From sequence record MH133207.1: DNA of 64,000 nucleotides; one strand, 5' to 3'. Every line of letters starts with the position of its first letter. The stretch's first letter is position 1. The notes beneath the pieces are model-generated. The model did not search any database and was not told where the DNA came from. It saw only the letters and a program-made list of their open reading frames with translations. Below, piece after piece: positions 1-64,000 of the stretch. The position numbers were made by a program, and so were the translations under genes. This DNA is from Acinetobacter phage vB_AbaM_B9.

Positions 1-137
1 ATCACCTTAGACAAATAAATACAACCACTTTAGTGTAAAATAATTTAATAAAACACAAAATAATTAAAATTAATTTAAATTAGTTACAATTACACAGAAA
101 TAAACTTAATTATTGACATGTTACAATAAGATTTATC

Positions 138-166
138 TTGACTTTATCCTACTTTAGTGTTATAAC
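138..166 (+). promoter_or_regulatory. sigma70-like promoter TTGACT-N17-TATAAC
   Basis: TTGACT at 138-143, 17-nt spacer, TATAAC at 161-166. AT-rich upstream region. Confidence 0.4.
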
Positions 167-210
167 TAGTGTCAGCACTAGTGCTATTATTAGTGTTCTT
201 ATAAGAAAGA

Positions 211-240
211 GGGATTAGAATGATCGATTGATCTAATCCC
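211..240. other. 8-bp inverted repeat GGGATTAG/CTAATCCC with 14-nt loop
   Basis: Perfect reverse complement arms read directly. The loop contains ATCGAT. A T/A-rich tract follows. Confidence 0.5.
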
Positions 241-605
241 TTATATTATAAATAACTTAATAGTGTGTATTAGTGTTATGACACTAGTGACTTGCACATA
301 CAGTAGTAGACTACAGCTAGCACAAACTATGTTGTTCTTCTTTGTTGTGTTATATTATCTTAAACAGGTTATTTTCTTTTGTTGCTTTCTTAACAGAAAG
401 AGAATAGAATGAGATGTTGTTTTGTTGTTGTGTTACAACGAACGAAGTGGTATAATGTTTGGTGTTGATGTGTTGTTGTTTGCTCCTAAGACTGTCGTCT
501 TAGCTTGATACGAGCATTAGGATATTCTTAACTTTGAAAACAAAATGCCGTTGCTTTTGATGGCACCCCCTCCCTTCTGTTAATTTAGTAATTGTAGAGT
601 GTTTT

Positions 606-815
606 ATGTTTTATTTAAATTTGTTTTTAACTATTGGATTAATATCTTGTTGTGTTTCTTTAGTGTGTATTGTTATTAATGTATTGTGTTGCTACAACAC
701 ACCTAAGATTATTGAGAAGATTGGTAGTGTTGTTATACCTATCAGTTTATTCTTCTTGATTATGATCATTTGTTTTATAGTTGTTGTGTCATTAATCTCA
801 ATATGGACTAACTAG
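606..815 (+). CDS. hypothetical small hydrophobic membrane protein
   Basis: ORF track. Translation is almost entirely hydrophobic with two predicted TM segments. Terminator hairpin follows. Confidence 0.3.
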   Translation: MFYLNLFLTIGLISCCVSLVCIVINVLCCYNTPKIIEKIGSVVIPISLFFLIMIICFIVVVSLISIWTN

Positions 816-846
816 ATGACCAAATCTTGTAAAAATTCTTGATCTA

Positions 847-867
847 CCCTCACGCACGAGGGTTTTG
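847..867 (+). terminator. intrinsic terminator (CCCTC-loop-GAGGG-TTTT)
   Basis: 5-bp GC stem at 847-862 followed by TTTT. Confidence 0.45.
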
Positions 868-1278
868 CAGAAAAATTGGGGGAATTGCAAAATTATTTGA
901 AATGCGTAAATTTCGGATTTGGTGGTGGAAAAACGATCAACCATAGTTTATCTTTTTGTAGAATGAAAGGTAAAGAAATGTAATTTTTCTTGATTTACAA
1001 TCATTTCTATGTTATCCGCGCACACGTTTCTTTATCTACTGATAAAAGCTCCAGGTGTTGCAGGTGCTCCAGATGTTTTCACTGAACCGAGCACCAAGTA
1101 ATAAATAACGGTTGCTTTATTGTGATTAATGATAAAAGACGGTGCTTAATTCACCTAAATAAATGATTTTCTATAACTACTAATAAAAGATTTAATAAAG
1201 TAAACAATTAAATTAGCTTTATTTTCATGTATTTATAAGTATTTTTAGTGTTATTTTAAAATTATTTGGAAAAAGTGC

Positions 1279-1306
1279 TTGCAATAAATCTAAAATTTGT
1301 TATTAT
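1279..1306 (+). promoter_or_regulatory. early promoter copy A (TTGCAA-N16-TATTAT)
   Basis: -35 at 1279-1284 and -10 at 1301-1306. Preceded by AAATTATTT...AAAGTGCTTGCA, which matches the second copy at 3475-3505. Confidence 0.5.
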
Positions 1307-1511
1307 GAACTCATACCAAGCAGACAAGCTAAGTATAAGGGATAGAGATAAGCTCTTCGGAGTTGCTACCAAAGTTGCTGATAAATGCTTCAGTTGCCAA
1401 AAACGTAAAACTTTGCTCTACAGGCTCACAGTGTAAGACCTGGTTATCCAATTCCTAGCGTACTCAAGATTGATTGTAGGTTACTTACAAGCTAAACAAT
1501 TTAAAGGAAAT

Positions 1512-1721
1512 ATGACCATGAAAAACATTATCTTTAAAACTCTACAAGTTTTATTAATCCTAGCGTTCGTGATAATCGGTTTTGTGTTTGTTGGTGCTTT
1601 TGTAGAATACAAAACATTGAACGGTGCTAATGTTTACGCTGGTTTGGTATTTGCAACTGTTTTATGTACTGCTATATCGGCAATCGGTTTTGTAGTAATT
1701 AAAGAAACTGTTTTAAACTAA
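1512..1721 (+). CDS. small membrane protein
   Basis: ORF 1470..1721 trimmed to the ATG at 1512, which sits after an AAAGGAAAT RBS. The product MTMKNIIF... has two TM helices. Confidence 0.45.
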   Translation: MTMKNIIFKTLQVLLILAFVIIGFVFVGAFVEYKTLNGANVYAGLVFATVLCTAISAIGFVVIKETVLN

Positions 1722-1748
1722 ATTTAATCTAACATAGGAAATACGACA

Positions 1749-2105
1749 ATGAACAACATGATCAATGTACCAGTTGAATTTGTAATTGATGCCCTACAAG
1801 CTCGATATGATGATGTGAAGGATAAATGGAGCAATGATGCAAGTGAAGCTCTATGGGAACAAGCTCTACAACTCGTTGAAGAATGCGGATTAGGCAGTGA
1901 CATTACAAGCTCTAGCGCTTATGTAGACAATTACCTTATTAACGGTGAATTTGTTAGTAAAGAAAGTGACTTTGATGAGTGGACAAAAGATTATAAAGAA
2001 TCTTATGATTTTTCTGATAGTGTAGAGGTCGAGGCTGCTTGGAATGAATATTGTCAAGACAATGCTTTAATCTATAATGATGAGTATGCTTGTTTATCAT
2101 TCTAA
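1749..2105 (+). CDS. hypothetical acidic protein
   Basis: ORF track, 118 aa, D/E-rich. Common among phage early proteins. Confidence 0.5.
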   Translation: MNNMINVPVEFVIDALQARYDDVKDKWSNDASEALWEQALQLVEECGLGSDITSSSAYVDNYLINGEFVSKESDFDEWTKDYKESYDFSDSVEVEAAWNEYCQDNALIYNDEYACLSF

Positions 2106-2185
2106 CACTTAAACAAACGTGCATTGTGTTTAATAAACAACATGGTGCACAATATTAAATGATTTTTTATTTGAGGTATTTACAA

Positions 2186-2362
2186 ATGTATAAAGTAGGC
2201 GATGAAGTTATTTATAAAGGTGTACCAAAAGATTTTAGACGATTAGATCACAAGGCTATTATTTTGCGAAAAACCTTTGAACCAAACTACTTCGTAATAA
2301 AACTATTGAGTGGTGCAGAACTATTGGTTTCTTCTGATTTTCTGTCTTTAGATTTAAACTGA
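2186..2362 (+). CDS. hypothetical small protein
   Basis: ORF 2159..2362 trimmed to ATG 2186 (MYKVGDEV) after a GAGG RBS. Confidence 0.4.
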   Translation: MYKVGDEVIYKGVPKDFRRLDHKAIILRKTFEPNYFVIKLLSGAELLVSSDFLSLDLN

Positions 2363-2391
2363 TTTAAATTAATTTTTCGGAGTAACATAAC

Positions 2392-2535
2392 ATGAAACAT
2401 TATCAGATTATTCATAACGGATTAGTTTATTGTGTAGATGTTTATGCATCATCTAAAAGAGAAGCTATTGCACAATATAGGCAGCAATGGAATCTTGAAG
2501 GAAAACGTATTAACTTACAATGTTGGGAGGCTTAA
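2392..2535 (+). CDS. hypothetical 47-aa protein (not in ORF track)
   Basis: ATG at 2392 after a GGAG RBS, encoding MKHYQIIHNGLVYCVDVY.... The stop TAA at 2533 overlaps the GGGAGG RBS of the next gene. Confidence 0.35.
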   Translation: MKHYQIIHNGLVYCVDVYASSKREAIAQYRQQWNLEGKRINLQCWEA

Positions 2536-2538
2536 ATA

Positions 2539-2736
2539 ATGACATATTCACTAAAAAACATGAACAAATGTGATGTGACTGCAATTGAAGTTATTTATAA
2601 AGGCGGTAAACGGCGTATATTCAATCTTAAAAATAAAGTTTATCGCTATGATGCTTTAGACTTACAAACAAAGTTAGAGAACTATGACAATGTATTTCGT
2701 GTAAATTGTCATACAACGTTAAACAAGTGTTTTTAA
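2539..2736 (+). CDS. hypothetical small early protein
   Basis: ORF track. GGGAGG RBS 5 nt upstream. Confidence 0.45.
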   Translation: MTYSLKNMNKCDVTAIEVIYKGGKRRIFNLKNKVYRYDALDLQTKLENYDNVFRVNCHTTLNKCF

Positions 2737-2751
2737 GGAGGATTTAAACCA

Positions 2752-2958
2752 ATGTTAATCATTAACCGCTACAAATGCCCTATATCAGGGAAAACCTCAA
2801 TATGTGCCCATAAGGTCAATAATATGAAAGTGATTAAGAGTTATAAACCATGTGATGAGTCATTCATTGAAATGTTAGCTCAAGGGCATAAACAATTTCT
2901 ATTGTGTGACGTTCCTAGTTATAGTATGTTAAGTAAAATTAATATTGTGAGAAATTAA
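2752..2958 (+). CDS. hypothetical small early protein
   Basis: ORF track. AAGGAGG RBS upstream. Confidence 0.45.
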   Translation: MLIINRYKCPISGKTSICAHKVNNMKVIKSYKPCDESFIEMLAQGHKQFLLCDVPSYSMLSKINIVRN

Positions 2959-2960
2959 CT

Positions 2961-3185
2961 ATGTTATATCAAATACAAGTTAAAGCTGATAATCAGCGTG
3001 TTTACAGAAAACTGTCAATTAAAATGCGTTCAATTGAAGCATTGAAGAAAGATTTAGAAGCTTATGTGATTATGTATGGTGAAGGTAATCAGATTAATCA
3101 TCACACTGTTTCAGCTCAAATTATAGATCAAAACGGTAATGTTGTATTTGAAAGATTATCCAACGCTACAATCAATAGAGTTTAA
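2961..3185 (+). CDS. hypothetical small early protein
   Basis: ORF track. Tightly packed after the previous gene. Confidence 0.45.
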   Translation: MLYQIQVKADNQRVYRKLSIKMRSIEALKKDLEAYVIMYGEGNQINHHTVSAQIIDQNGNVVFERLSNATINRV

Positions 3186-3194
3186 TCGGAGTAT

Positions 3195-3413
3195 ATGAAA
3201 ATGATTATGAACGATAGTTTGACAGCTTTAAAAGGTTGCTGCGATAAAAACGGTGGAGAATTATCCGAAGTTCTAGTATTAGTTAATGGTCGTCACTTTG
3301 TTGTAGGACTAGACTCATTCACTGATTGTATGAATGAAACAACATATTATGTCGATAGTAGATACAATATCAGAATGCAAGATATAGAAAAATGGTTTTT
3401 ATTGAGAGCATAA
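3195..3413 (+). CDS. hypothetical small early protein
   Basis: ORF track. CGGAG RBS. Followed by an intrinsic terminator. Confidence 0.45.
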   Translation: MKMIMNDSLTALKGCCDKNGGELSEVLVLVNGRHFVVGLDSFTDCMNETTYYVDSRYNIRMQDIEKWFLLRA

Positions 3414-3426
3414 TGACTCACCTTGC

Positions 3427-3449
3427 AGCGCCATTGAAGGCGCTTTTTT
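3427..3449 (+). terminator. intrinsic terminator
   Basis: AGCGCC-ATTGAA-GGCGCT stem-loop followed by TTTTTT. Confidence 0.6.
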
Positions 3450-3499
3450 ATTGTCTGAACAAAATAATTAATTATTTTAAAATTATTTAAAGAAAGTAC

Positions 3500-3528
3500 T
3501 TGCATTGAGTAAGTGAAATTGTTATATT
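3500..3528 (+). promoter_or_regulatory. early promoter copy B (TTGCAT-N17-TATATT)
   Basis: -35 at 3500-3505 and -10 at 3523-3528. Upstream AAATTATTTAAAGAAAGTACTTGCA matches copy A. Confidence 0.5.
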
Positions 3529-3651
3529 TGTTTCATCGGATGAATGATCATTGGCTAGCAAGCTCGATTGAGACAGTGCATAGATTGATCGCCACACCTT
3601 TTTAGGATTAAGCGGCATCTGATAAGTTAAAATTAATCGGAGTAATACACT

Positions 3652-3960
3652 ATGAAAAACTTATTTATCGCTTTAATCGTTACATTGCTTGCAATCTTAA
3701 ATGTAGCTTGTGTAGATTCAAAAAATGAACAAGCTGAAGTAGTAGTAGTGGATACGGTTAAAATGTTTAATGATGCGATTGCTAATAAAGATTCTAAATC
3801 TGCTTTAGTTGCAATCGAGTTAGATGTAAAAAATGACGGTGAAGCTATCCACAAATGTAAAAAAGATACTATCGCTAAAATGTCGAAATTCATTGATAGT
3901 GACGACTATGTAGTGACATATGAAGCATTGAATGCTCAGTGTGCATTTGCTACGATGTAA
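3652..3960 (+). CDS. secreted or lipoprotein-like small protein
   Basis: N-terminal signal peptide MKNLFIALIVTLLAILNVAC, then a hydrophilic domain. GGAG RBS. Confidence 0.5.
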   Translation: MKNLFIALIVTLLAILNVACVDSKNEQAEVVVVDTVKMFNDAIANKDSKSALVAIELDVKNDGEAIHKCKKDTIAKMSKFIDSDDYVVTYEALNAQCAFATM

Positions 3961-4004
3961 TTAAAGCAAACAAACAAGCTAAGCAAGCTTAAAGGAAACA
4001 CAGC

Positions 4005-4190
4005 ATGGTAAATCAGAAACAGTTAGCTATCGAATTGAACGAAGCTTATGTAGAGTATTACAATGCTTTCTTAACAGTAGAACGTTATGCAGCATATAAA
4101 GGATGGTCCTTATTCTTTGCTAAACAAGTGATTAAATCAGGTCGAAAGATCAATCATAATCAAGAGTTATTAAAAGCTTTATATTCTTAA
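4005..4190 (+). CDS. hypothetical small protein
   Basis: ORF track, 61 aa. Confidence 0.4.
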   Translation: MVNQKQLAIELNEAYVEYYNAFLTVERYAAYKGWSLFFAKQVIKSGRKINHNQELLKALYS

Positions 4191-4268
4191 TCTGTTTATA
4201 TACATGTGTATTTAGCTTAAACACTAGATGCACTCAATATATAAACAAACACTTAAAGGATAATCACT

Positions 4269-4439
4269 ATGTACAGTTTGATCATTATGTTCTTTTTAAA
4301 TAACGGTATGAAATATGATACTACAATTGTTAAATCTAATATGTCTAAACAATCTTGTTTAACGTTATCATCACAACTTATGGAAAACCTGCAAGGCTCT
4401 AACTACGAGCTTAAATGTGTACCGACTGAGGACGAATAA
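4269..4439 (+). CDS. hypothetical 56-aa protein (not in ORF track)
   Basis: ATG at 4269 after an AAAGGATAA RBS. Open to TAA at 4437. A terminator follows. Confidence 0.35.
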   Translation: MYSLIIMFFLNNGMKYDTTIVKSNMSKQSCLTLSSQLMENLQGSNYELKCVPTEDE

Positions 4440-4456
4440 AAGATTAACAATACAAT

Positions 4457-4479
4457 GCCCGCTATATGCGGGCTTTTTT
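4457..4479 (+). terminator. intrinsic terminator
   Basis: GCCCGC-TATAT-GCGGGC stem-loop followed by TTTTTT. Confidence 0.65.
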
Positions 4480-4920
4480 ACGTCTATAGAAAACATATCC
4501 TAGAATACTAATAATATCCTTCATTATAACGCCGTATAGCAGCTTTATAACAACGTTATAGACTATTAAGCTAGTGTAGTACCTTAACGTATTAAAGTGT
4601 CTGTAATGAGCTTAGAATGTGATTTAAAGCTATGTTTAAAATTTTCTATATAGAATTTAATTAATATTGTTTCTTTAATCTTATATCAAAATTAAATATC
4701 AAATCTTTTTAGCTTAAGGGTATGTGTTAAGAAGTTTGTTTGTGTGTTTGTAAATAAAGATATAAGAAATAATTTAAATCAAGTGTGGTGAATCTTAGAA
4801 GCTTTGTAGGTATATACCAGTGATGGTGAAAATAAAAGTGTTAATCTTTAAAGCGATATTATAGGATATTTTATAGGAAAAACCGATCGAAAAGACCTAG
4901 CCATCGCTTGGTATTAAACA

Positions 4921-5150
4921 ATAGAACATATAAATAGTCAAATTTCCAAACCCACTTCCACAACACCCCAATACATAAATAACAGAATTTATAATCAGAG
5001 TATTTAACAAATAACACCGCACCAATTTCAAAACAATCCCTACAACATACACCACCAACACATCAAAGATACTCTCTTCAGAGATACTTTCTCCAAAACA
5101 CCCACCCTACCCTAATTCCAAAAACACACTTCCAAAAATTTTTCGGAAAT
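4921..5150 (+). other. G-depleted C/A-rich tract; candidate Rho-utilisation region
   Basis: About 230 bp with about 9 G on the plus strand, far below the local G content. No ORF on either strand. Lies where the plus and minus transcription units converge. Confidence 0.35.
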
Positions 5151-5194
5151 TATTTTAGTGAAAATTATCCACCTTTGAATTTATTTAAATGTGA

Positions 5195-5551
5195 TCATAT
5201 CTCTATCCTGTGGTTAGTTAGACTTGCACCTTTTGAGATAACATCCTCTGAATTTTTACGATGATCTTCATATTGGTTGCCACCCTCAAGCACTTCCGTT
5301 CTTTCACGAGCTAGATATAGATCAACTTCTTCAAGCAATGCCTCATAGCGTCTTTTTGCCTCATCACCCAAAACAGAGGCTTCTTTTTGAATTTCCCAAG
5401 CCTTGTTATAATCCTTTTTGCTATGTACAGGCTCATCTGGATCATCCACAAAGCAATTGCGGAAATCTTCAAATCGGTTGATTGACTCCATATGGACCTG
5501 AATCCAATTAATAAACATCATCCCAATCTTCGCTATCTCTTGATTACTCAT
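5195..5551 (-). CDS. hypothetical protein
   Basis: ORF track, 118 aa. Last gene of the leftward block. Confidence 0.5.
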   Translation of the reverse strand: MSNQEIAKIGMMFINWIQVHMESINRFEDFRNCFVDDPDEPVHSKKDYNKAWEIQKEASVLGDEAKRRYEALLEEVDLYLARERTEVLEGGNQYEDHRKNSEDVISKGASLTNHRIEI

Positions 5552-5891
5552 TTGTATCCACCTTGAGCGCTTGCTCTAAATCCACAGTTAATATCTTGTG
5601 AATATCACTATTTGTTTCTCCAAGATAAAAATCATCAAATTCATCTCCTACATAATCTATTACCTCATTAATCTTTTCTTGCATAATTTCTATTTTCTTT
5701 TGCAGCTCCTCCACTCTCGCTTGTCGTGACTGCCGACCTGCTTGAAAGTAATATTCATAATCTACTTGGTTTTTCTCTATATCCCACACAACAAACTCTG
5801 CCTGCCTGTTTTTACCAAGCTTGATTAATTCTTTAACTAATATATCTTTGTGTTGTTGCAATGCTTCTTCAAACTTGCCTACCTCACTCAT
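5544..5891 (-). CDS. hypothetical coiled-coil protein
   Basis: ORF track, 115 aa. Heptad-like charged sequence. Confidence 0.5.
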   Translation of the reverse strand: MSEVGKFEEALQQHKDILVKELIKLGKNRQAEFVVWDIEKNQVDYEYYFQAGRQSRQARVEELQKKIEIMQEKINEVIDYVGDEFDDFYLGETNSDIHKILTVDLEQALKVDTNE

Positions 5892-6105
5892 AGCTGTCTC
5901 CTTTGTATTCTGGTCTCTCTTCCAACGAATCTTTCCAATTACCTCTGTATGGTTTTATTCCAGTTGTGCTAAAACTTGTAGCCCAAGAATTACTCAACGG
6001 TGTAGGTTTAGTAAATACTTTAACACTGCCATCTTGACACGTTGCTATAGCGACAACCCAATCAGGAATTCCAGACCAATCATATTTACTCATTCCCTTC
6101 TCCAA
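5884..6105 (-). CDS. hypothetical protein
   Basis: ORF track, 73 aa. Overlaps its neighbours by a few nt. Confidence 0.4.
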   Translation of the reverse strand: MEKGMSKYDWSGIPDWVVAIATCQDGSVKVFTKPTPLSNSWATSFSTTGIKPYRGNWKDSLEERPEYKGDSYE

Positions 6106-6457
6106 TAAACTCCTTCAATTCGTCACATACCCAAACTTCAATCCAATATTGTTTTTCAGGAGTAAAGTCTTTCCAATCAAAGTGTTCTCGTTTTAATGTC
6201 ACCGTAGTAACTTTAACATCAGTCTCAGATTCAACAAAACCCACTTCGTCATACTTAAAATATTCATCTGTTCTGCTTTGTACATATCTTTCATACTTAC
6301 GTACAGCTTCAGGTATTCCGTACTTACGAACAAGTACACTAGCTAAGAATTCAAGTCTCTCATCTACCATACGGTGTGCTTTTCGCATCTCTTGATATTC
6401 GTAGAAGAATGAAGTTGGTGTTACTTGTATATCTTTAGCCCAAAAATACTTATTCAC
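6086..6457 (-). CDS. hypothetical protein
   Basis: ORF track, 123 aa. Confidence 0.5.
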   Translation of the reverse strand: MNKYFWAKDIQVTPTSFFYEYQEMRKAHRMVDERLEFLASVLVRKYGIPEAVRKYERYVQSRTDEYFKYDEVGFVESETDVKVTTVTLKREHFDWKDFTPEKQYWIEVWVCDELKEFIGEGNE

Positions 6458-6459
6458 AA

Positions 6460-6732
6460 TTATTCCTTATTTATAACAGGGTCTTGATCTGTACATGTAC
6501 TCTTTCCACACGAATGAGTTGATTCAATTGAATTGATATTCAAATCTTTTGGGCAGACCCAATATCTATCTCCTTTAAACAAATATTTAGTACAACCAAT
6601 TGAGTTTACTTCTAAAACATACGGTGTTGTTTTTCCTCTGTCTCTTCCATTTACTGTTATACCAATTAGAAATAAGAATGGTATTAATATCATCATAATT
6701 CCTACCATTATTAAATGCCATCCTTTCATCAA
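6460..6732 (-). CDS. membrane-anchored Cys-rich small protein
   Basis: N-terminal TM segment (LIMVGIMMILIPFLFLIGI), then a domain with 5 Cys. Confidence 0.45.
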   Translation of the reverse strand: MMKGWHLIMVGIMMILIPFLFLIGITVNGRDRGKTTPYVLEVNSIGCTKYLFKGDRYWVCPKDLNINSIESTHSCGKSTCTDQDPVINKE

Positions 6733-6784
6733 CTACAATCTCCTTTTCCACTCATTCAACCACTCCAAAATACTCGTTCACACC

Positions 6785-7087
6785 TCACTCCTGTATAGTA
6801 CCACCATCAATAATTCCAAACCATTGTGTGTTTTCATCATAGTCATCCCATGTTGAATACACATACACCAATCCGTAACTTTTGTTTAGCTTCGTTAGAT
6901 CAGGTCCGTAACCATAAACATGTAAGTGTGATTCAGAAGTTAAGATAGGGTAATCCAATAAACTAATCAATTCTAATAGTTCTTCCTTAGAATCATATTT
7001 ATAAATACTAGATTGTCCTGTTCTGTACTTCTCTAATTGTTCATGACTAACTTTACATTTATCACAAATCGATTTTTCGTTTGTCAT
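6785..7087 (-). CDS. hypothetical protein with CxxC motif
   Basis: ORF track, 100 aa. ICDKCK near the N-terminus. Confidence 0.45.
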   Translation of the reverse strand: MTNEKSICDKCKVSHEQLEKYRTGQSSIYKYDSKEELLELISLLDYPILTSESHLHVYGYGPDLTKLNKSYGLVYVYSTWDDYDENTQWFGIIDGGTIQE

Positions 7088-7287
7088 ATTACCCCCAATT
7101 CAACATAATAATCAAAATAAGCCCTAACCTCACCCCCATAGAAACCATTATCAATAATTAAATCTTCAACCATCTCTTTTGTTGGTACAACACCCTTCTT
7201 AAACTTACCACAATATACTTTATGATAATACACAGATACTTGTTGTGTCTTTTGTACTGTCGTTAAATCTTCGAATTTAATTATCAC
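7084..7287 (-). CDS. hypothetical protein
   Basis: ORF track. 4-nt overlaps on both sides. Confidence 0.45.
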   Translation of the reverse strand: MIIKFEDLTTVQKTQQVSVYYHKVYCGKFKKGVVPTKEMVEDLIIDNGFYGGEVRAYFDYYVELGVI

Positions 7288-7676
7288 AACCCCTCAACCT
7301 CCCAACCTCCATCGTTGTTATATGCTAGATGTATTGTTGAATATTGATCTGTATCCCGAACTCTTGACCTATACCAAAATACCTCTTCCATACTCATTTT
7401 ACCAATACAATTTCCAACAAGAATTATACCATACAAACACCTACCAACAAAATATCTACCAAGCTCTTCATTAAATGTATGACATGCAATTTTTACACCA
7501 AGTTTCATAAATTGATCATGGCGTGTTCTCTCATAACCATGTAGTTCCAAATATTCTTGAAAACTATTAATTTGTTGAGTGTTATTAAATAACAATACAA
7601 GCTCTAAACATTTACCATATTTTGAAATATTCGTAAATTCTTCAAATTCAGACAACAAGTCACTTAATGATTTCAT
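7284..7676 (-). CDS. hypothetical protein
   Basis: ORF track, 130 aa. Confidence 0.5.
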   Translation of the reverse strand: MKSLSDLLSEFEEFTNISKYGKCLELVLLFNNTQQINSFQEYLELHGYERTRHDQFMKLGVKIACHTFNEELGRYFVGRCLYGIILVGNCIGKMSMEEVFWYRSRVRDTDQYSTIHLAYNNDGGWEVEGL

Positions 7677-7912
7677 TACCTCATCTCCAATTTACCATTA
7701 TCGTAAACAAAATCTGTTTTAGTATTATACTTAATTGAAGAAATAATTGGAAGAGATAATTCTAACAATTTTGTATTCTTCTCAGCCCACAAACTTCGTG
7801 TATGATAATCACCTTTAATTGATGAAATTTCATTGTTAATACAACGGATATTTTCAACCAATTCTTCAAGTAATAAACCTAAAGCTTGATCTTTTGTTAA
7901 CACTTCACTCAT
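7676..7912 (-). CDS. hypothetical protein
   Basis: ORF track, 78 aa. Confidence 0.45.
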   Translation of the reverse strand: MSEVLTKDQALGLLLEELVENIRCINNEISSIKGDYHTRSLWAEKNTKLLELSLPIISSIKYNTKTDFVYDNGKLEMR

Positions 7913-8325
7913 TTGTTTTCAACCTCCAAAACCTCCACAACATGTTCAAAATTCCACTCTGTAGTTAAATTGTACTTACTTAACAACTTATAAAACAATT
8001 CTCTTAAATAAAAACTATCAATTTCCATCTCAAATAAATCAAAACTGAAAAACGAGCACGTACAGGTCATACAACCATCTAAAGCTTCTCGTGAATTATA
8101 CCAATAATCAAAATGATTAAATTCGTGATTCAAATGCTCTTCTAAAGTAATTCTTATTAACCACCCTAAAGACTCTGGCTTTTCCTGAATGATTGCTACT
8201 TTAGCATTAAATATAAACAAACCCTCACACTCAGCTACAAGATTTTCTGTGTTTTGTTTTATCCTTGCTTTCTTAACCAAATGATTAACTCTTATTTGTT
8301 CAAGCTCAAGGTCATAGTCTCTCAT
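7909..8325 (-). CDS. hypothetical protein
   Basis: ORF track, 138 aa. Confidence 0.5.
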   Translation of the reverse strand: MRDYDLELEQIRVNHLVKKARIKQNTENLVAECEGLFIFNAKVAIIQEKPESLGWLIRITLEEHLNHEFNHFDYWYNSREALDGCMTCTCSFFSFDLFEMEIDSFYLRELFYKLLSKYNLTTEWNFEHVVEVLEVENK

Positions 8326-8510
8326 TTCACACCTTCATTCGTAGAACACCAACGGAGTGCATTTTCTAAAGAATACTCCCAATGGATTACATTTATTGAA
8401 TTATTTTTACCACCGAATATATTCCAGTAACTTGCAGAACGGTGTTTCTCAATTCGAAAAGAGCCCATCCGTATTGTGTCTCCTGAAACAAAAACTTTAA
8501 ACTCTATCAT
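8322..8510 (-). CDS. hypothetical protein
   Basis: ORF track, 62 aa. Confidence 0.4.
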   Translation of the reverse strand: MIEFKVFVSGDTIRMGSFRIEKHRSASYWNIFGGKNNSINVIHWEYSLENALRWCSTNEGVK

Positions 8511-8836
8511 TCCATTTTCCCATAAATGTATTGTAAAGATTTTATCATCTCACCAACCTCTTCTTTTGTCAATATACCAACAAGATGTTCACTCTCTTCA
8601 TCTAATGGGTTTCTACTAGTGAAATTAAATATGATATCATCTTTATACTCACCAATTAGATCATGCTCAATTAGATAATGCGGTTTAAAATCATCGGTCT
8701 CGTCAACAACCAACCTAATACCACAGTCAATCTCTCCATACTCATCAATATTAACATAAGCAAAAGCACCTTTTTCTTGACCAAGACCTTTCTGATCATC
8801 AGTTACTATTTTCATCATTATTCTCCAAAATAACAA
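8507..8836 (-). CDS. hypothetical acidic protein
   Basis: ORF track, 109 aa. The true start may be one of the internal Met residues. Confidence 0.45.
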   Translation of the reverse strand: MLFWRIMMKIVTDDQKGLGQEKGAFAYVNIDEYGEIDCGIRLVVDETDDFKPHYLIEHDLIGEYKDDIIFNFTSRNPLDEESEHLVGILTKEEVGEMIKSLQYIYGKME

Positions 8837-8985
8837 CTATCCTCATCTGACCAACCAATAAATCTTGTAGTAGTTTCACCACAATAAGAACAAGGATAGT
8901 TGTTTAATCCGCAATCTTCTTTAGTTACTGTTTCCCATTCTGTGTGACACGAATCACAGTAGTACCAGAAAGCAAGTTCACTCAC
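8818..8985 (-). CDS. small zinc-ribbon protein (not in ORF track)
   Basis: GTG start overlapping the upstream stop (GTGA). Encodes VSELAFWYYCDSCHTEWETVTKEDCGLNNYPCSYCGETTT... with two CxxC pairs. Confidence 0.35.
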   Translation of the reverse strand: MSELAFWYYCDSCHTEWETVTKEDCGLNNYPCSYCGETTTRFIGWSDEDSCYFGE

Positions 8986-9341
8986 ACATTATACCAAAGA
9001 ATAGGCTTACATTTAACATCAGGATTCTTTGTTTCATGCAAGTACACTTCGTAATATGTGAACGAACCTTTGTTGTATGGATATGCTTCTTCAGCGCACA
9101 CCTTTCGAGTTCTATGCACTTCATCTGATGTTAAATCCATTACCTCAAGAGCATCTAAAAATTCCTCATCTGTCTCACCAACAATTTCCATTGGTGTTCC
9201 ATAATATTTCTTCCAGTAATCCAAAACATCTTGTTTAGATTTTGCAATATAAATTGCATCGTCATTCACATCAATAAGAAGGAAATCATTTACCATAAAT
9301 TCTTTCATCATCATTCTCCTTTGATTAAAAATCATTAACAT
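8982..9341 (-). CDS. hypothetical protein
   Basis: ORF track, 119 aa. Confidence 0.5.
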   Translation of the reverse strand: MLMIFNQRRMMMKEFMVNDFLLIDVNDDAIYIAKSKQDVLDYWKKYYGTPMEIVGETDEEFLDALEVMDLTSDEVHRTRKVCAEEAYPYNKGSFTYYEVYLHETKNPDVKCKPILWYNV

Positions 9342-9344
9342 GTA

Positions 9345-9695
9345 TCATGTTATTAATGCATCCAATTTAATTCCAGTAACAACAAATACTGTTTGTGTGT
9401 TAACATATTCTTTCATAACAGGCTCATCCTCGTCATATTGAGATAAATAAAACAATCCATCTTCATCTTCAAAAATTTCACTTGGGTGAATATCATAACC
9501 ATATTGTTTAAACACTTCACCAGTGATTGAAAAGTCTTTTATACAAATGTCATTATACTCTTCCAATAAGTAATAATTTTCTTGAACATACTCTATTGCC
9601 TTATTTGAGGTAGAGAATATGCCTAAAGTAGTCCAATGTCCATCCCAATCACACTCCATGCTCTTCAATACGTAAACTATGTCATTTTGATTCAT
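9345..9695 (-). CDS. hypothetical protein
   Basis: ORF track, 116 aa. Confidence 0.5.
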   Translation of the reverse strand: MNQNDIVYVLKSMECDWDGHWTTLGIFSTSNKAIEYVQENYYLLEEYNDICIKDFSITGEVFKQYGYDIHPSEIFEDEDGLFYLSQYDEDEPVMKEYVNTQTVFVVTGIKLDALIT

Positions 9696-9697
9696 CG

Positions 9698-10165
9698 TTA
9701 TTCTCCTTTAATAAATTCTTCAAATTCACGACTATCAACCAATGTTTCATCGTCAACGTAAAATCGACAAGTTCTAAATAATGATGGTCGATTTTCTTGA
9801 TCTAGGATTACCAATTCACCATTCAACCAACTAGCTGCATGGACAAACTGTCGATATGGTAGAATAAAATCACTTCGCACAAACTCACAACCAATAATCT
9901 TATTTGTAAATTCTTCACGCTCAATATCACGATGTAAATGGTGATTTACTTTTATATAAATATAATGAGTGTCATAGTTATGAAGATCATCATAATCTAA
10001 TTCTTCTTCAATTGAGAATTTATCTCCTAGTTTATATTCATGTAAGATATAACCTCTTTTTAAATCAAAGCAGATGAACAACGTTTTATCATCAATATCC
10101 TGATCTATAATATCTTTACCTATAACTTCTTCAGCTTCATGAATACTATCAAATACACGTTTCAT
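9698..10165 (-). CDS. hypothetical protein
   Basis: ORF 9698..10255 trimmed to the internal Met (MKRVFDSIH) so it does not run through the upstream gene. Confidence 0.45.
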   Translation of the reverse strand: MKRVFDSIHEAEEVIGKDIIDQDIDDKTLFICFDLKRGYILHEYKLGDKFSIEEELDYDDLHNYDTHYIYIKVNHHLHRDIEREEFTNKIIGCEFVRSDFILPYRQFVHAASWLNGELVILDQENRPSLFRTCRFYVDDETLVDSREFEEFIKGE

Positions 10166-10367
10166 CTTCTTCTCCAAAAATATCCAGCGTTTTGTCACAT
10201 CTCTTACTATTAGAGATCGTTTTAGATTGCTTACAATATGTTTTAAAATCTTCAAAACCTACCATATGTGCAATCACATCGTTCCAAGTAAATCCATTAA
10301 CCTTGTATTTCTCTTCAATGTAATCACACAATTCACCATCAATTACTATTGTTCTTTTACGAGCCAT
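10149..10367 (-). CDS. hypothetical protein
   Basis: ORF track, 72 aa. Confidence 0.4.
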   Translation of the reverse strand: MARKRTIVIDGELCDYIEEKYKVNGFTWNDVIAHMVGFEDFKTYCKQSKTISNSKRCDKTLDIFGEEDETCI

Positions 10368-10368
10368 A

Positions 10369-10581
10369 TCAATCTCCGATCAGCTTAATAAACTTATTCA
10401 AACAAACACTTTCAGGCAAACTATCACAAACCATCTTACCATCAACAATTAAATCCCATTCGTTACGAAGTTCTTTGTATGGTCGAAGTTCATAAACAAC
10501 ACCTTTCACAACAACAATAAACCCTTTCACGATAAAGTCTCCAAATAAATTAAATAAGTAAAAATCAAAGCTAATATACAA
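10369..10581 (-). CDS. hypothetical protein
   Basis: ORF track, 70 aa. Confidence 0.4.
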   Translation of the reverse strand: MYISFDFYLFNLFGDFIVKGFIVVVKGVVYELRPYKELRNEWDLIVDGKMVCDSLPESVCLNKFIKLIGD

Positions 10582-10685
10582 TCAACAGTCTTACGAATCC
10601 AGAAAGGTACTTTTTCTGTGTAACTTGTATAGGTAATTACAGACAAGTATAAAAATGCAATTGTAAAAGCTAACAATATAAACAT
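10527..10685 (-). CDS. possible small two-TM membrane protein
   Basis: ORF 10527..10709 trimmed to an internal Met. Strongly hydrophobic. Overlaps the neighbouring ORF, so uncertain. Confidence 0.25.
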   Translation of the reverse strand: MFILLAFTIAFLYLSVITYTSYTEKVPFWIRKTVDCILALIFTYLIYLETLS

Positions 10686-10692
10686 AACAACC

Positions 10693-11034
10693 TCAAAGTG
10701 TAGATGCACTAACTAAATATTTACCTTTCTCACCAAACATATCATCAACTACAGCTTGTGCAAAACGATAATCTTTAGCTTTAATAAATACACGATTACC
10801 AAAAGCATTTTTAATATGATATTTATACTTTGGAAACTTATTGTTTCTAGGTGCGTGACAACTAATAAAAACAACTTTCTTTTTACCTTCATACTCAAAT
10901 GTATATTGAGATACTCCACCGTTCACAAGAATTCTTTCATCAAATATTACAACTTCCTTTTTTTCTTTCTTCTTAACCACCTTCAAGTCTTGTTTCTTTG
11001 ATGCTTTCAATAAGGCTTGTAACATTGCAGTCAT
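10693..11034 (-). CDS. hypothetical basic protein
   Basis: ORF track, 113 aa. GGAG RBS upstream. First gene after the minus-strand terminator. Confidence 0.5.
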   Translation of the reverse strand: MTAMLQALLKASKKQDLKVVKKKEKKEVVIFDERILVNGGVSQYTFEYEGKKKVVFISCHAPRNNKFPKYKYHIKNAFGNRVFIKAKDYRFAQAVVDDMFGEKGKYLVSASTL

Positions 11035-11079
11035 TTAAATCTCCAGATAATACTATGTGTTTTACATTCAACATTTCTA

Positions 11080-11121
11080 CAGACAATAATAAACGCACTA
11101 TCAACCAAAGTCAATAGTGCG
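11080..11121 (-). terminator. intrinsic terminator (minus strand)
   Basis: CGCACTA/TAGTGCG 7-bp stem with 13-nt loop. On the minus strand it is followed by TTTATTATTG. Lies downstream of the spanin genes. Confidence 0.45.
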
Positions 11122-11138
11122 ATATGATTAATTTGTAA

Positions 11139-11684
11139 TTATTCTGTATTATATTTTTCTTCTAATTGCTTCCATGCGTCTTGCAGAGTAGACACGGACT
11201 GTCTGAGCTTATCCCCATCCTCTGCCATGTCGAGATATCGTTCTGTGCAGCTTCCAAACGACTCTTGTAACCATTGTAAGTCTCTCCTTGATACACTGAC
11301 GGAGCTTTCGGAATTACTACTTTGATTGGCACTACTCCCACTTCCGACTTTACTGATTTGTTCGCGCAACCGCTTAACATCAGCGTTGAGACTATTCCTA
11401 GAAACAGTAATTTTATCGATTTCACTTTGATGTTTCTCCTGTAAAATTGTATACTCTTTATTTAATTCATTAAGTTTCTTAATTGAATTATTTTGCTCTT
11501 CAATCAGTTTGGAAGTCATATCATTTTTAAGAGAAACATAAGCTACATCTTTATCAACTAGCTTTTTCTCATATTTATTTTTAAGACTTTCATTCTGCAT
11601 TAACAAACCAAGTAATCCAATAAATAAAATAACGATTAAGAATTCCTTCCAAAATCTAATAATATAAGAAATAGCTAGTGTCAT
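11139..11684 (-). CDS. i-spanin (Rz-like inner-membrane spanin)
   Basis: N-terminal TM (FLIVILFIGLLGLLM), then a long coiled-coil periplasmic domain. Contains the embedded o-spanin gene in another frame. Confidence 0.6.
   Translation of the reverse strand: MTLAISYIIRFWKEFLIVILFIGLLGLLMQNESLKNKYEKKLVDKDVAYVSLKNDMTSKLIEEQNNSIKKLNELNKEYTILQEKHQSEIDKITVSRNSLNADVKRLREQISKVGSGSSANQSSNSESSVSVSRRDLQWLQESFGSCTERYLDMAEDGDKLRQSVSTLQDAWKQLEEKYNTE
11162..11425 (-). CDS. o-spanin (Rz1-like outer-membrane lipoprotein), embedded in the i-spanin gene
   Basis: Signal peptide with lipobox LMLSGC. Pro-rich mature part with C-terminal Cys residues. Lies entirely inside 11139..11684 in the +1 frame. Confidence 0.55.
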   Translation of the reverse strand: MKSIKLLFLGIVSTLMLSGCANKSVKSEVGVVPIKVVIPKAPSVYQGETYNGYKSRLEAAQNDISTWQRMGISSDSPCLLCKTHGSN

Positions 11685-11685
11685 A

Positions 11686-12459
11686 TTACTTCTTCCGTTT
11701 CTTCAGTTCGTTTTGAATCATCTTCACATCTTCTTTATATAAGGATAATTCAGATTCAAGTTCTTCATCTGTGTATTGTGATAAGTCAAGAGGTTTATCT
11801 AATTCACTCATACGTTCCTTAATCTTCTCATTTTCACGATGTTGTAGGCGATCTCTAATTTCATCAGAAGAGAAGTAAAACTCAACACCCTGTAAAACCT
11901 GATCAATTTCTCTTTCAGATAAGAAATGTTTATATGTATTAGTAACAAATTTTTCATTTTCTTCTGATGTATGTTCAACACGCTTACGAACGTTCGATGT
12001 TGTTCCACCATTACCTACTTGGAATTCGTGAATCATCATGGTTGCATGATCACCAACAATATACTTATCTGCTGATGATAAAAAGAATGCACTAGCACAA
12101 GAGTCAGCATTAGCATGAAGAATATGAACATGTTGTGCAGGACACATACTCTTCCAACCCAACAACATATTTAATGAATCTACAAATCCACCATATGATG
12201 CAATGTTCCACCAAATTTCATCTTGCTCTGTAGCTGTTGATAATAATGCAATTACTTCACTGTAACAATCTGGAGAATCAAAATCATCCGTAATGTTTAC
12301 AATGTATTTAAAACCTCCGTTAAAAACACCATGAATTGTTGGATTTGATTTTTGACCATCATAAATACCTAAACGTGTAGGTCGTGGTGATGGAGGTGTA
12401 AAATCAGGAACAACTGATCGTGGTGCTTCATGTGAATTTAAATGTCTTCCTAAAATCAT
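11686..12459 (-). CDS. ClpP/SppA-fold serine peptidase with C-terminal coiled-coil (scaffold-like) tail
   Basis: GG loop ASYGG, Ser motif ADSCAS...SSADKYIV and His motif MMIHEF match ClpP (S14)/S49 peptidases. C-terminal 60 aa are charged coiled coil. In an operon with the spanins. Confidence 0.5.
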   Translation of the reverse strand: MILGRHLNSHEAPRSVVPDFTPPSPRPTRLGIYDGQKSNPTIHGVFNGGFKYIVNITDDFDSPDCYSEVIALLSTATEQDEIWWNIASYGGFVDSLNMLLGWKSMCPAQHVHILHANADSCASAFFLSSADKYIVGDHATMMIHEFQVGNGGTTSNVRKRVEHTSEENEKFVTNTYKHFLSEREIDQVLQGVEFYFSSDEIRDRLQHRENEKIKERMSELDKPLDLSQYTDEELESELSLYKEDVKMIQNELKKRKK

Positions 12460-12710
12460 AATCCCTCCAAATCTTCTTCTAAAATTACATAATAACTTTC
12501 ACCTTCAAGTCGATTAAAACTATCAAGAAAATCATTTAACTCATCAACATATGCCCAATACGTTTCTGCACAATCACGATTATTGTCAATTTCTTTTTCA
12601 AGAGCATCAATTTTCTTAAAGACCTCTGAATACTCCTGATAAGGAATCAAATATGTGTGACCATCATCGTCTTCATATGTTGCATAAATTTTATTTGGGT
12701 TGATATTCAT
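12456..12710 (-). CDS. hypothetical acidic protein
   Basis: ORF track, 84 aa. ATGA overlap. Confidence 0.45.
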   Translation of the reverse strand: MNINPNKIYATYEDDDGHTYLIPYQEYSEVFKKIDALEKEIDNNRDCAETYWAYVDELNDFLDSFNRLEGESYYVILEEDLEGL

Positions 12711-12933
12711 TGTCTAAACTCTCCTTTAATTTTGGATGATTAACTAACTTATTGAACACCTCAACTGGAACTTCAAACCAATTATAACCATCCTCATAAA
12801 CCACAGTTCCGTATTCTGTATAATAAAGTTTAGGATCAGGAGGAGGTTTATTTTCCTCCATCTCAATTATTTTATCTCGAAGAATTGTTAGTTCTCTAAT
12901 TAACTCTTCTTGGTTAATTGTACCCGTATGCAA
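12691..12933 (-). CDS. hypothetical protein
   Basis: ORF track, 80 aa. Confidence 0.45.
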   Translation of the reverse strand: MHTGTINQEELIRELTILRDKIIEMEENKPPPDPKLYYTEYGTVVYEDGYNWFEVPVEVFNKLVNHPKLKESLDNEYQPK

Positions 12934-12949
12934 AAACTCACCTCAAAGT

Positions 12950-13729
12950 CTACATCAAACCTTCTTTAGTGAAAACTTTAATCCATTCACGACATTCTTT
13001 ACTACGAACAATGTCACCAATTTCATCAAAGTTAATCAACCCCATAGTCTCTTGAAGTTTTGCATATTTAGAATACAAATCAATAGCAACCTTCAAACCA
13101 CTATCGTGTTTTAAAGCACTTTGACGAACATCACCTTCAATAACAAGAGTGCAGCCATTTTGACGAGTGAGTAAGCTCATAATCTCTTCAACTGTACAAT
13201 CTTCTGCCTCAGTAACAATTACAGCAGTTGTATCATCAAAGCTTCGACCTTTTACAGTTTCCATTGGTACAAACTCAATGTCACCATTTTCAATCGCTAA
13301 TAACGTTGCAGCTCGACCAATACGTTTAAACAGAACATCAATGACTGGTGCTAACCACACAGAGGACTTCTGTTCGATCGTTCCGGCGAAATAACCTAAA
13401 GATTTACTATTTGACACAGCAGGTCGAACAAGAACAAGTTTCTTAATTCTTCCAGTTCTATACCAATCAGCAAATGTTGCAGTTGGGATATAAGTTTTAG
13501 ATGTTCCAGCATAACCAGTTGCCAAAATACAACGTTTATCCTCAAGTAGCTCCATGTATTTACGTTGCTTTGGATTCATTGGTAATATTGGATTATTCTT
13601 TACAAAATCATCTCGTTCCTGTTTATGTTTTTCGCTTAAATACTGTTGTTTCTCACCGATCTCTTGTCTATAGTTTCGGTTGGAAACACCACGACCATCT
13701 TGTAATTGTCTATTACGAGCTTTACCCAA
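12950..13729 (-). CDS. phoH: PhoH-like ATPase
   Basis: Walker A GYAGTSKTY, Walker B-like VIVTEAED, and overall PhoH-like architecture. 259 aa. Confidence 0.65.
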   Translation of the reverse strand: MGKARNRQLQDGRGVSNRNYRQEIGEKQQYLSEKHKQERDDFVKNNPILPMNPKQRKYMELLEDKRCILATGYAGTSKTYIPTATFADWYRTGRIKKLVLVRPAVSNSKSLGYFAGTIEQKSSVWLAPVIDVLFKRIGRAATLLAIENGDIEFVPMETVKGRSFDDTTAVIVTEAEDCTVEEIMSLLTRQNGCTLVIEGDVRQSALKHDSGLKVAIDLYSKYAKLQETMGLINFDEIGDIVRSKECREWIKVFTKEGLM

Positions 13730-13753
13730 ATCATCTCTCCTTAATACTAGGAA

Positions 13754-13924
13754 TTATTTTTTAATAATTTCACTTGGAACAATAAAACTTGTTTTACCTT
13801 CCACACTACATAAAAACTTAATAAACAAACTTTGCTCTTTTTTAGAAAGTTTCTTTAAAGTCTCAATCTTCGATTCATTTGTACTTTTAAGATTATTTGC
13901 ATTCACTAAATTAATTTCTGACAT
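13754..13924 (-). CDS. hypothetical 56-aa protein (not in ORF track)
   Basis: ATG at 13924 with an AGGAG RBS. Encodes MSEINLVNANNLKSTNESKIETL.... Confidence 0.35.
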   Translation of the reverse strand: MSEINLVNANNLKSTNESKIETLKKLSKKEQSLFIKFLCSVEGKTSFIVPSEIIKK

Positions 13925-13980
13925 AATTTTCTCCTAAACAATATAAAACATCCTTGTTAATAATTCCTATTTAATTTGGA

Positions 13981-14067
13981 TTATAGGTCCCAACCTTCTT
14001 TTGCTAAAGTTGTGGGTTTACCAAGTCCATATCCATCAATGATAAATCCTAATCCGTAACCTTCCAT
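13981..14067 (-). CDS. possible 28-aa peptide with GYGLG repeats
   Basis: ATG at 14067 preceded by AAGGAG at ideal spacing. Encodes MEGYGLGFIIDGYGLGKPTTLAKEGWDL. Very short, so speculative. Confidence 0.2.
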   Translation of the reverse strand: MEGYGLGFIIDGYGLGKPTTLAKEGWDL

Positions 14068-14077
14068 AACAAGCTCC

Positions 14078-14380
14078 TTACTTCTTAGTTGTAGTTTTTG
14101 CTGTTTGTGTTTTAACAGAAGTTTTAACTGGTGTCTTAGCAGACTCAGTGGTTTCAGCAGCTTCTTCTTTAGCAACCTCTTTAGAAGCCTCCTTCACTAC
14201 TTCTTGTTTAGCTTCAGATTGTTTAGCTGAACGCTGGAAGTTAGCTGTGAATTGAACACCACCAATAGTTGCACTACCGTTTGCTACAAAAGACCAACCA
14301 TTTTGAATCAACTCTTGAACTTCAAGTAAGAATTGTACATAATTAGTGTGACGAATACGTTTTGTTTCTACATTTGACAT
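14078..14380 (-). CDS. small DNA-binding-like protein with Lys/Ala/Thr-rich histone-H1-like tail
   Basis: ORF 14078..14452 trimmed to the Met (MSNVETKR) with an AAGGAAA RBS. C-terminal 45 aa rich in K/A/E/T. First gene of the leftward block. Confidence 0.5.
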   Translation of the reverse strand: MSNVETKRIRHTNYVQFLLEVQELIQNGWSFVANGSATIGGVQFTANFQRSAKQSEAKQEVVKEASKEVAKEEAAETTESAKTPVKTSVKTQTAKTTTKK

Positions 14381-14411
14381 TTTTGTTTCCTTTATATATA
14401 AATGAGTAATA

Positions 14412-14440
14412 TTTATAGCATTGTTAAATTTACATGTCAA
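14412..14440 (-). promoter_or_regulatory. minus-strand promoter TTGACA-N17-TATAAA
   Basis: Reverse complement of 14412-14440. Drives the leftward early block. Confidence 0.45.
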
Positions 14441-14498
14441 GCAAAATAACAATATTTAACAATGATAGTAACTATATTGTTATTTTTTGTTAAAACTA

Positions 14499-14527
14499 TT
14501 GACATTACATCTTGACAAGGTTATAGT
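14499..14527 (+). promoter_or_regulatory. plus-strand promoter TTGACA-N17-TATAGT
   Basis: -35 at 14499-14504 and -10 at 14522-14527. Divergent from the minus-strand promoter. A second TTGACA lies 12 nt downstream of the first. Confidence 0.45.
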
Positions 14528-14558
14528 GCAATGACAGGGTTGGGTTGGAAATGTTATT

Positions 14559-14632
14559 ATGAGTGAAACGAAATAATAATTCCTTAATGTCAATCTTTAG
14601 ATTGCTACAATATAGTGAATGAGTGAAACGAA
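14559..14632. repeat. direct repeat ATGAGTGAAACGAA x2 (60 bp apart)
   Basis: Copies at 14559-14572 and 14619-14632, inside the divergent promoter region. Confidence 0.5.
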
Positions 14633-14772
14633 TGAAATATATTGGGATATAAGAATAATATTATAAATATATTATTAAAAATAATCCTTACAATATACTA
14701 TATGTGTTCTATGCGTAGCATAATATATTATATAATAATATTGTAAATAATACTTTGGAGAATTAAAAAAAT

Positions 14773-15438
14773 ATGTCAACATTAGAAGATTATCAATCTT
14801 TAAGAATACAAGACTGTTACTACGATAGTAATACATACTTTAACAGAGATAAGAATTTATATCATGTGTATTTATTTTATTATGATAATGAATTAATTTA
14901 TGTTCATTATGGACAGAAGGGAACAGAAGAAATACATTATACACCAGAATCACCATGTCCTAAGTTTAGAAAGATTTACAAAGAGAATAAGACACACCTG
15001 ATTTCACACTATCACATCACTAAGTTTAGTGTTTTACATGATTGTTTGTTTTATGTTGATTTCTTGATTAATAAATTTAAACCTAAATGCAACAAGAAGA
15101 TTGAGTTGTTAGATGAAACTGTGTACAACAAGCAGATTAGATTTACACACACTCCAGATGAAATACCTCATGACAATGAACTAACTTTGTTGTATTTGTT
15201 TTGTTTACTTGGTTATCCACTTCAATTAATATCTGATTACACTGGTGTTGATCTTAAAGAATTAAGTAAGATTAAAAACAGAGAAGGAAGATATTCTTAT
15301 CTTGTGTTTTGTTTTGAATATGTAAACAAACAAGGATTTCCTGTTGTGGATAAAGCATTACTTAATCATTATTGCAATGTTGTGTTTAAGACAGATATTG
15401 ATTGTATTGAAGAGCTTTATGGTGTTGCTTATTTCTAA
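14773..15438 (+). CDS. possible GIY-YIG-like homing endonuclease with C-terminal HTH
   Basis: N-terminal YHVYLFYYDNELIYVHYGQKG resembles the GIY-(10 aa)-YIG spacing. C-terminal LISDYTGVDLKELSKIKNREG resembles a NUMOD-like HTH. Extremely AT-rich gene in an AT-rich island. Weak call. Confidence 0.3.
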   Translation: MSTLEDYQSLRIQDCYYDSNTYFNRDKNLYHVYLFYYDNELIYVHYGQKGTEEIHYTPESPCPKFRKIYKENKTHLISHYHITKFSVLHDCLFYVDFLINKFKPKCNKKIELLDETVYNKQIRFTHTPDEIPHDNELTLLYLFCLLGYPLQLISDYTGVDLKELSKIKNREGRYSYLVFCFEYVNKQGFPVVDKALLNHYCNVVFKTDIDCIEELYGVAYF

Positions 15439-15614
15439 TGCTTACAATAAGAATTTATCATAGTCAATAATAATTTTGTAAAGTTATGTAAAAAAGCTTG
15501 ACTAATCTTTAAAAGGTTGTTATTCTTATCAACATAAAGAAAACAATAAATAATAATTTCTGAATGGACTCCTTAATTCAGAAAGGATTCACTTTCCTCC
15601 AACATCACTCTCTT

Positions 15615-15680
15615 ATTCTACAAACAATAATAATAAAGACTCTCCTGTAAGAGAGTGATGTATTTTCTAATATGCGGAAA
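15615..15680 (+). terminator. 12-bp-stem hairpin with T-rich tail
   Basis: CATCACTCTCTT ... AAGAGAGTGATG followed by TATTTTCT. The 3' arm can also pair with ACTCTC inside the loop, giving an alternative 6-bp hairpin. Confidence 0.4.
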
Positions 15681-15870
15681 TCAGTACGATGTAGTGAAGT
15701 AAGTGACTAGTTAAACTTATGAATCGAGAGTCGGTTAGAATCCAACAATTCCGCTCCAGATTTTAAATTTCACCCATGATCAGATTACGGTGGGTATGAA
15801 ACGTGTAGTGGTGTCGCTACCATGTAAGCGAATGTGGCACATTATTTATTAGCAACAAATAGGTAAAATT

Positions 15871-16233
15871 TTGAACGAAGCAATTCTGTGTTTAGCAATT
15901 GCAATATTCAATGAAAGTCGTGGTGAACCAATTAAAGGTCAATATGCTGTAGCTGAAGTTATTCATAACCGAAGTAGGCATGATGATTTTCCTAAAGGGT
16001 ATTGTGATGTCGTTAAACAACGAGGTCAGTTTTCTTGGTATAAAAGCTCAAAAGATTTAAAACCACCTAAGCACGATAAGGATGCTTGGAATGATAGCGT
16101 GAAAGTCGCTAACTCCTTTTACACCAATAAAACAAATTATACGAAAGGCGCATTATACTTTAATTCTAGCAGATTAGGTGTTCGCTTTAATAAACAATTA
16201 AAATGCAAAATTGGAAAGCATGTTTTCTTTTGA
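15871..16233 (+). CDS. SleB/CwlJ-like cell wall hydrolase
   Basis: Motifs ESRGEP...GQYAVAEVIHNR...QFSW match the SleB-type hydrolase family. TTG start with an AGGT RBS. Confidence 0.5.
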   Translation: MNEAILCLAIAIFNESRGEPIKGQYAVAEVIHNRSRHDDFPKGYCDVVKQRGQFSWYKSSKDLKPPKHDKDAWNDSVKVANSFYTNKTNYTKGALYFNSSRLGVRFNKQLKCKIGKHVFF

Positions 16234-16262
16234 TTACATGCTTTTTTATTTTCGAGGTATTT

Positions 16263-16616
16263 ATGGCAGCAAGAAATTTCGATAAGGTTTATGACGCTAA
16301 AGTAATTAAAGCTAAGATGAACGCTGATGTTGAGTTAGCAATTAAAATCTTACGTGATGGATTAGTGTCAACTACCCTAAATGAAAAAGATAAAATTAAA
16401 TTAGCTTCAGATTATCTTGGTTGGTTTATCCGTTTAGACAACAAAATCATTCAAGATGAATTCAACAAAGAAGCTTTAAAACAAACAAAATTAAAAACAT
16501 TATCATTACAAAATGATTTACATGAAAAAGAGAATGAGGAGTTCCTAGAACAAACAAAACCTCTGAATCAACCAAAGTTCTCTCCCTTCATGAGTGAAGA
16601 TGACAACTACAGCTAA
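16263..16616 (+). CDS. putative terminase small subunit
   Basis: 117-aa ORF immediately upstream of the large terminase with a GAGGT RBS. Assigned by position only. Confidence 0.3.
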   Translation: MAARNFDKVYDAKVIKAKMNADVELAIKILRDGLVSTTLNEKDKIKLASDYLGWFIRLDNKIIQDEFNKEALKQTKLKTLSLQNDLHEKENEEFLEQTKPLNQPKFSPFMSEDDNYS

Positions 16617-16627
16617 GGAGGTTAGAT

Positions 16628-18109
16628 TTGAGCGTGTCTTTTAGACCTGCTTCTCCTAAACAAGAGAAGTTTCTTAACTCAGAAGCTTTCATGACCGTGT
16701 ATGGTGGTGCTGCGGGATCAGGTAAAAGTTACTGTTCATTAATGCGTTTCCTGTTTTGGGTAGAAGACCCTAATTTTGTTGGATATGTTTTCCGTAAGAA
16801 CGCTACAGACTTAAAAGGCGGTGGATCAGCATTCAGCGAAGCTGTTAAAATGTTTACAGCTTATGATGAGAGAGTAAGATACACTAAACAACCAATGTGT
16901 ATTTATTTTCCAAGTGGAGCAACGATCAATTTCACTGGTTTAGATGGTCAAGCTGGTATGGATGCTATTCAAGGTGTTCAGATATCTGCTGCTTGTTTGG
17001 AAGAAGCTACACATTTCACAGAAGAAGAAATCATGTGGGTTATCTCACGACTTCGTACATCTGCAAAAATGATTCCATGTCTTTGGTTAACATGCAACCC
17101 TGACATGGACAGCGTTATTTTTTCTTGGATTAAAGATTTCTATCTGTATCCTAGAGGAACAACGATTGATGGAGAAGATGTTAGTGGAAGACCAAATCCT
17201 TCTAAAGATGGTGTTGTTAGGTACTACTTAAAAGTTGGTAACGAAACTGTTTGGGGCAATAGTAAAGAAGAAATTATTAGAGAATATGGACATAGATTTC
17301 CAAAAGACCCAAATACAGGATTATCTACCGCACAACCTAAATCTTTTACTTTTATTTCAGCAACATGTTTGGATAACCCACCTTTACTAGAAGCTAATCC
17401 TGATTATGTTTCGACATTAGCAGCATTGCCACGAGTAACTAGAGAAAGATTGCTAATGGGCAACTGGTTCGCAAGAGAAGAAGCTGCTGGGTATTTCAAG
17501 AGAGAGTGGGTTGGTGATGTTCTTAAACAACCTTATCCAGAAAATAGAATTAAACAAAGAGTTAGATGTTTTGACTTGGCTGCATCAGTACCAACCGAAG
17601 CTAACCCTGATCCAGACTGGACAGTTGGTCTTTTAATGGCGAAAACTACAGATGATATCTATGTTGTAGAGGATGTGATAAGATTTAGAAAACGTGCTGG
17701 TGAAGTTGAAGAAGAAGTTATGCGAATAGTAGAAGAAGACCGAAAGATGTTTGGTTCTAAATACAAAGCATATCTACCGCAAGACCCTGCTGCTGCTGGA
17801 AAAACAGTTAGGTCGTATTATTCTAAACTTTTTGCATCTAGAGGAATTCCAATTTATTTCGTGAAAGTTGGCACAAAAAACTCAAAGTTGAAAAGATTTG
17901 AACCATTTTCAGCATCAGCTCAAAATGATTTAGTTCAGGTATTAGAAGGCGACTGGAACGAAACTTATTTTCAAGAGTTAGAAGCATTTGATGGTGTTAG
18001 AAAAAAACAACACGATGACCAAATCGATGTGACATCAGACGCATTTAATATTCTAGCTACCAAGAAAGAATTACCAAACATTAATGCAAAATTATTAAAA
18101 ATGTCGTAA
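16628..18109 (+). CDS. terL: terminase large subunit
   Basis: Walker A TVYGGAAGSGKSY near the N-terminus. C-terminal nuclease-like region with acidic motifs. TTG start after AAGGAGG. 493 aa. Confidence 0.75.
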   Translation: MSVSFRPASPKQEKFLNSEAFMTVYGGAAGSGKSYCSLMRFLFWVEDPNFVGYVFRKNATDLKGGGSAFSEAVKMFTAYDERVRYTKQPMCIYFPSGATINFTGLDGQAGMDAIQGVQISAACLEEATHFTEEEIMWVISRLRTSAKMIPCLWLTCNPDMDSVIFSWIKDFYLYPRGTTIDGEDVSGRPNPSKDGVVRYYLKVGNETVWGNSKEEIIREYGHRFPKDPNTGLSTAQPKSFTFISATCLDNPPLLEANPDYVSTLAALPRVTRERLLMGNWFAREEAAGYFKREWVGDVLKQPYPENRIKQRVRCFDLAASVPTEANPDPDWTVGLLMAKTTDDIYVVEDVIRFRKRAGEVEEEVMRIVEEDRKMFGSKYKAYLPQDPAAAGKTVRSYYSKLFASRGIPIYFVKVGTKNSKLKRFEPFSASAQNDLVQVLEGDWNETYFQELEAFDGVRKKQHDDQIDVTSDAFNILATKKELPNINAKLLKMS

Positions 18110-18118
18110 GAGGGAGAC

Positions 18119-19597
18119 ATGGCAACAACAAGAAAGAAAAAAGAACCTGTCTTACCTAAAGAGATCGGAACAACAGATAGTGGTCGTTTTGATCCTATGC
18201 GATTAGATAGACGTGGTGGTTTACCAAGAGAACTTGTATTTCCTCATAGTATTTATACTTATGATGAGATGGCAAAAAACCCTACCATTGCAGCAGCTTT
18301 AAATGCTATCTCATTAATTGCTTTACGTGTACCACGTTATATTGAGCCTTATGATAGTTCAGTTACTCATAAAAAGAGAGCAGAATTTCTTGATGAGTGT
18401 TTAGGTGTTACTACTCCTTCAAACGATATGACTCATACATTTGATGATTTCATTCGTGAAACTCTGTCAATGAATAAATATGGATTCTGTGTCACAGAGA
18501 AAGTGTTCCGTGTTAGACGTTTGAAGAATGGTAGTAAATATGATGATGGTAAAGTTGGTATTAAACGCCTACCAATTCGACCTCAATATTCTATTGAAGA
18601 TTTTGTATACGATGAAGAAGGTCGTGATTTACTAGCAATCAAACAAGCTGTCAATACAAAGAACTTTAAGAAATCTGCTTTATCTTCATTGATTGATGGA
18701 AATCTAAAAGTAATTCCTAGAGAAAGCTTCATGTTGTTTAATGCAGAAGCAACTAATGGAAGTGCTATTAGTATTTCACCTTTAGCTCATGTTTATGAAG
18801 TTTGGTCAGAATTAATTAAATATAAAGACCTTGAGAACATCGCATCATCTAAAAACTTAAACGGTTTACCTGTTCTGTGGATGCCTGCTGAAAACATGGT
18901 TGATGATCCAGAAGACCCAGCAAGTGAAGTGTTTAAAGTATTACGAGATGGTATTAGTAAGATTTCAGTTGGTCAACAAACATCATTAATGCTTCCAAGT
19001 GATCGTGAACAAGATTCTGGTGCTGGTGGCAAGCTTTATGACTTCCAGTTAATGTCTGCATCATCTTCAAACATTACAGCTATTCAGCAAACAATCAAAC
19101 GGCTTACTGATGAGATTCTTCAATGTTTATCTGCCGACTGGTTGAAAGATGGTAATGAGATTGACACTGCTAAAACATCTTTAATGATTATGTTGGTTGA
19201 AGGAAGAATTAGAGAAATCTTTACTCGTTTAAATACCGACCTTATCCCTCATTTATGGAGACTGAATGGTTGGGACGATACAAAGCTTCCTCAAATTAAA
19301 TATGGAACATTAAAAGAAGTTAGTATGGCAGATTTTGCTAAAGCTATGCAACAACTTAAAGCTACTAAACTGGTTGCTGTCACTCCTAAGAACATTAACT
19401 ACATTGCTGAGAAGACAGGTTTACCTGAACGTCTAGATGAGAATTTAACTCAAGATGAATTAAATAAGATTTTAGGCGTGGAAGATTCTGACGACAGTCG
19501 ATCAGGGGATGGATTAGCAAAAGGAAATGCTGGAAATGGTACAGCAGATGAAGTTGCTAGTGATGATCGTAGTGCTGCAAACCTAGATAATAAATAA
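18119..19597 (+). CDS. portal protein
   Basis: 492 aa, directly after the terminase. Acidic and Gly-rich C-terminus. Confidence 0.65.
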   Translation: MATTRKKKEPVLPKEIGTTDSGRFDPMRLDRRGGLPRELVFPHSIYTYDEMAKNPTIAAALNAISLIALRVPRYIEPYDSSVTHKKRAEFLDECLGVTTPSNDMTHTFDDFIRETLSMNKYGFCVTEKVFRVRRLKNGSKYDDGKVGIKRLPIRPQYSIEDFVYDEEGRDLLAIKQAVNTKNFKKSALSSLIDGNLKVIPRESFMLFNAEATNGSAISISPLAHVYEVWSELIKYKDLENIASSKNLNGLPVLWMPAENMVDDPEDPASEVFKVLRDGISKISVGQQTSLMLPSDREQDSGAGGKLYDFQLMSASSSNITAIQQTIKRLTDEILQCLSADWLKDGNEIDTAKTSLMIMLVEGRIREIFTRLNTDLIPHLWRLNGWDDTKLPQIKYGTLKEVSMADFAKAMQQLKATKLVAVTPKNINYIAEKTGLPERLDENLTQDELNKILGVEDSDDSRSGDGLAKGNAGNGTADEVASDDRSAANLDNK

Positions 19598-19606
19598 GGA
19601 GACTTA

Positions 19607-21052
19607 ATGGCTAAGTACAAAAGAGGGAGTTTGGCGTTAGCTAGACAAGTCTTTAACACCCCTCAATTAATTGTAGAATCTGATCTACAACGAATCTCTC
19701 AATACCTAGTAGATCGCGCAAACGGTGTTGAAGTCAACGTTATTAATACAAATGATGTTGAGCAAAAAACAGAAAAACAAGAATTACAGTCTCTTCTTGA
19801 ATTAGCATCTTACGAGACAGAAGAAGAAAAACAACGTTATCATCGTAGATTAAATATTACTAATGATGGTAAACGAGGTAATCTTTTCATTGAAGGTGCT
19901 TTAGTTGCGAAAGCTGGTGAGATCGATGCTGATTGCATGGAGTTAACTTCCTATGAAAAGCTTCTATCAACTTTCCAGATGCAAGTCAAGGAAGGTGTTG
20001 AAGAATTAGTTCTACATGTAGACTCAGGCGGTGGCGCTGCTGCAACGTGTTTTGAGATGGCTAACGAAGTCAAGACTCTAGCTAATGAGAATAATATCAA
20101 GATTTATGCTTACATTGACGGAATGGCAGCTAGTGCAGCTTACGCTTGGACATCTATTGCAGATGAGATTATATCTCGACCAGATAGTGAAGCAGGCTCT
20201 ATTGGTGTAGTTGTGCAACTTATCAATAATTCAAAAATGCTTTCTGATATTGGTATTACAAGAAAATTTATTACTTACGGTGATAATAAAGTTCCTTTCG
20301 ATGATCAAGGAGAGTTTACAGATAAATTCTTAGAATCGATTCAGAAGAAGGTTAATAAAACAGGTTTAGAATTTAGCAATTTTGTTGCTAAAAACCGAAA
20401 CATGAATGTTGAAGATGTAATTGCGCTACAAGCAGAAATCTTTACTTCAGAAGATGCTTTGTCTTTAGGTTTGGTTGATAAGATCATGACTCGCTCAGAG
20501 TTTTTTGATAAGTATCTTCCATCAGCCAAAGCTAGTTCAAATAATCAATATTATTTACAACAAGAGGACATTATGTCAAAAGAAAAAGATGTAACTGTTG
20601 ACACACAATTGAGTGTTGAGCAATTACAAGAACAATTAACAAACTTAAATGTAGAAAAAGAACAACTAACAACTCAAGTTGATACATTGACTCAACAATT
20701 AGCTGACTTTCAATCTACAAAAGAACAGTTACAAACACTACAGGCAAATTATGATGCTTTGTTAAGTGAAAAAGAAGCTTCAGATAAAGCTGTTAAATTA
20801 GCAACTCGTAAAGCAGCAATTGAAGATGCTATTGGTAAAGATAATGAACAAGTAGCTTCACTATTGTCTTCTACTGAACAATTAGAAGATGCAGCTTTTG
20901 ATGTAGTTGTTCAAAGCTTATCTACACAACAAGAGTTAAAGCAAGAAAAATTAAAAGAGAAAGGTAACGAAGGGACTCAAAGTCCATCACAACTTAGTAT
21001 TGAAGAACAACTTGCTGCAACAGCAAAAAAAATGACAAAGCAGTCTGCTTAA
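19607..21052 (+). CDS. prohead protease (S49/SppA-like) fused to scaffolding domain
   Basis: HVDSGGG...IDGMAASAAYAW...GSIGVV matches the S49 Ser peptidase core. C-terminal 170 aa form Q/E/L-rich coiled coil. Confidence 0.65.
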   Translation: MAKYKRGSLALARQVFNTPQLIVESDLQRISQYLVDRANGVEVNVINTNDVEQKTEKQELQSLLELASYETEEEKQRYHRRLNITNDGKRGNLFIEGALVAKAGEIDADCMELTSYEKLLSTFQMQVKEGVEELVLHVDSGGGAAATCFEMANEVKTLANENNIKIYAYIDGMAASAAYAWTSIADEIISRPDSEAGSIGVVVQLINNSKMLSDIGITRKFITYGDNKVPFDDQGEFTDKFLESIQKKVNKTGLEFSNFVAKNRNMNVEDVIALQAEIFTSEDALSLGLVDKIMTRSEFFDKYLPSAKASSNNQYYLQQEDIMSKEKDVTVDTQLSVEQLQEQLTNLNVEKEQLTTQVDTLTQQLADFQSTKEQLQTLQANYDALLSEKEASDKAVKLATRKAAIEDAIGKDNEQVASLLSSTEQLEDAAFDVVVQSLSTQQELKQEKLKEKGNEGTQSPSQLSIEEQLAATAKKMTKQSA

Positions 21053-21070
21053 TAAAAGGAATATAAACAA

Positions 21071-21550
21071 ATGGCAGTTATTACAAATTTATTCAATTCA
21101 CCTGTAGTTCCTTCTGACGTATTTGGTTACGAAGTTAACACAGATGTCGGTTATGGTCGTGAGACATTCAACATCACTATTACAAGCGGTACAGTTCGTG
21201 TTGGTACAATCTTAGTTGTTGATTATGCAGCAGGTACAGCTACCCCATTAGCTGCTCCAGCAGACGCAGCAGCAGTTGAAGCTCTTGGTGATTTAGCAGT
21301 TTGGGTTGGTCGTGATCTTCCTACAAACCCTGCAACAGCACAAGATTTTGATCGCCTCACTCAAACAGCAACAGGTAAAGGTGTTGCAATTGTCAAAGGT
21401 GATGGTCGCGGTATCTTGAAAAAAGGTTACTTAGACGTTGCTGGTACTCAATACTACGCTCTTCCAGCAGATGTTCAAGCAGCATTAGACGAAAAATTAA
21501 CTAAAGAAAACCGCTTCAAAATGGTTGAACAACAATATACACCAGCTTAA
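21071..21550 (+). CDS. putative head decoration or minor capsid protein
   Basis: 159-aa Ala/Gly/Val-rich protein between the protease-scaffold and major capsid genes. Confidence 0.35.
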   Translation: MAVITNLFNSPVVPSDVFGYEVNTDVGYGRETFNITITSGTVRVGTILVVDYAAGTATPLAAPADAAAVEALGDLAVWVGRDLPTNPATAQDFDRLTQTATGKGVAIVKGDGRGILKKGYLDVAGTQYYALPADVQAALDEKLTKENRFKMVEQQYTPA

Positions 21551-21571
21551 TAAAAAAGGAATTAAAATAAC

Positions 21572-22648
21572 ATGGCATTAGCTCGTAACCCTATTAACCC
21601 TAATACTACGATTGATCTTGGTTCGGTATTAGAGGTCATTAATCCGCAGTATGGTCGTATTGATCAATCAGGCTTATTTGAAGAACAAGGTATCCTTGCA
21701 ACAACTCACATGTATAAAGTTGTTGATCAAGGTGTAACAAAAATGACTAAGCTCACTTCTCGTACAGAACGTGATGCAATGGCAGTTGAAAAACCAAAAG
21801 AAAAGTTCGTTACTATGGGTAGCGTAACTATTAAAGAAACTGGTGGTGTTCACGTTGAAGACTTAATTGGTGTTGTTTCAGATGTCATCAACTTTGAATC
21901 TGAATCGTTCCAAGAAGCTTTAGTGAAAGAAGCTACTCGTTTAGCAAACGTTGGTGCAGCCAACATGGAATATGTTAAGCTTACTGCTACTCAAGGTCGT
22001 GTACTTGACCCGTATAACGGTAATGTAGCGATTGACCAATATGCTAACACTGGTACTACTCGTACAGCAGTTACTATTAATGCTGCTCCTACAGCAGATT
22101 TAATTGGGCAATTAACAGCTTTACGTAACCAATTAGCTGTATTAAATGGTTATAATGGTAATATCTCTGAAGTTGAAATCATTCTTGGTGAAACAGCGTT
22201 CAATGATGTAGTAAACCATCCTGACTTTGCTACTCTATACCAATTAGCGTTCACTGGTTTAGGTAATCTTGCATTGCAACAACCAGTTCTTAACGGTGGT
22301 CTTGGTTTACAACAAAAAGGTCAATTCGGTTTCTCTCGTGAATTCCGTTGGGAAAACCTTGTGTTCCGCACTTACCCACAAAAGTTCTATCGTTGGAACG
22401 GTGTAGCAGTTGATGCTGTTGCAGCTAACAAAGGTTGGACAATTGTTCATGGTGTATCTGGTCTTTACCAAGTTAAATATGTACCAGCACCTTACGTATC
22501 ACGTTATAACCAAGTTGGTCAAAAATGGGTAGCTCGTTCTACTGGTATTATTGATGATACTCATGCAGACATGACCCTTGAATCACACTTGATTCCATTT
22601 ATGCAACGTCCTGAAATGTCTCTTGACATCACAGTTACAACTGCATAA
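21572..22648 (+). CDS. major capsid protein
   Basis: 358 aa, directly after the protease and decoration genes. Strong AAGGAAT RBS. A hairpin follows the gene. Confidence 0.6.
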   Translation: MALARNPINPNTTIDLGSVLEVINPQYGRIDQSGLFEEQGILATTHMYKVVDQGVTKMTKLTSRTERDAMAVEKPKEKFVTMGSVTIKETGGVHVEDLIGVVSDVINFESESFQEALVKEATRLANVGAANMEYVKLTATQGRVLDPYNGNVAIDQYANTGTTRTAVTINAAPTADLIGQLTALRNQLAVLNGYNGNISEVEIILGETAFNDVVNHPDFATLYQLAFTGLGNLALQQPVLNGGLGLQQKGQFGFSREFRWENLVFRTYPQKFYRWNGVAVDAVAANKGWTIVHGVSGLYQVKYVPAPYVSRYNQVGQKWVARSTGIIDDTHADMTLESHLIPFMQRPEMSLDITVTTA

Positions 22649-22749
22649 TCAAGAATATGAGAGTTACTTTATGTAGCTCTCTACATTCTCTAGCAACTTC
22701 AATGAGGTTGTTAAACAATGTAGAGACGCATTAATAATAAGGAAAATAA

Positions 22750-23235
22750 ATGGCAGACTTAGACCCTATAAATAATCCAATCGATGCTTTGCGTCTTGAG
22801 TTTGGTGATACAGATGAATATGATTATGTATTATCAGATCAAAGTTATCAATACTTCATTAATACATACGGCAATTCACCAACACTCCTTCGTAAACGTT
22901 TAGGAATGGCTATTTTAGCACAATTTGCTAAAGAAGGATTTAGACAACGCGTTGGACAAGAAGAAGCTTATCTTGGTGAACGTTATAAGAACTATCGTGA
23001 ATGGTTAAAAGATAAAGTTACAAATCCAATGCTTTCAGGAAATATTCCTAAAGTATATGTTGGTGGTGTTGTTAGAGAAACTGTTGCTGAATATGAAAAT
23101 CGATTAGATTTAATTGATAGTTATTTCTATCGTGGTCAAGGTTTTAAAATGCCTGATTGGAAGTATAAACGAGATTTCTTTTTCAATACTGTAGTTGAAC
23201 CAGAAGAACAAGCTTGTCGTTATCTTTACGAATAA
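22750..23235 (+). CDS. putative head-tail connector or adaptor protein
   Basis: 161 aa, first gene after the capsid gene. Confidence 0.35.
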   Translation: MADLDPINNPIDALRLEFGDTDEYDYVLSDQSYQYFINTYGNSPTLLRKRLGMAILAQFAKEGFRQRVGQEEAYLGERYKNYREWLKDKVTNPMLSGNIPKVYVGGVVRETVAEYENRLDLIDSYFYRGQGFKMPDWKYKRDFFFNTVVEPEEQACRYLYE

Positions 23236-23244
23236 GGTGATGAT

Positions 23245-23844
23245 ATGACTAAAATGAGTAAAGCTAGGATTCGACAATTAGCTCAAGGTGTTGATGTTGA
23301 TTTAAATGTTATTGAAGATTTATCTGGTTTTGAAAAGTTAATAAAAGCCTGTAAAAAAGCACATAACAGGCAAATTAGATTTGGTTGGTTAGAAAAGAAA
23401 AAGTATCCAGCAGAAAAGAATAAACCTTCATTATACGTTGCTCAAGTCGCTTTCTGGCAAGAGTTTGGTACAGAACGATTCGTAGCAAGACCTTACTTTA
23501 GACAACTCATAAATCAAGTTAAATACCGTTTTAATGGTGATATAAAAAACTTTATGACAGATGTTGTTCACGGTGTTGTTAATGAACAGAAGTTACTTAA
23601 TTTAGCTAATGAAATTGAATATACGTATCATTCTACAGTTAGTCGTCAACAATATAAAAAACTATCTCCTATCACTATTAGAATTAAAGGGCATGACTTC
23701 CAGTTAGATAACACAGGGGTCATGCTTAATTCGTTTAAAGCAAAAGTATTTTATCAAAACATCGAGAATGTTAAACAACATGATGTAAAAATTGATGATT
23801 ATAAAAGCTATTGGCAAGCAGTTAAGTCAAGGAGAACATCATGA
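23245..23844 (+). CDS. putative head completion or neck protein
   Basis: 199 aa. Translationally coupled to its neighbours. Confidence 0.35.
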   Translation: MTKMSKARIRQLAQGVDVDLNVIEDLSGFEKLIKACKKAHNRQIRFGWLEKKKYPAEKNKPSLYVAQVAFWQEFGTERFVARPYFRQLINQVKYRFNGDIKNFMTDVVHGVVNEQKLLNLANEIEYTYHSTVSRQQYKKLSPITIRIKGHDFQLDNTGVMLNSFKAKVFYQNIENVKQHDVKIDDYKSYWQAVKSRRTS

Positions 23845-24245
23845 GTAGTATTACAAAATTAGGTAAAAGACAACACACGTTGTTAAGAGATGATCCTAAT
23901 AATCAAGGCGAATATGTTGATGGTGAATGGGTTCCTCCAGCTAAAAAAGTAGTTACTTTCTTTGCTAATATTCAACCAGCTTGGAGTTTTACTCAAACAC
24001 AACTTCTACCAGAAGGCGAAAGAGATAAGCGGTCTATTTGGATTAGTAGTAATGACTGGTTGTATGAAGCTAGACACGGAACAGTTCCTTTAGAAGCTGA
24101 CATTATTCAATACAATGGTGCTTTGTGGGAAGTTAAAGCTGTTATGCCTTATGGTAACTTTGGACAACATTGTGAAGCTATTGCTACAAAGAGAGACGAT
24201 AGTCAAAGACCTAGAATTGATGGTGAAGTGGGAGTGATAGATTAA
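23841..24245 (+). CDS. putative head-tail joining protein
   Basis: 134 aa. ATGA overlap. Confidence 0.35.
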   Translation: MSSITKLGKRQHTLLRDDPNNQGEYVDGEWVPPAKKVVTFFANIQPAWSFTQTQLLPEGERDKRSIWISSNDWLYEARHGTVPLEADIIQYNGALWEVKAVMPYGNFGQHCEAIATKRDDSQRPRIDGEVGVID

Positions 24246-24772
24246 TGAAATTTGAATCAGCTATCATCAAATCTCTCCAAACATGCTTACCAACATTTAA
24301 ATTTATTCTTGCAGATAGAAATGGTGTAGAACCTGCTGCCCCGTATTGTTTAGTAACTATCATTGACGTTATTAATCACGGTAGACCCTATCTTACAACA
24401 GCTAATAAAGGTGGTGTTGAAGTAGAACAAATTTCACAAAACAAGATTGTCAATTTCTCTTTAACACTTCATGCTCTAGCAACTGACCAAAAACAGGATG
24501 ATTTTGAAAGATTCCACATGGGAATTGGAAGTACATTTGTTACCTCAACATTTGCTAATAATGGTTTAGGAATTCTAGAATATACAGATATTATTTATCA
24601 ATCAACCCCTGTTAATGAAATTTCATACAAGAGAGCTATTATTGATATTAGTATTTTCTGTGAAAGAACAGAGGAATATTATTCTCCATTTATTAAAGTT
24701 GTTGAAACACATGGTGATCTTGTCGACTCAGATAAAGATGTCGATTTAACAACTGATTTTAATATTAATTAG
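24245..24772 (+). CDS. putative tail completion or neck protein
   Basis: 175 aa. Assigned by position. Confidence 0.3.
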   Translation: MKFESAIIKSLQTCLPTFKFILADRNGVEPAAPYCLVTIIDVINHGRPYLTTANKGGVEVEQISQNKIVNFSLTLHALATDQKQDDFERFHMGIGSTFVTSTFANNGLGILEYTDIIYQSTPVNEISYKRAIIDISIFCERTEEYYSPFIKVVETHGDLVDSDKDVDLTTDFNIN

Positions 24773-24779
24773 GTGAAAT

Positions 24780-26138
24780 ATGGCAGAACAAAAAATAAAC
24801 GAATTACCAATTACACCACCTTCCAATTTCACAGATAATGATAGCTTTGTAATTATTGATGATAATAAAGCAAGGTTACTTCCTAGACCAACATTACTTT
24901 CTTGGATTCAAGATAATGTTCAAGGTGAGAAAGGTGATCAAGGTATTGCTGGTATCAATGGTACAAACGGTAAAGATGGTAAAGACGGTAAAGATGGGCA
25001 AGATGGATTATCTGCATATCAAATTGCGGTTAATAATGGTTTTGTTGGAACTGAAGCACAATGGTTAGCTTCCTTAAAAGGACCTAAAGGTGATCAAGGA
25101 ACGAACGGCACAAATGGTTGGAGTCCTATCCTTGCTGTAGTAACAACTGGAGAAAAACGTGTTCTACAAATCACAGGTTGGACAGGTGGAACAGGAACTC
25201 CACCGTCTACAGGTTATATAGGTCCTACTGGTATTGTTACTAATATTGCCAATGCTGTTGATATTCGTGGTTCTCAAGGATTACAAGGTATTCAAGGTGC
25301 TAATGGTGCAAACGGATGGAATCCTGTTTTAGCAATTGCTAACAATTCTAGTTCACAACAAGTTATTAGAGTTTTAGATTGGACTGGTGGTACTGGTACA
25401 AAACCAACAACAGGGTACGTATCTTCAACAGGAATTGTAGCGACAGCAGATGAAGCAACAGCATTGACAGTAACAGTTAGTCAAAATGATGTTAGATCAA
25501 CGACTCTAACAGGTCTTAGCTTATCAACAAAAACAGATGTTGTTGCAGAAGATACAATATTAGCTGCAATGGGAAAACTACAAGCACAATTAGACAATTT
25601 ATCAAACCAAGCTGGTCAAGTTAAAGTAGTTTATTCTGGATTAACGTTAACCAATTTTACTGCTAACACATATAAGACTTTTGATTTTGCAGCAGCAACA
25701 CCTACTGTTGTTTCTCCACCAACCACAACATATCCAAAATCAACACCCAACAGCTACTTAGGTGTATTTGATGCAAATAGAGGAACATCTCCGACAGGTA
25801 GATTAATTGAGAATCCTATTAGTGGTCAAATTCACGGTTGGAGAATTCAAGGTCAATTTAGTGGTAAGTCTACGAGTGGAACATCAACAGAAGTTCTAAC
25901 TTTACGTATTAGAAATCCTGTAAGTGGTTTTACATATGTTAAGTCAATTACGTTACCAAACAGTCTTTCTTCTGGTACGTTTGCAGATGAACTAATTACA
26001 ATCGCTGACAATGATAGTATTCCTTCCCCAAACGGCTATATTCTTGAAGCAGCAATGTCTGAAACGGATGCTGGGCTATCAATTCAAATTAATGCGTTAA
26101 CCAGATTCTCTTATGCTAAAGAAGTCTATGTTTCTTAA
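24780..26138 (+). CDS. collagen-like repeat structural protein (fibre or whisker)
   Basis: G-x-y triplets GEKGDQGIAGINGTNGKDGKDGKDGQDG and GPKGDQGTNGTNG. An internal roughly 60-aa duplication carries WTGGTGT-P-TGY-TGIV. Confidence 0.55.
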   Translation: MAEQKINELPITPPSNFTDNDSFVIIDDNKARLLPRPTLLSWIQDNVQGEKGDQGIAGINGTNGKDGKDGKDGQDGLSAYQIAVNNGFVGTEAQWLASLKGPKGDQGTNGTNGWSPILAVVTTGEKRVLQITGWTGGTGTPPSTGYIGPTGIVTNIANAVDIRGSQGLQGIQGANGANGWNPVLAIANNSSSQQVIRVLDWTGGTGTKPTTGYVSSTGIVATADEATALTVTVSQNDVRSTTLTGLSLSTKTDVVAEDTILAAMGKLQAQLDNLSNQAGQVKVVYSGLTLTNFTANTYKTFDFAAATPTVVSPPTTTYPKSTPNSYLGVFDANRGTSPTGRLIENPISGQIHGWRIQGQFSGKSTSGTSTEVLTLRIRNPVSGFTYVKSITLPNSLSSGTFADELITIADNDSIPSPNGYILEAAMSETDAGLSIQINALTRFSYAKEVYVS

Positions 26139-26149
26139 CAGGAGTAATT

Positions 26150-27295
26150 ATGTTTGACATAAACACATCTCCTGTCAAAGTAGATATTAATATTGAAAAA
26201 GATGTATTAACTACAGATGGGTTCTACCAAGTAGGTTTTATTACAGAGAATGATGTTGCACCAAGAACTTTAATTGTAGAAAGATTGAAAGACCTTTTAG
26301 ATAACGGTTATGACAGAGCTTCTAAGGCTTATAACTTTTGTTTAGGTGTATTTGCACAGAATCAAATGAAACGTATTGTAGTGCGAGCTAAACGATCTTC
26401 TGAGACGTATTTTGAAGCATATTCAGCAGATGATAACTCAGAGTATTATTATGTTGTTATAGAATCAAAAGATGTTAATGATATTGTAACATTCAACACA
26501 GCAATTCAAGATGAGTTAAAGTTACAGTATTTTTCTTCTTCTGAGAATGTATCAGATCAAGTTTACGGTAGAAAATTAGTTTATTACTATCAACCATATT
26601 TCGGCAATGGTTGGTTGCTATATGATTCTTCAAACATAGTTGAGACAGATGAAGGTAAATGGTTTTATATTGGTGAACTTGGTAACTATTCAGACGGTAA
26701 GGGTAGCTGGTCTTTCGATGATAACTCTATTACCGATTGGGACACTTCAGATAATGTCCTTTTAGAATACCAAGATTTGACAGAAGAAGAAGCACAAAAC
26801 AAAGCATTAGAATATCCTGAAGGTGCTTGGATTGGATACTGTGGTTGGTTTTTCCCAAGTCAAGTTCAGTGGTTATATAAAAACTTAACACGAGTTGACT
26901 ACTTCGATTTAAAACAAATACCTAACTATTCAAATGCAACAATCATGTTGTATAAAAATAGTAAATCTACTGTCGGTACAGGTAAAACTTGTCAAGAGGT
27001 AGAAATTAATGAGCATATTTCTCTTGACTGGTTGAAATATGCCTTACAAAGAAAATTGTGGAAATCTCTTTATACAAATAAGAAGATAAACGCAACAGTC
27101 TATGGACTACAATCTTTAGAAAATCAAATAAAAGAAATATTAGATGTTTCTGTAGAGCAAGGTATTTTCTCAAGCTATATCATAACAGACAGAAAACTTG
27201 ATCGAATAAATAATAAAGCATCTTTTAAATTTTCAGCAACTTTAACTCATTCTATCTTAGGGGTAGATAAAGTTGAAGGGACTATTTATCAATAA
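26150..27295 (+). CDS. virion structural protein
   Basis: 381 aa. Sits within the structural module. Confidence 0.35.
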   Translation: MFDINTSPVKVDINIEKDVLTTDGFYQVGFITENDVAPRTLIVERLKDLLDNGYDRASKAYNFCLGVFAQNQMKRIVVRAKRSSETYFEAYSADDNSEYYYVVIESKDVNDIVTFNTAIQDELKLQYFSSSENVSDQVYGRKLVYYYQPYFGNGWLLYDSSNIVETDEGKWFYIGELGNYSDGKGSWSFDDNSITDWDTSDNVLLEYQDLTEEEAQNKALEYPEGAWIGYCGWFFPSQVQWLYKNLTRVDYFDLKQIPNYSNATIMLYKNSKSTVGTGKTCQEVEINEHISLDWLKYALQRKLWKSLYTNKKINATVYGLQSLENQIKEILDVSVEQGIFSSYIITDRKLDRINNKASFKFSATLTHSILGVDKVEGTIYQ

Positions 27296-27307
27296 AAAGG
27301 AAAAATA

Positions 27308-28351
27308 ATGTTAACAATTGATCAAATTGTTCGTGTTGTAATTCGCAGAGAAACATCAACAAAAACTGTTCGTGATCTTCAAAAGATTGCTATTCTCTCA
27401 GAACACACACGTTTTGCAGAAACTTTCAGACGCTATCAATCTACAACTGCTATGTTAGCTGATGGATTTTTAACCTCTGACTTTGCATATATTGCAGCAA
27501 ATCGAATCTTCTCTCAAGACCCTCAAGTAAAAGAAATCATTGTTGGTAAGGTAGTTGATGGTGGTACAGGTGTTGACTATGTATCAGAGATTACTAAGTT
27601 ACAATCTGAAGCTGCTGACTGGTTCTTCTTGATTACAGATGCTACTGATGATGCAGATAAACTAGCTATTGCTAACTATATTGAAACACAAACTGCTATC
27701 TATGTATTTAGTGATCACAATGCAGCAACTATCACTAACGCTACAACTGACATCTTCTCAACAATGAAAGAGCAATCTTTAATGCGCTCTATTGGTATCC
27801 ACGTTAAAGATGCAGCAGTAGTTGCAGCAGAAGCAGCGCTTGTTGGTAAGTTTGCAGTTGATGTAATTGGTAGTAATTTATGGTTGCATAAAACTCTTAC
27901 AACTCTTACTCCTGAGAATTTTAGTGGAACAGAAGTTGGTTACTTAAACGGCAAGAATGCTCTTTACTACACTAAAGTTGGTGCTGATTCAGTTGTTGAG
28001 GGTATGGCTAATGTAGTTGGTGGTGAGAAGATTCATGTCATCTTAGGAGCCATCTGGTTAGAAGTTCGTATTGGTGAGGCATTCTGGAATTTACTATACA
28101 CCAAGAATCGAATTCTTTATACAAATGGTGGTATTGATCAGTTCAAAGCTGTTCTTGTTACTATCTTAAATCAAGCTGTTGATAATAACATTTTAACAGA
28201 CGATACGCCTTTCCAAATCACTGTACCAGATGCTAATAAACTTACTTCTGCTGAACGTGCAAGCGGTGTTCTTTCTAAGATTACATTCCGCGCTCGTCTT
28301 GCTGGAGCTATTATCTTTGTTGATGCTGTTGAAGGCACTGTTTACGCTTAA
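27308..28351 (+). CDS. putative tail sheath protein
   Basis: 347 aa upstream of the tube, chaperone and TMP genes. The contractile-tail baseplate set downstream implies a sheath. Assignment is positional. Confidence 0.3.
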   Translation: MLTIDQIVRVVIRRETSTKTVRDLQKIAILSEHTRFAETFRRYQSTTAMLADGFLTSDFAYIAANRIFSQDPQVKEIIVGKVVDGGTGVDYVSEITKLQSEAADWFFLITDATDDADKLAIANYIETQTAIYVFSDHNAATITNATTDIFSTMKEQSLMRSIGIHVKDAAVVAAEAALVGKFAVDVIGSNLWLHKTLTTLTPENFSGTEVGYLNGKNALYYTKVGADSVVEGMANVVGGEKIHVILGAIWLEVRIGEAFWNLLYTKNRILYTNGGIDQFKAVLVTILNQAVDNNILTDDTPFQITVPDANKLTSAERASGVLSKITFRARLAGAIIFVDAVEGTVYA

Positions 28352-28369
28352 TAAAAGGAAAATAAAAAC

Positions 28370-28906
28370 ATGGCAAATACAATTACTTCATACATTCCAT
28401 CAGCGTTAACAATTGTTATCAACCATCCAGCAACTAACACAACACACGTTATTGGTGGTTATTCACAAGATTCAGTTGTTTCAATTGAATTCCCTGATGA
28501 AACATGGACAGAAACAGAAAGTATTGATGGTATCACAACACGTACACATCGCAAAACAACTACATATCGAGCAACAATTAGTTTAGATCAAACATCTCGT
28601 AGTAATGATGTTCTTTCCGCTATTGCTCGTTATGATGAACAAGATTTAACAGGTATTCAAGGTATTTTTACTTGTACTATTACAGATAAGTCTGGTCGTT
28701 CTTACATTTATTCAAGTCAATCATTTGTTAAGAAACCACAAACACAAGAATTTGGTAGTTCAACTTCTACTCGTGAGTGGATGATTGTCTTAGCAGCTAG
28801 TGATGCTTGGGTTGGTGGCTCTGGATTAATTGACCAAGAAACACAAGATGTTTTATCTGCATTTGGTGTTGTTGTTGATGATCAATGGAAAGCAATGACA
28901 GCTTAA
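28370..28906 (+). CDS. putative tail tube protein
   Basis: 178 aa. Position between the sheath candidate and the chaperones. Confidence 0.3.
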   Translation: MANTITSYIPSALTIVINHPATNTTHVIGGYSQDSVVSIEFPDETWTETESIDGITTRTHRKTTTYRATISLDQTSRSNDVLSAIARYDEQDLTGIQGIFTCTITDKSGRSYIYSSQSFVKKPQTQEFGSSTSTREWMIVLAASDAWVGGSGLIDQETQDVLSAFGVVVDDQWKAMTA

Positions 28907-28914
28907 GGTGATAT

Positions 28915-29490
28915 ATGTCTTTATTACATAGTTATGTTCCTAGCGCAACTAGAGTTAAACTTTTTGGAATTAATGTTGAGGGATTTGGTACAACAAACTT
29001 ATTTGAGATTGAACGTGATGCTCCAGCAACAACATTCCGAAAAGCAATGGATGGTAGTCACACAGCATTCGTTGATAAATATGGAAGCTATAGAATTAAT
29101 GTCTATGTAATGCAATCAAGTGAAGCTAACACATGGCTTCATTTGATTTTTAAAGCTTATCAGAAGTTTGGTGCTGACTTAAAGATTCCTCTAGAGATTG
29201 AAGATAAGAGTGGAAAATTACACTTTACTTCAATGGATTGTTTTTTTGAGACAGAACCAACAGTTACTAGAGGTTCAGAATTAGGTGAAGTTGTCTGGAC
29301 ATTTGTTTGTCACAATGGAGCCTACAATATTGCTGGTAACGGTAGTGTTGATGATCTTTACGATAAGTTAGCTTCAATCATTCGACTAATTGAAATTGGT
29401 GGATTAATTGGAATTGACTTTAGTGATTTCACTGACAAGATTATGGAGTCTGCTGATACAGCAATGACAAGATTGAGAACTTTAGTTTAA
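28915..29490 (+). CDS. tail structural protein
   Basis: 191 aa. ORF track. Confidence 0.3.
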   Translation: MSLLHSYVPSATRVKLFGINVEGFGTTNLFEIERDAPATTFRKAMDGSHTAFVDKYGSYRINVYVMQSSEANTWLHLIFKAYQKFGADLKIPLEIEDKSGKLHFTSMDCFFETEPTVTRGSELGEVVWTFVCHNGAYNIAGNGSVDDLYDKLASIIRLIEIGGLIGIDFSDFTDKIMESADTAMTRLRTLV

Positions 29491-29504
29491 TAGGAGCTTT
29501 ACAA

Positions 29505-30044
29505 ATGGGTATTCTAAATGAGATTGCTTCTAAGGCTAAAGATTTAATTCAAGGAAATAATTTACTTAATCGAAGAACACGTTCTTATGATGCAAGTAAG
29601 AATAGAATTGTTGTTGCTGGTTTTGAGTTAGATGGTGTTGTTGAAGCGACACTTTCCGCTAAAACAGTAGCTAAGTCAGATCAAGGTGTCAGTAAGTATT
29701 ACTACACTTATTATGAAGTACATGAACCATTAACTTTAAACATAACCGTATTACCAACAGCTAAGTGTAATGAGATTTTACAATTACTAGCATATACTCA
29801 GAATAAGAAAAAAGGATGGTTTACAACATACATTGTTGAGAATGGAGTTCCTGTTGATGTTTATAAATCAGTATTCTTAAACTTATCTGAAATTGGTATG
29901 CAAGCTGAAGGGCAAAATAGAACATACATTTTAGGCATCTGTGATGCAAACAACAATACTGTAGAACAAACAGAAAGTGTTACTGGAGAAGAGACTCCAT
30001 TAGAAACTTCTTTAGACACTCCTGTAGCAATTGTTCCAGAATAA
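29505..30044 (+). CDS. tail structural protein
   Basis: 179 aa. ORF track. Confidence 0.3.
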   Translation: MGILNEIASKAKDLIQGNNLLNRRTRSYDASKNRIVVAGFELDGVVEATLSAKTVAKSDQGVSKYYYTYYEVHEPLTLNITVLPTAKCNEILQLLAYTQNKKKGWFTTYIVENGVPVDVYKSVFLNLSEIGMQAEGQNRTYILGICDANNNTVEQTESVTGEETPLETSLDTPVAIVPE

Positions 30045-30067
30045 GAATAAATTTTAGGAGAAATTAA

Positions 30068-30463
30068 ATGTCTACTAAGACAAAACAAGTTATTAAAACA
30101 ATTAATGATCGAGCCTATGTAATTAACGCCTTTCGTGGAGAGAAGGGTTGGGAATTTCTTCCTCGTGTAGCCAAATACATTTTCCCATTTATCGGATTAC
30201 TTGGTGGTGGAGAAGAAATGACAGAAGAAGAAGCTGGTAAGAATCTTATGCTTTTATTGGAAGGTGAGAACGCTAAAGAGTTATCAGCTTTAATTAAAGA
30301 ATTGGTTGCTGACATTGAAGTGGGTGGTATGCGTATTAACTTCAATGAAGAGTTTGAAGAAAACTATGATGCATTATTAATTCTAACAATTGAAGTTATT
30401 AAATTAAATTACGCTAAATCTTTTCAAAGACTCGTTACGAATTTACAAAGCGTTCTAGCGTAA
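30068..30463 (+). CDS. tail assembly chaperone
   Basis: 131-aa acidic protein directly upstream of the tape measure. Confidence 0.45.
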   Translation: MSTKTKQVIKTINDRAYVINAFRGEKGWEFLPRVAKYIFPFIGLLGGGEEMTEEEAGKNLMLLLEGENAKELSALIKELVADIEVGGMRINFNEEFEENYDALLILTIEVIKLNYAKSFQRLVTNLQSVLA

Positions 30464-30522
30464 GTGAATCGTCAACGAGGGTAAATAAAGCAGAAATAGA
30501 GAAGATTGAAAAGACCTTCTCT

Positions 30523-30708
30523 ATGCCTTTAGCTTGGATTTCCATTCTTGATAATGCAGAAACAGATTATGTGTCTACATTACAAAAACTCAAGTATGAA
30601 TTAACCGTTGATGATGTTTACGATCTTTTAGAATATCTTGAGTACAAGAAGTGGAAAAATCACGAAGAAATGTTAGCACAGCAAGAACAACATAATAATA
30701 AAAGGTAG
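30523..30708 (+). CDS. second tail chaperone-region ORF
   Basis: 61 aa in the -1 frame relative to 30068..30463. That frame is open from 30418. Confidence 0.3.
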   Translation: MPLAWISILDNAETDYVSTLQKLKYELTVDDVYDLLEYLEYKKWKNHEEMLAQQEQHNNKR

Positions 30709-30713
30709 ATAGA

Positions 30714-32759
30714 ATGCAGATAGCAAGTTTATTCGCATCATTAGGGTTTAAAGTAGACACTAAAGGGTTAGATGCATTCCAATCTAAGCTTCGTGAAGTT
30801 CGTGGTGATACAGCACTATTTGCGCGTAACGCTAGGGCTTTAGCTGCTAACCTACGTAGTATGTCATCTGGATTAGACGGTGTTACTACTCGACTTGATA
30901 AGCTTTCATTAAAGAGAGCAAATGCTAACATTTCTGAAAGTTATAATCAAGTTGCTAAATCGGTTAAGGAATTAAATAACTCTTTAAATAGCATTGATTC
31001 CAACAGAAAAAGAATCACATTAAGTTTAGGGAAAATTCATTCATCAGTTAAAGCTGGTCAGCCTATTTGGGATAGGTATAAACAATCAGTTTTAGAAACT
31101 CAAGTAGCATTGGTGCAAATTAACGCACAATTGCGTCAAATTAGATCAAATTCTCCAATTAGAATTAATAACAATAGTTCCGGCTCTGGTCGCCCTTCCC
31201 CTAGAGGCAGTCAAAGGCAAAATGGTTTAAACTTAGGTGGTAGTGAAGGTATATTAGCTGGTGGTGGCTTCTTTAGATCAATGCTCCCTGCTGTAGCAAC
31301 TGCTGGCGGATTGCCAACATTAGGCTATGCAGTGTCTAAGATTGTTGAGCAAGGACGAGAAGTTCAGAAGATGGACATCGTTCTTAAAATGGCATCATCT
31401 AGCGCTGAAGAGTTTGGTAGAAACTTAGAGTTTGTCAGAAAGACAGCACAAGAAGTTGGTGTTGATGTAACAGAGTTTGGTCAAGCATACGCTAAGATGC
31501 TTCAAGCAACTAAAGGTGTTAAAGGTCTTGGTCTTGAAGATAAAGAGAAGATGTTTAAAGATTTATCGATTTACATGCGTACAATTGGTAGCTCTGCTGA
31601 TGATCAAAAAGGTATCTTCCGTGCATTAACTCAGATGTTTACAAAAGGTAAAGTTCAAGCAGAAGAACTTTTACAGATGGCAGAGCGTGGTGTCCCTGCT
31701 GCTATTGAGATTAAGAAAGCTGCAATCGAAGGTCTGAAAATGACTGAGAAGCAGTTTGAATTAGCTCAGAAGAAAGGTGAGCTTGATCCAGCAAAACTTC
31801 TCCCTATTATGTCTGCTAACTTAGCTAAATTAGCTCAAGATAGTGGTGCATATGAGAAAGCACTACAAACATCTGCAACAGCACAACAACGTTTCAAGAA
31901 TGAGTTAAAACTTTTATCTGATGAAATCTTACAAGGTGGTTTAGATCAAGGTCTTAAAAACTTATTTGAAAACTTAACTGATTTAATAAAAGTCACCAAA
32001 GAAGGTATTCAATGGTTAAAAGGATTTAAGAAAGGTTTAGATGAAGTTAGTGGTGGTAATTCAGGACTAATTCTTAGTATTGCTACACTTTCATTAGTAA
32101 TACTAAGATTCAGAAAACCCATCATGATTCTCTGGCAATCTTTTAAACTTGTTAGAGCTTTAGGTGGTGGTTTATCAACATTCTTTAGCGGAACATTCGT
32201 TAAGAGTGTGTTAAGGCTTGGTGGTAAGTTATTCTGGTTAGTTACAGCATTTGAAGCTGTTATGGCCATTGGTGATGCTTTAAATAAAGAAGCTGAAGGA
32301 ACTCCAACATGGATTAGTTGGTGGATTCTCAACTTAGAAACACTATACGTAAACGTTGTTTATTACATTGCTAAGATGCGATATGAATGGGCTAAGTTCA
32401 CTAATGATATGAGTAATAATGCTAAGTTATCGTTCTTTGGTGGTGAGCTTGAGTCTAGAAGAATTCTAAATAATGCTTATCAGAAAGGTAGTCAAGGTAC
32501 TGCTGATCAAGGAAATAAACCATCATTCAAGGAAAGATTAGGTGCTGCTAATGAAATCTATGGTCATGGATTTAAGAAGTTCTTTGAAGAACTATACAGT
32601 GGTCGTTTTGGAAGAATTAGTTACGAACCTTCTCAAATGAATGGTCAAGGAAGATTAGGTTACATTGAGATCATGCAAGATGGTAAGAGTGTTGGAAGAT
32701 TGGATTTAGATTCTGCTGGTAATAACCATGCCAAGATTACATCGGGGACATACTTTTGA
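30714..32759 (+). CDS. tail tape measure protein
   Basis: 681 aa. Alpha-helical. Hydrophobic TM-like segments near the middle. Position after the chaperones. Confidence 0.65.
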   Translation: MQIASLFASLGFKVDTKGLDAFQSKLREVRGDTALFARNARALAANLRSMSSGLDGVTTRLDKLSLKRANANISESYNQVAKSVKELNNSLNSIDSNRKRITLSLGKIHSSVKAGQPIWDRYKQSVLETQVALVQINAQLRQIRSNSPIRINNNSSGSGRPSPRGSQRQNGLNLGGSEGILAGGGFFRSMLPAVATAGGLPTLGYAVSKIVEQGREVQKMDIVLKMASSSAEEFGRNLEFVRKTAQEVGVDVTEFGQAYAKMLQATKGVKGLGLEDKEKMFKDLSIYMRTIGSSADDQKGIFRALTQMFTKGKVQAEELLQMAERGVPAAIEIKKAAIEGLKMTEKQFELAQKKGELDPAKLLPIMSANLAKLAQDSGAYEKALQTSATAQQRFKNELKLLSDEILQGGLDQGLKNLFENLTDLIKVTKEGIQWLKGFKKGLDEVSGGNSGLILSIATLSLVILRFRKPIMILWQSFKLVRALGGGLSTFFSGTFVKSVLRLGGKLFWLVTAFEAVMAIGDALNKEAEGTPTWISWWILNLETLYVNVVYYIAKMRYEWAKFTNDMSNNAKLSFFGGELESRRILNNAYQKGSQGTADQGNKPSFKERLGAANEIYGHGFKKFFEELYSGRFGRISYEPSQMNGQGRLGYIEIMQDGKSVGRLDLDSAGNNHAKITSGTYF

Positions 32760-33610
32760 TATACACATTAATCATTAAAAACTCAGATGGACAAACCTCT
32801 TCGGTTATTTCATTTAGCTCTGTTCGCTCTTTTTCTGAATCATTAGGTGCTACTACAACAGATAATGTTGTTGAATATGGATTCCCTGTTTCTGATCACA
32901 TGTTAGTTAGTAATATTACATTTGACTTGGATGTGATTGTTACAGGTTTTTCAGTGTTTGATGAAAATCTAGAATTATTTTGGAATGGTTCTGATTTTAC
33001 AACAAATTCACCAGATCAATTGACTACACAAAATACACACTTATTAATGAGAAAACAATTAAAGGATTTGATTCTTAATCGTATTGTTTTCTCATTACTT
33101 ATCACAGAAGATAATTCTTTTGTTCAAGATATTAATACCAAAGAAGCACAATTACGTAAGAGTATTGTTGATGAGTATGTAAACTGTGTTTGTACAAGTT
33201 TAACACTTTCTGAATCTGAAGCAACAAGTGGTGCGATTTTTGCTAAATTAAATATCAAACAGATTCGCTCTGCGTTAGTTAAAACAAGAGAATTAGAGCA
33301 AGGTGAAAGAGTAAGACAAATTGATCGTATTGCTCCAACACCAACAGTTTCTTCACAGAACTCTTCTGATGCAAGTAAAGGTGTCGATTCGGATGGTAAT
33401 TCTGATTTATCTAAAGAAACTAAAGATATATTAAATGGTAAAGAACAAGGTAAATTACCAAAATCTCCAGAAACAGGTTTATCACAAGCTGAGATTAACA
33501 GAAGACAAGTTGAATCCAATGCTATTGCTACAGGACATATTCAAAACAAACAGAAATTAGCTGAAGCAGCGAGGTTGGATGCAAAAAGAGAGGCTGGAGA
33601 TTTTAGATGA
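32756..33610 (+). CDS. distal tail or baseplate-associated protein
   Basis: 284 aa. ATGA overlap with the TMP gene. Confidence 0.35.
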   Translation: MIYTLIIKNSDGQTSSVISFSSVRSFSESLGATTTDNVVEYGFPVSDHMLVSNITFDLDVIVTGFSVFDENLELFWNGSDFTTNSPDQLTTQNTHLLMRKQLKDLILNRIVFSLLITEDNSFVQDINTKEAQLRKSIVDEYVNCVCTSLTLSESEATSGAIFAKLNIKQIRSALVKTRELEQGERVRQIDRIAPTPTVSSQNSSDASKGVDSDGNSDLSKETKDILNGKEQGKLPKSPETGLSQAEINRRQVESNAIATGHIQNKQKLAEAARLDAKREAGDFR

Positions 33611-33999
33611 TTACAGACGATACAGACATTTGGTATATTATCAAACTCTCCCTTTATGATAATTTAAATTATTATAACGATATTGTAATAGATGGAGTTT
33701 CTTGTAGATTAACGTTTGAATACAACGAAAGATTAGGGACAAGGTATTTATCTATTATAACAGCATCAGGTACAGTATTACTCAGTAAAACACCATTGTT
33801 TGTTGATAATGAAATTTATCTTGACACCAATGCTGACTTAATTGGGATACATCAATGTTTTTTTAAATTAGTAAAACTAGATAAAACATTAGATGATGAT
33901 CTGGTTAATTGGCAAGGTAATTACATACTTTTCATTAAAGGTATATTTGATGATGTTTATGATGACTATATGAATTTTATTAAATCATTAGTCGTTTAA
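33607..33999 (+). CDS. baseplate assembly protein
   Basis: 130 aa. Overlap coupling. Confidence 0.3.
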   Translation: MITDDTDIWYIIKLSLYDNLNYYNDIVIDGVSCRLTFEYNERLGTRYLSIITASGTVLLSKTPLFVDNEIYLDTNADLIGIHQCFFKLVKLDKTLDDDLVNWQGNYILFIKGIFDDVYDDYMNFIKSLVV

Positions 34000-34008
34000 G
34001 GAGGGAAT

Positions 34009-35322
34009 GTGGCAGACATTAAGGGCTTTCAAATCGGAAGATTACTTGAAGTCAATATTTATAATTATAATAGTAATGAGGTCGTCACATTCTCAGGTTT
34101 CGATATTGAATGTGAATTCTATAAAACAGATGATGCTGTGAATGAAGCTTCGATTGGTAAAGTTGCAATTTACAACATGACAGATGAAACATTCAATAAG
34201 ATTAATATCACAGGATGTGAGTTAGAAGTTAAATTCGGTTATGAGGCTACAGAAGCTAAAGCTCAGAGATTGTTCTTAGCTTTTGTCACTGCTGTTGATA
34301 GACACATTGATGGTAGTAATGTTATCACTGTATTTCAAGTATCTCTTAATTTTAAAGAGTACAACTTCACACCAGTTACAGTTTCAAAAAAAGAAAAAAC
34401 CATAGGCTCAATTATCACACAAGTTGGTGAATTCTACGATGCTGTTTTTAAGATTGATTTAGGAAATATTCCCAAAGACCAACAAAGCAAGGTTGCAGAA
34501 TATATTACAACTGGTTTAATTCCAAAGTTTACTTTCAACGGAACACTAGATGAATTCTTAAAAAGAATTAATAATGACTTTGGTTTAACAAATCATAATG
34601 TAAGTGAAGACATTAAAGGAAGTAAAAACAAATTAGTTAAGGAATTAATTTTTACATTCAGAGATAATTACGTTCCTATTATTATCAATAAAGTTAACAA
34701 ACCTTTTGCAAAGATAAAAGAACAACAAGAATTAGATATCCTGTTCCAAAGAGATACTTCGGATGTTGTTACAATATTGAATCACGATACAGGGTTATTA
34801 GGAACACCACAAGTTGAATATAAAATTCAGCGTGTTTCTGAATATTGGAATTTTGCTGAAACTGATCAACAGACATTTGAATCTCAGGTAAGACAACAAG
34901 ACAGGAATATTCGAGAAGCACAAGCTTCATTAAAACGTGCTGAACGAGAAGCTAAAGCGAAAGAAAAAGGTAAAACATTAAAACCTAGAAAACCTAGAAA
35001 AGCTGGAACAATTTCTGTAAGAAGAAAATACTTAAAAGCTAGGGCTTTACCAAATCCAGCAGTAAGGCCTTTAAGTATCATTGAAATACAATCTAAAATT
35101 AAAGAAAATAGTGGGTTGTATCGTGTTCGGGGTGTTCATTTTAGTGTTAACAACTTTAAGCAAGATGTCTATATGGAAATGACATTAGAAAGTGTTGATA
35201 CAGAAGATAAAGTTGTTTATGTTGATCCAACAACAGAAAATGATTTCGAAATGAATGGTAGCTTAGGTTATGACATCTCTGTTGGTAGTGAAAGTGATAT
35301 CGAAACAGGAGGTATCGAATAA
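34009..35322 (+). CDS. putative baseplate hub protein
   Basis: 437 aa. Lys-rich basic stretch KPRKPRKAG. Assigned by position. Confidence 0.35.
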   Translation: MADIKGFQIGRLLEVNIYNYNSNEVVTFSGFDIECEFYKTDDAVNEASIGKVAIYNMTDETFNKINITGCELEVKFGYEATEAKAQRLFLAFVTAVDRHIDGSNVITVFQVSLNFKEYNFTPVTVSKKEKTIGSIITQVGEFYDAVFKIDLGNIPKDQQSKVAEYITTGLIPKFTFNGTLDEFLKRINNDFGLTNHNVSEDIKGSKNKLVKELIFTFRDNYVPIIINKVNKPFAKIKEQQELDILFQRDTSDVVTILNHDTGLLGTPQVEYKIQRVSEYWNFAETDQQTFESQVRQQDRNIREAQASLKRAEREAKAKEKGKTLKPRKPRKAGTISVRRKYLKARALPNPAVRPLSIIEIQSKIKENSGLYRVRGVHFSVNNFKQDVYMEMTLESVDTEDKVVYVDPTTENDFEMNGSLGYDISVGSESDIETGGIE

Positions 35323-36044
35323 TGAGAGATTTAGCTCCTATTATTAAAAATATTTCAATGAATGAAATGAAGTCTCTTAATTTTTGTATGCCTGCTGTAG
35401 TGATTGGTATTGATCGAATAAAAGATGGACTAATTGATGTTGCTCCAGTTATCGATAAGTTCACTTCAACACTAGGTTATACTGAGTATGAACCAATACA
35501 TGATGTCCCAATCATCACTCCTAATACGTCTACAACGTCCATACAGGTTCCTATCAATCAAGGTGATGGTGTACTACTACTTTTCACTCAAAGTGACCCT
35601 AGTGAGTTTATACAGGGCTTAAAAGATGCTCATGAGCCTAACACAAACTCATTTCTTTCTTTAGACAATGCAGTTGCTTTAGTTGGATTCAATCCATACC
35701 AAGAATCGGTTTACAACAATAACAATTATAAAAACCAATTAGACAACACAGCTTTAAATATTGTTCACAATAAAAATACAGAAAATGAAGTTATGATGTC
35801 GTTTAAGTCAGATGGAACTATGAGTCTCATTTGCAATAAAGTTAATGTGTCGTGTAAGCAAGCTGATGTAAAAGCAGAGACAGTGAGTGTTGATTCAAGT
35901 CTTATTGATGCCAAAAACTCATTAATTAAAACTGATAATGATGTATCTATTAAAGGTAAATCTGTTTACACATTTATGACAACACATACACATGGTGGTG
36001 TTATGAGTGGTGGAAGTAACACAGCACCCCCTAATCCACTATAA
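35322..36044 (+). CDS. baseplate spike or V-like OB-fold protein
   Basis: N-terminal OB-fold-like segment MPAVVIGIDRIKDGLIDVAP. 240 aa. Sits before the gp25/W-like gene. Confidence 0.4.
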   Translation: MRDLAPIIKNISMNEMKSLNFCMPAVVIGIDRIKDGLIDVAPVIDKFTSTLGYTEYEPIHDVPIITPNTSTTSIQVPINQGDGVLLLFTQSDPSEFIQGLKDAHEPNTNSFLSLDNAVALVGFNPYQESVYNNNNYKNQLDNTALNIVHNKNTENEVMMSFKSDGTMSLICNKVNVSCKQADVKAETVSVDSSLIDAKNSLIKTDNDVSIKGKSVYTFMTTHTHGGVMSGGSNTAPPNPL

Positions 36045-36056
36045 CAAGGAAATAAT

Positions 36057-36473
36057 ATGGACTTCTTCTTAGATCAAAACACAAAAGACCTTGTATTAGT
36101 AGATGGTGATTTTAAAATTATTACAACACAGCAAGAACAGTTAATGCAACGCTTATTCATTAGATTAAAAACGTTTGCGAGAGATTTGTTCTGGAATCCT
36201 TCTTACGGTATTGATTACTTAAACAAGGTTTATGGCTTAAATAGAAATAAAAATACAGTTGATGCTTTACTGTTAAGTGAAATTCAAAAAGAAGAAATGG
36301 TTGAGTCAGTGACTTCTTTTGAATCTGAAATACAGAATTACAAATATGGATGTAAGTTTTCAGTGAAATTACTTTCTGTTGATATTCCAATAATTTTCTA
36401 CACTTTGGTTACTGAAAACGGATTAACACTCACAGATGAGAACGGAAATATTCTCACTGCTCAATTAGCTTAG
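36057..36473 (+). CDS. baseplate wedge protein gp25/W-like
   Basis: LMQRLFIRLKTFARDLFWNPSYGIDY matches the conserved core of GPW/gp25-like proteins. 138 aa. Confidence 0.6.
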   Translation: MDFFLDQNTKDLVLVDGDFKIITTQQEQLMQRLFIRLKTFARDLFWNPSYGIDYLNKVYGLNRNKNTVDALLLSEIQKEEMVESVTSFESEIQNYKYGCKFSVKLLSVDIPIIFYTLVTENGLTLTDENGNILTAQLA

Positions 36474-36481
36474 GAGAAATA

Positions 36482-37936
36482 ATGACTATATCGTTTAGTG
36501 AGACAGGGATTGTTGTCGACACACAAGAACAAATCAGAGACCAAATGGCAGCTAATGCTAAGGTTAACTTAGCTCCATTCTTAGGACAAACAGAATTAAA
36601 AACAGATGATTCTAGTGTTATTGGTAGGCACTTAGCAACTGTAGCAAGACCAGCAGCACAGAACGCTGAATTACTACAACCAATATTAGATCAATTCGAT
36701 CTTAATAAAGCACAAGGTGTTCAGTTAGATAACATTCTCTGGAGAATTCACCGCATAAAACGGAAAGGACTATCCCAAGCAGAAGGATTGCTCATGTTGT
36801 TTGGTGATGTCGGCACAGTTGTTTCAGAAGGTAGTGAAGTATCTAATAGTAAAACTGGTGATGTATATTCTATAAATAATGATGTCACTTTTAATGAAAA
36901 TGACTGTAACGGTATTGAGATTGTAATTAGTTCTGTTGGCGGTACATACACTATCAATTATTCTGTTAATGGCTTCTTATCAGAATCACCAAGTGTCATT
37001 GTTACAACTGGCGTTAATGATACAACAATTCAACAAATTGCAGATCGTATTGTTGATGCCGTTAATTCACAAACATCCTATTTAACAGCTTCTAGAAATA
37101 ATGATAACAGTGTAAAAATTATTATTACAGATCAAAACAATACTGGTGATTTTTCAGTAACAGGAAGTATCTCAATCGTAAGAGCTTACAAACCTGTTTA
37201 TGCAACATCACAAACATATCAAGCTGCTGAAAGTAACGCTGGTGACGTTTCTGTTGTACGAACTACTGTATTAGGTTGGAGAGGTGTTACCAATCCTTTT
37301 GTTATTGCAGCATCACAAGGTGTTGAAGAAGACCCTGATTATCGTTACAGAGGGAATCTGATTAAAGGTAATAATAACACATCTTCTCGTAATTCTCTAC
37401 TTGCAAGAATTGAAGCTGTTCGTGGGGTAAGTTTTTTAAGCATTCAAGCTAACAACACCCCAAATCCAACAGGATCGGGAATCATTAATAATGGATTAGC
37501 AATCACTGTTCAAGGTGGTAATGAAGATGATATTGCAATAGCTATTGCTGATGCTATCGCAGATGGAATTGAAACGTCTGGAACAATTACAAAAATCACT
37601 AAAGATAAAAATGGTGGTGACAAGATTGTTCGCTTTTCAAGACCACAGACTGTTCCGTTGAAAATTTCAATGTCTATTACTATTGCTCCAAACTTCCCTA
37701 CAAATGGTAAGAATTTAATTAAACAAGCTATTGTGGATTGGTTCAATGAATTGAATGTTGGTGATGATATTTACTATTCTCGTCTATATGAGCCAATTAA
37801 CTCAATTTCTGGATTTAGTGTCCGTAATTTAAAGATTGGTAAATTAGACGGTAGTTATGTGACAGACGACATTATTCTTGGACACAACGAAGTAGCAACA
37901 ATTAGTGCTGAAAATATATTCATTGGTGGTAGTTAA
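36482..37936 (+). CDS. baseplate J-like protein
   Basis: 484 aa directly after the gp25-like gene. Conserved P2 W-J-I order. Confidence 0.5.
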   Translation: MTISFSETGIVVDTQEQIRDQMAANAKVNLAPFLGQTELKTDDSSVIGRHLATVARPAAQNAELLQPILDQFDLNKAQGVQLDNILWRIHRIKRKGLSQAEGLLMLFGDVGTVVSEGSEVSNSKTGDVYSINNDVTFNENDCNGIEIVISSVGGTYTINYSVNGFLSESPSVIVTTGVNDTTIQQIADRIVDAVNSQTSYLTASRNNDNSVKIIITDQNNTGDFSVTGSISIVRAYKPVYATSQTYQAAESNAGDVSVVRTTVLGWRGVTNPFVIAASQGVEEDPDYRYRGNLIKGNNNTSSRNSLLARIEAVRGVSFLSIQANNTPNPTGSGIINNGLAITVQGGNEDDIAIAIADAIADGIETSGTITKITKDKNGGDKIVRFSRPQTVPLKISMSITIAPNFPTNGKNLIKQAIVDWFNELNVGDDIYYSRLYEPINSISGFSVRNLKIGKLDGSYVTDDIILGHNEVATISAENIFIGGS

Positions 37937-37946
37937 GGATTAGATC

Positions 37947-38570
37947 ATGACTATATTAAACAAAGATTATGTTAGTGAAGCAAGAGAAGGTAGCTCTTCT
38001 CTTCTTAATCAGAGTCCGATATATCAAGCATTCTTATCTGCAATTATTGAATATTATGATGAACAGGAAAAGGATTTAATTTGGTTGTCTGAAAATCTCT
38101 TAAACGAAGATGTTGCTGAAAAGTGGCATTTAGATTTTATTGGGATGATTGTTGGGCAACCAAGACTGTTAGTTTCATTTAATACAGAACCTTATTTTGG
38201 ATTTGAAGGAAGTTATCAATCAGAGACTTTCTCAACAGCATCTAATCCTGAGCTTGGTGGTTATTGGAATGGTATGGATAACTTTAACACATCATCTGCT
38301 AGAAGATTGAATGATGAAGAATATCGAAGAGTAATTAAAGCAAGAGTTATTTTCAATAATAGTTTTTGTACAAGAAATGACTTGTTAAATGTAATTAATT
38401 TATTAACAGGTAATACATCTGCATCAATTACACAACCTAGTCATGGTTTATTAAAGATCAGAGCTATAGACACACAAGGATTGTTATCTTATTTCATGTC
38501 AAGAATAGATTTAGATGACAACATCCTACCTATTGCTCTAGGTGTTAGAGCAGAACAAGTGGAGGTATAA
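37947..38570 (+). CDS. baseplate tail protein I-like
   Basis: 207 aa, after the J-like gene. Confidence 0.45.
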   Translation: MTILNKDYVSEAREGSSSLLNQSPIYQAFLSAIIEYYDEQEKDLIWLSENLLNEDVAEKWHLDFIGMIVGQPRLLVSFNTEPYFGFEGSYQSETFSTASNPELGGYWNGMDNFNTSSARRLNDEEYRRVIKARVIFNNSFCTRNDLLNVINLLTGNTSASITQPSHGLLKIRAIDTQGLLSYFMSRIDLDDNILPIALGVRAEQVEV

Positions 38571-38571
38571 A

Positions 38572-39618
38572 ATGTCTGTAGTTAGCAGACCAGATTATTC
38601 AGTTGGTGTATGGGCATCAAATGGTGATATTGCAGCACCAACATCTGAAAAAATTGAGATTGGACATATTGTAGAAAAACCTCTTAAAGAGGTGATGAAT
38701 TGGATTCAGAATAGACAAGATCGTGGAATTGTCTATTTAATGCAACAAGGTATTTCTGATTGGGTTTCGACAGAAACTTACCCTTCAAACGCTTATGTTA
38801 AAAGAAGTGGTGTTATCTATAAAGCCTATACCCAAAATGAAGATCGCGACCCTTTATCAAATCCTGATATTTGGAAATTAGCATTTGATACATACGGTAG
38901 TGCAGCAGAAGTTCAGCTTGAAGTAGATAAGATTAAGAGTGAAGAAGGATATCTTGATTTATATGTAAGCAAAAACAATCCTATTTTAAATGCTAGAGCA
39001 GAAGGTGTTTCTTATGTTGCAGCAGAAGGTGTTCCAACTCTTACAAGTGATGAATATGGATATACTTTTAAAAATCATCTATTAAGTGGGCTATTTATCG
39101 CTGGTAATGATCCTGTTATATTAAAAGATGGTGCAGAAGTTGCTAGGTTCTCTACCCCAACAGACCCTAATGAATCTTCTAAGAAAGTTGTCACTATGGA
39201 CGTTTTGTTAGAATTTATCCAAACATATAAAGTTGGTGATATTTATATTACCACTCAGAATGAAAATCCATCTATCAGACTTGGTTACGGTGTTTGGGAA
39301 AGGTATGCTGAAGGAAAAGCTTTAGTTGGTTTCAGTTCATCCACTTCAAATCAAATCCCCGAGTGGGTTAAAACTGGAGGTGGTGAATATGGTGAATATT
39401 CTACTGTATTGGAAGCAAATCATTTACCTAAAAAAACTAACTACACTTATCAAAGATTCACCAACCAAACTTCAGGTGATATCGTAGTTGGTGGGATAGA
39501 CCCAAATGGTAATGCGAAATACAACAACATCGAACCTCTTGTAGGAACAGTCGGTGATCAACCGCACAATAATGTTCAACCATCAATTACCGTTTATGTT
39601 TGGCGAAGAATTAGTTAA
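38572..39618 (+). CDS. tail fibre or baseplate-attached protein
   Basis: ORF 38542..39618 trimmed to ATG 38572 after a GGAGG RBS. 348 aa. Confidence 0.4.
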   Translation: MSVVSRPDYSVGVWASNGDIAAPTSEKIEIGHIVEKPLKEVMNWIQNRQDRGIVYLMQQGISDWVSTETYPSNAYVKRSGVIYKAYTQNEDRDPLSNPDIWKLAFDTYGSAAEVQLEVDKIKSEEGYLDLYVSKNNPILNARAEGVSYVAAEGVPTLTSDEYGYTFKNHLLSGLFIAGNDPVILKDGAEVARFSTPTDPNESSKKVVTMDVLLEFIQTYKVGDIYITTQNENPSIRLGYGVWERYAEGKALVGFSSSTSNQIPEWVKTGGGEYGEYSTVLEANHLPKKTNYTYQRFTNQTSGDIVVGGIDPNGNAKYNNIEPLVGTVGDQPHNNVQPSITVYVWRRIS

Positions 39619-39640
39619 TAGTTAATCAAGGGGAAGATAA

Positions 39641-40039
39641 GTGGAAGGCACAAGCACCACATCTATTATAGGTCTACTAAAGTTTTTGTACCCTTCCTTA
39701 ATTGGAAGTGCTTTAGCAGTATGGTATAAAAGAAATGATGTAAAATGGAAGGATAAAACTTTAGGTGAGAAATTATTTTATAGCTTAGTAGGTATTGGTG
39801 CAATTGTTGTTGGTGTCTCTATTGGCTTAGCACTTGGAAATGCTCTTATTATCTACTTTGGACTTGTTGAATACTGGTATTGTTTCGGTGTTTATCTTTT
39901 TTCAAGTCTATCATCACTAAAACTATTAGATGCTGTTGTAAAAAATAGTGATGAAATATTATCAACTGTTTTTTCTGGTGTCAAGGACGTTGTAAAAACA
40001 TTCTTTGATGCCTTGACATCTAGGTGGAAAAATAAATGA
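39641..40039 (+). CDS. holin-like membrane protein
   Basis: 132 aa with 3-4 TM segments. GTG start. Immediately upstream of the endolysin. Confidence 0.45.
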   Translation: MEGTSTTSIIGLLKFLYPSLIGSALAVWYKRNDVKWKDKTLGEKLFYSLVGIGAIVVGVSIGLALGNALIIYFGLVEYWYCFGVYLFSSLSSLKLLDAVVKNSDEILSTVFSGVKDVVKTFFDALTSRWKNK

Positions 40040-40347
40040 TTATTTATATCGCTCTAATACAACTACTCCTTTTAATTAATACAATTATTATTTTCATATG
40101 TGAACATAGCCCACTTTGGGCTAACACATGGAAAAGTGTACTCATTCGATTCATTGTAGCAATTATCCTTTTAGTAATTGGTAACTATGTTCCATTACTT
40201 GCCTTGTTACCTTATTGGATTACATTTGTTGCTTTCTTCGTATCAATCATCACGACAGCAATGTTAATAAAATATGTAATGGTTGAATATTTTGAAAGAG
40301 TTAGAAGAGTTTCAAGAATACGGAGAAGAAATAAAAATGAAGATTAA
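40036..40347 (+). CDS. holin or antiholin-like membrane protein
   Basis: 103 aa with 3 TM segments and a highly basic C-terminus RVRRVSRIRRRNKNED. ATGA overlap. Confidence 0.45.
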   Translation: MIIYIALIQLLLLINTIIIFICEHSPLWANTWKSVLIRFIVAIILLVIGNYVPLLALLPYWITFVAFFVSIITTAMLIKYVMVEYFERVRRVSRIRRRNKNED

Positions 40348-40933
40348 TTTTGATAAAATTAGAAATTCACTATTTGGTGGAAAATTAAAACAAACACAAG
40401 TTGATGGTATCAACTCAATTCTAGAATCAATCAATAAACATGGTATTTCTAAAGAACAGGCTGCATATGTTTTTGCTACTGTTTATCACGAAACAGCTAG
40501 AACCATGCAACCAATTGAAGAGTATGGTAAAGGAAAAGGTAGACCATACGGAACTTGGTATAAGAATTCTAAAGGTGAGTTATTCTCTTGGAAGAATGGT
40601 AATAAGAACACAGCTTATTTATACAAAGATTATCCACACCTATATTATGGACGCTCATTTCCACAACTGACATGGTTTGATAATTACGAAAAAGCTGGAA
40701 AGATTCTTGGTGTTGATTTTCTAAGAAATCCTTCATTAGTTATGGACTTAAAATATGCATCTGAAATCCTAGTTGTAGGGATGATGGATGGGTGGTTCAC
40801 ACATAAGAAATTATCAGACTATATTAATCATTCTAAAAAAGATTATTACAACGCAAGAAGAATCATAAACGGAACAGATAAAGCAGCATTAATTGCTGAA
40901 TATGCTTCTGAGTTTGAAGACGCATTATTTTAA
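40337..40933 (+). CDS. endolysin, GH19 chitinase-like
   Basis: ORF 40283..40933 trimmed to ATG 40337 after a GGAGAAG RBS. Motifs AAYVFATVYHETA and YYGRSFPQLTW match GH19 endolysins. Confidence 0.6.
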   Translation: MKINFDKIRNSLFGGKLKQTQVDGINSILESINKHGISKEQAAYVFATVYHETARTMQPIEEYGKGKGRPYGTWYKNSKGELFSWKNGNKNTAYLYKDYPHLYYGRSFPQLTWFDNYEKAGKILGVDFLRNPSLVMDLKYASEILVVGMMDGWFTHKKLSDYINHSKKDYYNARRIINGTDKAALIAEYASEFEDALF

Positions 40934-40942
40934 GAGGGAAAA

Positions 40943-43576
40943 ATGGCTAGTACAAAAATACAAAATCTTCCACTAAAAGCTCCCATGGGAGCAATGAAGA
41001 TTCCTACAGGTGGCTTTGGTGACTACAGTATTACAGTCGGTAGTATTGGAGATTTTATTATTGATACATTCAATCTAGCCACTAAAGATTATGTAGATAC
41101 TTTACTTTTAGAAAAAGAAGGTAGAATTGATACGACAGGAGTATTTCTTACTCCTGTATCACAAAATTCAAGTGTTCCTGATACTACTAACGATGTAATT
41201 GATGAAGTTGCTCAAGCACTATTAAACAGAATTGAATATGTTAAAGACAACTTTAGTGCTGCACCTTCCCACAATGAATTAACAGGAAGAAGTGCTTCTG
41301 GTGCACACCCATCTACTTCTATTTCACACAAGTCTGGAACTGTTTATACGTATTTATCAAATGTTGAATCTGATATTAATACAATTAATAATGTTACAAT
41401 TCCTACTATCAATCAATCAATTGGTTTAAAGCAAGATCAGATTACAACAACAGGAACATTAACCGGTACACCTGAAGAGACTGGTATTAATTCAGTTTCT
41501 CATGTTGGTATTAATGGTGCGCTACAAGGTTTATTAAACAGAATTCTGTTTAATAAAAATCACAGTAATTTAACAAATAGAAGTGATGAAAATTCACATC
41601 CATCTTCTGCAATCCAAGACGGACAAGAAACTCAAAAAATAATCAATGATAAAAATATAAGAAAATTAGATTCGATTTCTGATTTAGAAACTTATAATCC
41701 AAGAACTAATTATCAAGTAGTTTATGTAAAATCTTATTCTAGTTCAACAAATTTTGGTGGTGGTCATTTTGTTTTTTTAGCAAATGATACAACAACCACA
41801 AACGGAGTTAATGTTTTTTCAGCCATTGGTGGAAGATGGCAAAGATTGAATTGGAAAAATCCAACAATTCACGATGTGGGGTTAGTTGGTAATGAATCTG
41901 ATGCTACTCTGAAATTCCAAGCACTTGTAGATGCTGCATCAAATTTAAAACTAAAAGTTAACTTATTAGGAAAATCTATTAAAATCACAAAATTAGATAT
42001 TCCTAGTGATATGTATCTTTTTAACGGTACACTAGATGCTACATCTAGTACATGGCAAAATACATATGGTCGTGCAGCATTAATGTTAAAAAATACAGAT
42101 CGAAATGCTGTTGGTGTTGACTACGAAATATCTGAATATTATGCACCGTTATCAACTATTGAAAATATAACTTTTGAAGATATTACTTTTAAGGCAATCA
42201 CTTTAATCGGAATATTTTTTAAATTTAAAAACCTAAATTATATTAGATGCAAGGGGTATTGGACTCAACAAAATCTATTTAAGTTTATTGGTGGTTGGAA
42301 TGGCACTCCTTTAGTAAATGACACTCCAACTTCATATAATCTTGTAGATCCTATAAATGGTAGATGTGAATACATTAATATTCACGATTGTTATTGGTTT
42401 GGTGGTTACACTAATAATGATTTTTCCAGCCCATTCCGATTTATTGCTTGTGGTAAAGTAAATATTAGCGGTGGTATTAATGATAGTCCACTTGGTTTTC
42501 ATATCGATATATATAATAAGGATTTTACTTTAACAAATGCAGATTATATAAACAGTAATGATCAAATTGTTATTGATGTAGCTAACGGGACAGCACATCC
42601 TGACATGATGGCTTTGTATGTTGGGCAAAACTCTTACAACATTAATGTCTTTGGTGGTTCGTGGAGAAATTTTGGTAAAAAAGCAGCATACCTAGAATGT
42701 TGTTCAAAAGTTAACATAAACGGAGTTATTGCAGAAGTTACTGTTGATAACAATGTAGCCAGTTTTATTGACTTACAACCAAACTGGAAGAATAACACCA
42801 ATACGATATGGGGTAATGTTTCAGACATTACTGTTAATAATTGCACATCAAAAGGTACAAAATACGGCATTCAGTGTAACCCTTATCAAGGTGTTAAGTC
42901 TCTTAGAAATATATACATTACTGATAATAACATTATTACATATTCTGTTTTTGAATCAGTAACATTAATTGGTGTTGAAAACTATATTATTAAAAATAAT
43001 AATTGTAAAGGTTCTTTATTTATAGGTCAAAATAATACTAAAGGTGAAATTATTAATTCAAAATTTTACAATCAATCAAATTTTGCATTATATATTTCAG
43101 ATCAAGTTGATGGTGAATTACCAAAACTACTAAACAATAGCTTTATTGTAGATTCTGGTTCAACAATATACAACAACGGTGGATCAAGTAAATCTGGTTC
43201 AATTGTTGGTGGTATATTAAAATCAGGAGCAGGGTCTACAATTATGGAATTAGGTGTAGCTGCAAACTTAGTTGCTTATGACTTTGAAAATGGTATAACA
43301 CAAAGAACACAGAATTTTAGTCAAAATATAAATGTACCTGCAAATTCTACATCCTCTACAATAACAAAAACAATAGATGGCGTTAAAGAAGGTTGGATTG
43401 CATCAATTAACGTACATGGAATTGTTGCTCTTGGTTATGACCTTACTTTTATTGTTTCTTGTGAAAATAATGGTATAGCATTCAAAGTTAAGAATAACTC
43501 TAGTACCGCTGTTAACTTTAATCCGAATTTGTTGTTAAGACTAAATTCATTTGCTGATCAAGTATTTAAAAATTAG
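40943..43576 (+). CDS. tail fibre or tailspike with beta-helix repeats
   Basis: 877 aa. N-terminal anchor domain shared with the next gene. Central Asn/Gly-rich repeats typical of pectate-lyase-like beta-helix. Confidence 0.55.
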   Translation: MASTKIQNLPLKAPMGAMKIPTGGFGDYSITVGSIGDFIIDTFNLATKDYVDTLLLEKEGRIDTTGVFLTPVSQNSSVPDTTNDVIDEVAQALLNRIEYVKDNFSAAPSHNELTGRSASGAHPSTSISHKSGTVYTYLSNVESDINTINNVTIPTINQSIGLKQDQITTTGTLTGTPEETGINSVSHVGINGALQGLLNRILFNKNHSNLTNRSDENSHPSSAIQDGQETQKIINDKNIRKLDSISDLETYNPRTNYQVVYVKSYSSSTNFGGGHFVFLANDTTTTNGVNVFSAIGGRWQRLNWKNPTIHDVGLVGNESDATLKFQALVDAASNLKLKVNLLGKSIKITKLDIPSDMYLFNGTLDATSSTWQNTYGRAALMLKNTDRNAVGVDYEISEYYAPLSTIENITFEDITFKAITLIGIFFKFKNLNYIRCKGYWTQQNLFKFIGGWNGTPLVNDTPTSYNLVDPINGRCEYINIHDCYWFGGYTNNDFSSPFRFIACGKVNISGGINDSPLGFHIDIYNKDFTLTNADYINSNDQIVIDVANGTAHPDMMALYVGQNSYNINVFGGSWRNFGKKAAYLECCSKVNINGVIAEVTVDNNVASFIDLQPNWKNNTNTIWGNVSDITVNNCTSKGTKYGIQCNPYQGVKSLRNIYITDNNIITYSVFESVTLIGVENYIIKNNNCKGSLFIGQNNTKGEIINSKFYNQSNFALYISDQVDGELPKLLNNSFIVDSGSTIYNNGGSSKSGSIVGGILKSGAGSTIMELGVAANLVAYDFENGITQRTQNFSQNINVPANSTSSTITKTIDGVKEGWIASINVHGIVALGYDLTFIVSCENNGIAFKVKNNSSTAVNFNPNLLLRLNSFADQVFKN

Positions 43577-43584
43577 GAAAATAT

Positions 43585-44460
43585 ATGGCAGATTTAAGAA
43601 TTGCTGATGCTCCAGAAATAGCATTAGAAAATATTACAGGAAATGAAAAAATTCCTACTGGTGGTTATGGTAATTCAGCAGTCACCATTAATAATTTAGG
43701 GCAGTTTGCAAAAACTGCTTTATCTTTAGCAACAGAATCATATGTTTCAAATACTGTTGGTCAAAAAGAAGATAAAATGATATTAACAGGTGTAAATTTA
43801 ACACCTTCATCAACATATTCTGATATTCCACAAACAAATGTCACTGTCTTAAATACGATTCATCAAGACTTATTGAATCGTATGGAGTGGATTAAAGATA
43901 ATGTTGCTGTTATCACCGACCACCAAGCTCTACAGAACAGGAATGCTAGTAATACACATCCAAGCACATCAATTTCACACAACGGAACATCCAATGTTTC
44001 TATTGAAATTGAAGAGTTAAAGAATGATGTATTAACAATTAATACAGAAACTATTCCTGAATTAAACAATACAATTGTTGGAAAACAAGATGTAATTGTC
44101 AATGATGTTAATTTAACACCGACTTCTGTTTTAAGTCCTGTACCTTCAACCAATAACCCATCTTTAAATTCATCTCTACAAGCTCTGATGAATAGGATTG
44201 AATATTATAGAGTTGGAGTTAGGTTTACAGGAAATTATGATTTTCCATCTGTAACAGCAGGTCAACAAGTATCAACAACAATCATCACAACAGGTTTGGT
44301 TGTTGGAGATCATGTTTCTGTCACACTCAGTGTTCCTCTACAAGGTTGTGCAATTAGGGGTGAAGTTACCAGTTCTAATACAACAACAGTTTACTTATTC
44401 AATCCAACAGGAGCTAGTGTTGACTTAGGTTCAGCAACCATATCAGTTCTTAAATTATAA
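43585..44460 (+). CDS. second tail fibre (paralog with shared N-terminus)
   Basis: 291 aa. N-terminal 120 aa align with 40943..43576 (IPTGG, LLNR-EYVKDN, HPSTSISH). C-terminus divergent. Confidence 0.5.
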   Translation: MADLRIADAPEIALENITGNEKIPTGGYGNSAVTINNLGQFAKTALSLATESYVSNTVGQKEDKMILTGVNLTPSSTYSDIPQTNVTVLNTIHQDLLNRMEWIKDNVAVITDHQALQNRNASNTHPSTSISHNGTSNVSIEIEELKNDVLTINTETIPELNNTIVGKQDVIVNDVNLTPTSVLSPVPSTNNPSLNSSLQALMNRIEYYRVGVRFTGNYDFPSVTAGQQVSTTIITTGLVVGDHVSVTLSVPLQGCAIRGEVTSSNTTTVYLFNPTGASVDLGSATISVLKL

Positions 44461-44465
44461 AATAA

Positions 44466-44499
44466 AAGACAACTATCATTTTTGATAGTTGTCTTTTTT
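44466..44499 (+). terminator. strong intrinsic terminator
   Basis: 13-bp stem AAGACAACTATCA/TGATAGTTGTCTT followed by a T-run. Confidence 0.7.
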
Positions 44500-44637
44500 A
44501 CGTCTATTGTTTTATCAAAATGATAAAATCGAATTTATCAAATAGATTTACTATAGTTCATTTTGAATTACTGTAGTTCACATTGATAATTTGTTTAATA
44601 AGATAAATAGGTTTTAAATATGTTCTAAATAAGAGAT

Positions 44638-44666
44638 TTGACAAAAGAAAAAGAAGTGACTATCAT
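44638..44666 (+). promoter_or_regulatory. promoter TTGACA-N17-TATCAT
   Basis: -35 at 44638-44643 and -10 at 44661-44666. Upstream of the DNA-binding protein gene. Preceded by two TAGTTCA-containing direct repeats. Confidence 0.45.
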
Positions 44667-44694
44667 TCGATTTGTTTTGTTGTAGGAGGTGTTT

Positions 44695-45573
44695 GTGTTT
44701 AAAGGTTTAATTTCAGAAGTAGCAAAAGATGCGGGTCGTAGTGCAGCATTAATAATTAATCAATTATTTCAATGGTATAAAGGAAGTAATTCAAAAAAGA
44801 TTTACCGTACAAATCAAGAGTTACATGATGATTTGTGTGGAATCATGTCTACAGCAACAATTCAACGTTGTAAAAAAAGATTGATTGAGAAAGGTTATAT
44901 TGAAGTTTCTTTTGATAAAGGTTTGAATCGTGTAACTCACTATTCACTTACAAAGAAAGCTTTAGAATTATTGGATAGCTCTAAAACATCTTCAGAAGCC
45001 CATAGTGAGAAAAAAGAAGGAAAAGGTAGTGATATGCCACACACTCCTAAAACATCTCCACAACGTGCTAAAACAGGTGTTAAAAAGGGTGTTATTGCAC
45101 ACTCATGTGGAAATGTTAAATCAATGCAAGAATGTTTTGAAGAAGGAAGTGATAATAAGAATGCAGATCGTTCTTTAACGCTATCTGAACGACTAGCTCT
45201 TATGAAGGGAGAAAAGATTGATTTAAACAATCGTAATGAAGATTTAGAGCAATGTTTAGATAAAAGTGGTACAAACGTACCAGACAATACTAAAACTGTC
45301 TCTACGGAGCTTACAGACGACTTAAATGAGATGTGTAATGGTAACGAAGAAGATGAATACTTAAACACTCTATCACAACAGGATTACGATGAATGTGATC
45401 TTGCTATGTTGAATGCTTTGAATAAGCAACAAGAACATTTGACAGATGATAAGTTGACTGTTGGTCAATTATTAGGTAATATTGGTTCTGTATATAAATC
45501 AGGTGTGTCAGAAGCTAGAGAAAGAATCTATCAGATGTCACAATTACAAAATGGTTATGTGGAGGATTATTAA
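44695..45573 (+). CDS. DNA-binding protein (possible transcription regulator)
   Basis: GTG start 5 nt after GGAGG. N-terminal HTH-like segment. Acidic C-terminal half. Confidence 0.4.
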   Translation: MFKGLISEVAKDAGRSAALIINQLFQWYKGSNSKKIYRTNQELHDDLCGIMSTATIQRCKKRLIEKGYIEVSFDKGLNRVTHYSLTKKALELLDSSKTSSEAHSEKKEGKGSDMPHTPKTSPQRAKTGVKKGVIAHSCGNVKSMQECFEEGSDNKNADRSLTLSERLALMKGEKIDLNNRNEDLEQCLDKSGTNVPDNTKTVSTELTDDLNEMCNGNEEDEYLNTLSQQDYDECDLAMLNALNKQQEHLTDDKLTVGQLLGNIGSVYKSGVSEARERIYQMSQLQNGYVEDY

Positions 45574-45788
45574 TGTTACCAATACATTGGGATATTGATG
45601 ATATAGGAGAATTCATTATTGAGGAATTGGTTTTAAACCATTTTAATTATGATTCATTTTTATCAGAAGTTGTTCTTGCAGATGTATATCAAGAATCGAG
45701 ATCAGCTTACATTTTAACACTATTAGCTAATGAGATAGGTAAAGAAAGTAAGCATGTTAGAATCAGAGTTGAAGTTGAGGATTATTAA
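45573..45788 (+). CDS. hypothetical protein
   Basis: ORF track, 71 aa. Confidence 0.4.
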   Translation: MLPIHWDIDDIGEFIIEELVLNHFNYDSFLSEVVLADVYQESRSAYILTLLANEIGKESKHVRIRVEVEDY

Positions 45789-45970
45789 TGAGAGAATATA
45801 CAGAAGTTTCAATTGGTACTGGATTCTATTACAGAGAAATGGTTGTACCGAAAGATGAAGTTCGTAAATTTATTAAAGAAGGTTGGAAAATTACACGATT
45901 TGCTAAAGTACAACCAAAAAAAGTTTATGATAAGTGGAAAAATGCAATTGATGCTATGGAGTCTGAGTAA
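45788..45970 (+). CDS. hypothetical protein
   Basis: ORF track, 60 aa. Confidence 0.35.
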   Translation: MREYTEVSIGTGFYYREMVVPKDEVRKFIKEGWKITRFAKVQPKKVYDKWKNAIDAMESE

Positions 45971-46167
45971 TGCAAGGTTTAGAATTTTCTTTACTTCAAC
46001 GTAAAGGTAAGTGTAAAGAGTGTAATGCAGAACTTCCTGTCGGTACAAAGACAGTGATTATTGGTTCATTCAGTAATAAATATAGATATTGTTTAAGTTG
46101 TTTTGCTTATAATATTCAGAAACATTGTTATATTATAATTAATGATGGTGAATTGATTTTGGAGTGA
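45970..46167 (+). CDS. small zinc-ribbon protein
   Basis: CKECNAELPVG...CLSC pairs. 65 aa. Confidence 0.4.
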   Translation: MQGLEFSLLQRKGKCKECNAELPVGTKTVIIGSFSNKYRYCLSCFAYNIQKHCYIIINDGELILE

Positions 46168-46170
46168 GTT

Positions 46171-46362
46171 ATGAACAGCATTCTACATGAAAACACAAGA
46201 TATATTGTTACATCTGAAATCTTATGGGATGATAAAGAATGGTTTTATATTCAGATGAAGTTTGATACAATGTCACCACTAACTGTCGATGTTAGAGAAA
46301 CATTGGAAGAAGCTGTTTATTATGCTGATATTATGGAGAGGTTTTATAATGAGCAATATTAA
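46171..46362 (+). CDS. hypothetical protein
   Basis: ORF track, 63 aa. Confidence 0.4.
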   Translation: MNSILHENTRYIVTSEILWDDKEWFYIQMKFDTMSPLTVDVRETLEEAVYYADIMERFYNEQY

Positions 46363-46936
46363 AAATATTGACATATGTGAAGTTAAGAAAGATGTAGCTG
46401 ATAAGCTATTAGAAGCTGTAGATATTGTTGATACAGCAGAGGGTGAGAGACAAAGACTATTATATGCTAATTTGGTTGCTAATTACGATAGTATTGAAGC
46501 TGTATTATTTACACTAAATCATTGTGTTGATACATCATCATTAGGGTTTTACTTTGGCAATAAGAGAAAGATGAATGTACGATATTTATTGGGTGATGTG
46601 AATGAATACAATAGGTTGAAAGGTTTGGATTTACCTGTGTTGCACGATGCACATGTTAATCATAAAGATTTCTTATATTTCATTAATTCAATTACGACAG
46701 ACATCTTTGGTGAAGATTATGTTTATGAATTCTGTTGGGATGATTGGGAGAATTATTTATTATGGAAAGATGATACGATTGTAGAGTATTTAAAGTATCA
46801 AGGTTATCCTACTTTAAAGTCACTTGCTTTACCAGCTATTGTATTCTTTCCTTTCACTATCTTATTCTTTATTGTTATGATTATTTGTTTAGTGTTTGAA
46901 AAGAAGATTAGTTTAAAGACAAGGAATTTAATATGA
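46349..46936 (+). CDS. hypothetical protein with C-terminal TM anchor
   Basis: ORF 46289..46936 trimmed to ATG 46349 after a GGAGAGG RBS. C-terminal hydrophobic helix. Confidence 0.45.
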   Translation: MSNIKNIDICEVKKDVADKLLEAVDIVDTAEGERQRLLYANLVANYDSIEAVLFTLNHCVDTSSLGFYFGNKRKMNVRYLLGDVNEYNRLKGLDLPVLHDAHVNHKDFLYFINSITTDIFGEDYVYEFCWDDWENYLLWKDDTIVEYLKYQGYPTLKSLALPAIVFFPFTILFFIVMIICLVFEKKISLKTRNLI

Positions 46937-47050
46937 TTTTTAATGTGTTATTCTTATATCCCATAACATTCATTACATTAATGTTATGTAGCAATCTAAA
47001 GATTGACATTAAGGAATTATTATTTCGTTTCACTCATAATAACATATTCA

Positions 47051-47099
47051 CCCCTTGACCCCTTGATACATAATAACATGTCAAGACTAGGAGTCAAGT
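47051..47099. promoter_or_regulatory. array of four TTGAC half-sites in inverted arrangement
   Basis: CCCCTTGACCCCTTGATACATAATAACATGTCAAGACTAGGAGTCAAG: two direct CTTGA[CT] and two inverted GTCAAG. Confidence 0.45.
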
Positions 47100-47143
47100 A
47101 TTTTTACAAAAAATAACAAATATATTTAATTATTGTTTGTTAT

Positions 47144-47171
47144 TTGTAAAATGTGTAGAATTTTCTATAGT
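47144..47171 (+). promoter_or_regulatory. promoter TTGTAA-N16-TATAGT
   Basis: -10 TATAGT shared with the promoters at 14522 and 49566. Leader TAGGAGGTGTTTATG matches the leader at 44682. Confidence 0.4.
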
Positions 47172-47201
47172 TGTTTGGTAGTTTATAAGTAGGAGGTGTT
47201 T

Positions 47202-47576
47202 ATGAAAGAATTATTTATTGAGTTGGCGTACAAAAAGTCTTGGGGTAGGAATGAGATTTTAAAGTTGAATTTTGACAGTGTGTTACTGCATAATTTATCT
47301 TCATCATTTGAAAAACCTGTAGTGAGTCGAGGAGATGCTATGTTTTATCTTCTCTGTATATTAAGAAAAGATGTGTTAGATACAAATTTAATTATGTTAA
47401 TTAAGTATTTTAAGACGATTTCTTCTAATCTTGATAAGGATGAAGTGATTAGCGCATGTTTAACGTATGATATTGACAGAATATTGTTATTAAACTTTGA
47501 GAAAACATTGAGAGCTAGAAATAGTAAAAGACATTTACAAGATAAAATTTTACTTTGCTACAAAGATTTAATTTAA
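47202..47576 (+). CDS. hypothetical protein
   Basis: ATG 47202 after TAGGAGGTG. 124 aa. Confidence 0.45.
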   Translation: MKELFIELAYKKSWGRNEILKLNFDSVLLHNLSSSFEKPVVSRGDAMFYLLCILRKDVLDTNLIMLIKYFKTISSNLDKDEVISACLTYDIDRILLLNFEKTLRARNSKRHLQDKILLCYKDLI

Positions 47577-47652
47577 GTAGGATTTATTATGAATTTTATA
47601 CCAGAAGATCATTTAGATCAGATTGAAACAATGTTAATGAATGGAGAAAGGT

Positions 47653-47904
47653 ATGACACAAGAAATTGAAAGACAAGCTATAAAATCATTTACAGAAGCT
47701 TTGTTGGCTATTAATGGAGCTTTGTTGAAGTCTGGTAGTAATAAGGATGAAGCTGTTATTATGTTGCCCAAAGAAGACTTCAACTATTTTTTTACAGTGT
47801 TGCAGTATCCAAATTCACCAGCAAGTAAGTTTTTCAAATACGATCCACAAGATTTAAATGAGTTTACTTTAGCTGGAATTAAAGTTAGGAGTTTTGGTAA
47901 ATGA
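47653..47904 (+). CDS. hypothetical protein
   Basis: ORF 47641..47904. The second ATG has a better GGAGAAAGG RBS. Confidence 0.4.
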   Translation: MTQEIERQAIKSFTEALLAINGALLKSGSNKDEAVIMLPKEDFNYFFTVLQYPNSPASKFFKYDPQDLNEFTLAGIKVRSFGK

Positions 47905-48137
47905 GTGATTGGAATATGGTTGCAGATTGTGATAGTCTGTTTATTTTTGATAGTTCATATGGTGACTTTTTTGTAATACATTATGGTGGGATATACATAA
48001 ATAAAACATGTCAAAAATTTAAAGATGATCATGGAAATAAAAGTTATCGAGAAATTAAAGAATGGACTGAAAAGACATTTCGTTCTTTAAGTGATAAATC
48101 AACATGGTTAATGTGTTATTTTGGAGAGTGTAAATGA
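47901..48137 (+). CDS. hypothetical protein
   Basis: ORF track. ATGA overlap. Confidence 0.4.
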   Translation: MSDWNMVADCDSLFIFDSSYGDFFVIHYGGIYINKTCQKFKDDHGNKSYREIKEWTEKTFRSLSDKSTWLMCYFGECK

Positions 48138-48424
48138 TTAAACGAATACCAAGTGAAGAAATACAGAAGTTAAAAAGAACTAATTTCTGGTTGTGTCGAG
48201 ACCGTACACTTACAAAAAAGATTATGCGAGAAAAGTTAGATGCTATTGTTGAAGTAAATAAACAAATGAGTTCAATGGAGTATTCAAAATTAAAGGAGTA
48301 TACAAAGAAAAGAAATAAGTTACTTGATGAACATGACTTACTCATAGACCTTTACATTAGAATAAATGAAGACATTTATCAAAATGGTAAAGAGATTATG
48401 AAACTTAGAGGATGTAAACGATGA
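48134..48424 (+). CDS. hypothetical protein
   Basis: ORF track, 96 aa. Confidence 0.4.
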   Translation: MIKRIPSEEIQKLKRTNFWLCRDRTLTKKIMREKLDAIVEVNKQMSSMEYSKLKEYTKKRNKLLDEHDLLIDLYIRINEDIYQNGKEIMKLRGCKR

Positions 48425-48621
48425 ATTTAGGTTTTTATGAAATAATGGATCGTGTTTCTGTCATACAATCTTCTCTTGAGGATAATGTTAGACATCATCA
48501 AGAAGCTGATTCAAGAGTGGTTGAATTAGTTGATGAAGCGCAAGAAGTATTGAATATGCTTTATCAATATGCTGCTAGTGAGTTTTATGACAGTTATGGA
48601 GATTGTGAGGATGATGATTAA
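48421..48621 (+). CDS. hypothetical acidic protein
   Basis: ORF track, 66 aa. Confidence 0.4.
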   Translation: MNLGFYEIMDRVSVIQSSLEDNVRHHQEADSRVVELVDEAQEVLNMLYQYAASEFYDSYGDCEDDD

Positions 48622-49112
48622 TGGCAACACAACACCCAATAAAGAAGTACAGTGACTTACCTAACTATATCCCGACTTATCAGAGTTGGAGAGGTATGAA
48701 AGAAAGGTGCTTTAACCCTAAGAACTCTCACTATAAGTATTATGGTGCTTTAGGTATATCGGTTTGTGATAGTTGGGCGGATTCTAAAAAAGGGTTTAGA
48801 AACTTTTACAACGACATGGGAGAAAGACCTGATGGAATGACTCTTGACCGTATAAATGTAAAAGAAAATTACTCGAAAGAGAACTGTCGTTGGGCTGATC
48901 TTACAACACAAGCATATAACACAAATCGAGAGCATTTAAATAAGACTGGAAGAATTGGTGTTGGTAAGAAAAACACCAAAACCAAAGAGTCTTGGTATGC
49001 TTTTATAACTTACAGAGGGAAAAGAATACATCTTGGAACTTTTGATAATTATGATGATGCGTGTAAAGCAAGAGAAAAGGCAGAGTTGGAGTATTATGGT
49101 GTCACTAAATAA
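48621..49112 (+). CDS. HNH endonuclease with C-terminal AP2 DNA-binding domain
   Basis: WRGMKERC...YGALGISVCDSW...DMGERPDGMTLDRINVKENYSKENCRWA is HNH_3-like. C-terminal WYAFITYRGKRIHLGTFDNYDDACKAREKAELEYYG is AP2-like. Confidence 0.6.
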   Translation: MATQHPIKKYSDLPNYIPTYQSWRGMKERCFNPKNSHYKYYGALGISVCDSWADSKKGFRNFYNDMGERPDGMTLDRINVKENYSKENCRWADLTTQAYNTNREHLNKTGRIGVGKKNTKTKESWYAFITYRGKRIHLGTFDNYDDACKAREKAELEYYGVTK

Positions 49113-49515
49113 GTACGATATTGCCTACTTAGAAATGGCAGAAGCATTCGCTAAAACGTCTATAGCAGAAAGGTTGAAAGTTGGTTGTGTTATCATTCGT
49201 GATGGGCAGCCTATCTCTCTTGGGATTAACGGAACTGTTAGTGGTTGGTACACAAACAAATGTGAAGATGAAAACGGTGTTACATCTTGGTTTGTGAAAC
49301 ATGCAGAAGTGCAAGCGTTAAATAAACTTCGTAAGAGTACAGAGAGCAGTGCTGGGGCTGAAATGTTTGTAACTCATTCACCATGTAAAATGTGTTGTTT
49401 GGATATTATTGATGCAGGAATTAAGAGGGTTGTCTACAAATATGATTACAGAGATAAATCAGGCTTAGAAACACTAAAACAACATGGTATTATTGTTGAA
49501 CAATTTGTTGAATAG
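49096..49515 (+). CDS. dCMP deaminase
   Basis: ORF 49033..49515 trimmed to ATG 49096. Zinc-binding HAEVQAL and PCKMCC motifs of the cytidine/dCMP deaminase family. Confidence 0.6.
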   Translation: MVSLNKYDIAYLEMAEAFAKTSIAERLKVGCVIIRDGQPISLGINGTVSGWYTNKCEDENGVTSWFVKHAEVQALNKLRKSTESSAGAEMFVTHSPCKMCCLDIIDAGIKRVVYKYDYRDKSGLETLKQHGIIVEQFVE

Positions 49516-49543
49516 AAATATGAATATAGATCAACAAAAGGTA

Positions 49544-49571
49544 TTGACATATTGAGAGAGTGTGGTATAGT
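49544..49571 (+). promoter_or_regulatory. promoter TTGACA-N16-TATAGT
   Basis: -35 at 49544-49549 and -10 at 49566-49571. Confidence 0.45.
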
Positions 49572-49598
49572 TGTTGAAAAGTTTAATGGAGGATTGTA

Positions 49599-49769
49599 AT
49601 GAATTTTACAGAATATTTAAATTTGGTTAAAGAGATTTTAAATGATAATGGTGTTGTGTTATCAACAATGGAAGAACATCATCAAGAAGAGTTGATTAAG
49701 AAGTTTAAGAAATGTTTCAAAGATGGTGAAGATGTTGATGCAGCAGTAGATCGTATTATGGGATGGTGA
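49599..49769 (+). CDS. hypothetical 56-aa protein (not in ORF track)
   Basis: ATG 49599 after a GGAGGATTG RBS. Encodes MNFTEYLNLVKEILNDNGVV.... Confidence 0.35.
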   Translation: MNFTEYLNLVKEILNDNGVVLSTMEEHHQEELIKKFKKCFKDGEDVDAAVDRIMGW

Positions 49770-49851
49770 ATAAATTCATTAAAATTAAACACAATTTAAA
49801 ATCATTTAGGAGAATACATCTGTATTTCTCCTTTTTCTATTGGAGTGAAAA

Positions 49852-51717
49852 TTGGGAATCTGTGTTGGAAAAGAACAATGTCCGAAGTGTAATGAAGAAG
49901 GTAGAGATAGACACGGAGACAATTTAGCCATATATGATGATAATTCTAAGTATTGTTTCCGTTGTGGATATAACGAGAAAGGTGATAGTAATTTAGGAGT
50001 TAAGGAGAGAAAATTGACTGGTGTGAATAGAGATTTAGAAAAGTTTAACGAAAAAAAATTAAATAAGGAAACTTATTATGAAGCAATTGATGGGACGTTA
50101 AAAGATTTAACTTGTAATTATCGTGGTTTAAACCCATCTATTTGTAAAGAACTTGGTGTTTTGTGGAAAATTGAGAATAATGAAGTAGTAGAAATGTTGT
50201 TTCCAGCTACATATTTGAACGATGGTAAAATTAAAGTTAGTGGATACAAGGTTCGTAAAGTTCCTAAAAACTTTTACTCAAAAGGGTATGTCGGAAAGCT
50301 TAATTTGATGGCTGGACAAACACAACATGTTGCTAACGTATTAGTTGTAACTGCTGGGGAAATTGATCTTATAACAGCAATTGATGGTTTATCTTCTTTG
50401 AAAAAGTACAATAAAAGTGTCAATGTTGTCAGTTCATTACTTGGAGAAGATTCGACAGCAGATTGTTTACGTCAACACTATGAATGGGTTGATAAGCACG
50501 AAAAAATTATTGTTTGTATGGATAATGATTCTGCTGGGGAAAAAGCTTTTGAAAAAATCAAATCAGTTGTCGATAATGATAAATTATTCAAGGCAAATCT
50601 TAGACATAAGGATTTAAATGAATATGTTTTAAAGGGTGATTTATCATTAATCGCAAAGGATGTTTATTGGGATGCTATTCCTATTCAAACTTATGGTGTG
50701 GTAGGAAGTGGTGAATTATTGCAAAAAGCAAAAGAACGGTTGAATCAGGATAAAATTCCATTTCCAAGTTTTCTTTCAGATTTAGCTGAGAACTTTACTG
50801 ATAAGTCAATGTGGACAGGTGAGTGGATGAATTGGATTTCTTCTGTTTCTTCTGGTAAGTCTACAGTCATGGATGCTTGGATGATTGATTGGGCTTTAAA
50901 TGCTCCATACCGACAGGCGATTTTGTCTTATGAAGCAGATGCGACATCTTTTGGTGTTAAAGTAGCATCTTTAGCTACATCTCGTTCTGTTATGAAGATT
51001 GAAGGTAAGGAGAATAGATTACAGTTTATTGATGATAATGAGGATAAAATCAACCATTTATTATTAACTGATGATGGACTTGATCGTTTTGATTTTGTTG
51101 ATACTTTACCTGAGTCGGTTGAAGCAGCAAAGAAGCTTATAAATTATCTTGTCAAAGTTAGAGGTGTTAGAATATGTTGGATTGATCCATTATTGGACTT
51201 CTTATCAATTTGTAAAAACAAAAACGAATATGATGACTTAATTCTATTTTTAGATCAAATCAGAATGAAGTATCATGTTACCATCATGACAGCATTACAT
51301 ACTAGAAAAAATCTGTCTAGCGGTGCAAATGGTAGTTCAGGTGGTGAGATTAATGAAGAGGATGCTTATGGTGGTCGTGAAGTTATTGCTAAAGGGACAA
51401 TTAATATCACCGCACAACGTAACAAAAACGCTGAGAATTGGATTGAGAGAAATACAATGATTCTAAAAATTCGTAAGAGTCGAAATGATCAGGTAACTGG
51501 AGTTGAAACAAAACTGTTCTATCGATCTAAAGCTAATAAGTTGTATCCATATTCTTTTGCAGAATCTAAAAAGTTTTTTATTGATGATTTTGACAAGGCT
51601 GTTGAGGATATTATTGTTGATGATGATGTTGGATTCTCTTTGTCTCACTCTGGAGTTTCTAATATTGATGAGGTTGTTATCGAAAGTGTTGAAGATGAGA
51701 GTAGTTTTGATTGGTAG
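49852..51717 (+). CDS. DNA primase-helicase (T7 gp4-like)
   Basis: N-terminal Cys4 zinc finger CPKCNEE...CFRCGY. TOPRIM-like acidic motifs. C-terminal Walker A SSVSSGKST, DnaB-like. 621 aa. True start may lie slightly upstream. Confidence 0.6.
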   Translation: MGICVGKEQCPKCNEEGRDRHGDNLAIYDDNSKYCFRCGYNEKGDSNLGVKERKLTGVNRDLEKFNEKKLNKETYYEAIDGTLKDLTCNYRGLNPSICKELGVLWKIENNEVVEMLFPATYLNDGKIKVSGYKVRKVPKNFYSKGYVGKLNLMAGQTQHVANVLVVTAGEIDLITAIDGLSSLKKYNKSVNVVSSLLGEDSTADCLRQHYEWVDKHEKIIVCMDNDSAGEKAFEKIKSVVDNDKLFKANLRHKDLNEYVLKGDLSLIAKDVYWDAIPIQTYGVVGSGELLQKAKERLNQDKIPFPSFLSDLAENFTDKSMWTGEWMNWISSVSSGKSTVMDAWMIDWALNAPYRQAILSYEADATSFGVKVASLATSRSVMKIEGKENRLQFIDDNEDKINHLLLTDDGLDRFDFVDTLPESVEAAKKLINYLVKVRGVRICWIDPLLDFLSICKNKNEYDDLILFLDQIRMKYHVTIMTALHTRKNLSSGANGSSGGEINEEDAYGGREVIAKGTINITAQRNKNAENWIERNTMILKIRKSRNDQVTGVETKLFYRSKANKLYPYSFAESKKFFIDDFDKAVEDIIVDDDVGFSLSHSGVSNIDEVVIESVEDESSFDW

Positions 51718-51724
51718 GTAGGAG

Positions 51725-51750
51725 CAGGGTCGTGTGACCCTGTTTTATTT
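51725..51750 (+). terminator. intrinsic terminator
   Basis: CAGGGTC-GTGT-GACCCTG followed by TTTTATTT. Confidence 0.6.
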
Positions 51751-51762
51751 AAGGAGATCGTT

Positions 51763-52833
51763 TTGAGAGATTGGAAGGATTATGTTGAAAGTTTTGGTTA
51801 CGAATATTGTAAGATAGAGGGTACTACATTATATTATTCAAAAGACGGTTGGGATTTTCATTGTAATAAATATAATTTCCCACCTAAGAAAGTTGCAATT
51901 AAGAATTGTTTAACACCAGAGAAGTACATCATTCATTTGATGAATAAAAAGCATGGTGGTAAATACGGATATGATAAATTCAAATGGAGTGGTAGTGTTG
52001 CAGATTATTCCGAATTCTATTGCCCAGAGCATGGTTATTTTAAACAAATAGTTAACAACCATTTGAAAGGATATGGTTGCTTTAAGTGCAATGGCTCTGA
52101 GAAACTAACGGAAGAAGATATTAGAGTTAGGTGTCAAGAAGCTCGTGGTTTTAAATATGACTATTCAAACTTAAAATATGACCACAAGACAAATAAGATA
52201 ACTTTGCTTTGCAGAAGGCATGGTGAGTTTTCAACAAACTTATACTCCCATTTAAAAGGAGTTGATTGTAAGGAATGCTATAGAGAATCATCTTTTGGTT
52301 CAAAGGTTACAACTGAGGATTTCATAAAAAAGGCAGAGTTTATTCATGGTGATAAGTATGATTATAGTTTGGTTGAATATGAATGTGCAAAATCCAAAGT
52401 TAAAATTATTTGCAGTGAACACGGTGTTTTTGAACAAGTCGCAAACTATCACTTAAGCGGTAATGGTTGTCAAAAGTGTGGTGTACAATGTACAGGTTAC
52501 ACAAAAACGGCTTATACTAAAGCTTGTGCATCTGGAAGTAGTGTCTATGTTTTTGAATTGTCCAAAGATTATGAGTTATTTTATAAGATTGGTATTTCTA
52601 AAAATATTAAAAATAGAGTTGCTGGTATTGTTAGCGAATCTGGATATTTAGTTACTTGTGTTTATGAGATGTTCTTTAAAGATGCTTCCGTTGTTTTTGA
52701 TATTGAAAAATTACTCCATAGAGAGTTTAGTAACTGTAAGTATGTACCAAATTTCAGGTTTGCTGGAGATTCGGAGTGCTTCATTCTAGGTGATTATAAC
52801 GAGGTGATAAAGATTTTAAATTGTGTTGCTTAG
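51763..52833 (+). CDS. putative homing endonuclease: three tandem Cys/His zinc-ribbon-like repeats plus C-terminal T5orf172 (GIY-YIG-like) domain
   Basis: Three roughly 45-aa repeats of pattern KYDYS...C..HG.F......HL.G.GC..C. C-terminal YVFELSKDYELFYKIGISKNIKNRVAGI fits the T5orf172 motif. TTG start after AAGGAG. Confidence 0.45.
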   Translation: MRDWKDYVESFGYEYCKIEGTTLYYSKDGWDFHCNKYNFPPKKVAIKNCLTPEKYIIHLMNKKHGGKYGYDKFKWSGSVADYSEFYCPEHGYFKQIVNNHLKGYGCFKCNGSEKLTEEDIRVRCQEARGFKYDYSNLKYDHKTNKITLLCRRHGEFSTNLYSHLKGVDCKECYRESSFGSKVTTEDFIKKAEFIHGDKYDYSLVEYECAKSKVKIICSEHGVFEQVANYHLSGNGCQKCGVQCTGYTKTAYTKACASGSSVYVFELSKDYELFYKIGISKNIKNRVAGIVSESGYLVTCVYEMFFKDASVVFDIEKLLHREFSNCKYVPNFRFAGDSECFILGDYNEVIKILNCVA

Positions 52834-52872
52834 TTTCATGCAATTTGATATAATTGCTGAAAAGGAGGGTTT

Positions 52873-55065
52873 ATGGAAAACTTTAAGTATATTGATGGTG
52901 ATTGGGGGTTTGACTGCGAAACATACCCAAACGTAATTACATTCTCATTCATTAAATCAGACAGATCAGATAAGCGAGTTTTTGAGATTAGTTCTAGAGT
53001 TAATGAGTTAGAAGATTTTTTAGAATTTTGCAGAGAAAGTGTTAGGAAAAATTATAGATGGATCACCTTTAATGGTAAAGGATTCGATTACCCTTTGGTT
53101 CATTGGATTTTGAATAAGTCTAAAGCTGCAAAATCAGAAAATAAAAAACTTTCACTTACTGCTAATCAAATCTACAAATACGCAATGCGAATTATTGAAA
53201 GTCATAAAGGTGATGGTTTTGGTATTCAAGTTAAAGATGAAGATGTTTTGATAAAACAGGTTGATCTTTTTAAAATATGTCATTATGATAATAAGGCTAG
53301 AATGACTTCTTTAAAGCTTTTGGAATTCAACATGCGATTAGAGAACATTAGCGATCTTCCTTTTCCTGTTGGAAAGAAATTAACAAATGATGAAATTGAT
53401 GTGTTGATTGAATACAACCTTAGTGACGTTGATGCAACATTAAGATTTTATGAGATTTGCTTGGATTCAATTAAATTTCGAGAAGAGCTTACTGAAAAAT
53501 ACGGATTTGATTGTATGAATCTGAATGACGGAAAGGTTGGTAGTAATTTCTTCATGAGAAAAATTGAAGAAAAAGTTCCTAATACTTTCTATGAAAATGT
53601 TGGTGGAAAGAAGAAATTAAAAAAAACACCTAGAGATTTCATTAGAATCAAAGACTGCATATTTAATTATGTGTCGTTTAAAGATAAAGGTTTGATCGCT
53701 TTAAAAGAATGGTTTTCAAAGCAGATTATCACAGAAACTAAAGGTGTGTTCTCAAACATTGAAGAGCATTTGCTTGGTGACTTGTCACAATATGCTGAAA
53801 TGACTACGAAGAGTGTAAAATTTAAGTCAAAACCTTCGGATTCAGAAATTAATGAATTCTTGAAAATTCATCCTAAAGGTTGGATTGATAAGATTGAACT
53901 TAAATCTATGGAAACTCTTAAAGATGAAAATGGTAATCCTGTAAAAGAGAATTACATTGATGAAAAAGGAAGAGTTAAACAAAGAGTGGTGAAGGTTCCG
54001 AAAGTTTCATACTACGGGTATTATAGAGTTGCTGAAACACTAAATGTTGTACTTGATGATTTTAGAATTGATTTTGGTTTAGGTGGACAACATGGCAGTA
54101 AGGTTGGTGCGTTTCATTCAACTGAAGATTTAGTAATTTGTGACTTGGATGTGAAATCTTATTATCCAAATTTAGCTATTGCAAATAGGGTTTATCCAGA
54201 GCATCTCAATGAGGTATTTTGTGACGCATATGAAGAATTTTATCACGAGCGAGCAAAAGTTCCTAAATCTAATCCTATCAACAAAGCATACAAGGATGGT
54301 TTGAATATTGTGTATGGGGACAGTAATAGCGAATTTTCTGCATTCTATGATCCGAAGTATACAATGTCCATTACAATCAATGGTCAATTAACCTTGTGTA
54401 TGTTAATGGAGAGACTAATAGATGTTTGCGGAATAAAGATTATACAATCCAATACTGACGGGTTCACCTTCTTGATTAAAAAAGACATGCTTGATATCAT
54501 GAAGACTCATGTTTCAAGATGGGAGAATTTGACAGGACTTGAAATGGAGGATGCGTACTATAAATCAATGTTCATGCGCGATGTAAATAATTACGTAGGG
54601 TTGTATGAGGATGGTAGTGTTAAATCCAAAGGGGCATATGAGTATGAACCACTGAGAAGTATGAAGTTGACACACATGCACAAGAATCACTCAGCATTAG
54701 TTGTACCTATGGCAGTTGAACATGAGTTGTTAGGTCGTGGTTATGCTGAAGACTTTATTCGTAGTCATAAAGATAAGTTTGATTTCATGCTTAGAACCAA
54801 AGTTCCGCGTGGTTCAAGACTGGTTCTTGAAATGGATGGTGAGGATATTGAGCAACAAAACATTTGTCGTTATTATGCTTCTGAAGATGGTGGGTATTTA
54901 ACAAAGATTATGCCACCACTTAAAGAAGGTGATGAAGATAGACGTATGAGTATTGAAAGTGGTATTAAAGTAAAAACGTGTAATGATATTAATGATTTCT
55001 CTTGGGATATTAATTATGATTACTACATTGAACAAGCAGATAAATTGCTTGAATTTTTTCGTTAA
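52873..55065 (+). CDS. DNA polymerase, family B with 3'-5' exonuclease domain
   Basis: Exo I FDCET, Exo II FNGKGFDYP, Exo III YNLSDVD. Pol motif A DLDVKSYYPNL. Motif B KDGLNIVYG. Motif C region reads SNTDGF. 730 aa. Confidence 0.6.
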   Translation: MENFKYIDGDWGFDCETYPNVITFSFIKSDRSDKRVFEISSRVNELEDFLEFCRESVRKNYRWITFNGKGFDYPLVHWILNKSKAAKSENKKLSLTANQIYKYAMRIIESHKGDGFGIQVKDEDVLIKQVDLFKICHYDNKARMTSLKLLEFNMRLENISDLPFPVGKKLTNDEIDVLIEYNLSDVDATLRFYEICLDSIKFREELTEKYGFDCMNLNDGKVGSNFFMRKIEEKVPNTFYENVGGKKKLKKTPRDFIRIKDCIFNYVSFKDKGLIALKEWFSKQIITETKGVFSNIEEHLLGDLSQYAEMTTKSVKFKSKPSDSEINEFLKIHPKGWIDKIELKSMETLKDENGNPVKENYIDEKGRVKQRVVKVPKVSYYGYYRVAETLNVVLDDFRIDFGLGGQHGSKVGAFHSTEDLVICDLDVKSYYPNLAIANRVYPEHLNEVFCDAYEEFYHERAKVPKSNPINKAYKDGLNIVYGDSNSEFSAFYDPKYTMSITINGQLTLCMLMERLIDVCGIKIIQSNTDGFTFLIKKDMLDIMKTHVSRWENLTGLEMEDAYYKSMFMRDVNNYVGLYEDGSVKSKGAYEYEPLRSMKLTHMHKNHSALVVPMAVEHELLGRGYAEDFIRSHKDKFDFMLRTKVPRGSRLVLEMDGEDIEQQNICRYYASEDGGYLTKIMPPLKEGDEDRRMSIESGIKVKTCNDINDFSWDINYDYYIEQADKLLEFFR

Positions 55066-55078
55066 TTAGGAGATGTAA

Positions 55079-56155
55079 ATGTTGAAGTTTAAAAAAGGTG
55101 ATGAGGTTATTGTTACTGGTTTTATTAATGCACTTACTGAAGAGTACGGTACTTTAGGTGAAGTTGGTGTTGTTGAGGTTGTGGATGATTCAGAGATTCC
55201 GTATTTTGTAAAATTGGAATCTGTTAAAGGGGGTTCTGGTGGATTATGGTTTAAGGAGGAGAACTTAAAATCAGCTAAAGGAAGCACTTTTTACAAAGGT
55301 GTTGTATATTCTGTTGGAGATGTTATTGAGCGTTTGGATGATTGCCCATACCCAATAGGATCAAAACATACAATTATTGCGATTGGAAGCGGAGGAGTTT
55401 ATGCTAAGGATGCTGAAGGTAGTGTTGGTTTTCATTGTTTGAGTTTTGTTAAGAAAGTAAATGATATTAATAAATCACAACTTCTTAAACAAGAAATTGA
55501 GGTTGGAGACATAGTGATAGTGATTTCTCTTGAAAATACAATAAGAGAGTATGGTGCTAATGAGTCAATGAAAAAAGTTGAAGAGTCTTTTATTGTAAAA
55601 GATGTTTGTAAATATGAAAAAGATGATTTAATTGAGGTTTTTGATGAAGGTAATTGGTCATACGATTCTCGTGATTTAGTAATTTTACAGAAAGCTTCAG
55701 ATATGAAAGAGCGTAAATTAGCTCCTATTGATTTGAAATTACACACTCACACATCTTTCGATGCATCTACTACTGGTGAAGATGATTATTTTGGAGATTT
55801 TGACATTTCGCCAGATGATTTAAAAGGTATGGTTGATGACATGATTAGTCACCCTATCCAACCTATTGAGTCTGATGGTGGAAGTAGTGATTATTATTTT
55901 ACCAAATTACCAAAATGGTTGATTGATCAAATTGTAGAAACTGGTGGTATTGAAGTTAAAGACATTGTTCAATTTGTATTTGATAATGATGCTCATGCAA
56001 AAGATATCATCAAGGCACAGAAACGTATTATTGAGCAGCGTAAAGGTGGTGGTAAAGCTGGATTAAAACCACTATACGATTACAATAAGATTGTTTTCTT
56101 TGCTGAAGATCAGTTACGAGTTGCTAAGAATAATCTTGACGAGAAATCTGAATAA
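55079..56155 (+). CDS. hypothetical protein with internal KOW/SH3-like repeats
   Basis: 358 aa. Repeated KKGDEVIVTG and EVGDIVIVIS segments. Acidic middle region. Confidence 0.45.
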   Translation: MLKFKKGDEVIVTGFINALTEEYGTLGEVGVVEVVDDSEIPYFVKLESVKGGSGGLWFKEENLKSAKGSTFYKGVVYSVGDVIERLDDCPYPIGSKHTIIAIGSGGVYAKDAEGSVGFHCLSFVKKVNDINKSQLLKQEIEVGDIVIVISLENTIREYGANESMKKVEESFIVKDVCKYEKDDLIEVFDEGNWSYDSRDLVILQKASDMKERKLAPIDLKLHTHTSFDASTTGEDDYFGDFDISPDDLKGMVDDMISHPIQPIESDGGSSDYYFTKLPKWLIDQIVETGGIEVKDIVQFVFDNDAHAKDIIKAQKRIIEQRKGGGKAGLKPLYDYNKIVFFAEDQLRVAKNNLDEKSE

Positions 56156-56181
56156 CTTTACATTTAATTACAGTATTATTG

Positions 56182-56210
56182 TTGACATTGATTTATAAGT
56201 TTGCAATAAT
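56182..56210 (+). promoter_or_regulatory. promoter TTGACA-N17-AATAAT
   Basis: -35 at 56182-56187. Upstream of the SSB-like gene. Confidence 0.35.
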
Positions 56211-56344
56211 ACCCACCTACTCTGATGAATATCCATATATTACTTCGGAGGAAATTGAAATTTAGAGAACTAGGTAGATTAACATGATAACGTAATGTTT
56301 GATTGCTACAATAGCTCAACAGATTAAGTTCAGGTTTCAATTTT

Positions 56345-56400
56345 CAACTCAAAACATTTTAGATTTCTTTAAATAGGATTTCTAATTATGTTTTGAGTTG
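56345..56400 (+). other. 13-bp-stem hairpin with 30-nt loop carrying GATTTCT x2
   Basis: CAACTCAAAACAT ... ATGTTTTGAGTTG perfect arms. Loop TTTAGATTTCTTTAAATAGGATTTCTAATT. A T-rich stretch follows. Confidence 0.5.
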
Positions 56401-56475
56401 TTTGTATTTAAAAATTTAATTAAGCATGTGTCATTCGGCACATTATATAATAAGCATATACGATAGGAGATACAA

Positions 56476-57108
56476 ATGTCAATTAAGACTAATATTAATT
56501 TTGAATCAGGAATTATTGAAAACGCAGTATTGTTTTACACTAAGTTAAAGAATCCACCATTAAAATACGGTTCTCAAACTGAACGTGAATACACTGTTGA
56601 TGTTGTTGTTGATAAAGCTTCAGCTAAAGCATGGAATAAACAATTTTCCAAGCAAAAAGCTAAAGAAATTGACAATGCAGACTTCACAGAACAATTTAAA
56701 ACTGATCCAGTGTTTGCAGATCAAGATGAACAGTTTGTGATTAAACTTAAAAAACCAGCTCAGTTTCGAGACAAGGCAACAGGTGAATTAGTTCCTTTGA
56801 ATGAAAAATATATTCCTCGTGTTTTCATTAAGAATGACGAAGGTGTTTTAGAAGATATTACATTTACAACAAACGTTGGTAATGGTAGTGTTGGTGTTGT
56901 TCAGTTTGATGTTAACACAAATGATTTCGGTACATTTGCGAAACTTGGTGCAATTCGTGTTGATAGTTTGGTTGCTGTAGAACATAAAGGTGGTACAAAC
57001 TACGATGTTCTTGGTACTGTTAAAACTCTAGCTGAAATCCCAACAGCAGCTAAGAAAGAACCAGAACCAACACAAAATGTAGATGAAGATGAAAATTTGC
57101 CATTCTAA
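56476..57108 (+). CDS. single-stranded DNA-binding protein (T7 gp2.5-like)
   Basis: 210 aa. Acidic C-terminal tail NVDEDENLPF ending in an aromatic residue, as in gp2.5-type SSBs. Sits in the replication module. Confidence 0.45.
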   Translation: MSIKTNINFESGIIENAVLFYTKLKNPPLKYGSQTEREYTVDVVVDKASAKAWNKQFSKQKAKEIDNADFTEQFKTDPVFADQDEQFVIKLKKPAQFRDKATGELVPLNEKYIPRVFIKNDEGVLEDITFTTNVGNGSVGVVQFDVNTNDFGTFAKLGAIRVDSLVAVEHKGGTNYDVLGTVKTLAEIPTAAKKEPEPTQNVDEDENLPF

Positions 57109-57120
57109 TTTGATGTGTGT

Positions 57121-57141
57121 GGAAGGACAATAAGTCCTTCC
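57121..57141 (+). other. perfect 8-bp hairpin GGAAGGAC-AATAA-GTCCTTCC
   Basis: Lies directly after the SSB-like gene stop. Weak T tail. Confidence 0.4.
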
Positions 57142-57159
57142 ATTACAATTGGTGGACAT

Positions 57160-57405
57160 ATGGAAAGATATGGTATACACAGCCTTAAGATACAGCAGAT
57201 ACGTGGATCATATAGGTCAGAAATTCTATTTCATGAGGAACCAGACGAAAACTTATTGGAAGAATTTTTATTACATTATGATTTATCTAAAGACGTTAAA
57301 AACGATATAAGATTGTTAAAAGATACTTCAATTTTAATAACAGATGATTTTATTGTCTCGTTAGAAATAAGAGAAGTGTTCATGAATTTAGGAGAAAACA
57401 AATGA
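57160..57405 (+). CDS. hypothetical protein
   Basis: ORF 57115..57405 trimmed to ATG 57160 (MERYGIHS). Confidence 0.35.
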   Translation: MERYGIHSLKIQQIRGSYRSEILFHEEPDENLLEEFLLHYDLSKDVKNDIRLLKDTSILITDDFIVSLEIREVFMNLGENK

Positions 57406-57575
57406 CAAAGAAAATTAAAATTGGTGTTCTAGAATTAGATATGGGGGATAGTTCTGGAAAGAACGATCTATCAGACGCAATTTATGTTAATACAAAGAAC
57501 CAACAACAATTAGCTACAGCGTTTCAGTTTGCAACATATCAAGCAATCTTTGAGAAGAAACGAGGTGTTAAATGA
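57402..57575 (+). CDS. hypothetical 57-aa protein (not in ORF track)
   Basis: ATG 57402 after a GGAGAAAAC RBS. Open to TGA at 57573. Confidence 0.35.
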   Translation: MTKKIKIGVLELDMGDSSGKNDLSDAIYVNTKNQQQLATAFQFATYQAIFEKKRGVK

Positions 57576-57751
57576 GTGACTTAGGTATTGTATTACAAAA
57601 ATCAATTATCTTAGATAAGATTCATGATAATGTTCTTGCTCGATTAAGTAATATTGATAATTCTGGTGGTAATAATGAAAATCAAACTGATCTTCTAAAA
57701 CTTGAGAAGTTAATTCTAAAGAAATATAAAGAAGTTATTTCTGAATTATAA
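57572..57751 (+). CDS. hypothetical 59-aa protein (not in ORF track)
   Basis: ATG overlapping the upstream stop (ATGA). Encodes MSDLGIVLQKSIILDKIHDN.... Confidence 0.35.
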   Translation: MSDLGIVLQKSIILDKIHDNVLARLSNIDNSGGNNENQTDLLKLEKLILKKYKEVISEL

Positions 57752-57765
57752 TTTGGAGAGTACTC

Positions 57766-58170
57766 ATGAGTGTTAATTATTCAAGTGTTATTTTAATTGG
57801 TGCTGATTACGATTCATTAACTTGGAATACATTAACTGACGAAGCTAAATCAATTATTCGAGAAGAGGTATTACAAGACTCACCTATTTGTTATGAATGG
57901 GATGATGAAAATAGTGAAATAACTAATCAAGATGAGGTTGAGGAAGCTTGGGAAGAGCAATGTATTTATGAGTGGGAAGATCGTAAAGGTGAATGGATTA
58001 ATGATTACTTTGGTTTTTCTGGAACAATTGGTAATTACTTCACTGGTGTAATTGATTATGTTGGCGTTGAAATTCATGATTTAAATGCTGATCACCAAGG
58101 CGCTATTGATGAGTGGTTTAAATCGTTTACAGTTAAGCCAGAATTACATCATGGTGTTTTAGTTTGGTGA
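57766..58170 (+). CDS. hypothetical acidic protein
   Basis: ORF track, 134 aa. Confidence 0.45.
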   Translation: MSVNYSSVILIGADYDSLTWNTLTDEAKSIIREEVLQDSPICYEWDDENSEITNQDEVEEAWEEQCIYEWEDRKGEWINDYFGFSGTIGNYFTGVIDYVGVEIHDLNADHQGAIDEWFKSFTVKPELHHGVLVW

Positions 58171-58176
58171 TTAATT

Positions 58177-58530
58177 ATGAGTTATGATATTGATGAAGCT
58201 CAAATCGATTACGATGATGAAGATTATGATGATCTGAATGAGCAAGAAAAATCAGCATATCAATTAGCTAAAGAAAGAAAAGACTTTATTAAGTATAGGA
58301 GATTTTCTCTAACACTTCATCCTAAGCAAATCTACCGATCTTTCCGTAAAACAATTAAGAAAGATTTGGATGTGTTCACTGAAGAAGAGTTGATGACAAT
58401 ATATCGAGTTCTTTGTGATGCTATGAATATGAAGAATGAAGATTTGAATCTTAAAATGTATAAGTATATTCGAGCAAGAGTTGAACGTGCCTATAATCGC
58501 AATAGGCAAAAATTAGGAAGGAATAAATGA
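58177..58530 (+). CDS. hypothetical protein
   Basis: ORF track, 117 aa. Confidence 0.45.
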   Translation: MSYDIDEAQIDYDDEDYDDLNEQEKSAYQLAKERKDFIKYRRFSLTLHPKQIYRSFRKTIKKDLDVFTEEELMTIYRVLCDAMNMKNEDLNLKMYKYIRARVERAYNRNRQKLGRNK

Positions 58531-58727
58531 CAACAAAAACTGAAGTTAAAAATTACGGAATTGGTTTTTTACCACTTCTAACAATTGTATTTATCGCACT
58601 AAAACTGACAGGATACATTGCTTGGTCTTGGTGGTTAGTTTTATTACCAATGATTATTCAAGTTGGTATCGGGGTAATTGCTTTATTGATTATTGGGATT
58701 ACTTATTATCTAGTCAAGAAATCATGA
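58527..58727 (+). CDS. small two-TM membrane protein
   Basis: 66 aa with two hydrophobic helices. Confidence 0.45.
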   Translation: MTTKTEVKNYGIGFLPLLTIVFIALKLTGYIAWSWWLVLLPMIIQVGIGVIALLIIGITYYLVKKS

Positions 58728-58809
58728 TAATATTTGTAGTTCCAATATTATTTCTATTTTTATATTATTTGTATATTGATTTGTTTTATTAATCAAGAGG
58801 GAGGATGTT

Positions 58810-60009
58810 TTGGATGTAAGTAAGTTATTTGATGGTTCTAGGAAGATTGAAGTCAAAGAGGAAAAACTTGGAGATGATTATTTTTTAATGGAACCACATA
58901 ACGAGAAACCTAACAGTTGTCCTCACGCTGTCTTTGATGTATCTGGATATAATGAAAATGATGTTGTTGCTTTAATTGACGGAGATTGGTTGACATTCTC
59001 CGCAACATCAAATGAAATGGAAAGATTTATTACTTGTGAGATTGATGGTAAAATTCATGAATTTTCTGGTTATGAGAAGTTAAAGGATTACTTAATTAGT
59101 CAAGGAAGACTTGATGAATATAAGGACATTAAAACACAGAAAGGACAACGTAATAAAGAGTTATATGTTTCTTTAGGTAATGTTAAAAAGAAAGTCTCCT
59201 CTATTGTAAAAGACATTGGTGCTAACAAAGTTATCATTGCTTTAGGAAGCACAGGTAATAAGCGACTTGATTTACCACTACCTAAGTATTATGGAAGGTA
59301 TAAAGGTAATCGTGATGATGGTTGGATTCCTGAAACATTACCAGCATGTAAAGAATGGACAAGAAAGAAATGGAAAACATGGTGGTCTGTTGATAAAGAA
59401 ACTGATGATGATGTTACTATTATTTTTCACATGTTATTAAACAAAGGTGTTAAGGTTTATATTGCTGGTATTGATAAGGATTATAATCAAGAACATTGGG
59501 GTGGTTTATATTTAATTGGACATCATAAGCAACCAACTTGGTACGATAACACAGAAGAAAATGCTTTAGGTTATCTAGAGATTGTTGAACGAGAGGTTAA
59601 GGATCGTAAAACAAAGAAAGGGACTGGAAGGTTTACATCTGATGTTAAAGGTCATGGTGATATGTTCTTAGCTTACCAAATCCTTTCTGAAGACAAGGCA
59701 GATAATTACTCAGGTAAAAGTTTCTTAAAGGAATTTGGAACTAAGAAGAAGTTTGGTGATAAAGAAGTTGTTAAATTATTATCTAAGTGTAAATCTAGAA
59801 AAGAACTTTGGCAGACTGTTTACAATGTATTTAAAAAGTATTTACCAAAAGAATTTGAATATATTGCTTGGAATGATGAAGTAATTAAATCATCTCCTTT
59901 ACATGCCTGTGACTTGTTTTATAAGTGTGCATGTATGATGAAGCATCAGGGATTTGAAGCTAATGTAACAGATTTATTTGATGAGTTGGGGGTTGATTAT
60001 GACACCTGA
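58810..60009 (+). CDS. putative 5'-3' exonuclease or flap endonuclease
   Basis: VVALIDGDWLTFSA resembles the N-terminal metal-binding motif of FEN/T5 D15-type nucleases. IAGIDKDYNQE resembles the GDKD motif. TTG start. 399 aa. Confidence 0.4.
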   Translation: MDVSKLFDGSRKIEVKEEKLGDDYFLMEPHNEKPNSCPHAVFDVSGYNENDVVALIDGDWLTFSATSNEMERFITCEIDGKIHEFSGYEKLKDYLISQGRLDEYKDIKTQKGQRNKELYVSLGNVKKKVSSIVKDIGANKVIIALGSTGNKRLDLPLPKYYGRYKGNRDDGWIPETLPACKEWTRKKWKTWWSVDKETDDDVTIIFHMLLNKGVKVYIAGIDKDYNQEHWGGLYLIGHHKQPTWYDNTEENALGYLEIVEREVKDRKTKKGTGRFTSDVKGHGDMFLAYQILSEDKADNYSGKSFLKEFGTKKKFGDKEVVKLLSKCKSRKELWQTVYNVFKKYLPKEFEYIAWNDEVIKSSPLHACDLFYKCACMMKHQGFEANVTDLFDELGVDYDT

Positions 60010-60562
60010 TGAGAAAATAGATGAAATAATCGAAAGATACCCTGAATTCTGGAAAACAAAATCAAGTTACATGTCTTACATTCGTGGGGGTGTAAGACAA
60101 GGTTTGTGGAATAGAAACAAGATAAAGCTCTTAAAGATTAAGAACAATCGTGTACAAATCCCTAATCCAAATCCAAAAGGAAAGAAAGAAACAGTTTGGG
60201 GTGGTGAGTGTGAAGTATGCAAAAATCTTTTCCCTACAGCTTCGTTACAAGTGGATCATATCCGAGATAAAGGAAGCAGCTTAAAGAATTTTTCTGATGT
60301 ATCTAAATTCATTGAGGATATGATTTTAATCACTGAAGATGATTTAAGAATTGTTTGTAAGAATTGTCATGACATTATTAGCCATTCACAGAAGAAGGGT
60401 TGTTCTTTTGAAGAAGCAAGAGTTCAAAAAGAATTCATTGAAATAAAAAAACAGAAGAAAGTGGTTGACAAACTTATTAGCTTGGGTGTAAACTCAATTC
60501 CAAAGTTAAAGAAAGATCAAGAATCTATTTTGTTAGAGATGATGTTACGAGAAGTTGACTAA
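59999..60562 (+). CDS. HNH endonuclease
   Basis: ORF 59978..60562 trimmed to ATG 59999. ECEVCKN...LQVDHIRDK...CKNCH is an HNH zinc-finger nuclease motif. Confidence 0.55.
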   Translation: MTPDEKIDEIIERYPEFWKTKSSYMSYIRGGVRQGLWNRNKIKLLKIKNNRVQIPNPNPKGKKETVWGGECEVCKNLFPTASLQVDHIRDKGSSLKNFSDVSKFIEDMILITEDDLRIVCKNCHDIISHSQKKGCSFEEARVQKEFIEIKKQKKVVDKLISLGVNSIPKLKKDQESILLEMMLREVD

Positions 60563-60611
60563 TCTTCATATGAAGATTTGGTTTGTTATTTATAATATTT
60601 AGGAGAGAAAA

Positions 60612-60926
60612 ATGATTGATGCTAAATTTTTAGAGCAAAATGCAGAAAAGACTTTTGATGAAATTATTGCTAAACCAGATAATCGTAAAGTGTTTGTTGA
60701 ACAGATTGGTAAATTGGCATCACAGAAAGCCACTATCGCTCGACAGCAAGAGGTTTTAAAGGATGATGTATCAATCGTAGCTGACGCTTTTAAGCTAAGT
60801 AAGACGGAAGTTAATAAGCTTGTAGAAGCTCAATTAAAGGATGATATTGAAGGTAGTGTTGAGAAGCTGGAATCGTTGATTGATAAATATCAAATTCTGT
60901 TAGGTGAAGCTGAAGACGATGAATAA
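60612..60926 (+). CDS. hypothetical protein
   Basis: ORF track, 104 aa. AGGAGAGAAAA RBS. Confidence 0.45.
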   Translation: MIDAKFLEQNAEKTFDEIIAKPDNRKVFVEQIGKLASQKATIARQQEVLKDDVSIVADAFKLSKTEVNKLVEAQLKDDIEGSVEKLESLIDKYQILLGEAEDDE

Positions 60927-61188
60927 TATTTTGAATGTTACGCTTTCTGACTTCTTACCAACAACAGAAGAGCTTGATAAGTTTTATGTTGTGTATAAGA
61001 ATCAGGAAGACATTCTAAGCGTTGATATTAAGGAGGGAGATGAAAGTCTCCTTTCTGAATACGATGCTTGGTTTGAAGATAAAGATTTAGATGCAGAATT
61101 ACTATTCAACGCTTTATTTATGTCTAAAGTATTTTACGAAGCAATCAATAATGTAGAGATTGTTGAGAAAGGAGAAGGTGATGACTAA
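60919..61188 (+). CDS. hypothetical protein
   Basis: ORF 60904..61188 trimmed to ATG 60919. Confidence 0.4.
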   Translation: MNNILNVTLSDFLPTTEELDKFYVVYKNQEDILSVDIKEGDESLLSEYDAWFEDKDLDAELLFNALFMSKVFYEAINNVEIVEKGEGDD

Positions 61189-61396
61189 AAAGATTTATAA
61201 TTTTAGTGTACCTATTTGTGGTGAAGAAAGTTTTAGTGTAATAGCTAGTTCTTATGAAGAAGCTGTAGAAAAGATTAATAGAGAAGAATATTATGTAAAA
61301 CCAACACTTGATGACATTGATTGGGATTTTGGTTTTAGGTCTGTCGAAGAAGAGTTACCTCGTTGTTACACTTTAGAAGACTATAATGGAGCGTAA
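61181..61396 (+). CDS. hypothetical protein
   Basis: ORF 61160..61396 trimmed to ATG 61181 after AGGAGAAGG. Confidence 0.4.
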   Translation: MTKKIYNFSVPICGEESFSVIASSYEEAVEKINREEYYVKPTLDDIDWDFGFRSVEEELPRCYTLEDYNGA

Positions 61397-61399
61397 TCA

Positions 61400-62389
61400 A
61401 TGAAGAAGTGGCAACAAACTGCTTTAGAATATAGAAAGCAAGGATTATCATCTCGTAAGATTTGTGATAAATTAGGATGGAGTCGAACTCGTAAAAGTAC
61501 GATTAACGACTTCTTCACACGTTATGATCGTGAACAACAAGCTGTAGATGCATTATTTAAATCATCTCAAGAAGAACCTAGCATTAAGATTCTTTATTTG
61601 GATTTAGAATATACATTCTCTTTCTCAGGACATTTCCAGAATTGGGGTGTTAATATTTCCCAAGATGCTAAGATTCGTGAGAGTCATTTGTTGTCTTATG
61701 CGTATGCTTGGAATAATGGTGAGATTAAAGGTGAAGTGTTAAAAGCAGAAGCTATCCAAAACGATCTATTACGTTCTATTGTTCAGAATGATGTTAAAAC
61801 AGAGATTGATTTTGACATGACGTTAAAGCTTTGGCACTTGTTAGATCAATGCGATATCGTTGTGGCTCACAATGGAAGGGGTTACGACATTAAGCAGTTA
61901 AATTCATTGTTCTTAAAATACGGTTTGTGTTTACCTTCTCCGTATAAAGTTGTTGATACTTTGGCAATTGCTAAGAAGATGTTCAAACTTCCATTTAAGA
62001 GTTTGAAATACTTAGCTCAATATTTGAATGTAACACAGAAGATTGATAACGGTGGTAATGATTTTTGGCGTTTGGCTTCTATCGGTTATTCAGATGAAGT
62101 TTTAAATGAAATGCTCACTTATAACAAAGGTGACATTGAAACATTGCGTGAAGTTTATTTGAAATTAAGGATGTATAATAATGATGGGGTTAATGTTGCT
62201 GCATTTGATGGTGGTGATGAGGTACGATGTCCTACTTGCTCTTCTATTGACTTATCTAAGCTAAACAAACAAGCTACGACAACACGACATCAATATGATG
62301 TTTACCGTTGTAATTATTGTCAAGCTTTAAGTCGTTCAGCGAATGTTAAAGGCGAAGCTAAATATTTGGTTCATGTGAATACGAATTAA
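61400..62389 (+). CDS. DnaQ-like 3'-5' exonuclease (DEDDh) with N-terminal HTH
   Basis: Exo I LYLDLE, Exo II VVAHNGRGYDI, Exo III YNKGD. 329 aa. Confidence 0.45.
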   Translation: MKKWQQTALEYRKQGLSSRKICDKLGWSRTRKSTINDFFTRYDREQQAVDALFKSSQEEPSIKILYLDLEYTFSFSGHFQNWGVNISQDAKIRESHLLSYAYAWNNGEIKGEVLKAEAIQNDLLRSIVQNDVKTEIDFDMTLKLWHLLDQCDIVVAHNGRGYDIKQLNSLFLKYGLCLPSPYKVVDTLAIAKKMFKLPFKSLKYLAQYLNVTQKIDNGGNDFWRLASIGYSDEVLNEMLTYNKGDIETLREVYLKLRMYNNDGVNVAAFDGGDEVRCPTCSSIDLSKLNKQATTTRHQYDVYRCNYCQALSRSANVKGEAKYLVHVNTN

Positions 62390-62459
62390 CCAAACAGTTT
62401 TAAATTTAAAAATATTGATTGACATACTTTTCGGAGTGTGTCATTATTTGTTTTATGAA

Positions 62460-62544
62460 GTCGGATGTACCTGCACTATTCTTCTAAAGTAGTACGTAAA
62501 AAGCAGGAAGGACGTGAGAGGTTCGATTCCTCCATCCGACGCCA
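62460..62544 (+). tRNA. tRNA-like gene with canonical 3' half but non-canonical 5' half
   Basis: 7-bp acceptor pairing GTCGGAT/ATCCGAC, discriminator G, CCA, and textbook T-arm GAGG-TTCGATT-CCTC. An internal hairpin ACTATT-CTTCTAA-AGTAGT could be an anticodon arm (TCT, Arg), but no regular D-arm can be drawn. Confidence 0.45.
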
Positions 62545-62555
62545 ATTGGAGGTTT

Positions 62556-62987
62556 ATGAAGATTAATTTAGAATATCCTTTCACTTATGAATTTAGGGAC
62601 GGTTATGTTAGAGTTTGTAGTGATGGTAGGAAGCGAATAGATTTAGTTAGATATGATGGTACTAGAACAACACTATCGTATTCAAGATATTTAATGGGTA
62701 CTGTAATTGGATATGAAATTACACCTTCGTATGAGGTAGATCATATTGATAGGAATTGTAGTAATGATAATATAGACAATTTACAAATATTATCAGTTAA
62801 AGATCATAGAGCAAAGACATCATTAGAAAATTCAACTGGTAGGACAACAGTTAAGTTGACTTGTCCTGTCTGTGGTTGTGATTTTGAACGTGAAAAAAGA
62901 CATGTTAGGGTTGATAAACCAAAATGCAGCAGGTCATGCAATGCTAAGTATAGCCGAAATAATTCGGGTTGGTTCCCAAAGAAATAG
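62556..62987 (+). CDS. HNH homing endonuclease
   Basis: ORF 62514..62987 trimmed to ATG 62556 after GGAGG. YEVDHIDRNCSNDNIDNLQILSVKDHRAKT is an HNH motif. C-terminal CPVCGC zinc ribbon. Starts 12 nt after the tRNA-like CCA. Confidence 0.6.
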   Translation: MKINLEYPFTYEFRDGYVRVCSDGRKRIDLVRYDGTRTTLSYSRYLMGTVIGYEITPSYEVDHIDRNCSNDNIDNLQILSVKDHRAKTSLENSTGRTTVKLTCPVCGCDFEREKRHVRVDKPKCSRSCNAKYSRNNSGWFPKK

Positions 62988-63009
62988 ATTTTAATATAGG
63001 AGAAAGAGA

Positions 63010-63699
63010 GTGACAGAAAAAATTTCAGAGATGACAGAAACAAGTAATGTAGAATTAACACCACAACAACAATATAAAAACATTTTAGAAAAAGCACTTC
63101 AAGCAGCAATCCTGTTAAACAAGATTATTCGTGGTAAATCTGTTGAAGAATATTCAGATGAAGAGTTATCTGAAGCAATCTTTACACAATCTAATGTTGT
63201 AACCAAAGAAGAAATTATTGAATGGATTTCTAATTATGGTTTAGATACAGTTGAGGAATTGGATGGTCAAGTAGATGTAATCTATACACTATCATACTTG
63301 CATTATTTGATTGAAGAAGCTAAACGCAGAGAATTTGTTGAAATTAACTATAAACACACCAACTTGATTTTAATGTTAGGTAATGTTGTATTGTCAAATC
63401 TGTCTACCGATGATGATGGGTATTATGACACATTAGAGGAAGCTGTTGATCGAATTATTGAAAACAACATGTCTAAAGTGACAACTGATGTTGAATATTT
63501 TAAAACATGGGAATCACCAAAAGGTGAAAAATTAATTCCTAAGTCAACAGTGGTTGATGGAACACGCTATTATTTGTTGGTTAATGCTGAAGGAAAGTGT
63601 CGCAAACCAGATCACTTTGTTAGTGTTGATTTAACAGATTTAGCAGAACGTTTAGAGAAACAATGGAATGGGGTTGTAAATGGCAAAGAAGAAAACTAA
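63010..63699 (+). CDS. possible MazG-like nucleotide pyrophosphohydrolase
   Basis: EELSEAIF ... EEIIEWISNYGLDTVEELDGQVDVIY resembles EExxE/ExxD all-alpha NTP-PPase motifs. GTG start. 229 aa. Confidence 0.3.
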   Translation: MTEKISEMTETSNVELTPQQQYKNILEKALQAAILLNKIIRGKSVEEYSDEELSEAIFTQSNVVTKEEIIEWISNYGLDTVEELDGQVDVIYTLSYLHYLIEEAKRREFVEINYKHTNLILMLGNVVLSNLSTDDDGYYDTLEEAVDRIIENNMSKVTTDVEYFKTWESPKGEKLIPKSTVVDGTRYYLLVNAEGKCRKPDHFVSVDLTDLAERLEKQWNGVVNGKEEN

Positions 63700-64000
63700 A
63701 GGAAAGCAGAGTGACCACATTCAACATCGTGTTGGTGTTTATTGTACAGAATCAGATTTGAAAGATGAAACAGTTGTTTTTCTAGCTGTTCAATGTGGAA
63801 TATTAACACCAAATGATTATGATATTGTTGATGTTGGTACTGATGAAAAGCCAGAAAAGAAGATTGTTGTTAAAGAATATTCTGAGAAAGCTATTCAAGC
63901 GATCTTAAAAAACCTGTTTGGTTTTAGGGATGGTTGGTATGAAGTTGAAGTTGTAGAGAAGCAGCGTACAAGGTTTGGTAATAAACTTGTGTACAATGAA
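63680..64000 (+). CDS. hypothetical protein (5' partial; runs off the window)
   Basis: ATG 63680. Open to the window end. Confidence 0.35.
   Translation, partial: MAKKKTKGKQSDHIQHRVGVYCTESDLKDETVVFLAVQCGILTPNDYDIVDVGTDEKPEKKIVVKEYSEKAIQAILKNLFGFRDGWYEVEVVEKQRTRFGNKLVYNE

Follow-up and report, generated by a model that had tools for sequence, protein, structure and literature searches.

A stand-alone ClpP-fold peptidase with a charged helical tail, encoded outside the head module of Acinetobacter phage vB_AbaM_B9

The window analyzed here is a stretch of 64,000 nucleotides from Acinetobacter phage vB_AbaM_B9 (MH133207.1), and all positions refer to it. On the leftward strand, an open reading frame with an ATG start, preceded by a GGAGG motif 6–7 nt upstream, encodes a 257-aa protein that is 100% identical to the vB_AbaM_B9 product labeled "ATP-dependent protease subunit." As the protein is already in GenBank under that label and its family is already catalogued, the gene itself is known. 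The features of the locus are as follows, with the basis of each assignment in parentheses.

11686..12459 (-), coding sequence of the ClpP-like serine peptidase, 257 aa plus stop codon (profile, model, and structure matches)
12340..12459 (-), N-terminal residues 1–40, predicted to be disordered and variable or absent in relatives (pLDDT 51–68, alignments)
11869..12339 (-), catalytic ClpP-fold core, residues 41–197, the segment swapped between near-identical phages (model, alignments)
12187–12192 (-), G90-G91, within the core
12100–12102 (-), Ser120, within the core
12028–12030 (-), His144, within the core
11881–11883 (-), Glu193, within the core
11689..11868 (-), charged helical tail, residues 198–257, ending in KKRKK (AF2 model, composition)
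11689..11796 (-), last 36 residues of the tail, K222–K257, a proposed docking module (near-invariance in six phages, heptads)
12456..12710 (-), small open reading frame of 84 aa, phrog_36791, whose stop codon overlaps the protease start as ATGA (profile)
12691..12933 (-), small open reading frame of 80 aa between the PhoH and protease genes (open reading frame list)
12950..13729 (-), upstream gene for a PhoH-like ATPase (PF02562, E=3e-39)
11139..11684 (-), Rz-like i-spanin, phrog_312, whose start lies 1 nt beyond the protease stop codon (profile)
11162..11425 (-), o-spanin embedded in the i-spanin gene, with lipobox LSGC (sequence)
11094..11121 (-), terminator-like hairpin just past the spanins, with a stem of 12 bp and a T-run behind it (from a consensus scan alone)
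14720..14747 (-), sequence resembling a sigma-70 promoter, in the intergenic region between divergent genes, TTTACA, 16-nt spacer, TATTAT (consensus scan)
19607..21052 (+), head-maturation protease of the S49 family with a scaffold-like tail, flanked by the portal gene and the head-protein genes, used here as comparator (profiles)

The protease gene is packed into a single leftward unit with the PhoH gene and the i-spanin/o-spanin pair, the neighbors that a first-pass annotation of the window had named. The hairpin past the spanins is likely to mark the end of this unit. The promoter-like match at 14720..14747 is at best a weak candidate for its start, because promoter-like matches in the region are not more numerous than expected from shuffled sequence. 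PADLOC assigned none of the protease, PhoH, and the two small open reading frames to a defense system.

The protein has a peptidase fold far beyond chance. A Pfam search, which the first-pass annotation had proposed, matches CLP_protease (PF00574, which we take to correspond to MEROPS S14) over residues 69–178 with 24.8 bits against a cut-off of 20.2 (E=2.3e-5). The single-chain AF2 model (mean pLDDT 91.2) matches ClpP structures in Foldseek at E values of about 1e-9 to 1e-10 with a target-normalised TM-score of about 0.75, and the best superpositions have an rmsd of about 2.1 Å (2.0–2.5) over about 157 residues. All of the top 50 PDB matches are ClpP, with target-normalised TM-scores of 0.64–0.77, and a handle-type helix is present in the core at residues 154–175. 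The three motifs quoted in the first-pass annotation are all there: ASYGG carries the G90-G91 loop, ADSCAS carries Ser120, and MMIHEF carries His144. In a profile-to-PDB alignment, Ser120, His144, and Glu193 fall on the catalytic Ser, His, and Asp of solved ClpPs, the last (Asp171 of E. coli ClpP) being placed by this alignment, as hmmalign covered only the central region. Among 143 diverse representatives of the family, G90, G91, Ser120, and His144 never vary, and 131 have an acidic residue at position 193 (Glu in 93, Asp in 38), such that the B9 triad is the Glu variant. This retention of Ser120, His144, and the acidic residue makes it very likely that the protein is an active peptidase.

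Away from the head module, the window does encode a second ClpP/SppA-fold peptidase, whose catalytic residues are intact and whose tail is charged and helical, but the proposal that it arose by duplication of the S49 gene does not hold. The product of 19607..21052 is, as described, an S49 protease with a long Q/E/K-rich tail (PF01343, E=4e-27; phrog_53, E=3e-73), and it is the head protease of B9. The two proteins share a broad ClpP/crotonase fold class and an arrangement of core followed by charged helical tail, the S49 protein being of the SppA/lambda gpC type. BLASTP between them reaches only E=0.12, without a genuine alignment, and PF01343 does not match the 257-aa protein, whose only S49-related hit is Peptidase_S49_N at E=0.085, below the cut-off. 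Given this lack of similarity and the different peptidase families (PF00574 versus PF01343), we rejected the idea of a duplicate or paralog. The S49 tail spans about 180 aa, as opposed to about 50–60 aa in the smaller protease, and the genes sit in different contexts, one between the portal and capsid genes and the other in the leftward non-structural block. Relocation within B9 fares no better, as distant lineages share the non-structural, PhoH-linked context and have differently annotated head proteases.

A more distant connection to capsid proteases is nevertheless suggested by family-level profiles. Every one of the 143 relatives matches NF045542 (Clp_rel_HeadMat) as its best-scoring curated family, with a best E value of 7.5e-28 as compared to 3e-14 for cellular ClpP models, placing the family nearer in sequence to phage ClpP-type head proteases than to cellular ClpP. 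The B9 protein itself scores 34.5 bits against this model, short of its curated cut-off of 120. Because all 143 members score best against NF045542, an ancient link to capsid proteases is plausible. ClpP-related phage head-maturation proteases are not known to need an ATPase. The B9 protease differs from these proteins (NF045542, and the NF045540 protease–capsid fusions) in lacking a scaffold or capsid fusion, in being encoded by a phage that already has an S49 head protease, and in its location, as neither in B9 nor in any other lineage examined does the gene occupy the head-module position between the portal and major capsid genes.

The family is phage-specific, ClpP-like, and encoded outside the head module, and corresponds to PHROGs 1827, 5410, and 1684. 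Residues 51–216 of the B9 protein match positions 24–188 of the 202 in phrog_1827 (E=5.9e-36). At E<=1e-10 the family comprises 1,454 clusters (50% identity), and tblastn finds protease matches in 792 phage records, with members in T5-like phages, ICP1, KIL, Barba, Certrevirus, and others. In five of the eight other lineages scanned (T5-like, ICP1, KIL1, Barba, and RAS14) phrog_1827 is the best PHROG; the others score best against sister PHROGs, the CR8 member against phrog_5410 and the K412 member against phrog_1684. The archetype of PHROG 1827 (E=1.8e-88) is the T5-like protein (BF23 ORF45; bas29_0151 of Bas29 SuperGirl), which like that of B9 is a stand-alone ClpP-fold protein whose gene neighbors lysis genes and lies apart from the head module, but which is only about 29% identical to it. 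Further relatives are the ICP1 "ClpP ATP-dependent protease subunit" (ORF211), KIL1 gp31, and Barba5S gp079, as well as CR8 gp208 and Alteromonas V22 CDS-147, the last a structural neighbor outside the PHROG scan; in all five, PhoH lies upstream and the C-terminal tail is charged and variable, at 27–34% identity to the B9 protein. Tails among relatives are 7 to 216 aa long, and extra C-terminal domains occur in some. Literature text searches turned up no work on the biochemistry or genetics of any member of the family, the papers on TaPaz, CB7, and the Psa phages contain nothing on the protease, and the function of BF23 ORF45 is stated to be unknown (PMC10644984). An IMG/VR search with patterns from our alignment A1 yielded no confirmed relatives.

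The C-terminal tail of the B9 protein is distinct in composition from the core, with charged residues making up 52% of the last 60 residues versus 19% of the core. AF2 models it as two long helices, 198–221 and 231–256 (pLDDT 95–98), and the last helix carries a clean a/d heptad pattern (L234, L238, Y241, V245, I248, L252), which may allow a coiled coil to form. The tail had been described as a scaffold-like coiled coil; its charge, predicted helices, and heptads would be compatible with the second part of that description, while its shortness and lack of similarity to the S49 scaffold tail do not support the first. No similarity to other proteins of the window was found either, and a search of the window for another occurrence of the tail motif, which a shared targeting peptide would produce, gave nothing below E=0.67.

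Comparison of near-identical relatives produced a new result, a swap of the core with near-constancy of the last 36 residues. Core identity is 39–52%, as compared to 93–98% for the spanins, with swap breakpoints at the start codon and the core/tail junction. In six phages with cores that are only 40–51% identical, the last 36 aa are nearly invariant. All of the swapped alleles keep Ser120, His144, G90-G91, and the acidic residue at 193. The build of the protein is thus modular, with an exchangeable core and a C-terminal helix specific to the phage backbone. Summed pairwise synonymous:non-synonymous differences are 64:51 for the tail and 189:191 for the spanin, counts in which no extra constraint on the tail relative to the spanin is seen; conservation of the tail does not exceed that of the flanking backbone, we make no claim of purifying selection beyond the backbone level, and the constancy of the tail may simply reflect the position of the recombination breakpoints.

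With cellular ClpPs (E. coli, S. aureus, and others) the protein shares the common fold, the Ser-His-acid triad, the SxGG loop, and the handle helix, but it is only 12–20% identical to them, has Glu instead of Asp in the triad, carries an extra helical tail of 50–60 aa, and lacks the N-terminal gating hairpin. Residues 1–40 are modeled with low confidence and there is no helix before the first strand, such that the gating loops and helix A appear to be absent. We analyzed the ClpX/ClpA docking pocket on the assumption that the E. coli ClpP sequence and the list of IGF/LGF pocket residues that we used are the appropriate reference. Within the central part of ClpP, to which the alignment is confined (L23, L48, F49, and L189 lying outside it), the equivalents of Y60, Y62, F82, and I90 are hydrophobic in 45, 66, 42, and 76 of the 143 relatives, and those of M92, F112, and L114 in 71, 94, and 30; in B9 the seven positions are W83, N85, M105, I113, H115, I134, and G136. 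The pocket that receives the IGF loop thus does not appear to be conserved in the family, and for this reason the "ATP-dependent" label is unsupported and probably wrong. NCBIfam models of cellular ClpP give 13.1 bits against a curated cut-off of 249 (PRK00277) and 13.6 bits against one of 228 (PRK12553). In the genome of the closest relative no AAA+ unfoldase is annotated, at the level of an annotation in which most open reading frames are hypothetical.

On balance, we favor, with somewhat more confidence than doubt, the reading that this is an accessory ClpP-fold peptidase of a phage-specific family, not a copy of the S49 protease, that docks through its tail and acts during infection without canonical ClpX/ClpA docking. 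Under this model, the Ser120-His144-Glu193 triad would serve a catalytically competent serine peptidase that may assemble into ClpP-like rings. Canonical ClpX/ClpA docking would be dispensed with, because the docking pocket and N-terminal gate are not conserved and the tail, going by ClpP structures, presumably exits at the face where the ATPase binds. The amphipathic, basic-ended C-terminal helix would instead dock onto a conserved partner or substrate, and host or non-capsid phage proteins would be degraded or processed during infection.

An alternative that we consider unlikely, a sharper form of the exaptation idea in the first-pass annotation, is that the enzyme is targeted to the virion. 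The basic helix hairpin would carry it into the procapsid, in the manner of scaffold and head-protease tails, and there it would process packaged proteins, or it would leave together with the DNA and act on host proteins at an early stage of infection. The nearness of the family to ClpP-type head-maturation proteases and the way in which the tail follows the phage backbone through core swaps are consistent with this, and the helix-loop-helix tail ending in KKRKK recalls what we take to be the capsid-binding C-termini of scaffolding proteins. Against it stand the location of the gene outside the head module in all lineages, the dissimilarity of the tail to the S49 scaffold tail and to every other window protein, and the 199-aa T5-like homolog, which is almost tail-less. 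Proteomic reports point in both directions: purified virions of BF23 yielded 3 peptides of ORF45, but its signal was among the weakest and the non-structural enzyme DHFR was found as well (PMC10644984); the homologs in KIL3 and KIL5 (gp31, 23.2 kDa) were detected with 6–7 peptides, a sign of expression, but in preparations that were not CsCl-purified and that also contained ligase and PhoH (PMC4791379 and its supplement). The presence of the BF23 homolog in purified virions would, taken by itself, fit a virion role instead.

A further reading, which we judge to be rather improbable, builds on the modularity of the protein: a backbone-specific docking helix would deliver an exchangeable core to the virion, for co-injection, or to a host complex, and the core swaps, together with the independent swaps of PhoH, would be the outcome of an arms race with defense systems or other host proteins.

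It is less probable again that the protein is a literal proteolytic subunit of an ATP-dependent Clp protease that replaces or mixes with host ClpP and, powered by host ClpX or ClpA, redirects proteolysis. The ClpP fold, handle helix, intact triad, and database annotation agree with such a role, and patchily distributed phage ClpPs have been suggested to act against the host (Iyer et al. 2021; PMC7824862), but the unconserved docking-pocket equivalents, the absent or disordered N-terminal gating region, and scores of 13 bits versus 228–249 with cellular ClpP models argue otherwise. The C-terminal extension, which presumably emerges at the docking face, also counts against this role.

We think it very unlikely that the protease and the upstream PhoH ATPase are functional partners in a two-component machine. 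A PhoH gene directly or closely upstream on the same strand is the usual context of the family, found in at least eight lineages including KIL1 (where the genes overlap), Barba5S (3 nt apart), ICP1, CR8, Vibrio 193E37-1, K412, and Alteromonas V22, in a set of individually fetched GenBank loci as opposed to a census; the PhoH genes of ICP1, 193E37-1, and K412 were missed by tblastn with B9 PhoH and confirmed by Pfam. Both proteins were also detected together in KIL3 and KIL5. However, the alleles assort independently, with B9 PhoH being 99% identical to that of phiAB441 and 39% to that of Ab3, and the B9 protease 97% identical to that of Ab3 and 48% to that of phiAB441. The two genes lie about 30 kb apart in T5-like phages, PhoH occurs in 2,396 records as compared to 792 for the protease, and the synteny may descend from a common myovirus ancestor. 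Moreover, PhoH has been described as an SF1-helicase-like RNA helicase, not an unfoldase (PMC7824862).

A role in lysis, in which the protease would process or degrade a lysis regulator or envelope protein, seems highly improbable. The protease stop codon lies 1 nt before the spanin start and the two genes have a terminator in common, the T5-like copy is flanked by the spanins and dNMP kinase on one side and holin and endolysin on the other, and an endolysin-type gene precedes PhoH in CR8, ICP1, and 193E37-1; yet neither the protease sequence nor its AF2 model shows an evident signal peptide or transmembrane segment, no lysis gene is annotated near the protease in KIL1 or Barba5S, and tight gene packing can explain the adjacency. 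Finally, that the protein is an inactive decoy or pseudoprotease, for which there is nothing beyond the first-pass suggestion, is barely credible because Ser120 and His144 are invariant across the family, alongside the invariant G90-G91 and the acidic residue at 193 in 131 of 143 relatives, all kept in the swapped alleles.

As filed, the finding adds little and is an ordinary one, the gene being annotated and the family catalogued already. The family is nonetheless very common in large virulent phages, including T5, ICP1, and several therapeutic Acinetobacter phages, and it matters as a set of proteins that keep a perfect active site and are made during infection, with no reported function that we could find. 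The doubtful "ATP-dependent" label, the swappable core with its fixed tail, and the association with PhoH, which is likewise abundant in phages, all offer handles for experimenters. If the modular reading, in which a backbone-specific helix delivers an exchangeable core, were true, PHROG 1827 would represent a class of counter-host proteases that is widespread in phages and has gone unrecognized.

The 257-aa protein encoded at 11686..12459 (-), which is 100% identical to the record protein of vB_AbaM_B9, is a ClpP-fold peptidase that looks active and belongs to PHROG 1827; its identity is secure, and it was already annotated. Its gene begins at an ATG with GGAGG 5' of it, the start overlaps the stop of a small upstream ORF as ATGA, and a single base lies between its stop codon and the start of the next gene. 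The protein matches Pfam CLP_protease (E=2.3e-5, 24.8 bits vs a gathering score of 20.2), phrog_1827 "ATP-dependent protease" (E=5.9e-36), and NCBIfam Clp_rel_HeadMat (E=1.8e-8, with 34.5 bits set against a cut-off of 120). An AlphaFold2 model built from an alignment of 143 diverse relatives has a mean pLDDT of 91.2, and its best 50 PDB matches are all ClpP (target-normalised TM-score 0.64-0.77), superposing at best with an rmsd of ~2.0-2.5 Å over ~157 residues at 12-20% identity. These matches bear out the first-pass annotation, which had proposed a second ClpP/SppA-fold protease here, and the three motifs that it quoted map to the functional sites: ASYGG contains the invariant G90-G91 loop, while in a profile-to-PDB alignment Ser120 (ADSCAS), His144 (MMIHEF), and Glu193 align with the catalytic Ser, His, and Asp of solved ClpPs. 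Only G90, G91, S120, H144, and Y176 are invariant in the 143-sequence alignment, and position 193 is Glu in 93 and Asp in 38 of those sequences. Judged from its sequence, the protein is probably active as a peptidase.

The gene is tightly flanked by small ORFs on one side and spanins on the other, and PhoH and the spanins are the neighbors that had been claimed. The features of the region, together with the head protease, are:

11094-11121 (-): terminator-like hairpin (12-bp stem and T-run) directly 3' of the spanins, from a consensus scan
11139..11684 (-): Rz-like i-spanin, by match to Rz-like spanins
11162-11425 (-): o-spanin embedded out of frame in the i-spanin gene, with a GTG start and lipoprotein lipobox LSGC
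12950..13729 (-): PhoH (PF02562, E=3e-39)
14499-14527 (+): sigma-70-like hexamers TTGACA and TATAGT, 17-nt spacer, from a consensus scan
14747-14720 (-): candidate sigma-70-like promoter, TTTACA and TATTAT, 16-nt spacer, from a consensus scan
19607..21052 (+): head-maturation protease of the S49 family, long-tailed, flanked by the portal gene and head protein genes

The o-spanin, unlike the i-spanin, has no PHROG match. Both hexamer pairs are near-consensus and lie within the divergent intergenic region 14450-14770, where the count of promoter-like matches is not above shuffle expectation.

The identity of the head gene as an S49 protease with a long tail was read correctly at first pass, but the proposal that the ClpP-like gene is its relocated duplicate did not survive. 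BLASTP between the two proteins gave fragmentary matches only (E=0.12), and they belong to distinct Pfam families, PF01343 for the S49 protease and PF00574 for the B9 protease, with the broad fold class alone in common; we therefore dropped paralogy. What stands of the term "capsid-protease-like" is an old, family-level kinship to ClpP-type capsid proteases, and not a duplication in the B9 phage. The NCBIfam model for ClpP-related head-maturation proteases picks up every one of the 143 family members (best E 7.5e-28) and that for a fusion of ClpP-like prohead protease and major capsid protein picks up 142, whereas only 126 match a cellular ClpP model, at weaker scores (best 3e-14). As none of the 143 reaches the curated cut-offs as far as shown, the family is a sister of the ClpP-type capsid proteases rather than a member.

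This family is large, phage-specific, and non-structural. When 1.84 billion cluster representatives were searched with a profile, 2,460 proteins passed E<=1e-3 and 1,454 passed E<=1e-10, mostly of 200-330 aa, and a relative of the B9 protease is found in 792 records of the GenBank phage collection. The B9 phage has as relatives Ab3-TPeters, MD-2021a, phiAB441, Ab5/Ab7, TaPaz, BS46, and Phab24; family carriers include T5-like Salmonella/Escherichia phages, Vibrio phages including ICP1, Rheinheimera Barba phages, Pseudomonas KIL-type phages, Certrevirus, Campylobacter phages, and one Stenotrophomonas jumbo phage. Representatives from eight lineages have phrog_1827 or its sisters 5410 and 1684 as top match, and the predicted viral structures closest to the B9 model are proteins of the same family. 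The gene lies outside the head module in every lineage inspected, and the head proteases of these phages carry other annotations; for example, BF23 has a separate annotated "prohead protease" (PMC10644984), and the head protease of Certrevirus CB7 is annotated as "prohead core protein protease".

What is new here is the modular, mosaic build of the ClpP-like gene. Across five relatives the flanking genes are very much alike, with 93-98% amino acid identity for the spanins, while the protease shares only 39-52%, Ab3 excepted at 97%. Nucleotide homology ends at the protease start codon (12457) and is back at 11798-11958, the core/tail junction; aligning the six proteins shows core identities to B9 of 40-51% but almost no change over the last 36 residues, K222-K257. 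Tail conservation is about that of the backbone, with variable sites mostly at third codon positions and a synonymous to non-synonymous difference ratio resembling that of the spanin. The safe statement from these alignments is that catalytic cores are exchanged as a whole, the tail remaining with the backbone of the phage, and that chimeras of this kind are viable. The tail is charged, as had been claimed, and predicted to be helical: 52% of the last 60 residues are charged vs 19% in the core, and AlphaFold2 predicts two long helices (198-221 and 231-256), the final one with hydrophobics in a regular 4-3-4-3-4 spacing (L234, L238, Y241, V245, I248, L252). Neither the S49 scaffold tail nor anything else in the 64-kb window resembles this tail. 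Its constancy fits docking onto a conserved component of these phages or of their host, or could merely reflect where homology permits crossing over.

At the other end of the protein (12340-12459, -), B9 and Ab3 have a proline-rich extension of ~31 aa, …PDFTPPSPRPTRLG, that the alleles of MD-2021a, phiAB441, and TaPaz lack; this may be a propeptide or merely allele-specific. In the ClpP-like protein of Vibrio phage 193E37-1 (locus L007, 4944-5846), the C-terminal extension, residues 184-295, resembles the C-terminal portion of phrog_1040 'peptidase HslV family' (E=1e-6), and a tail module may be common to phage peptidases of two self-compartmentalising kinds; a 'proteasome-like' gene is also listed in the V22 paper (PMC7289586).

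The ClpP-like gene and PhoH (11686-13729) are divergence hot spots within a 90-98% identical backbone. Ab5 has endonuclease-like ORFs inserted between them (locus L012, 4967-5512 and 5852-6343), of which the one adjoining the protease gene matches zinc-finger and T5orf172 models and the other a weak zinc-finger model only, and in Vibrio phage K412 three genes intervene, of which the one next to the protease gene, on its upstream side, is an annotated 1-kb HNH endonuclease (locus L009, 3871-4914). MD-2021a has an unassigned 190-aa ORF inserted between PhoH and protease (locus L010, 4951-5523). Inserted ORFs could drive the local mosaicism, and the endonuclease ORFs of Ab5 and K412 make homing-endonuclease traffic a selfish-element alternative to an arms race.

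We found no functional study of this protease family in the literature, and jumbo-phage ClpP has been described as patchily distributed and possibly deployed against the host (Iyer et al. 2021; PMC7824862). The likeliest mechanism, which we give roughly an even chance of being correct, is that of an accessory protease: the B9 protein would assemble into rings, work without ClpX or ClpA, have host or non-capsid phage proteins as its substrates during infection, and use its C-terminal helix for docking. A protease that is targeted to the virion or injected, the main rival, is unlikely; the BF23 homolog was detected in purified virions with 3 peptides, but at low intensity and with non-structural DHFR listed alongside (PMC10644984). 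In KIL3 and KIL5 preparations made without CsCl purification, the homolog gave 6-7 peptides at ~50% coverage together with PhoH and other non-structural proteins (PMC4791379), so that these detections show expression but not location.

More doubtful still is literal hijacking of ClpXP by the phage ClpP, against which the poorly conserved docking pocket, the predicted disorder of the N-terminal gate, and the expected position of the tail at the ATPase face all argue. To locate equivalents of the IGF-loop docking pocket, E. coli ClpP was aligned to the family profile, the S97, H122, and D171 numbering of its sequence being consistent. The equivalents of Y60, Y62, F82, and L114 (E. coli numbering) are hydrophobic in 45, 66, 42, and 30 of the 143 members, and are W83, N85, M105, and G136 in B9. 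The region equivalent to the ClpP N-terminal gate and helix A is predicted to be disordered in B9 and is variable or absent among relatives. The ClpP C-terminus lies at the docking face, with L189 belonging to the pocket, so an added tail would occupy the ATPase site. Annotation of the closest relative's genome, whose ORFs are mostly hypothetical, lists no AAA+ unfoldase. We infer, short of proof, that the "ATP-dependent" label lacks sequence support.

A tight physical partnership with PhoH would fit the gene order in at least eight phage lineages, where PhoH precedes the ClpP-like gene and is read from the same strand. The PhoH gene overlaps the ClpP-like gene in KIL1, lies 3 nt from it in Barba5S, adjoins it in Alteromonas V22 (PMC7289586), and is separated from it by two or three small genes in B9, ICP1, 193E37-1, CR8, and K412. 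Pfam verified PhoH in all genomes scanned (B9, ICP1, 193E37-1, K412, Ab5), and the K412 protein (L009, 2046-3434), a PIN-PhoH fusion of PhoH2 type (PIN_4 E=5e-25, PhoH E=5e-38), keeps the same upstream site. Such coupling is nonetheless a less likely reading, as the two genes are ~30 kb apart in T5-like phages, PhoH is in three times as many phage records as the protease, and allele types of the two assort independently among B9, Ab3, MD-2021a, phiAB441, Ab5, and TaPaz: B9 PhoH is 98-99% identical to that of MD-2021a/phiAB441 and 39% to that of Ab3, while the B9 protease, so close to that of Ab3, is 48-52% identical to those of MD-2021a/phiAB441. In jumbo phage RAS14 the neighbors are a ligase and a primase-like gene. 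Several of the PhoH-linked myoviruses have a longer common order (ribonucleotide reductase, endolysin, PhoH, protease, ligase), which makes inherited synteny a live explanation of the linkage. Separately, the best match of B9 PhoH is to phrog_32482, a PhoH profile of 589 positions, and is split over two stretches, a hint of PhoH relatives that bear inteins; in TaPaz (locus L013, 9053-9898) the terminase is annotated as intein-containing, and an intein in PhoH has been reported from a Campylobacter phage (PMC3322345).

A role in lysis is suggested by T5-like phages, where the gene is flanked by spanins and dNMP kinase on one side and holin and endolysin on the other, but is likewise less likely, with no annotated lysis gene near it in KIL1 or Barba5S. 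The decoy raised at first pass, like a pseudoenzyme, is very unlikely, because Ser120 and His144 are invariant in the family and the triad is intact in all swapped core alleles of near relatives by protein alignment. The finding on the B9 protease is itself an ordinary one.
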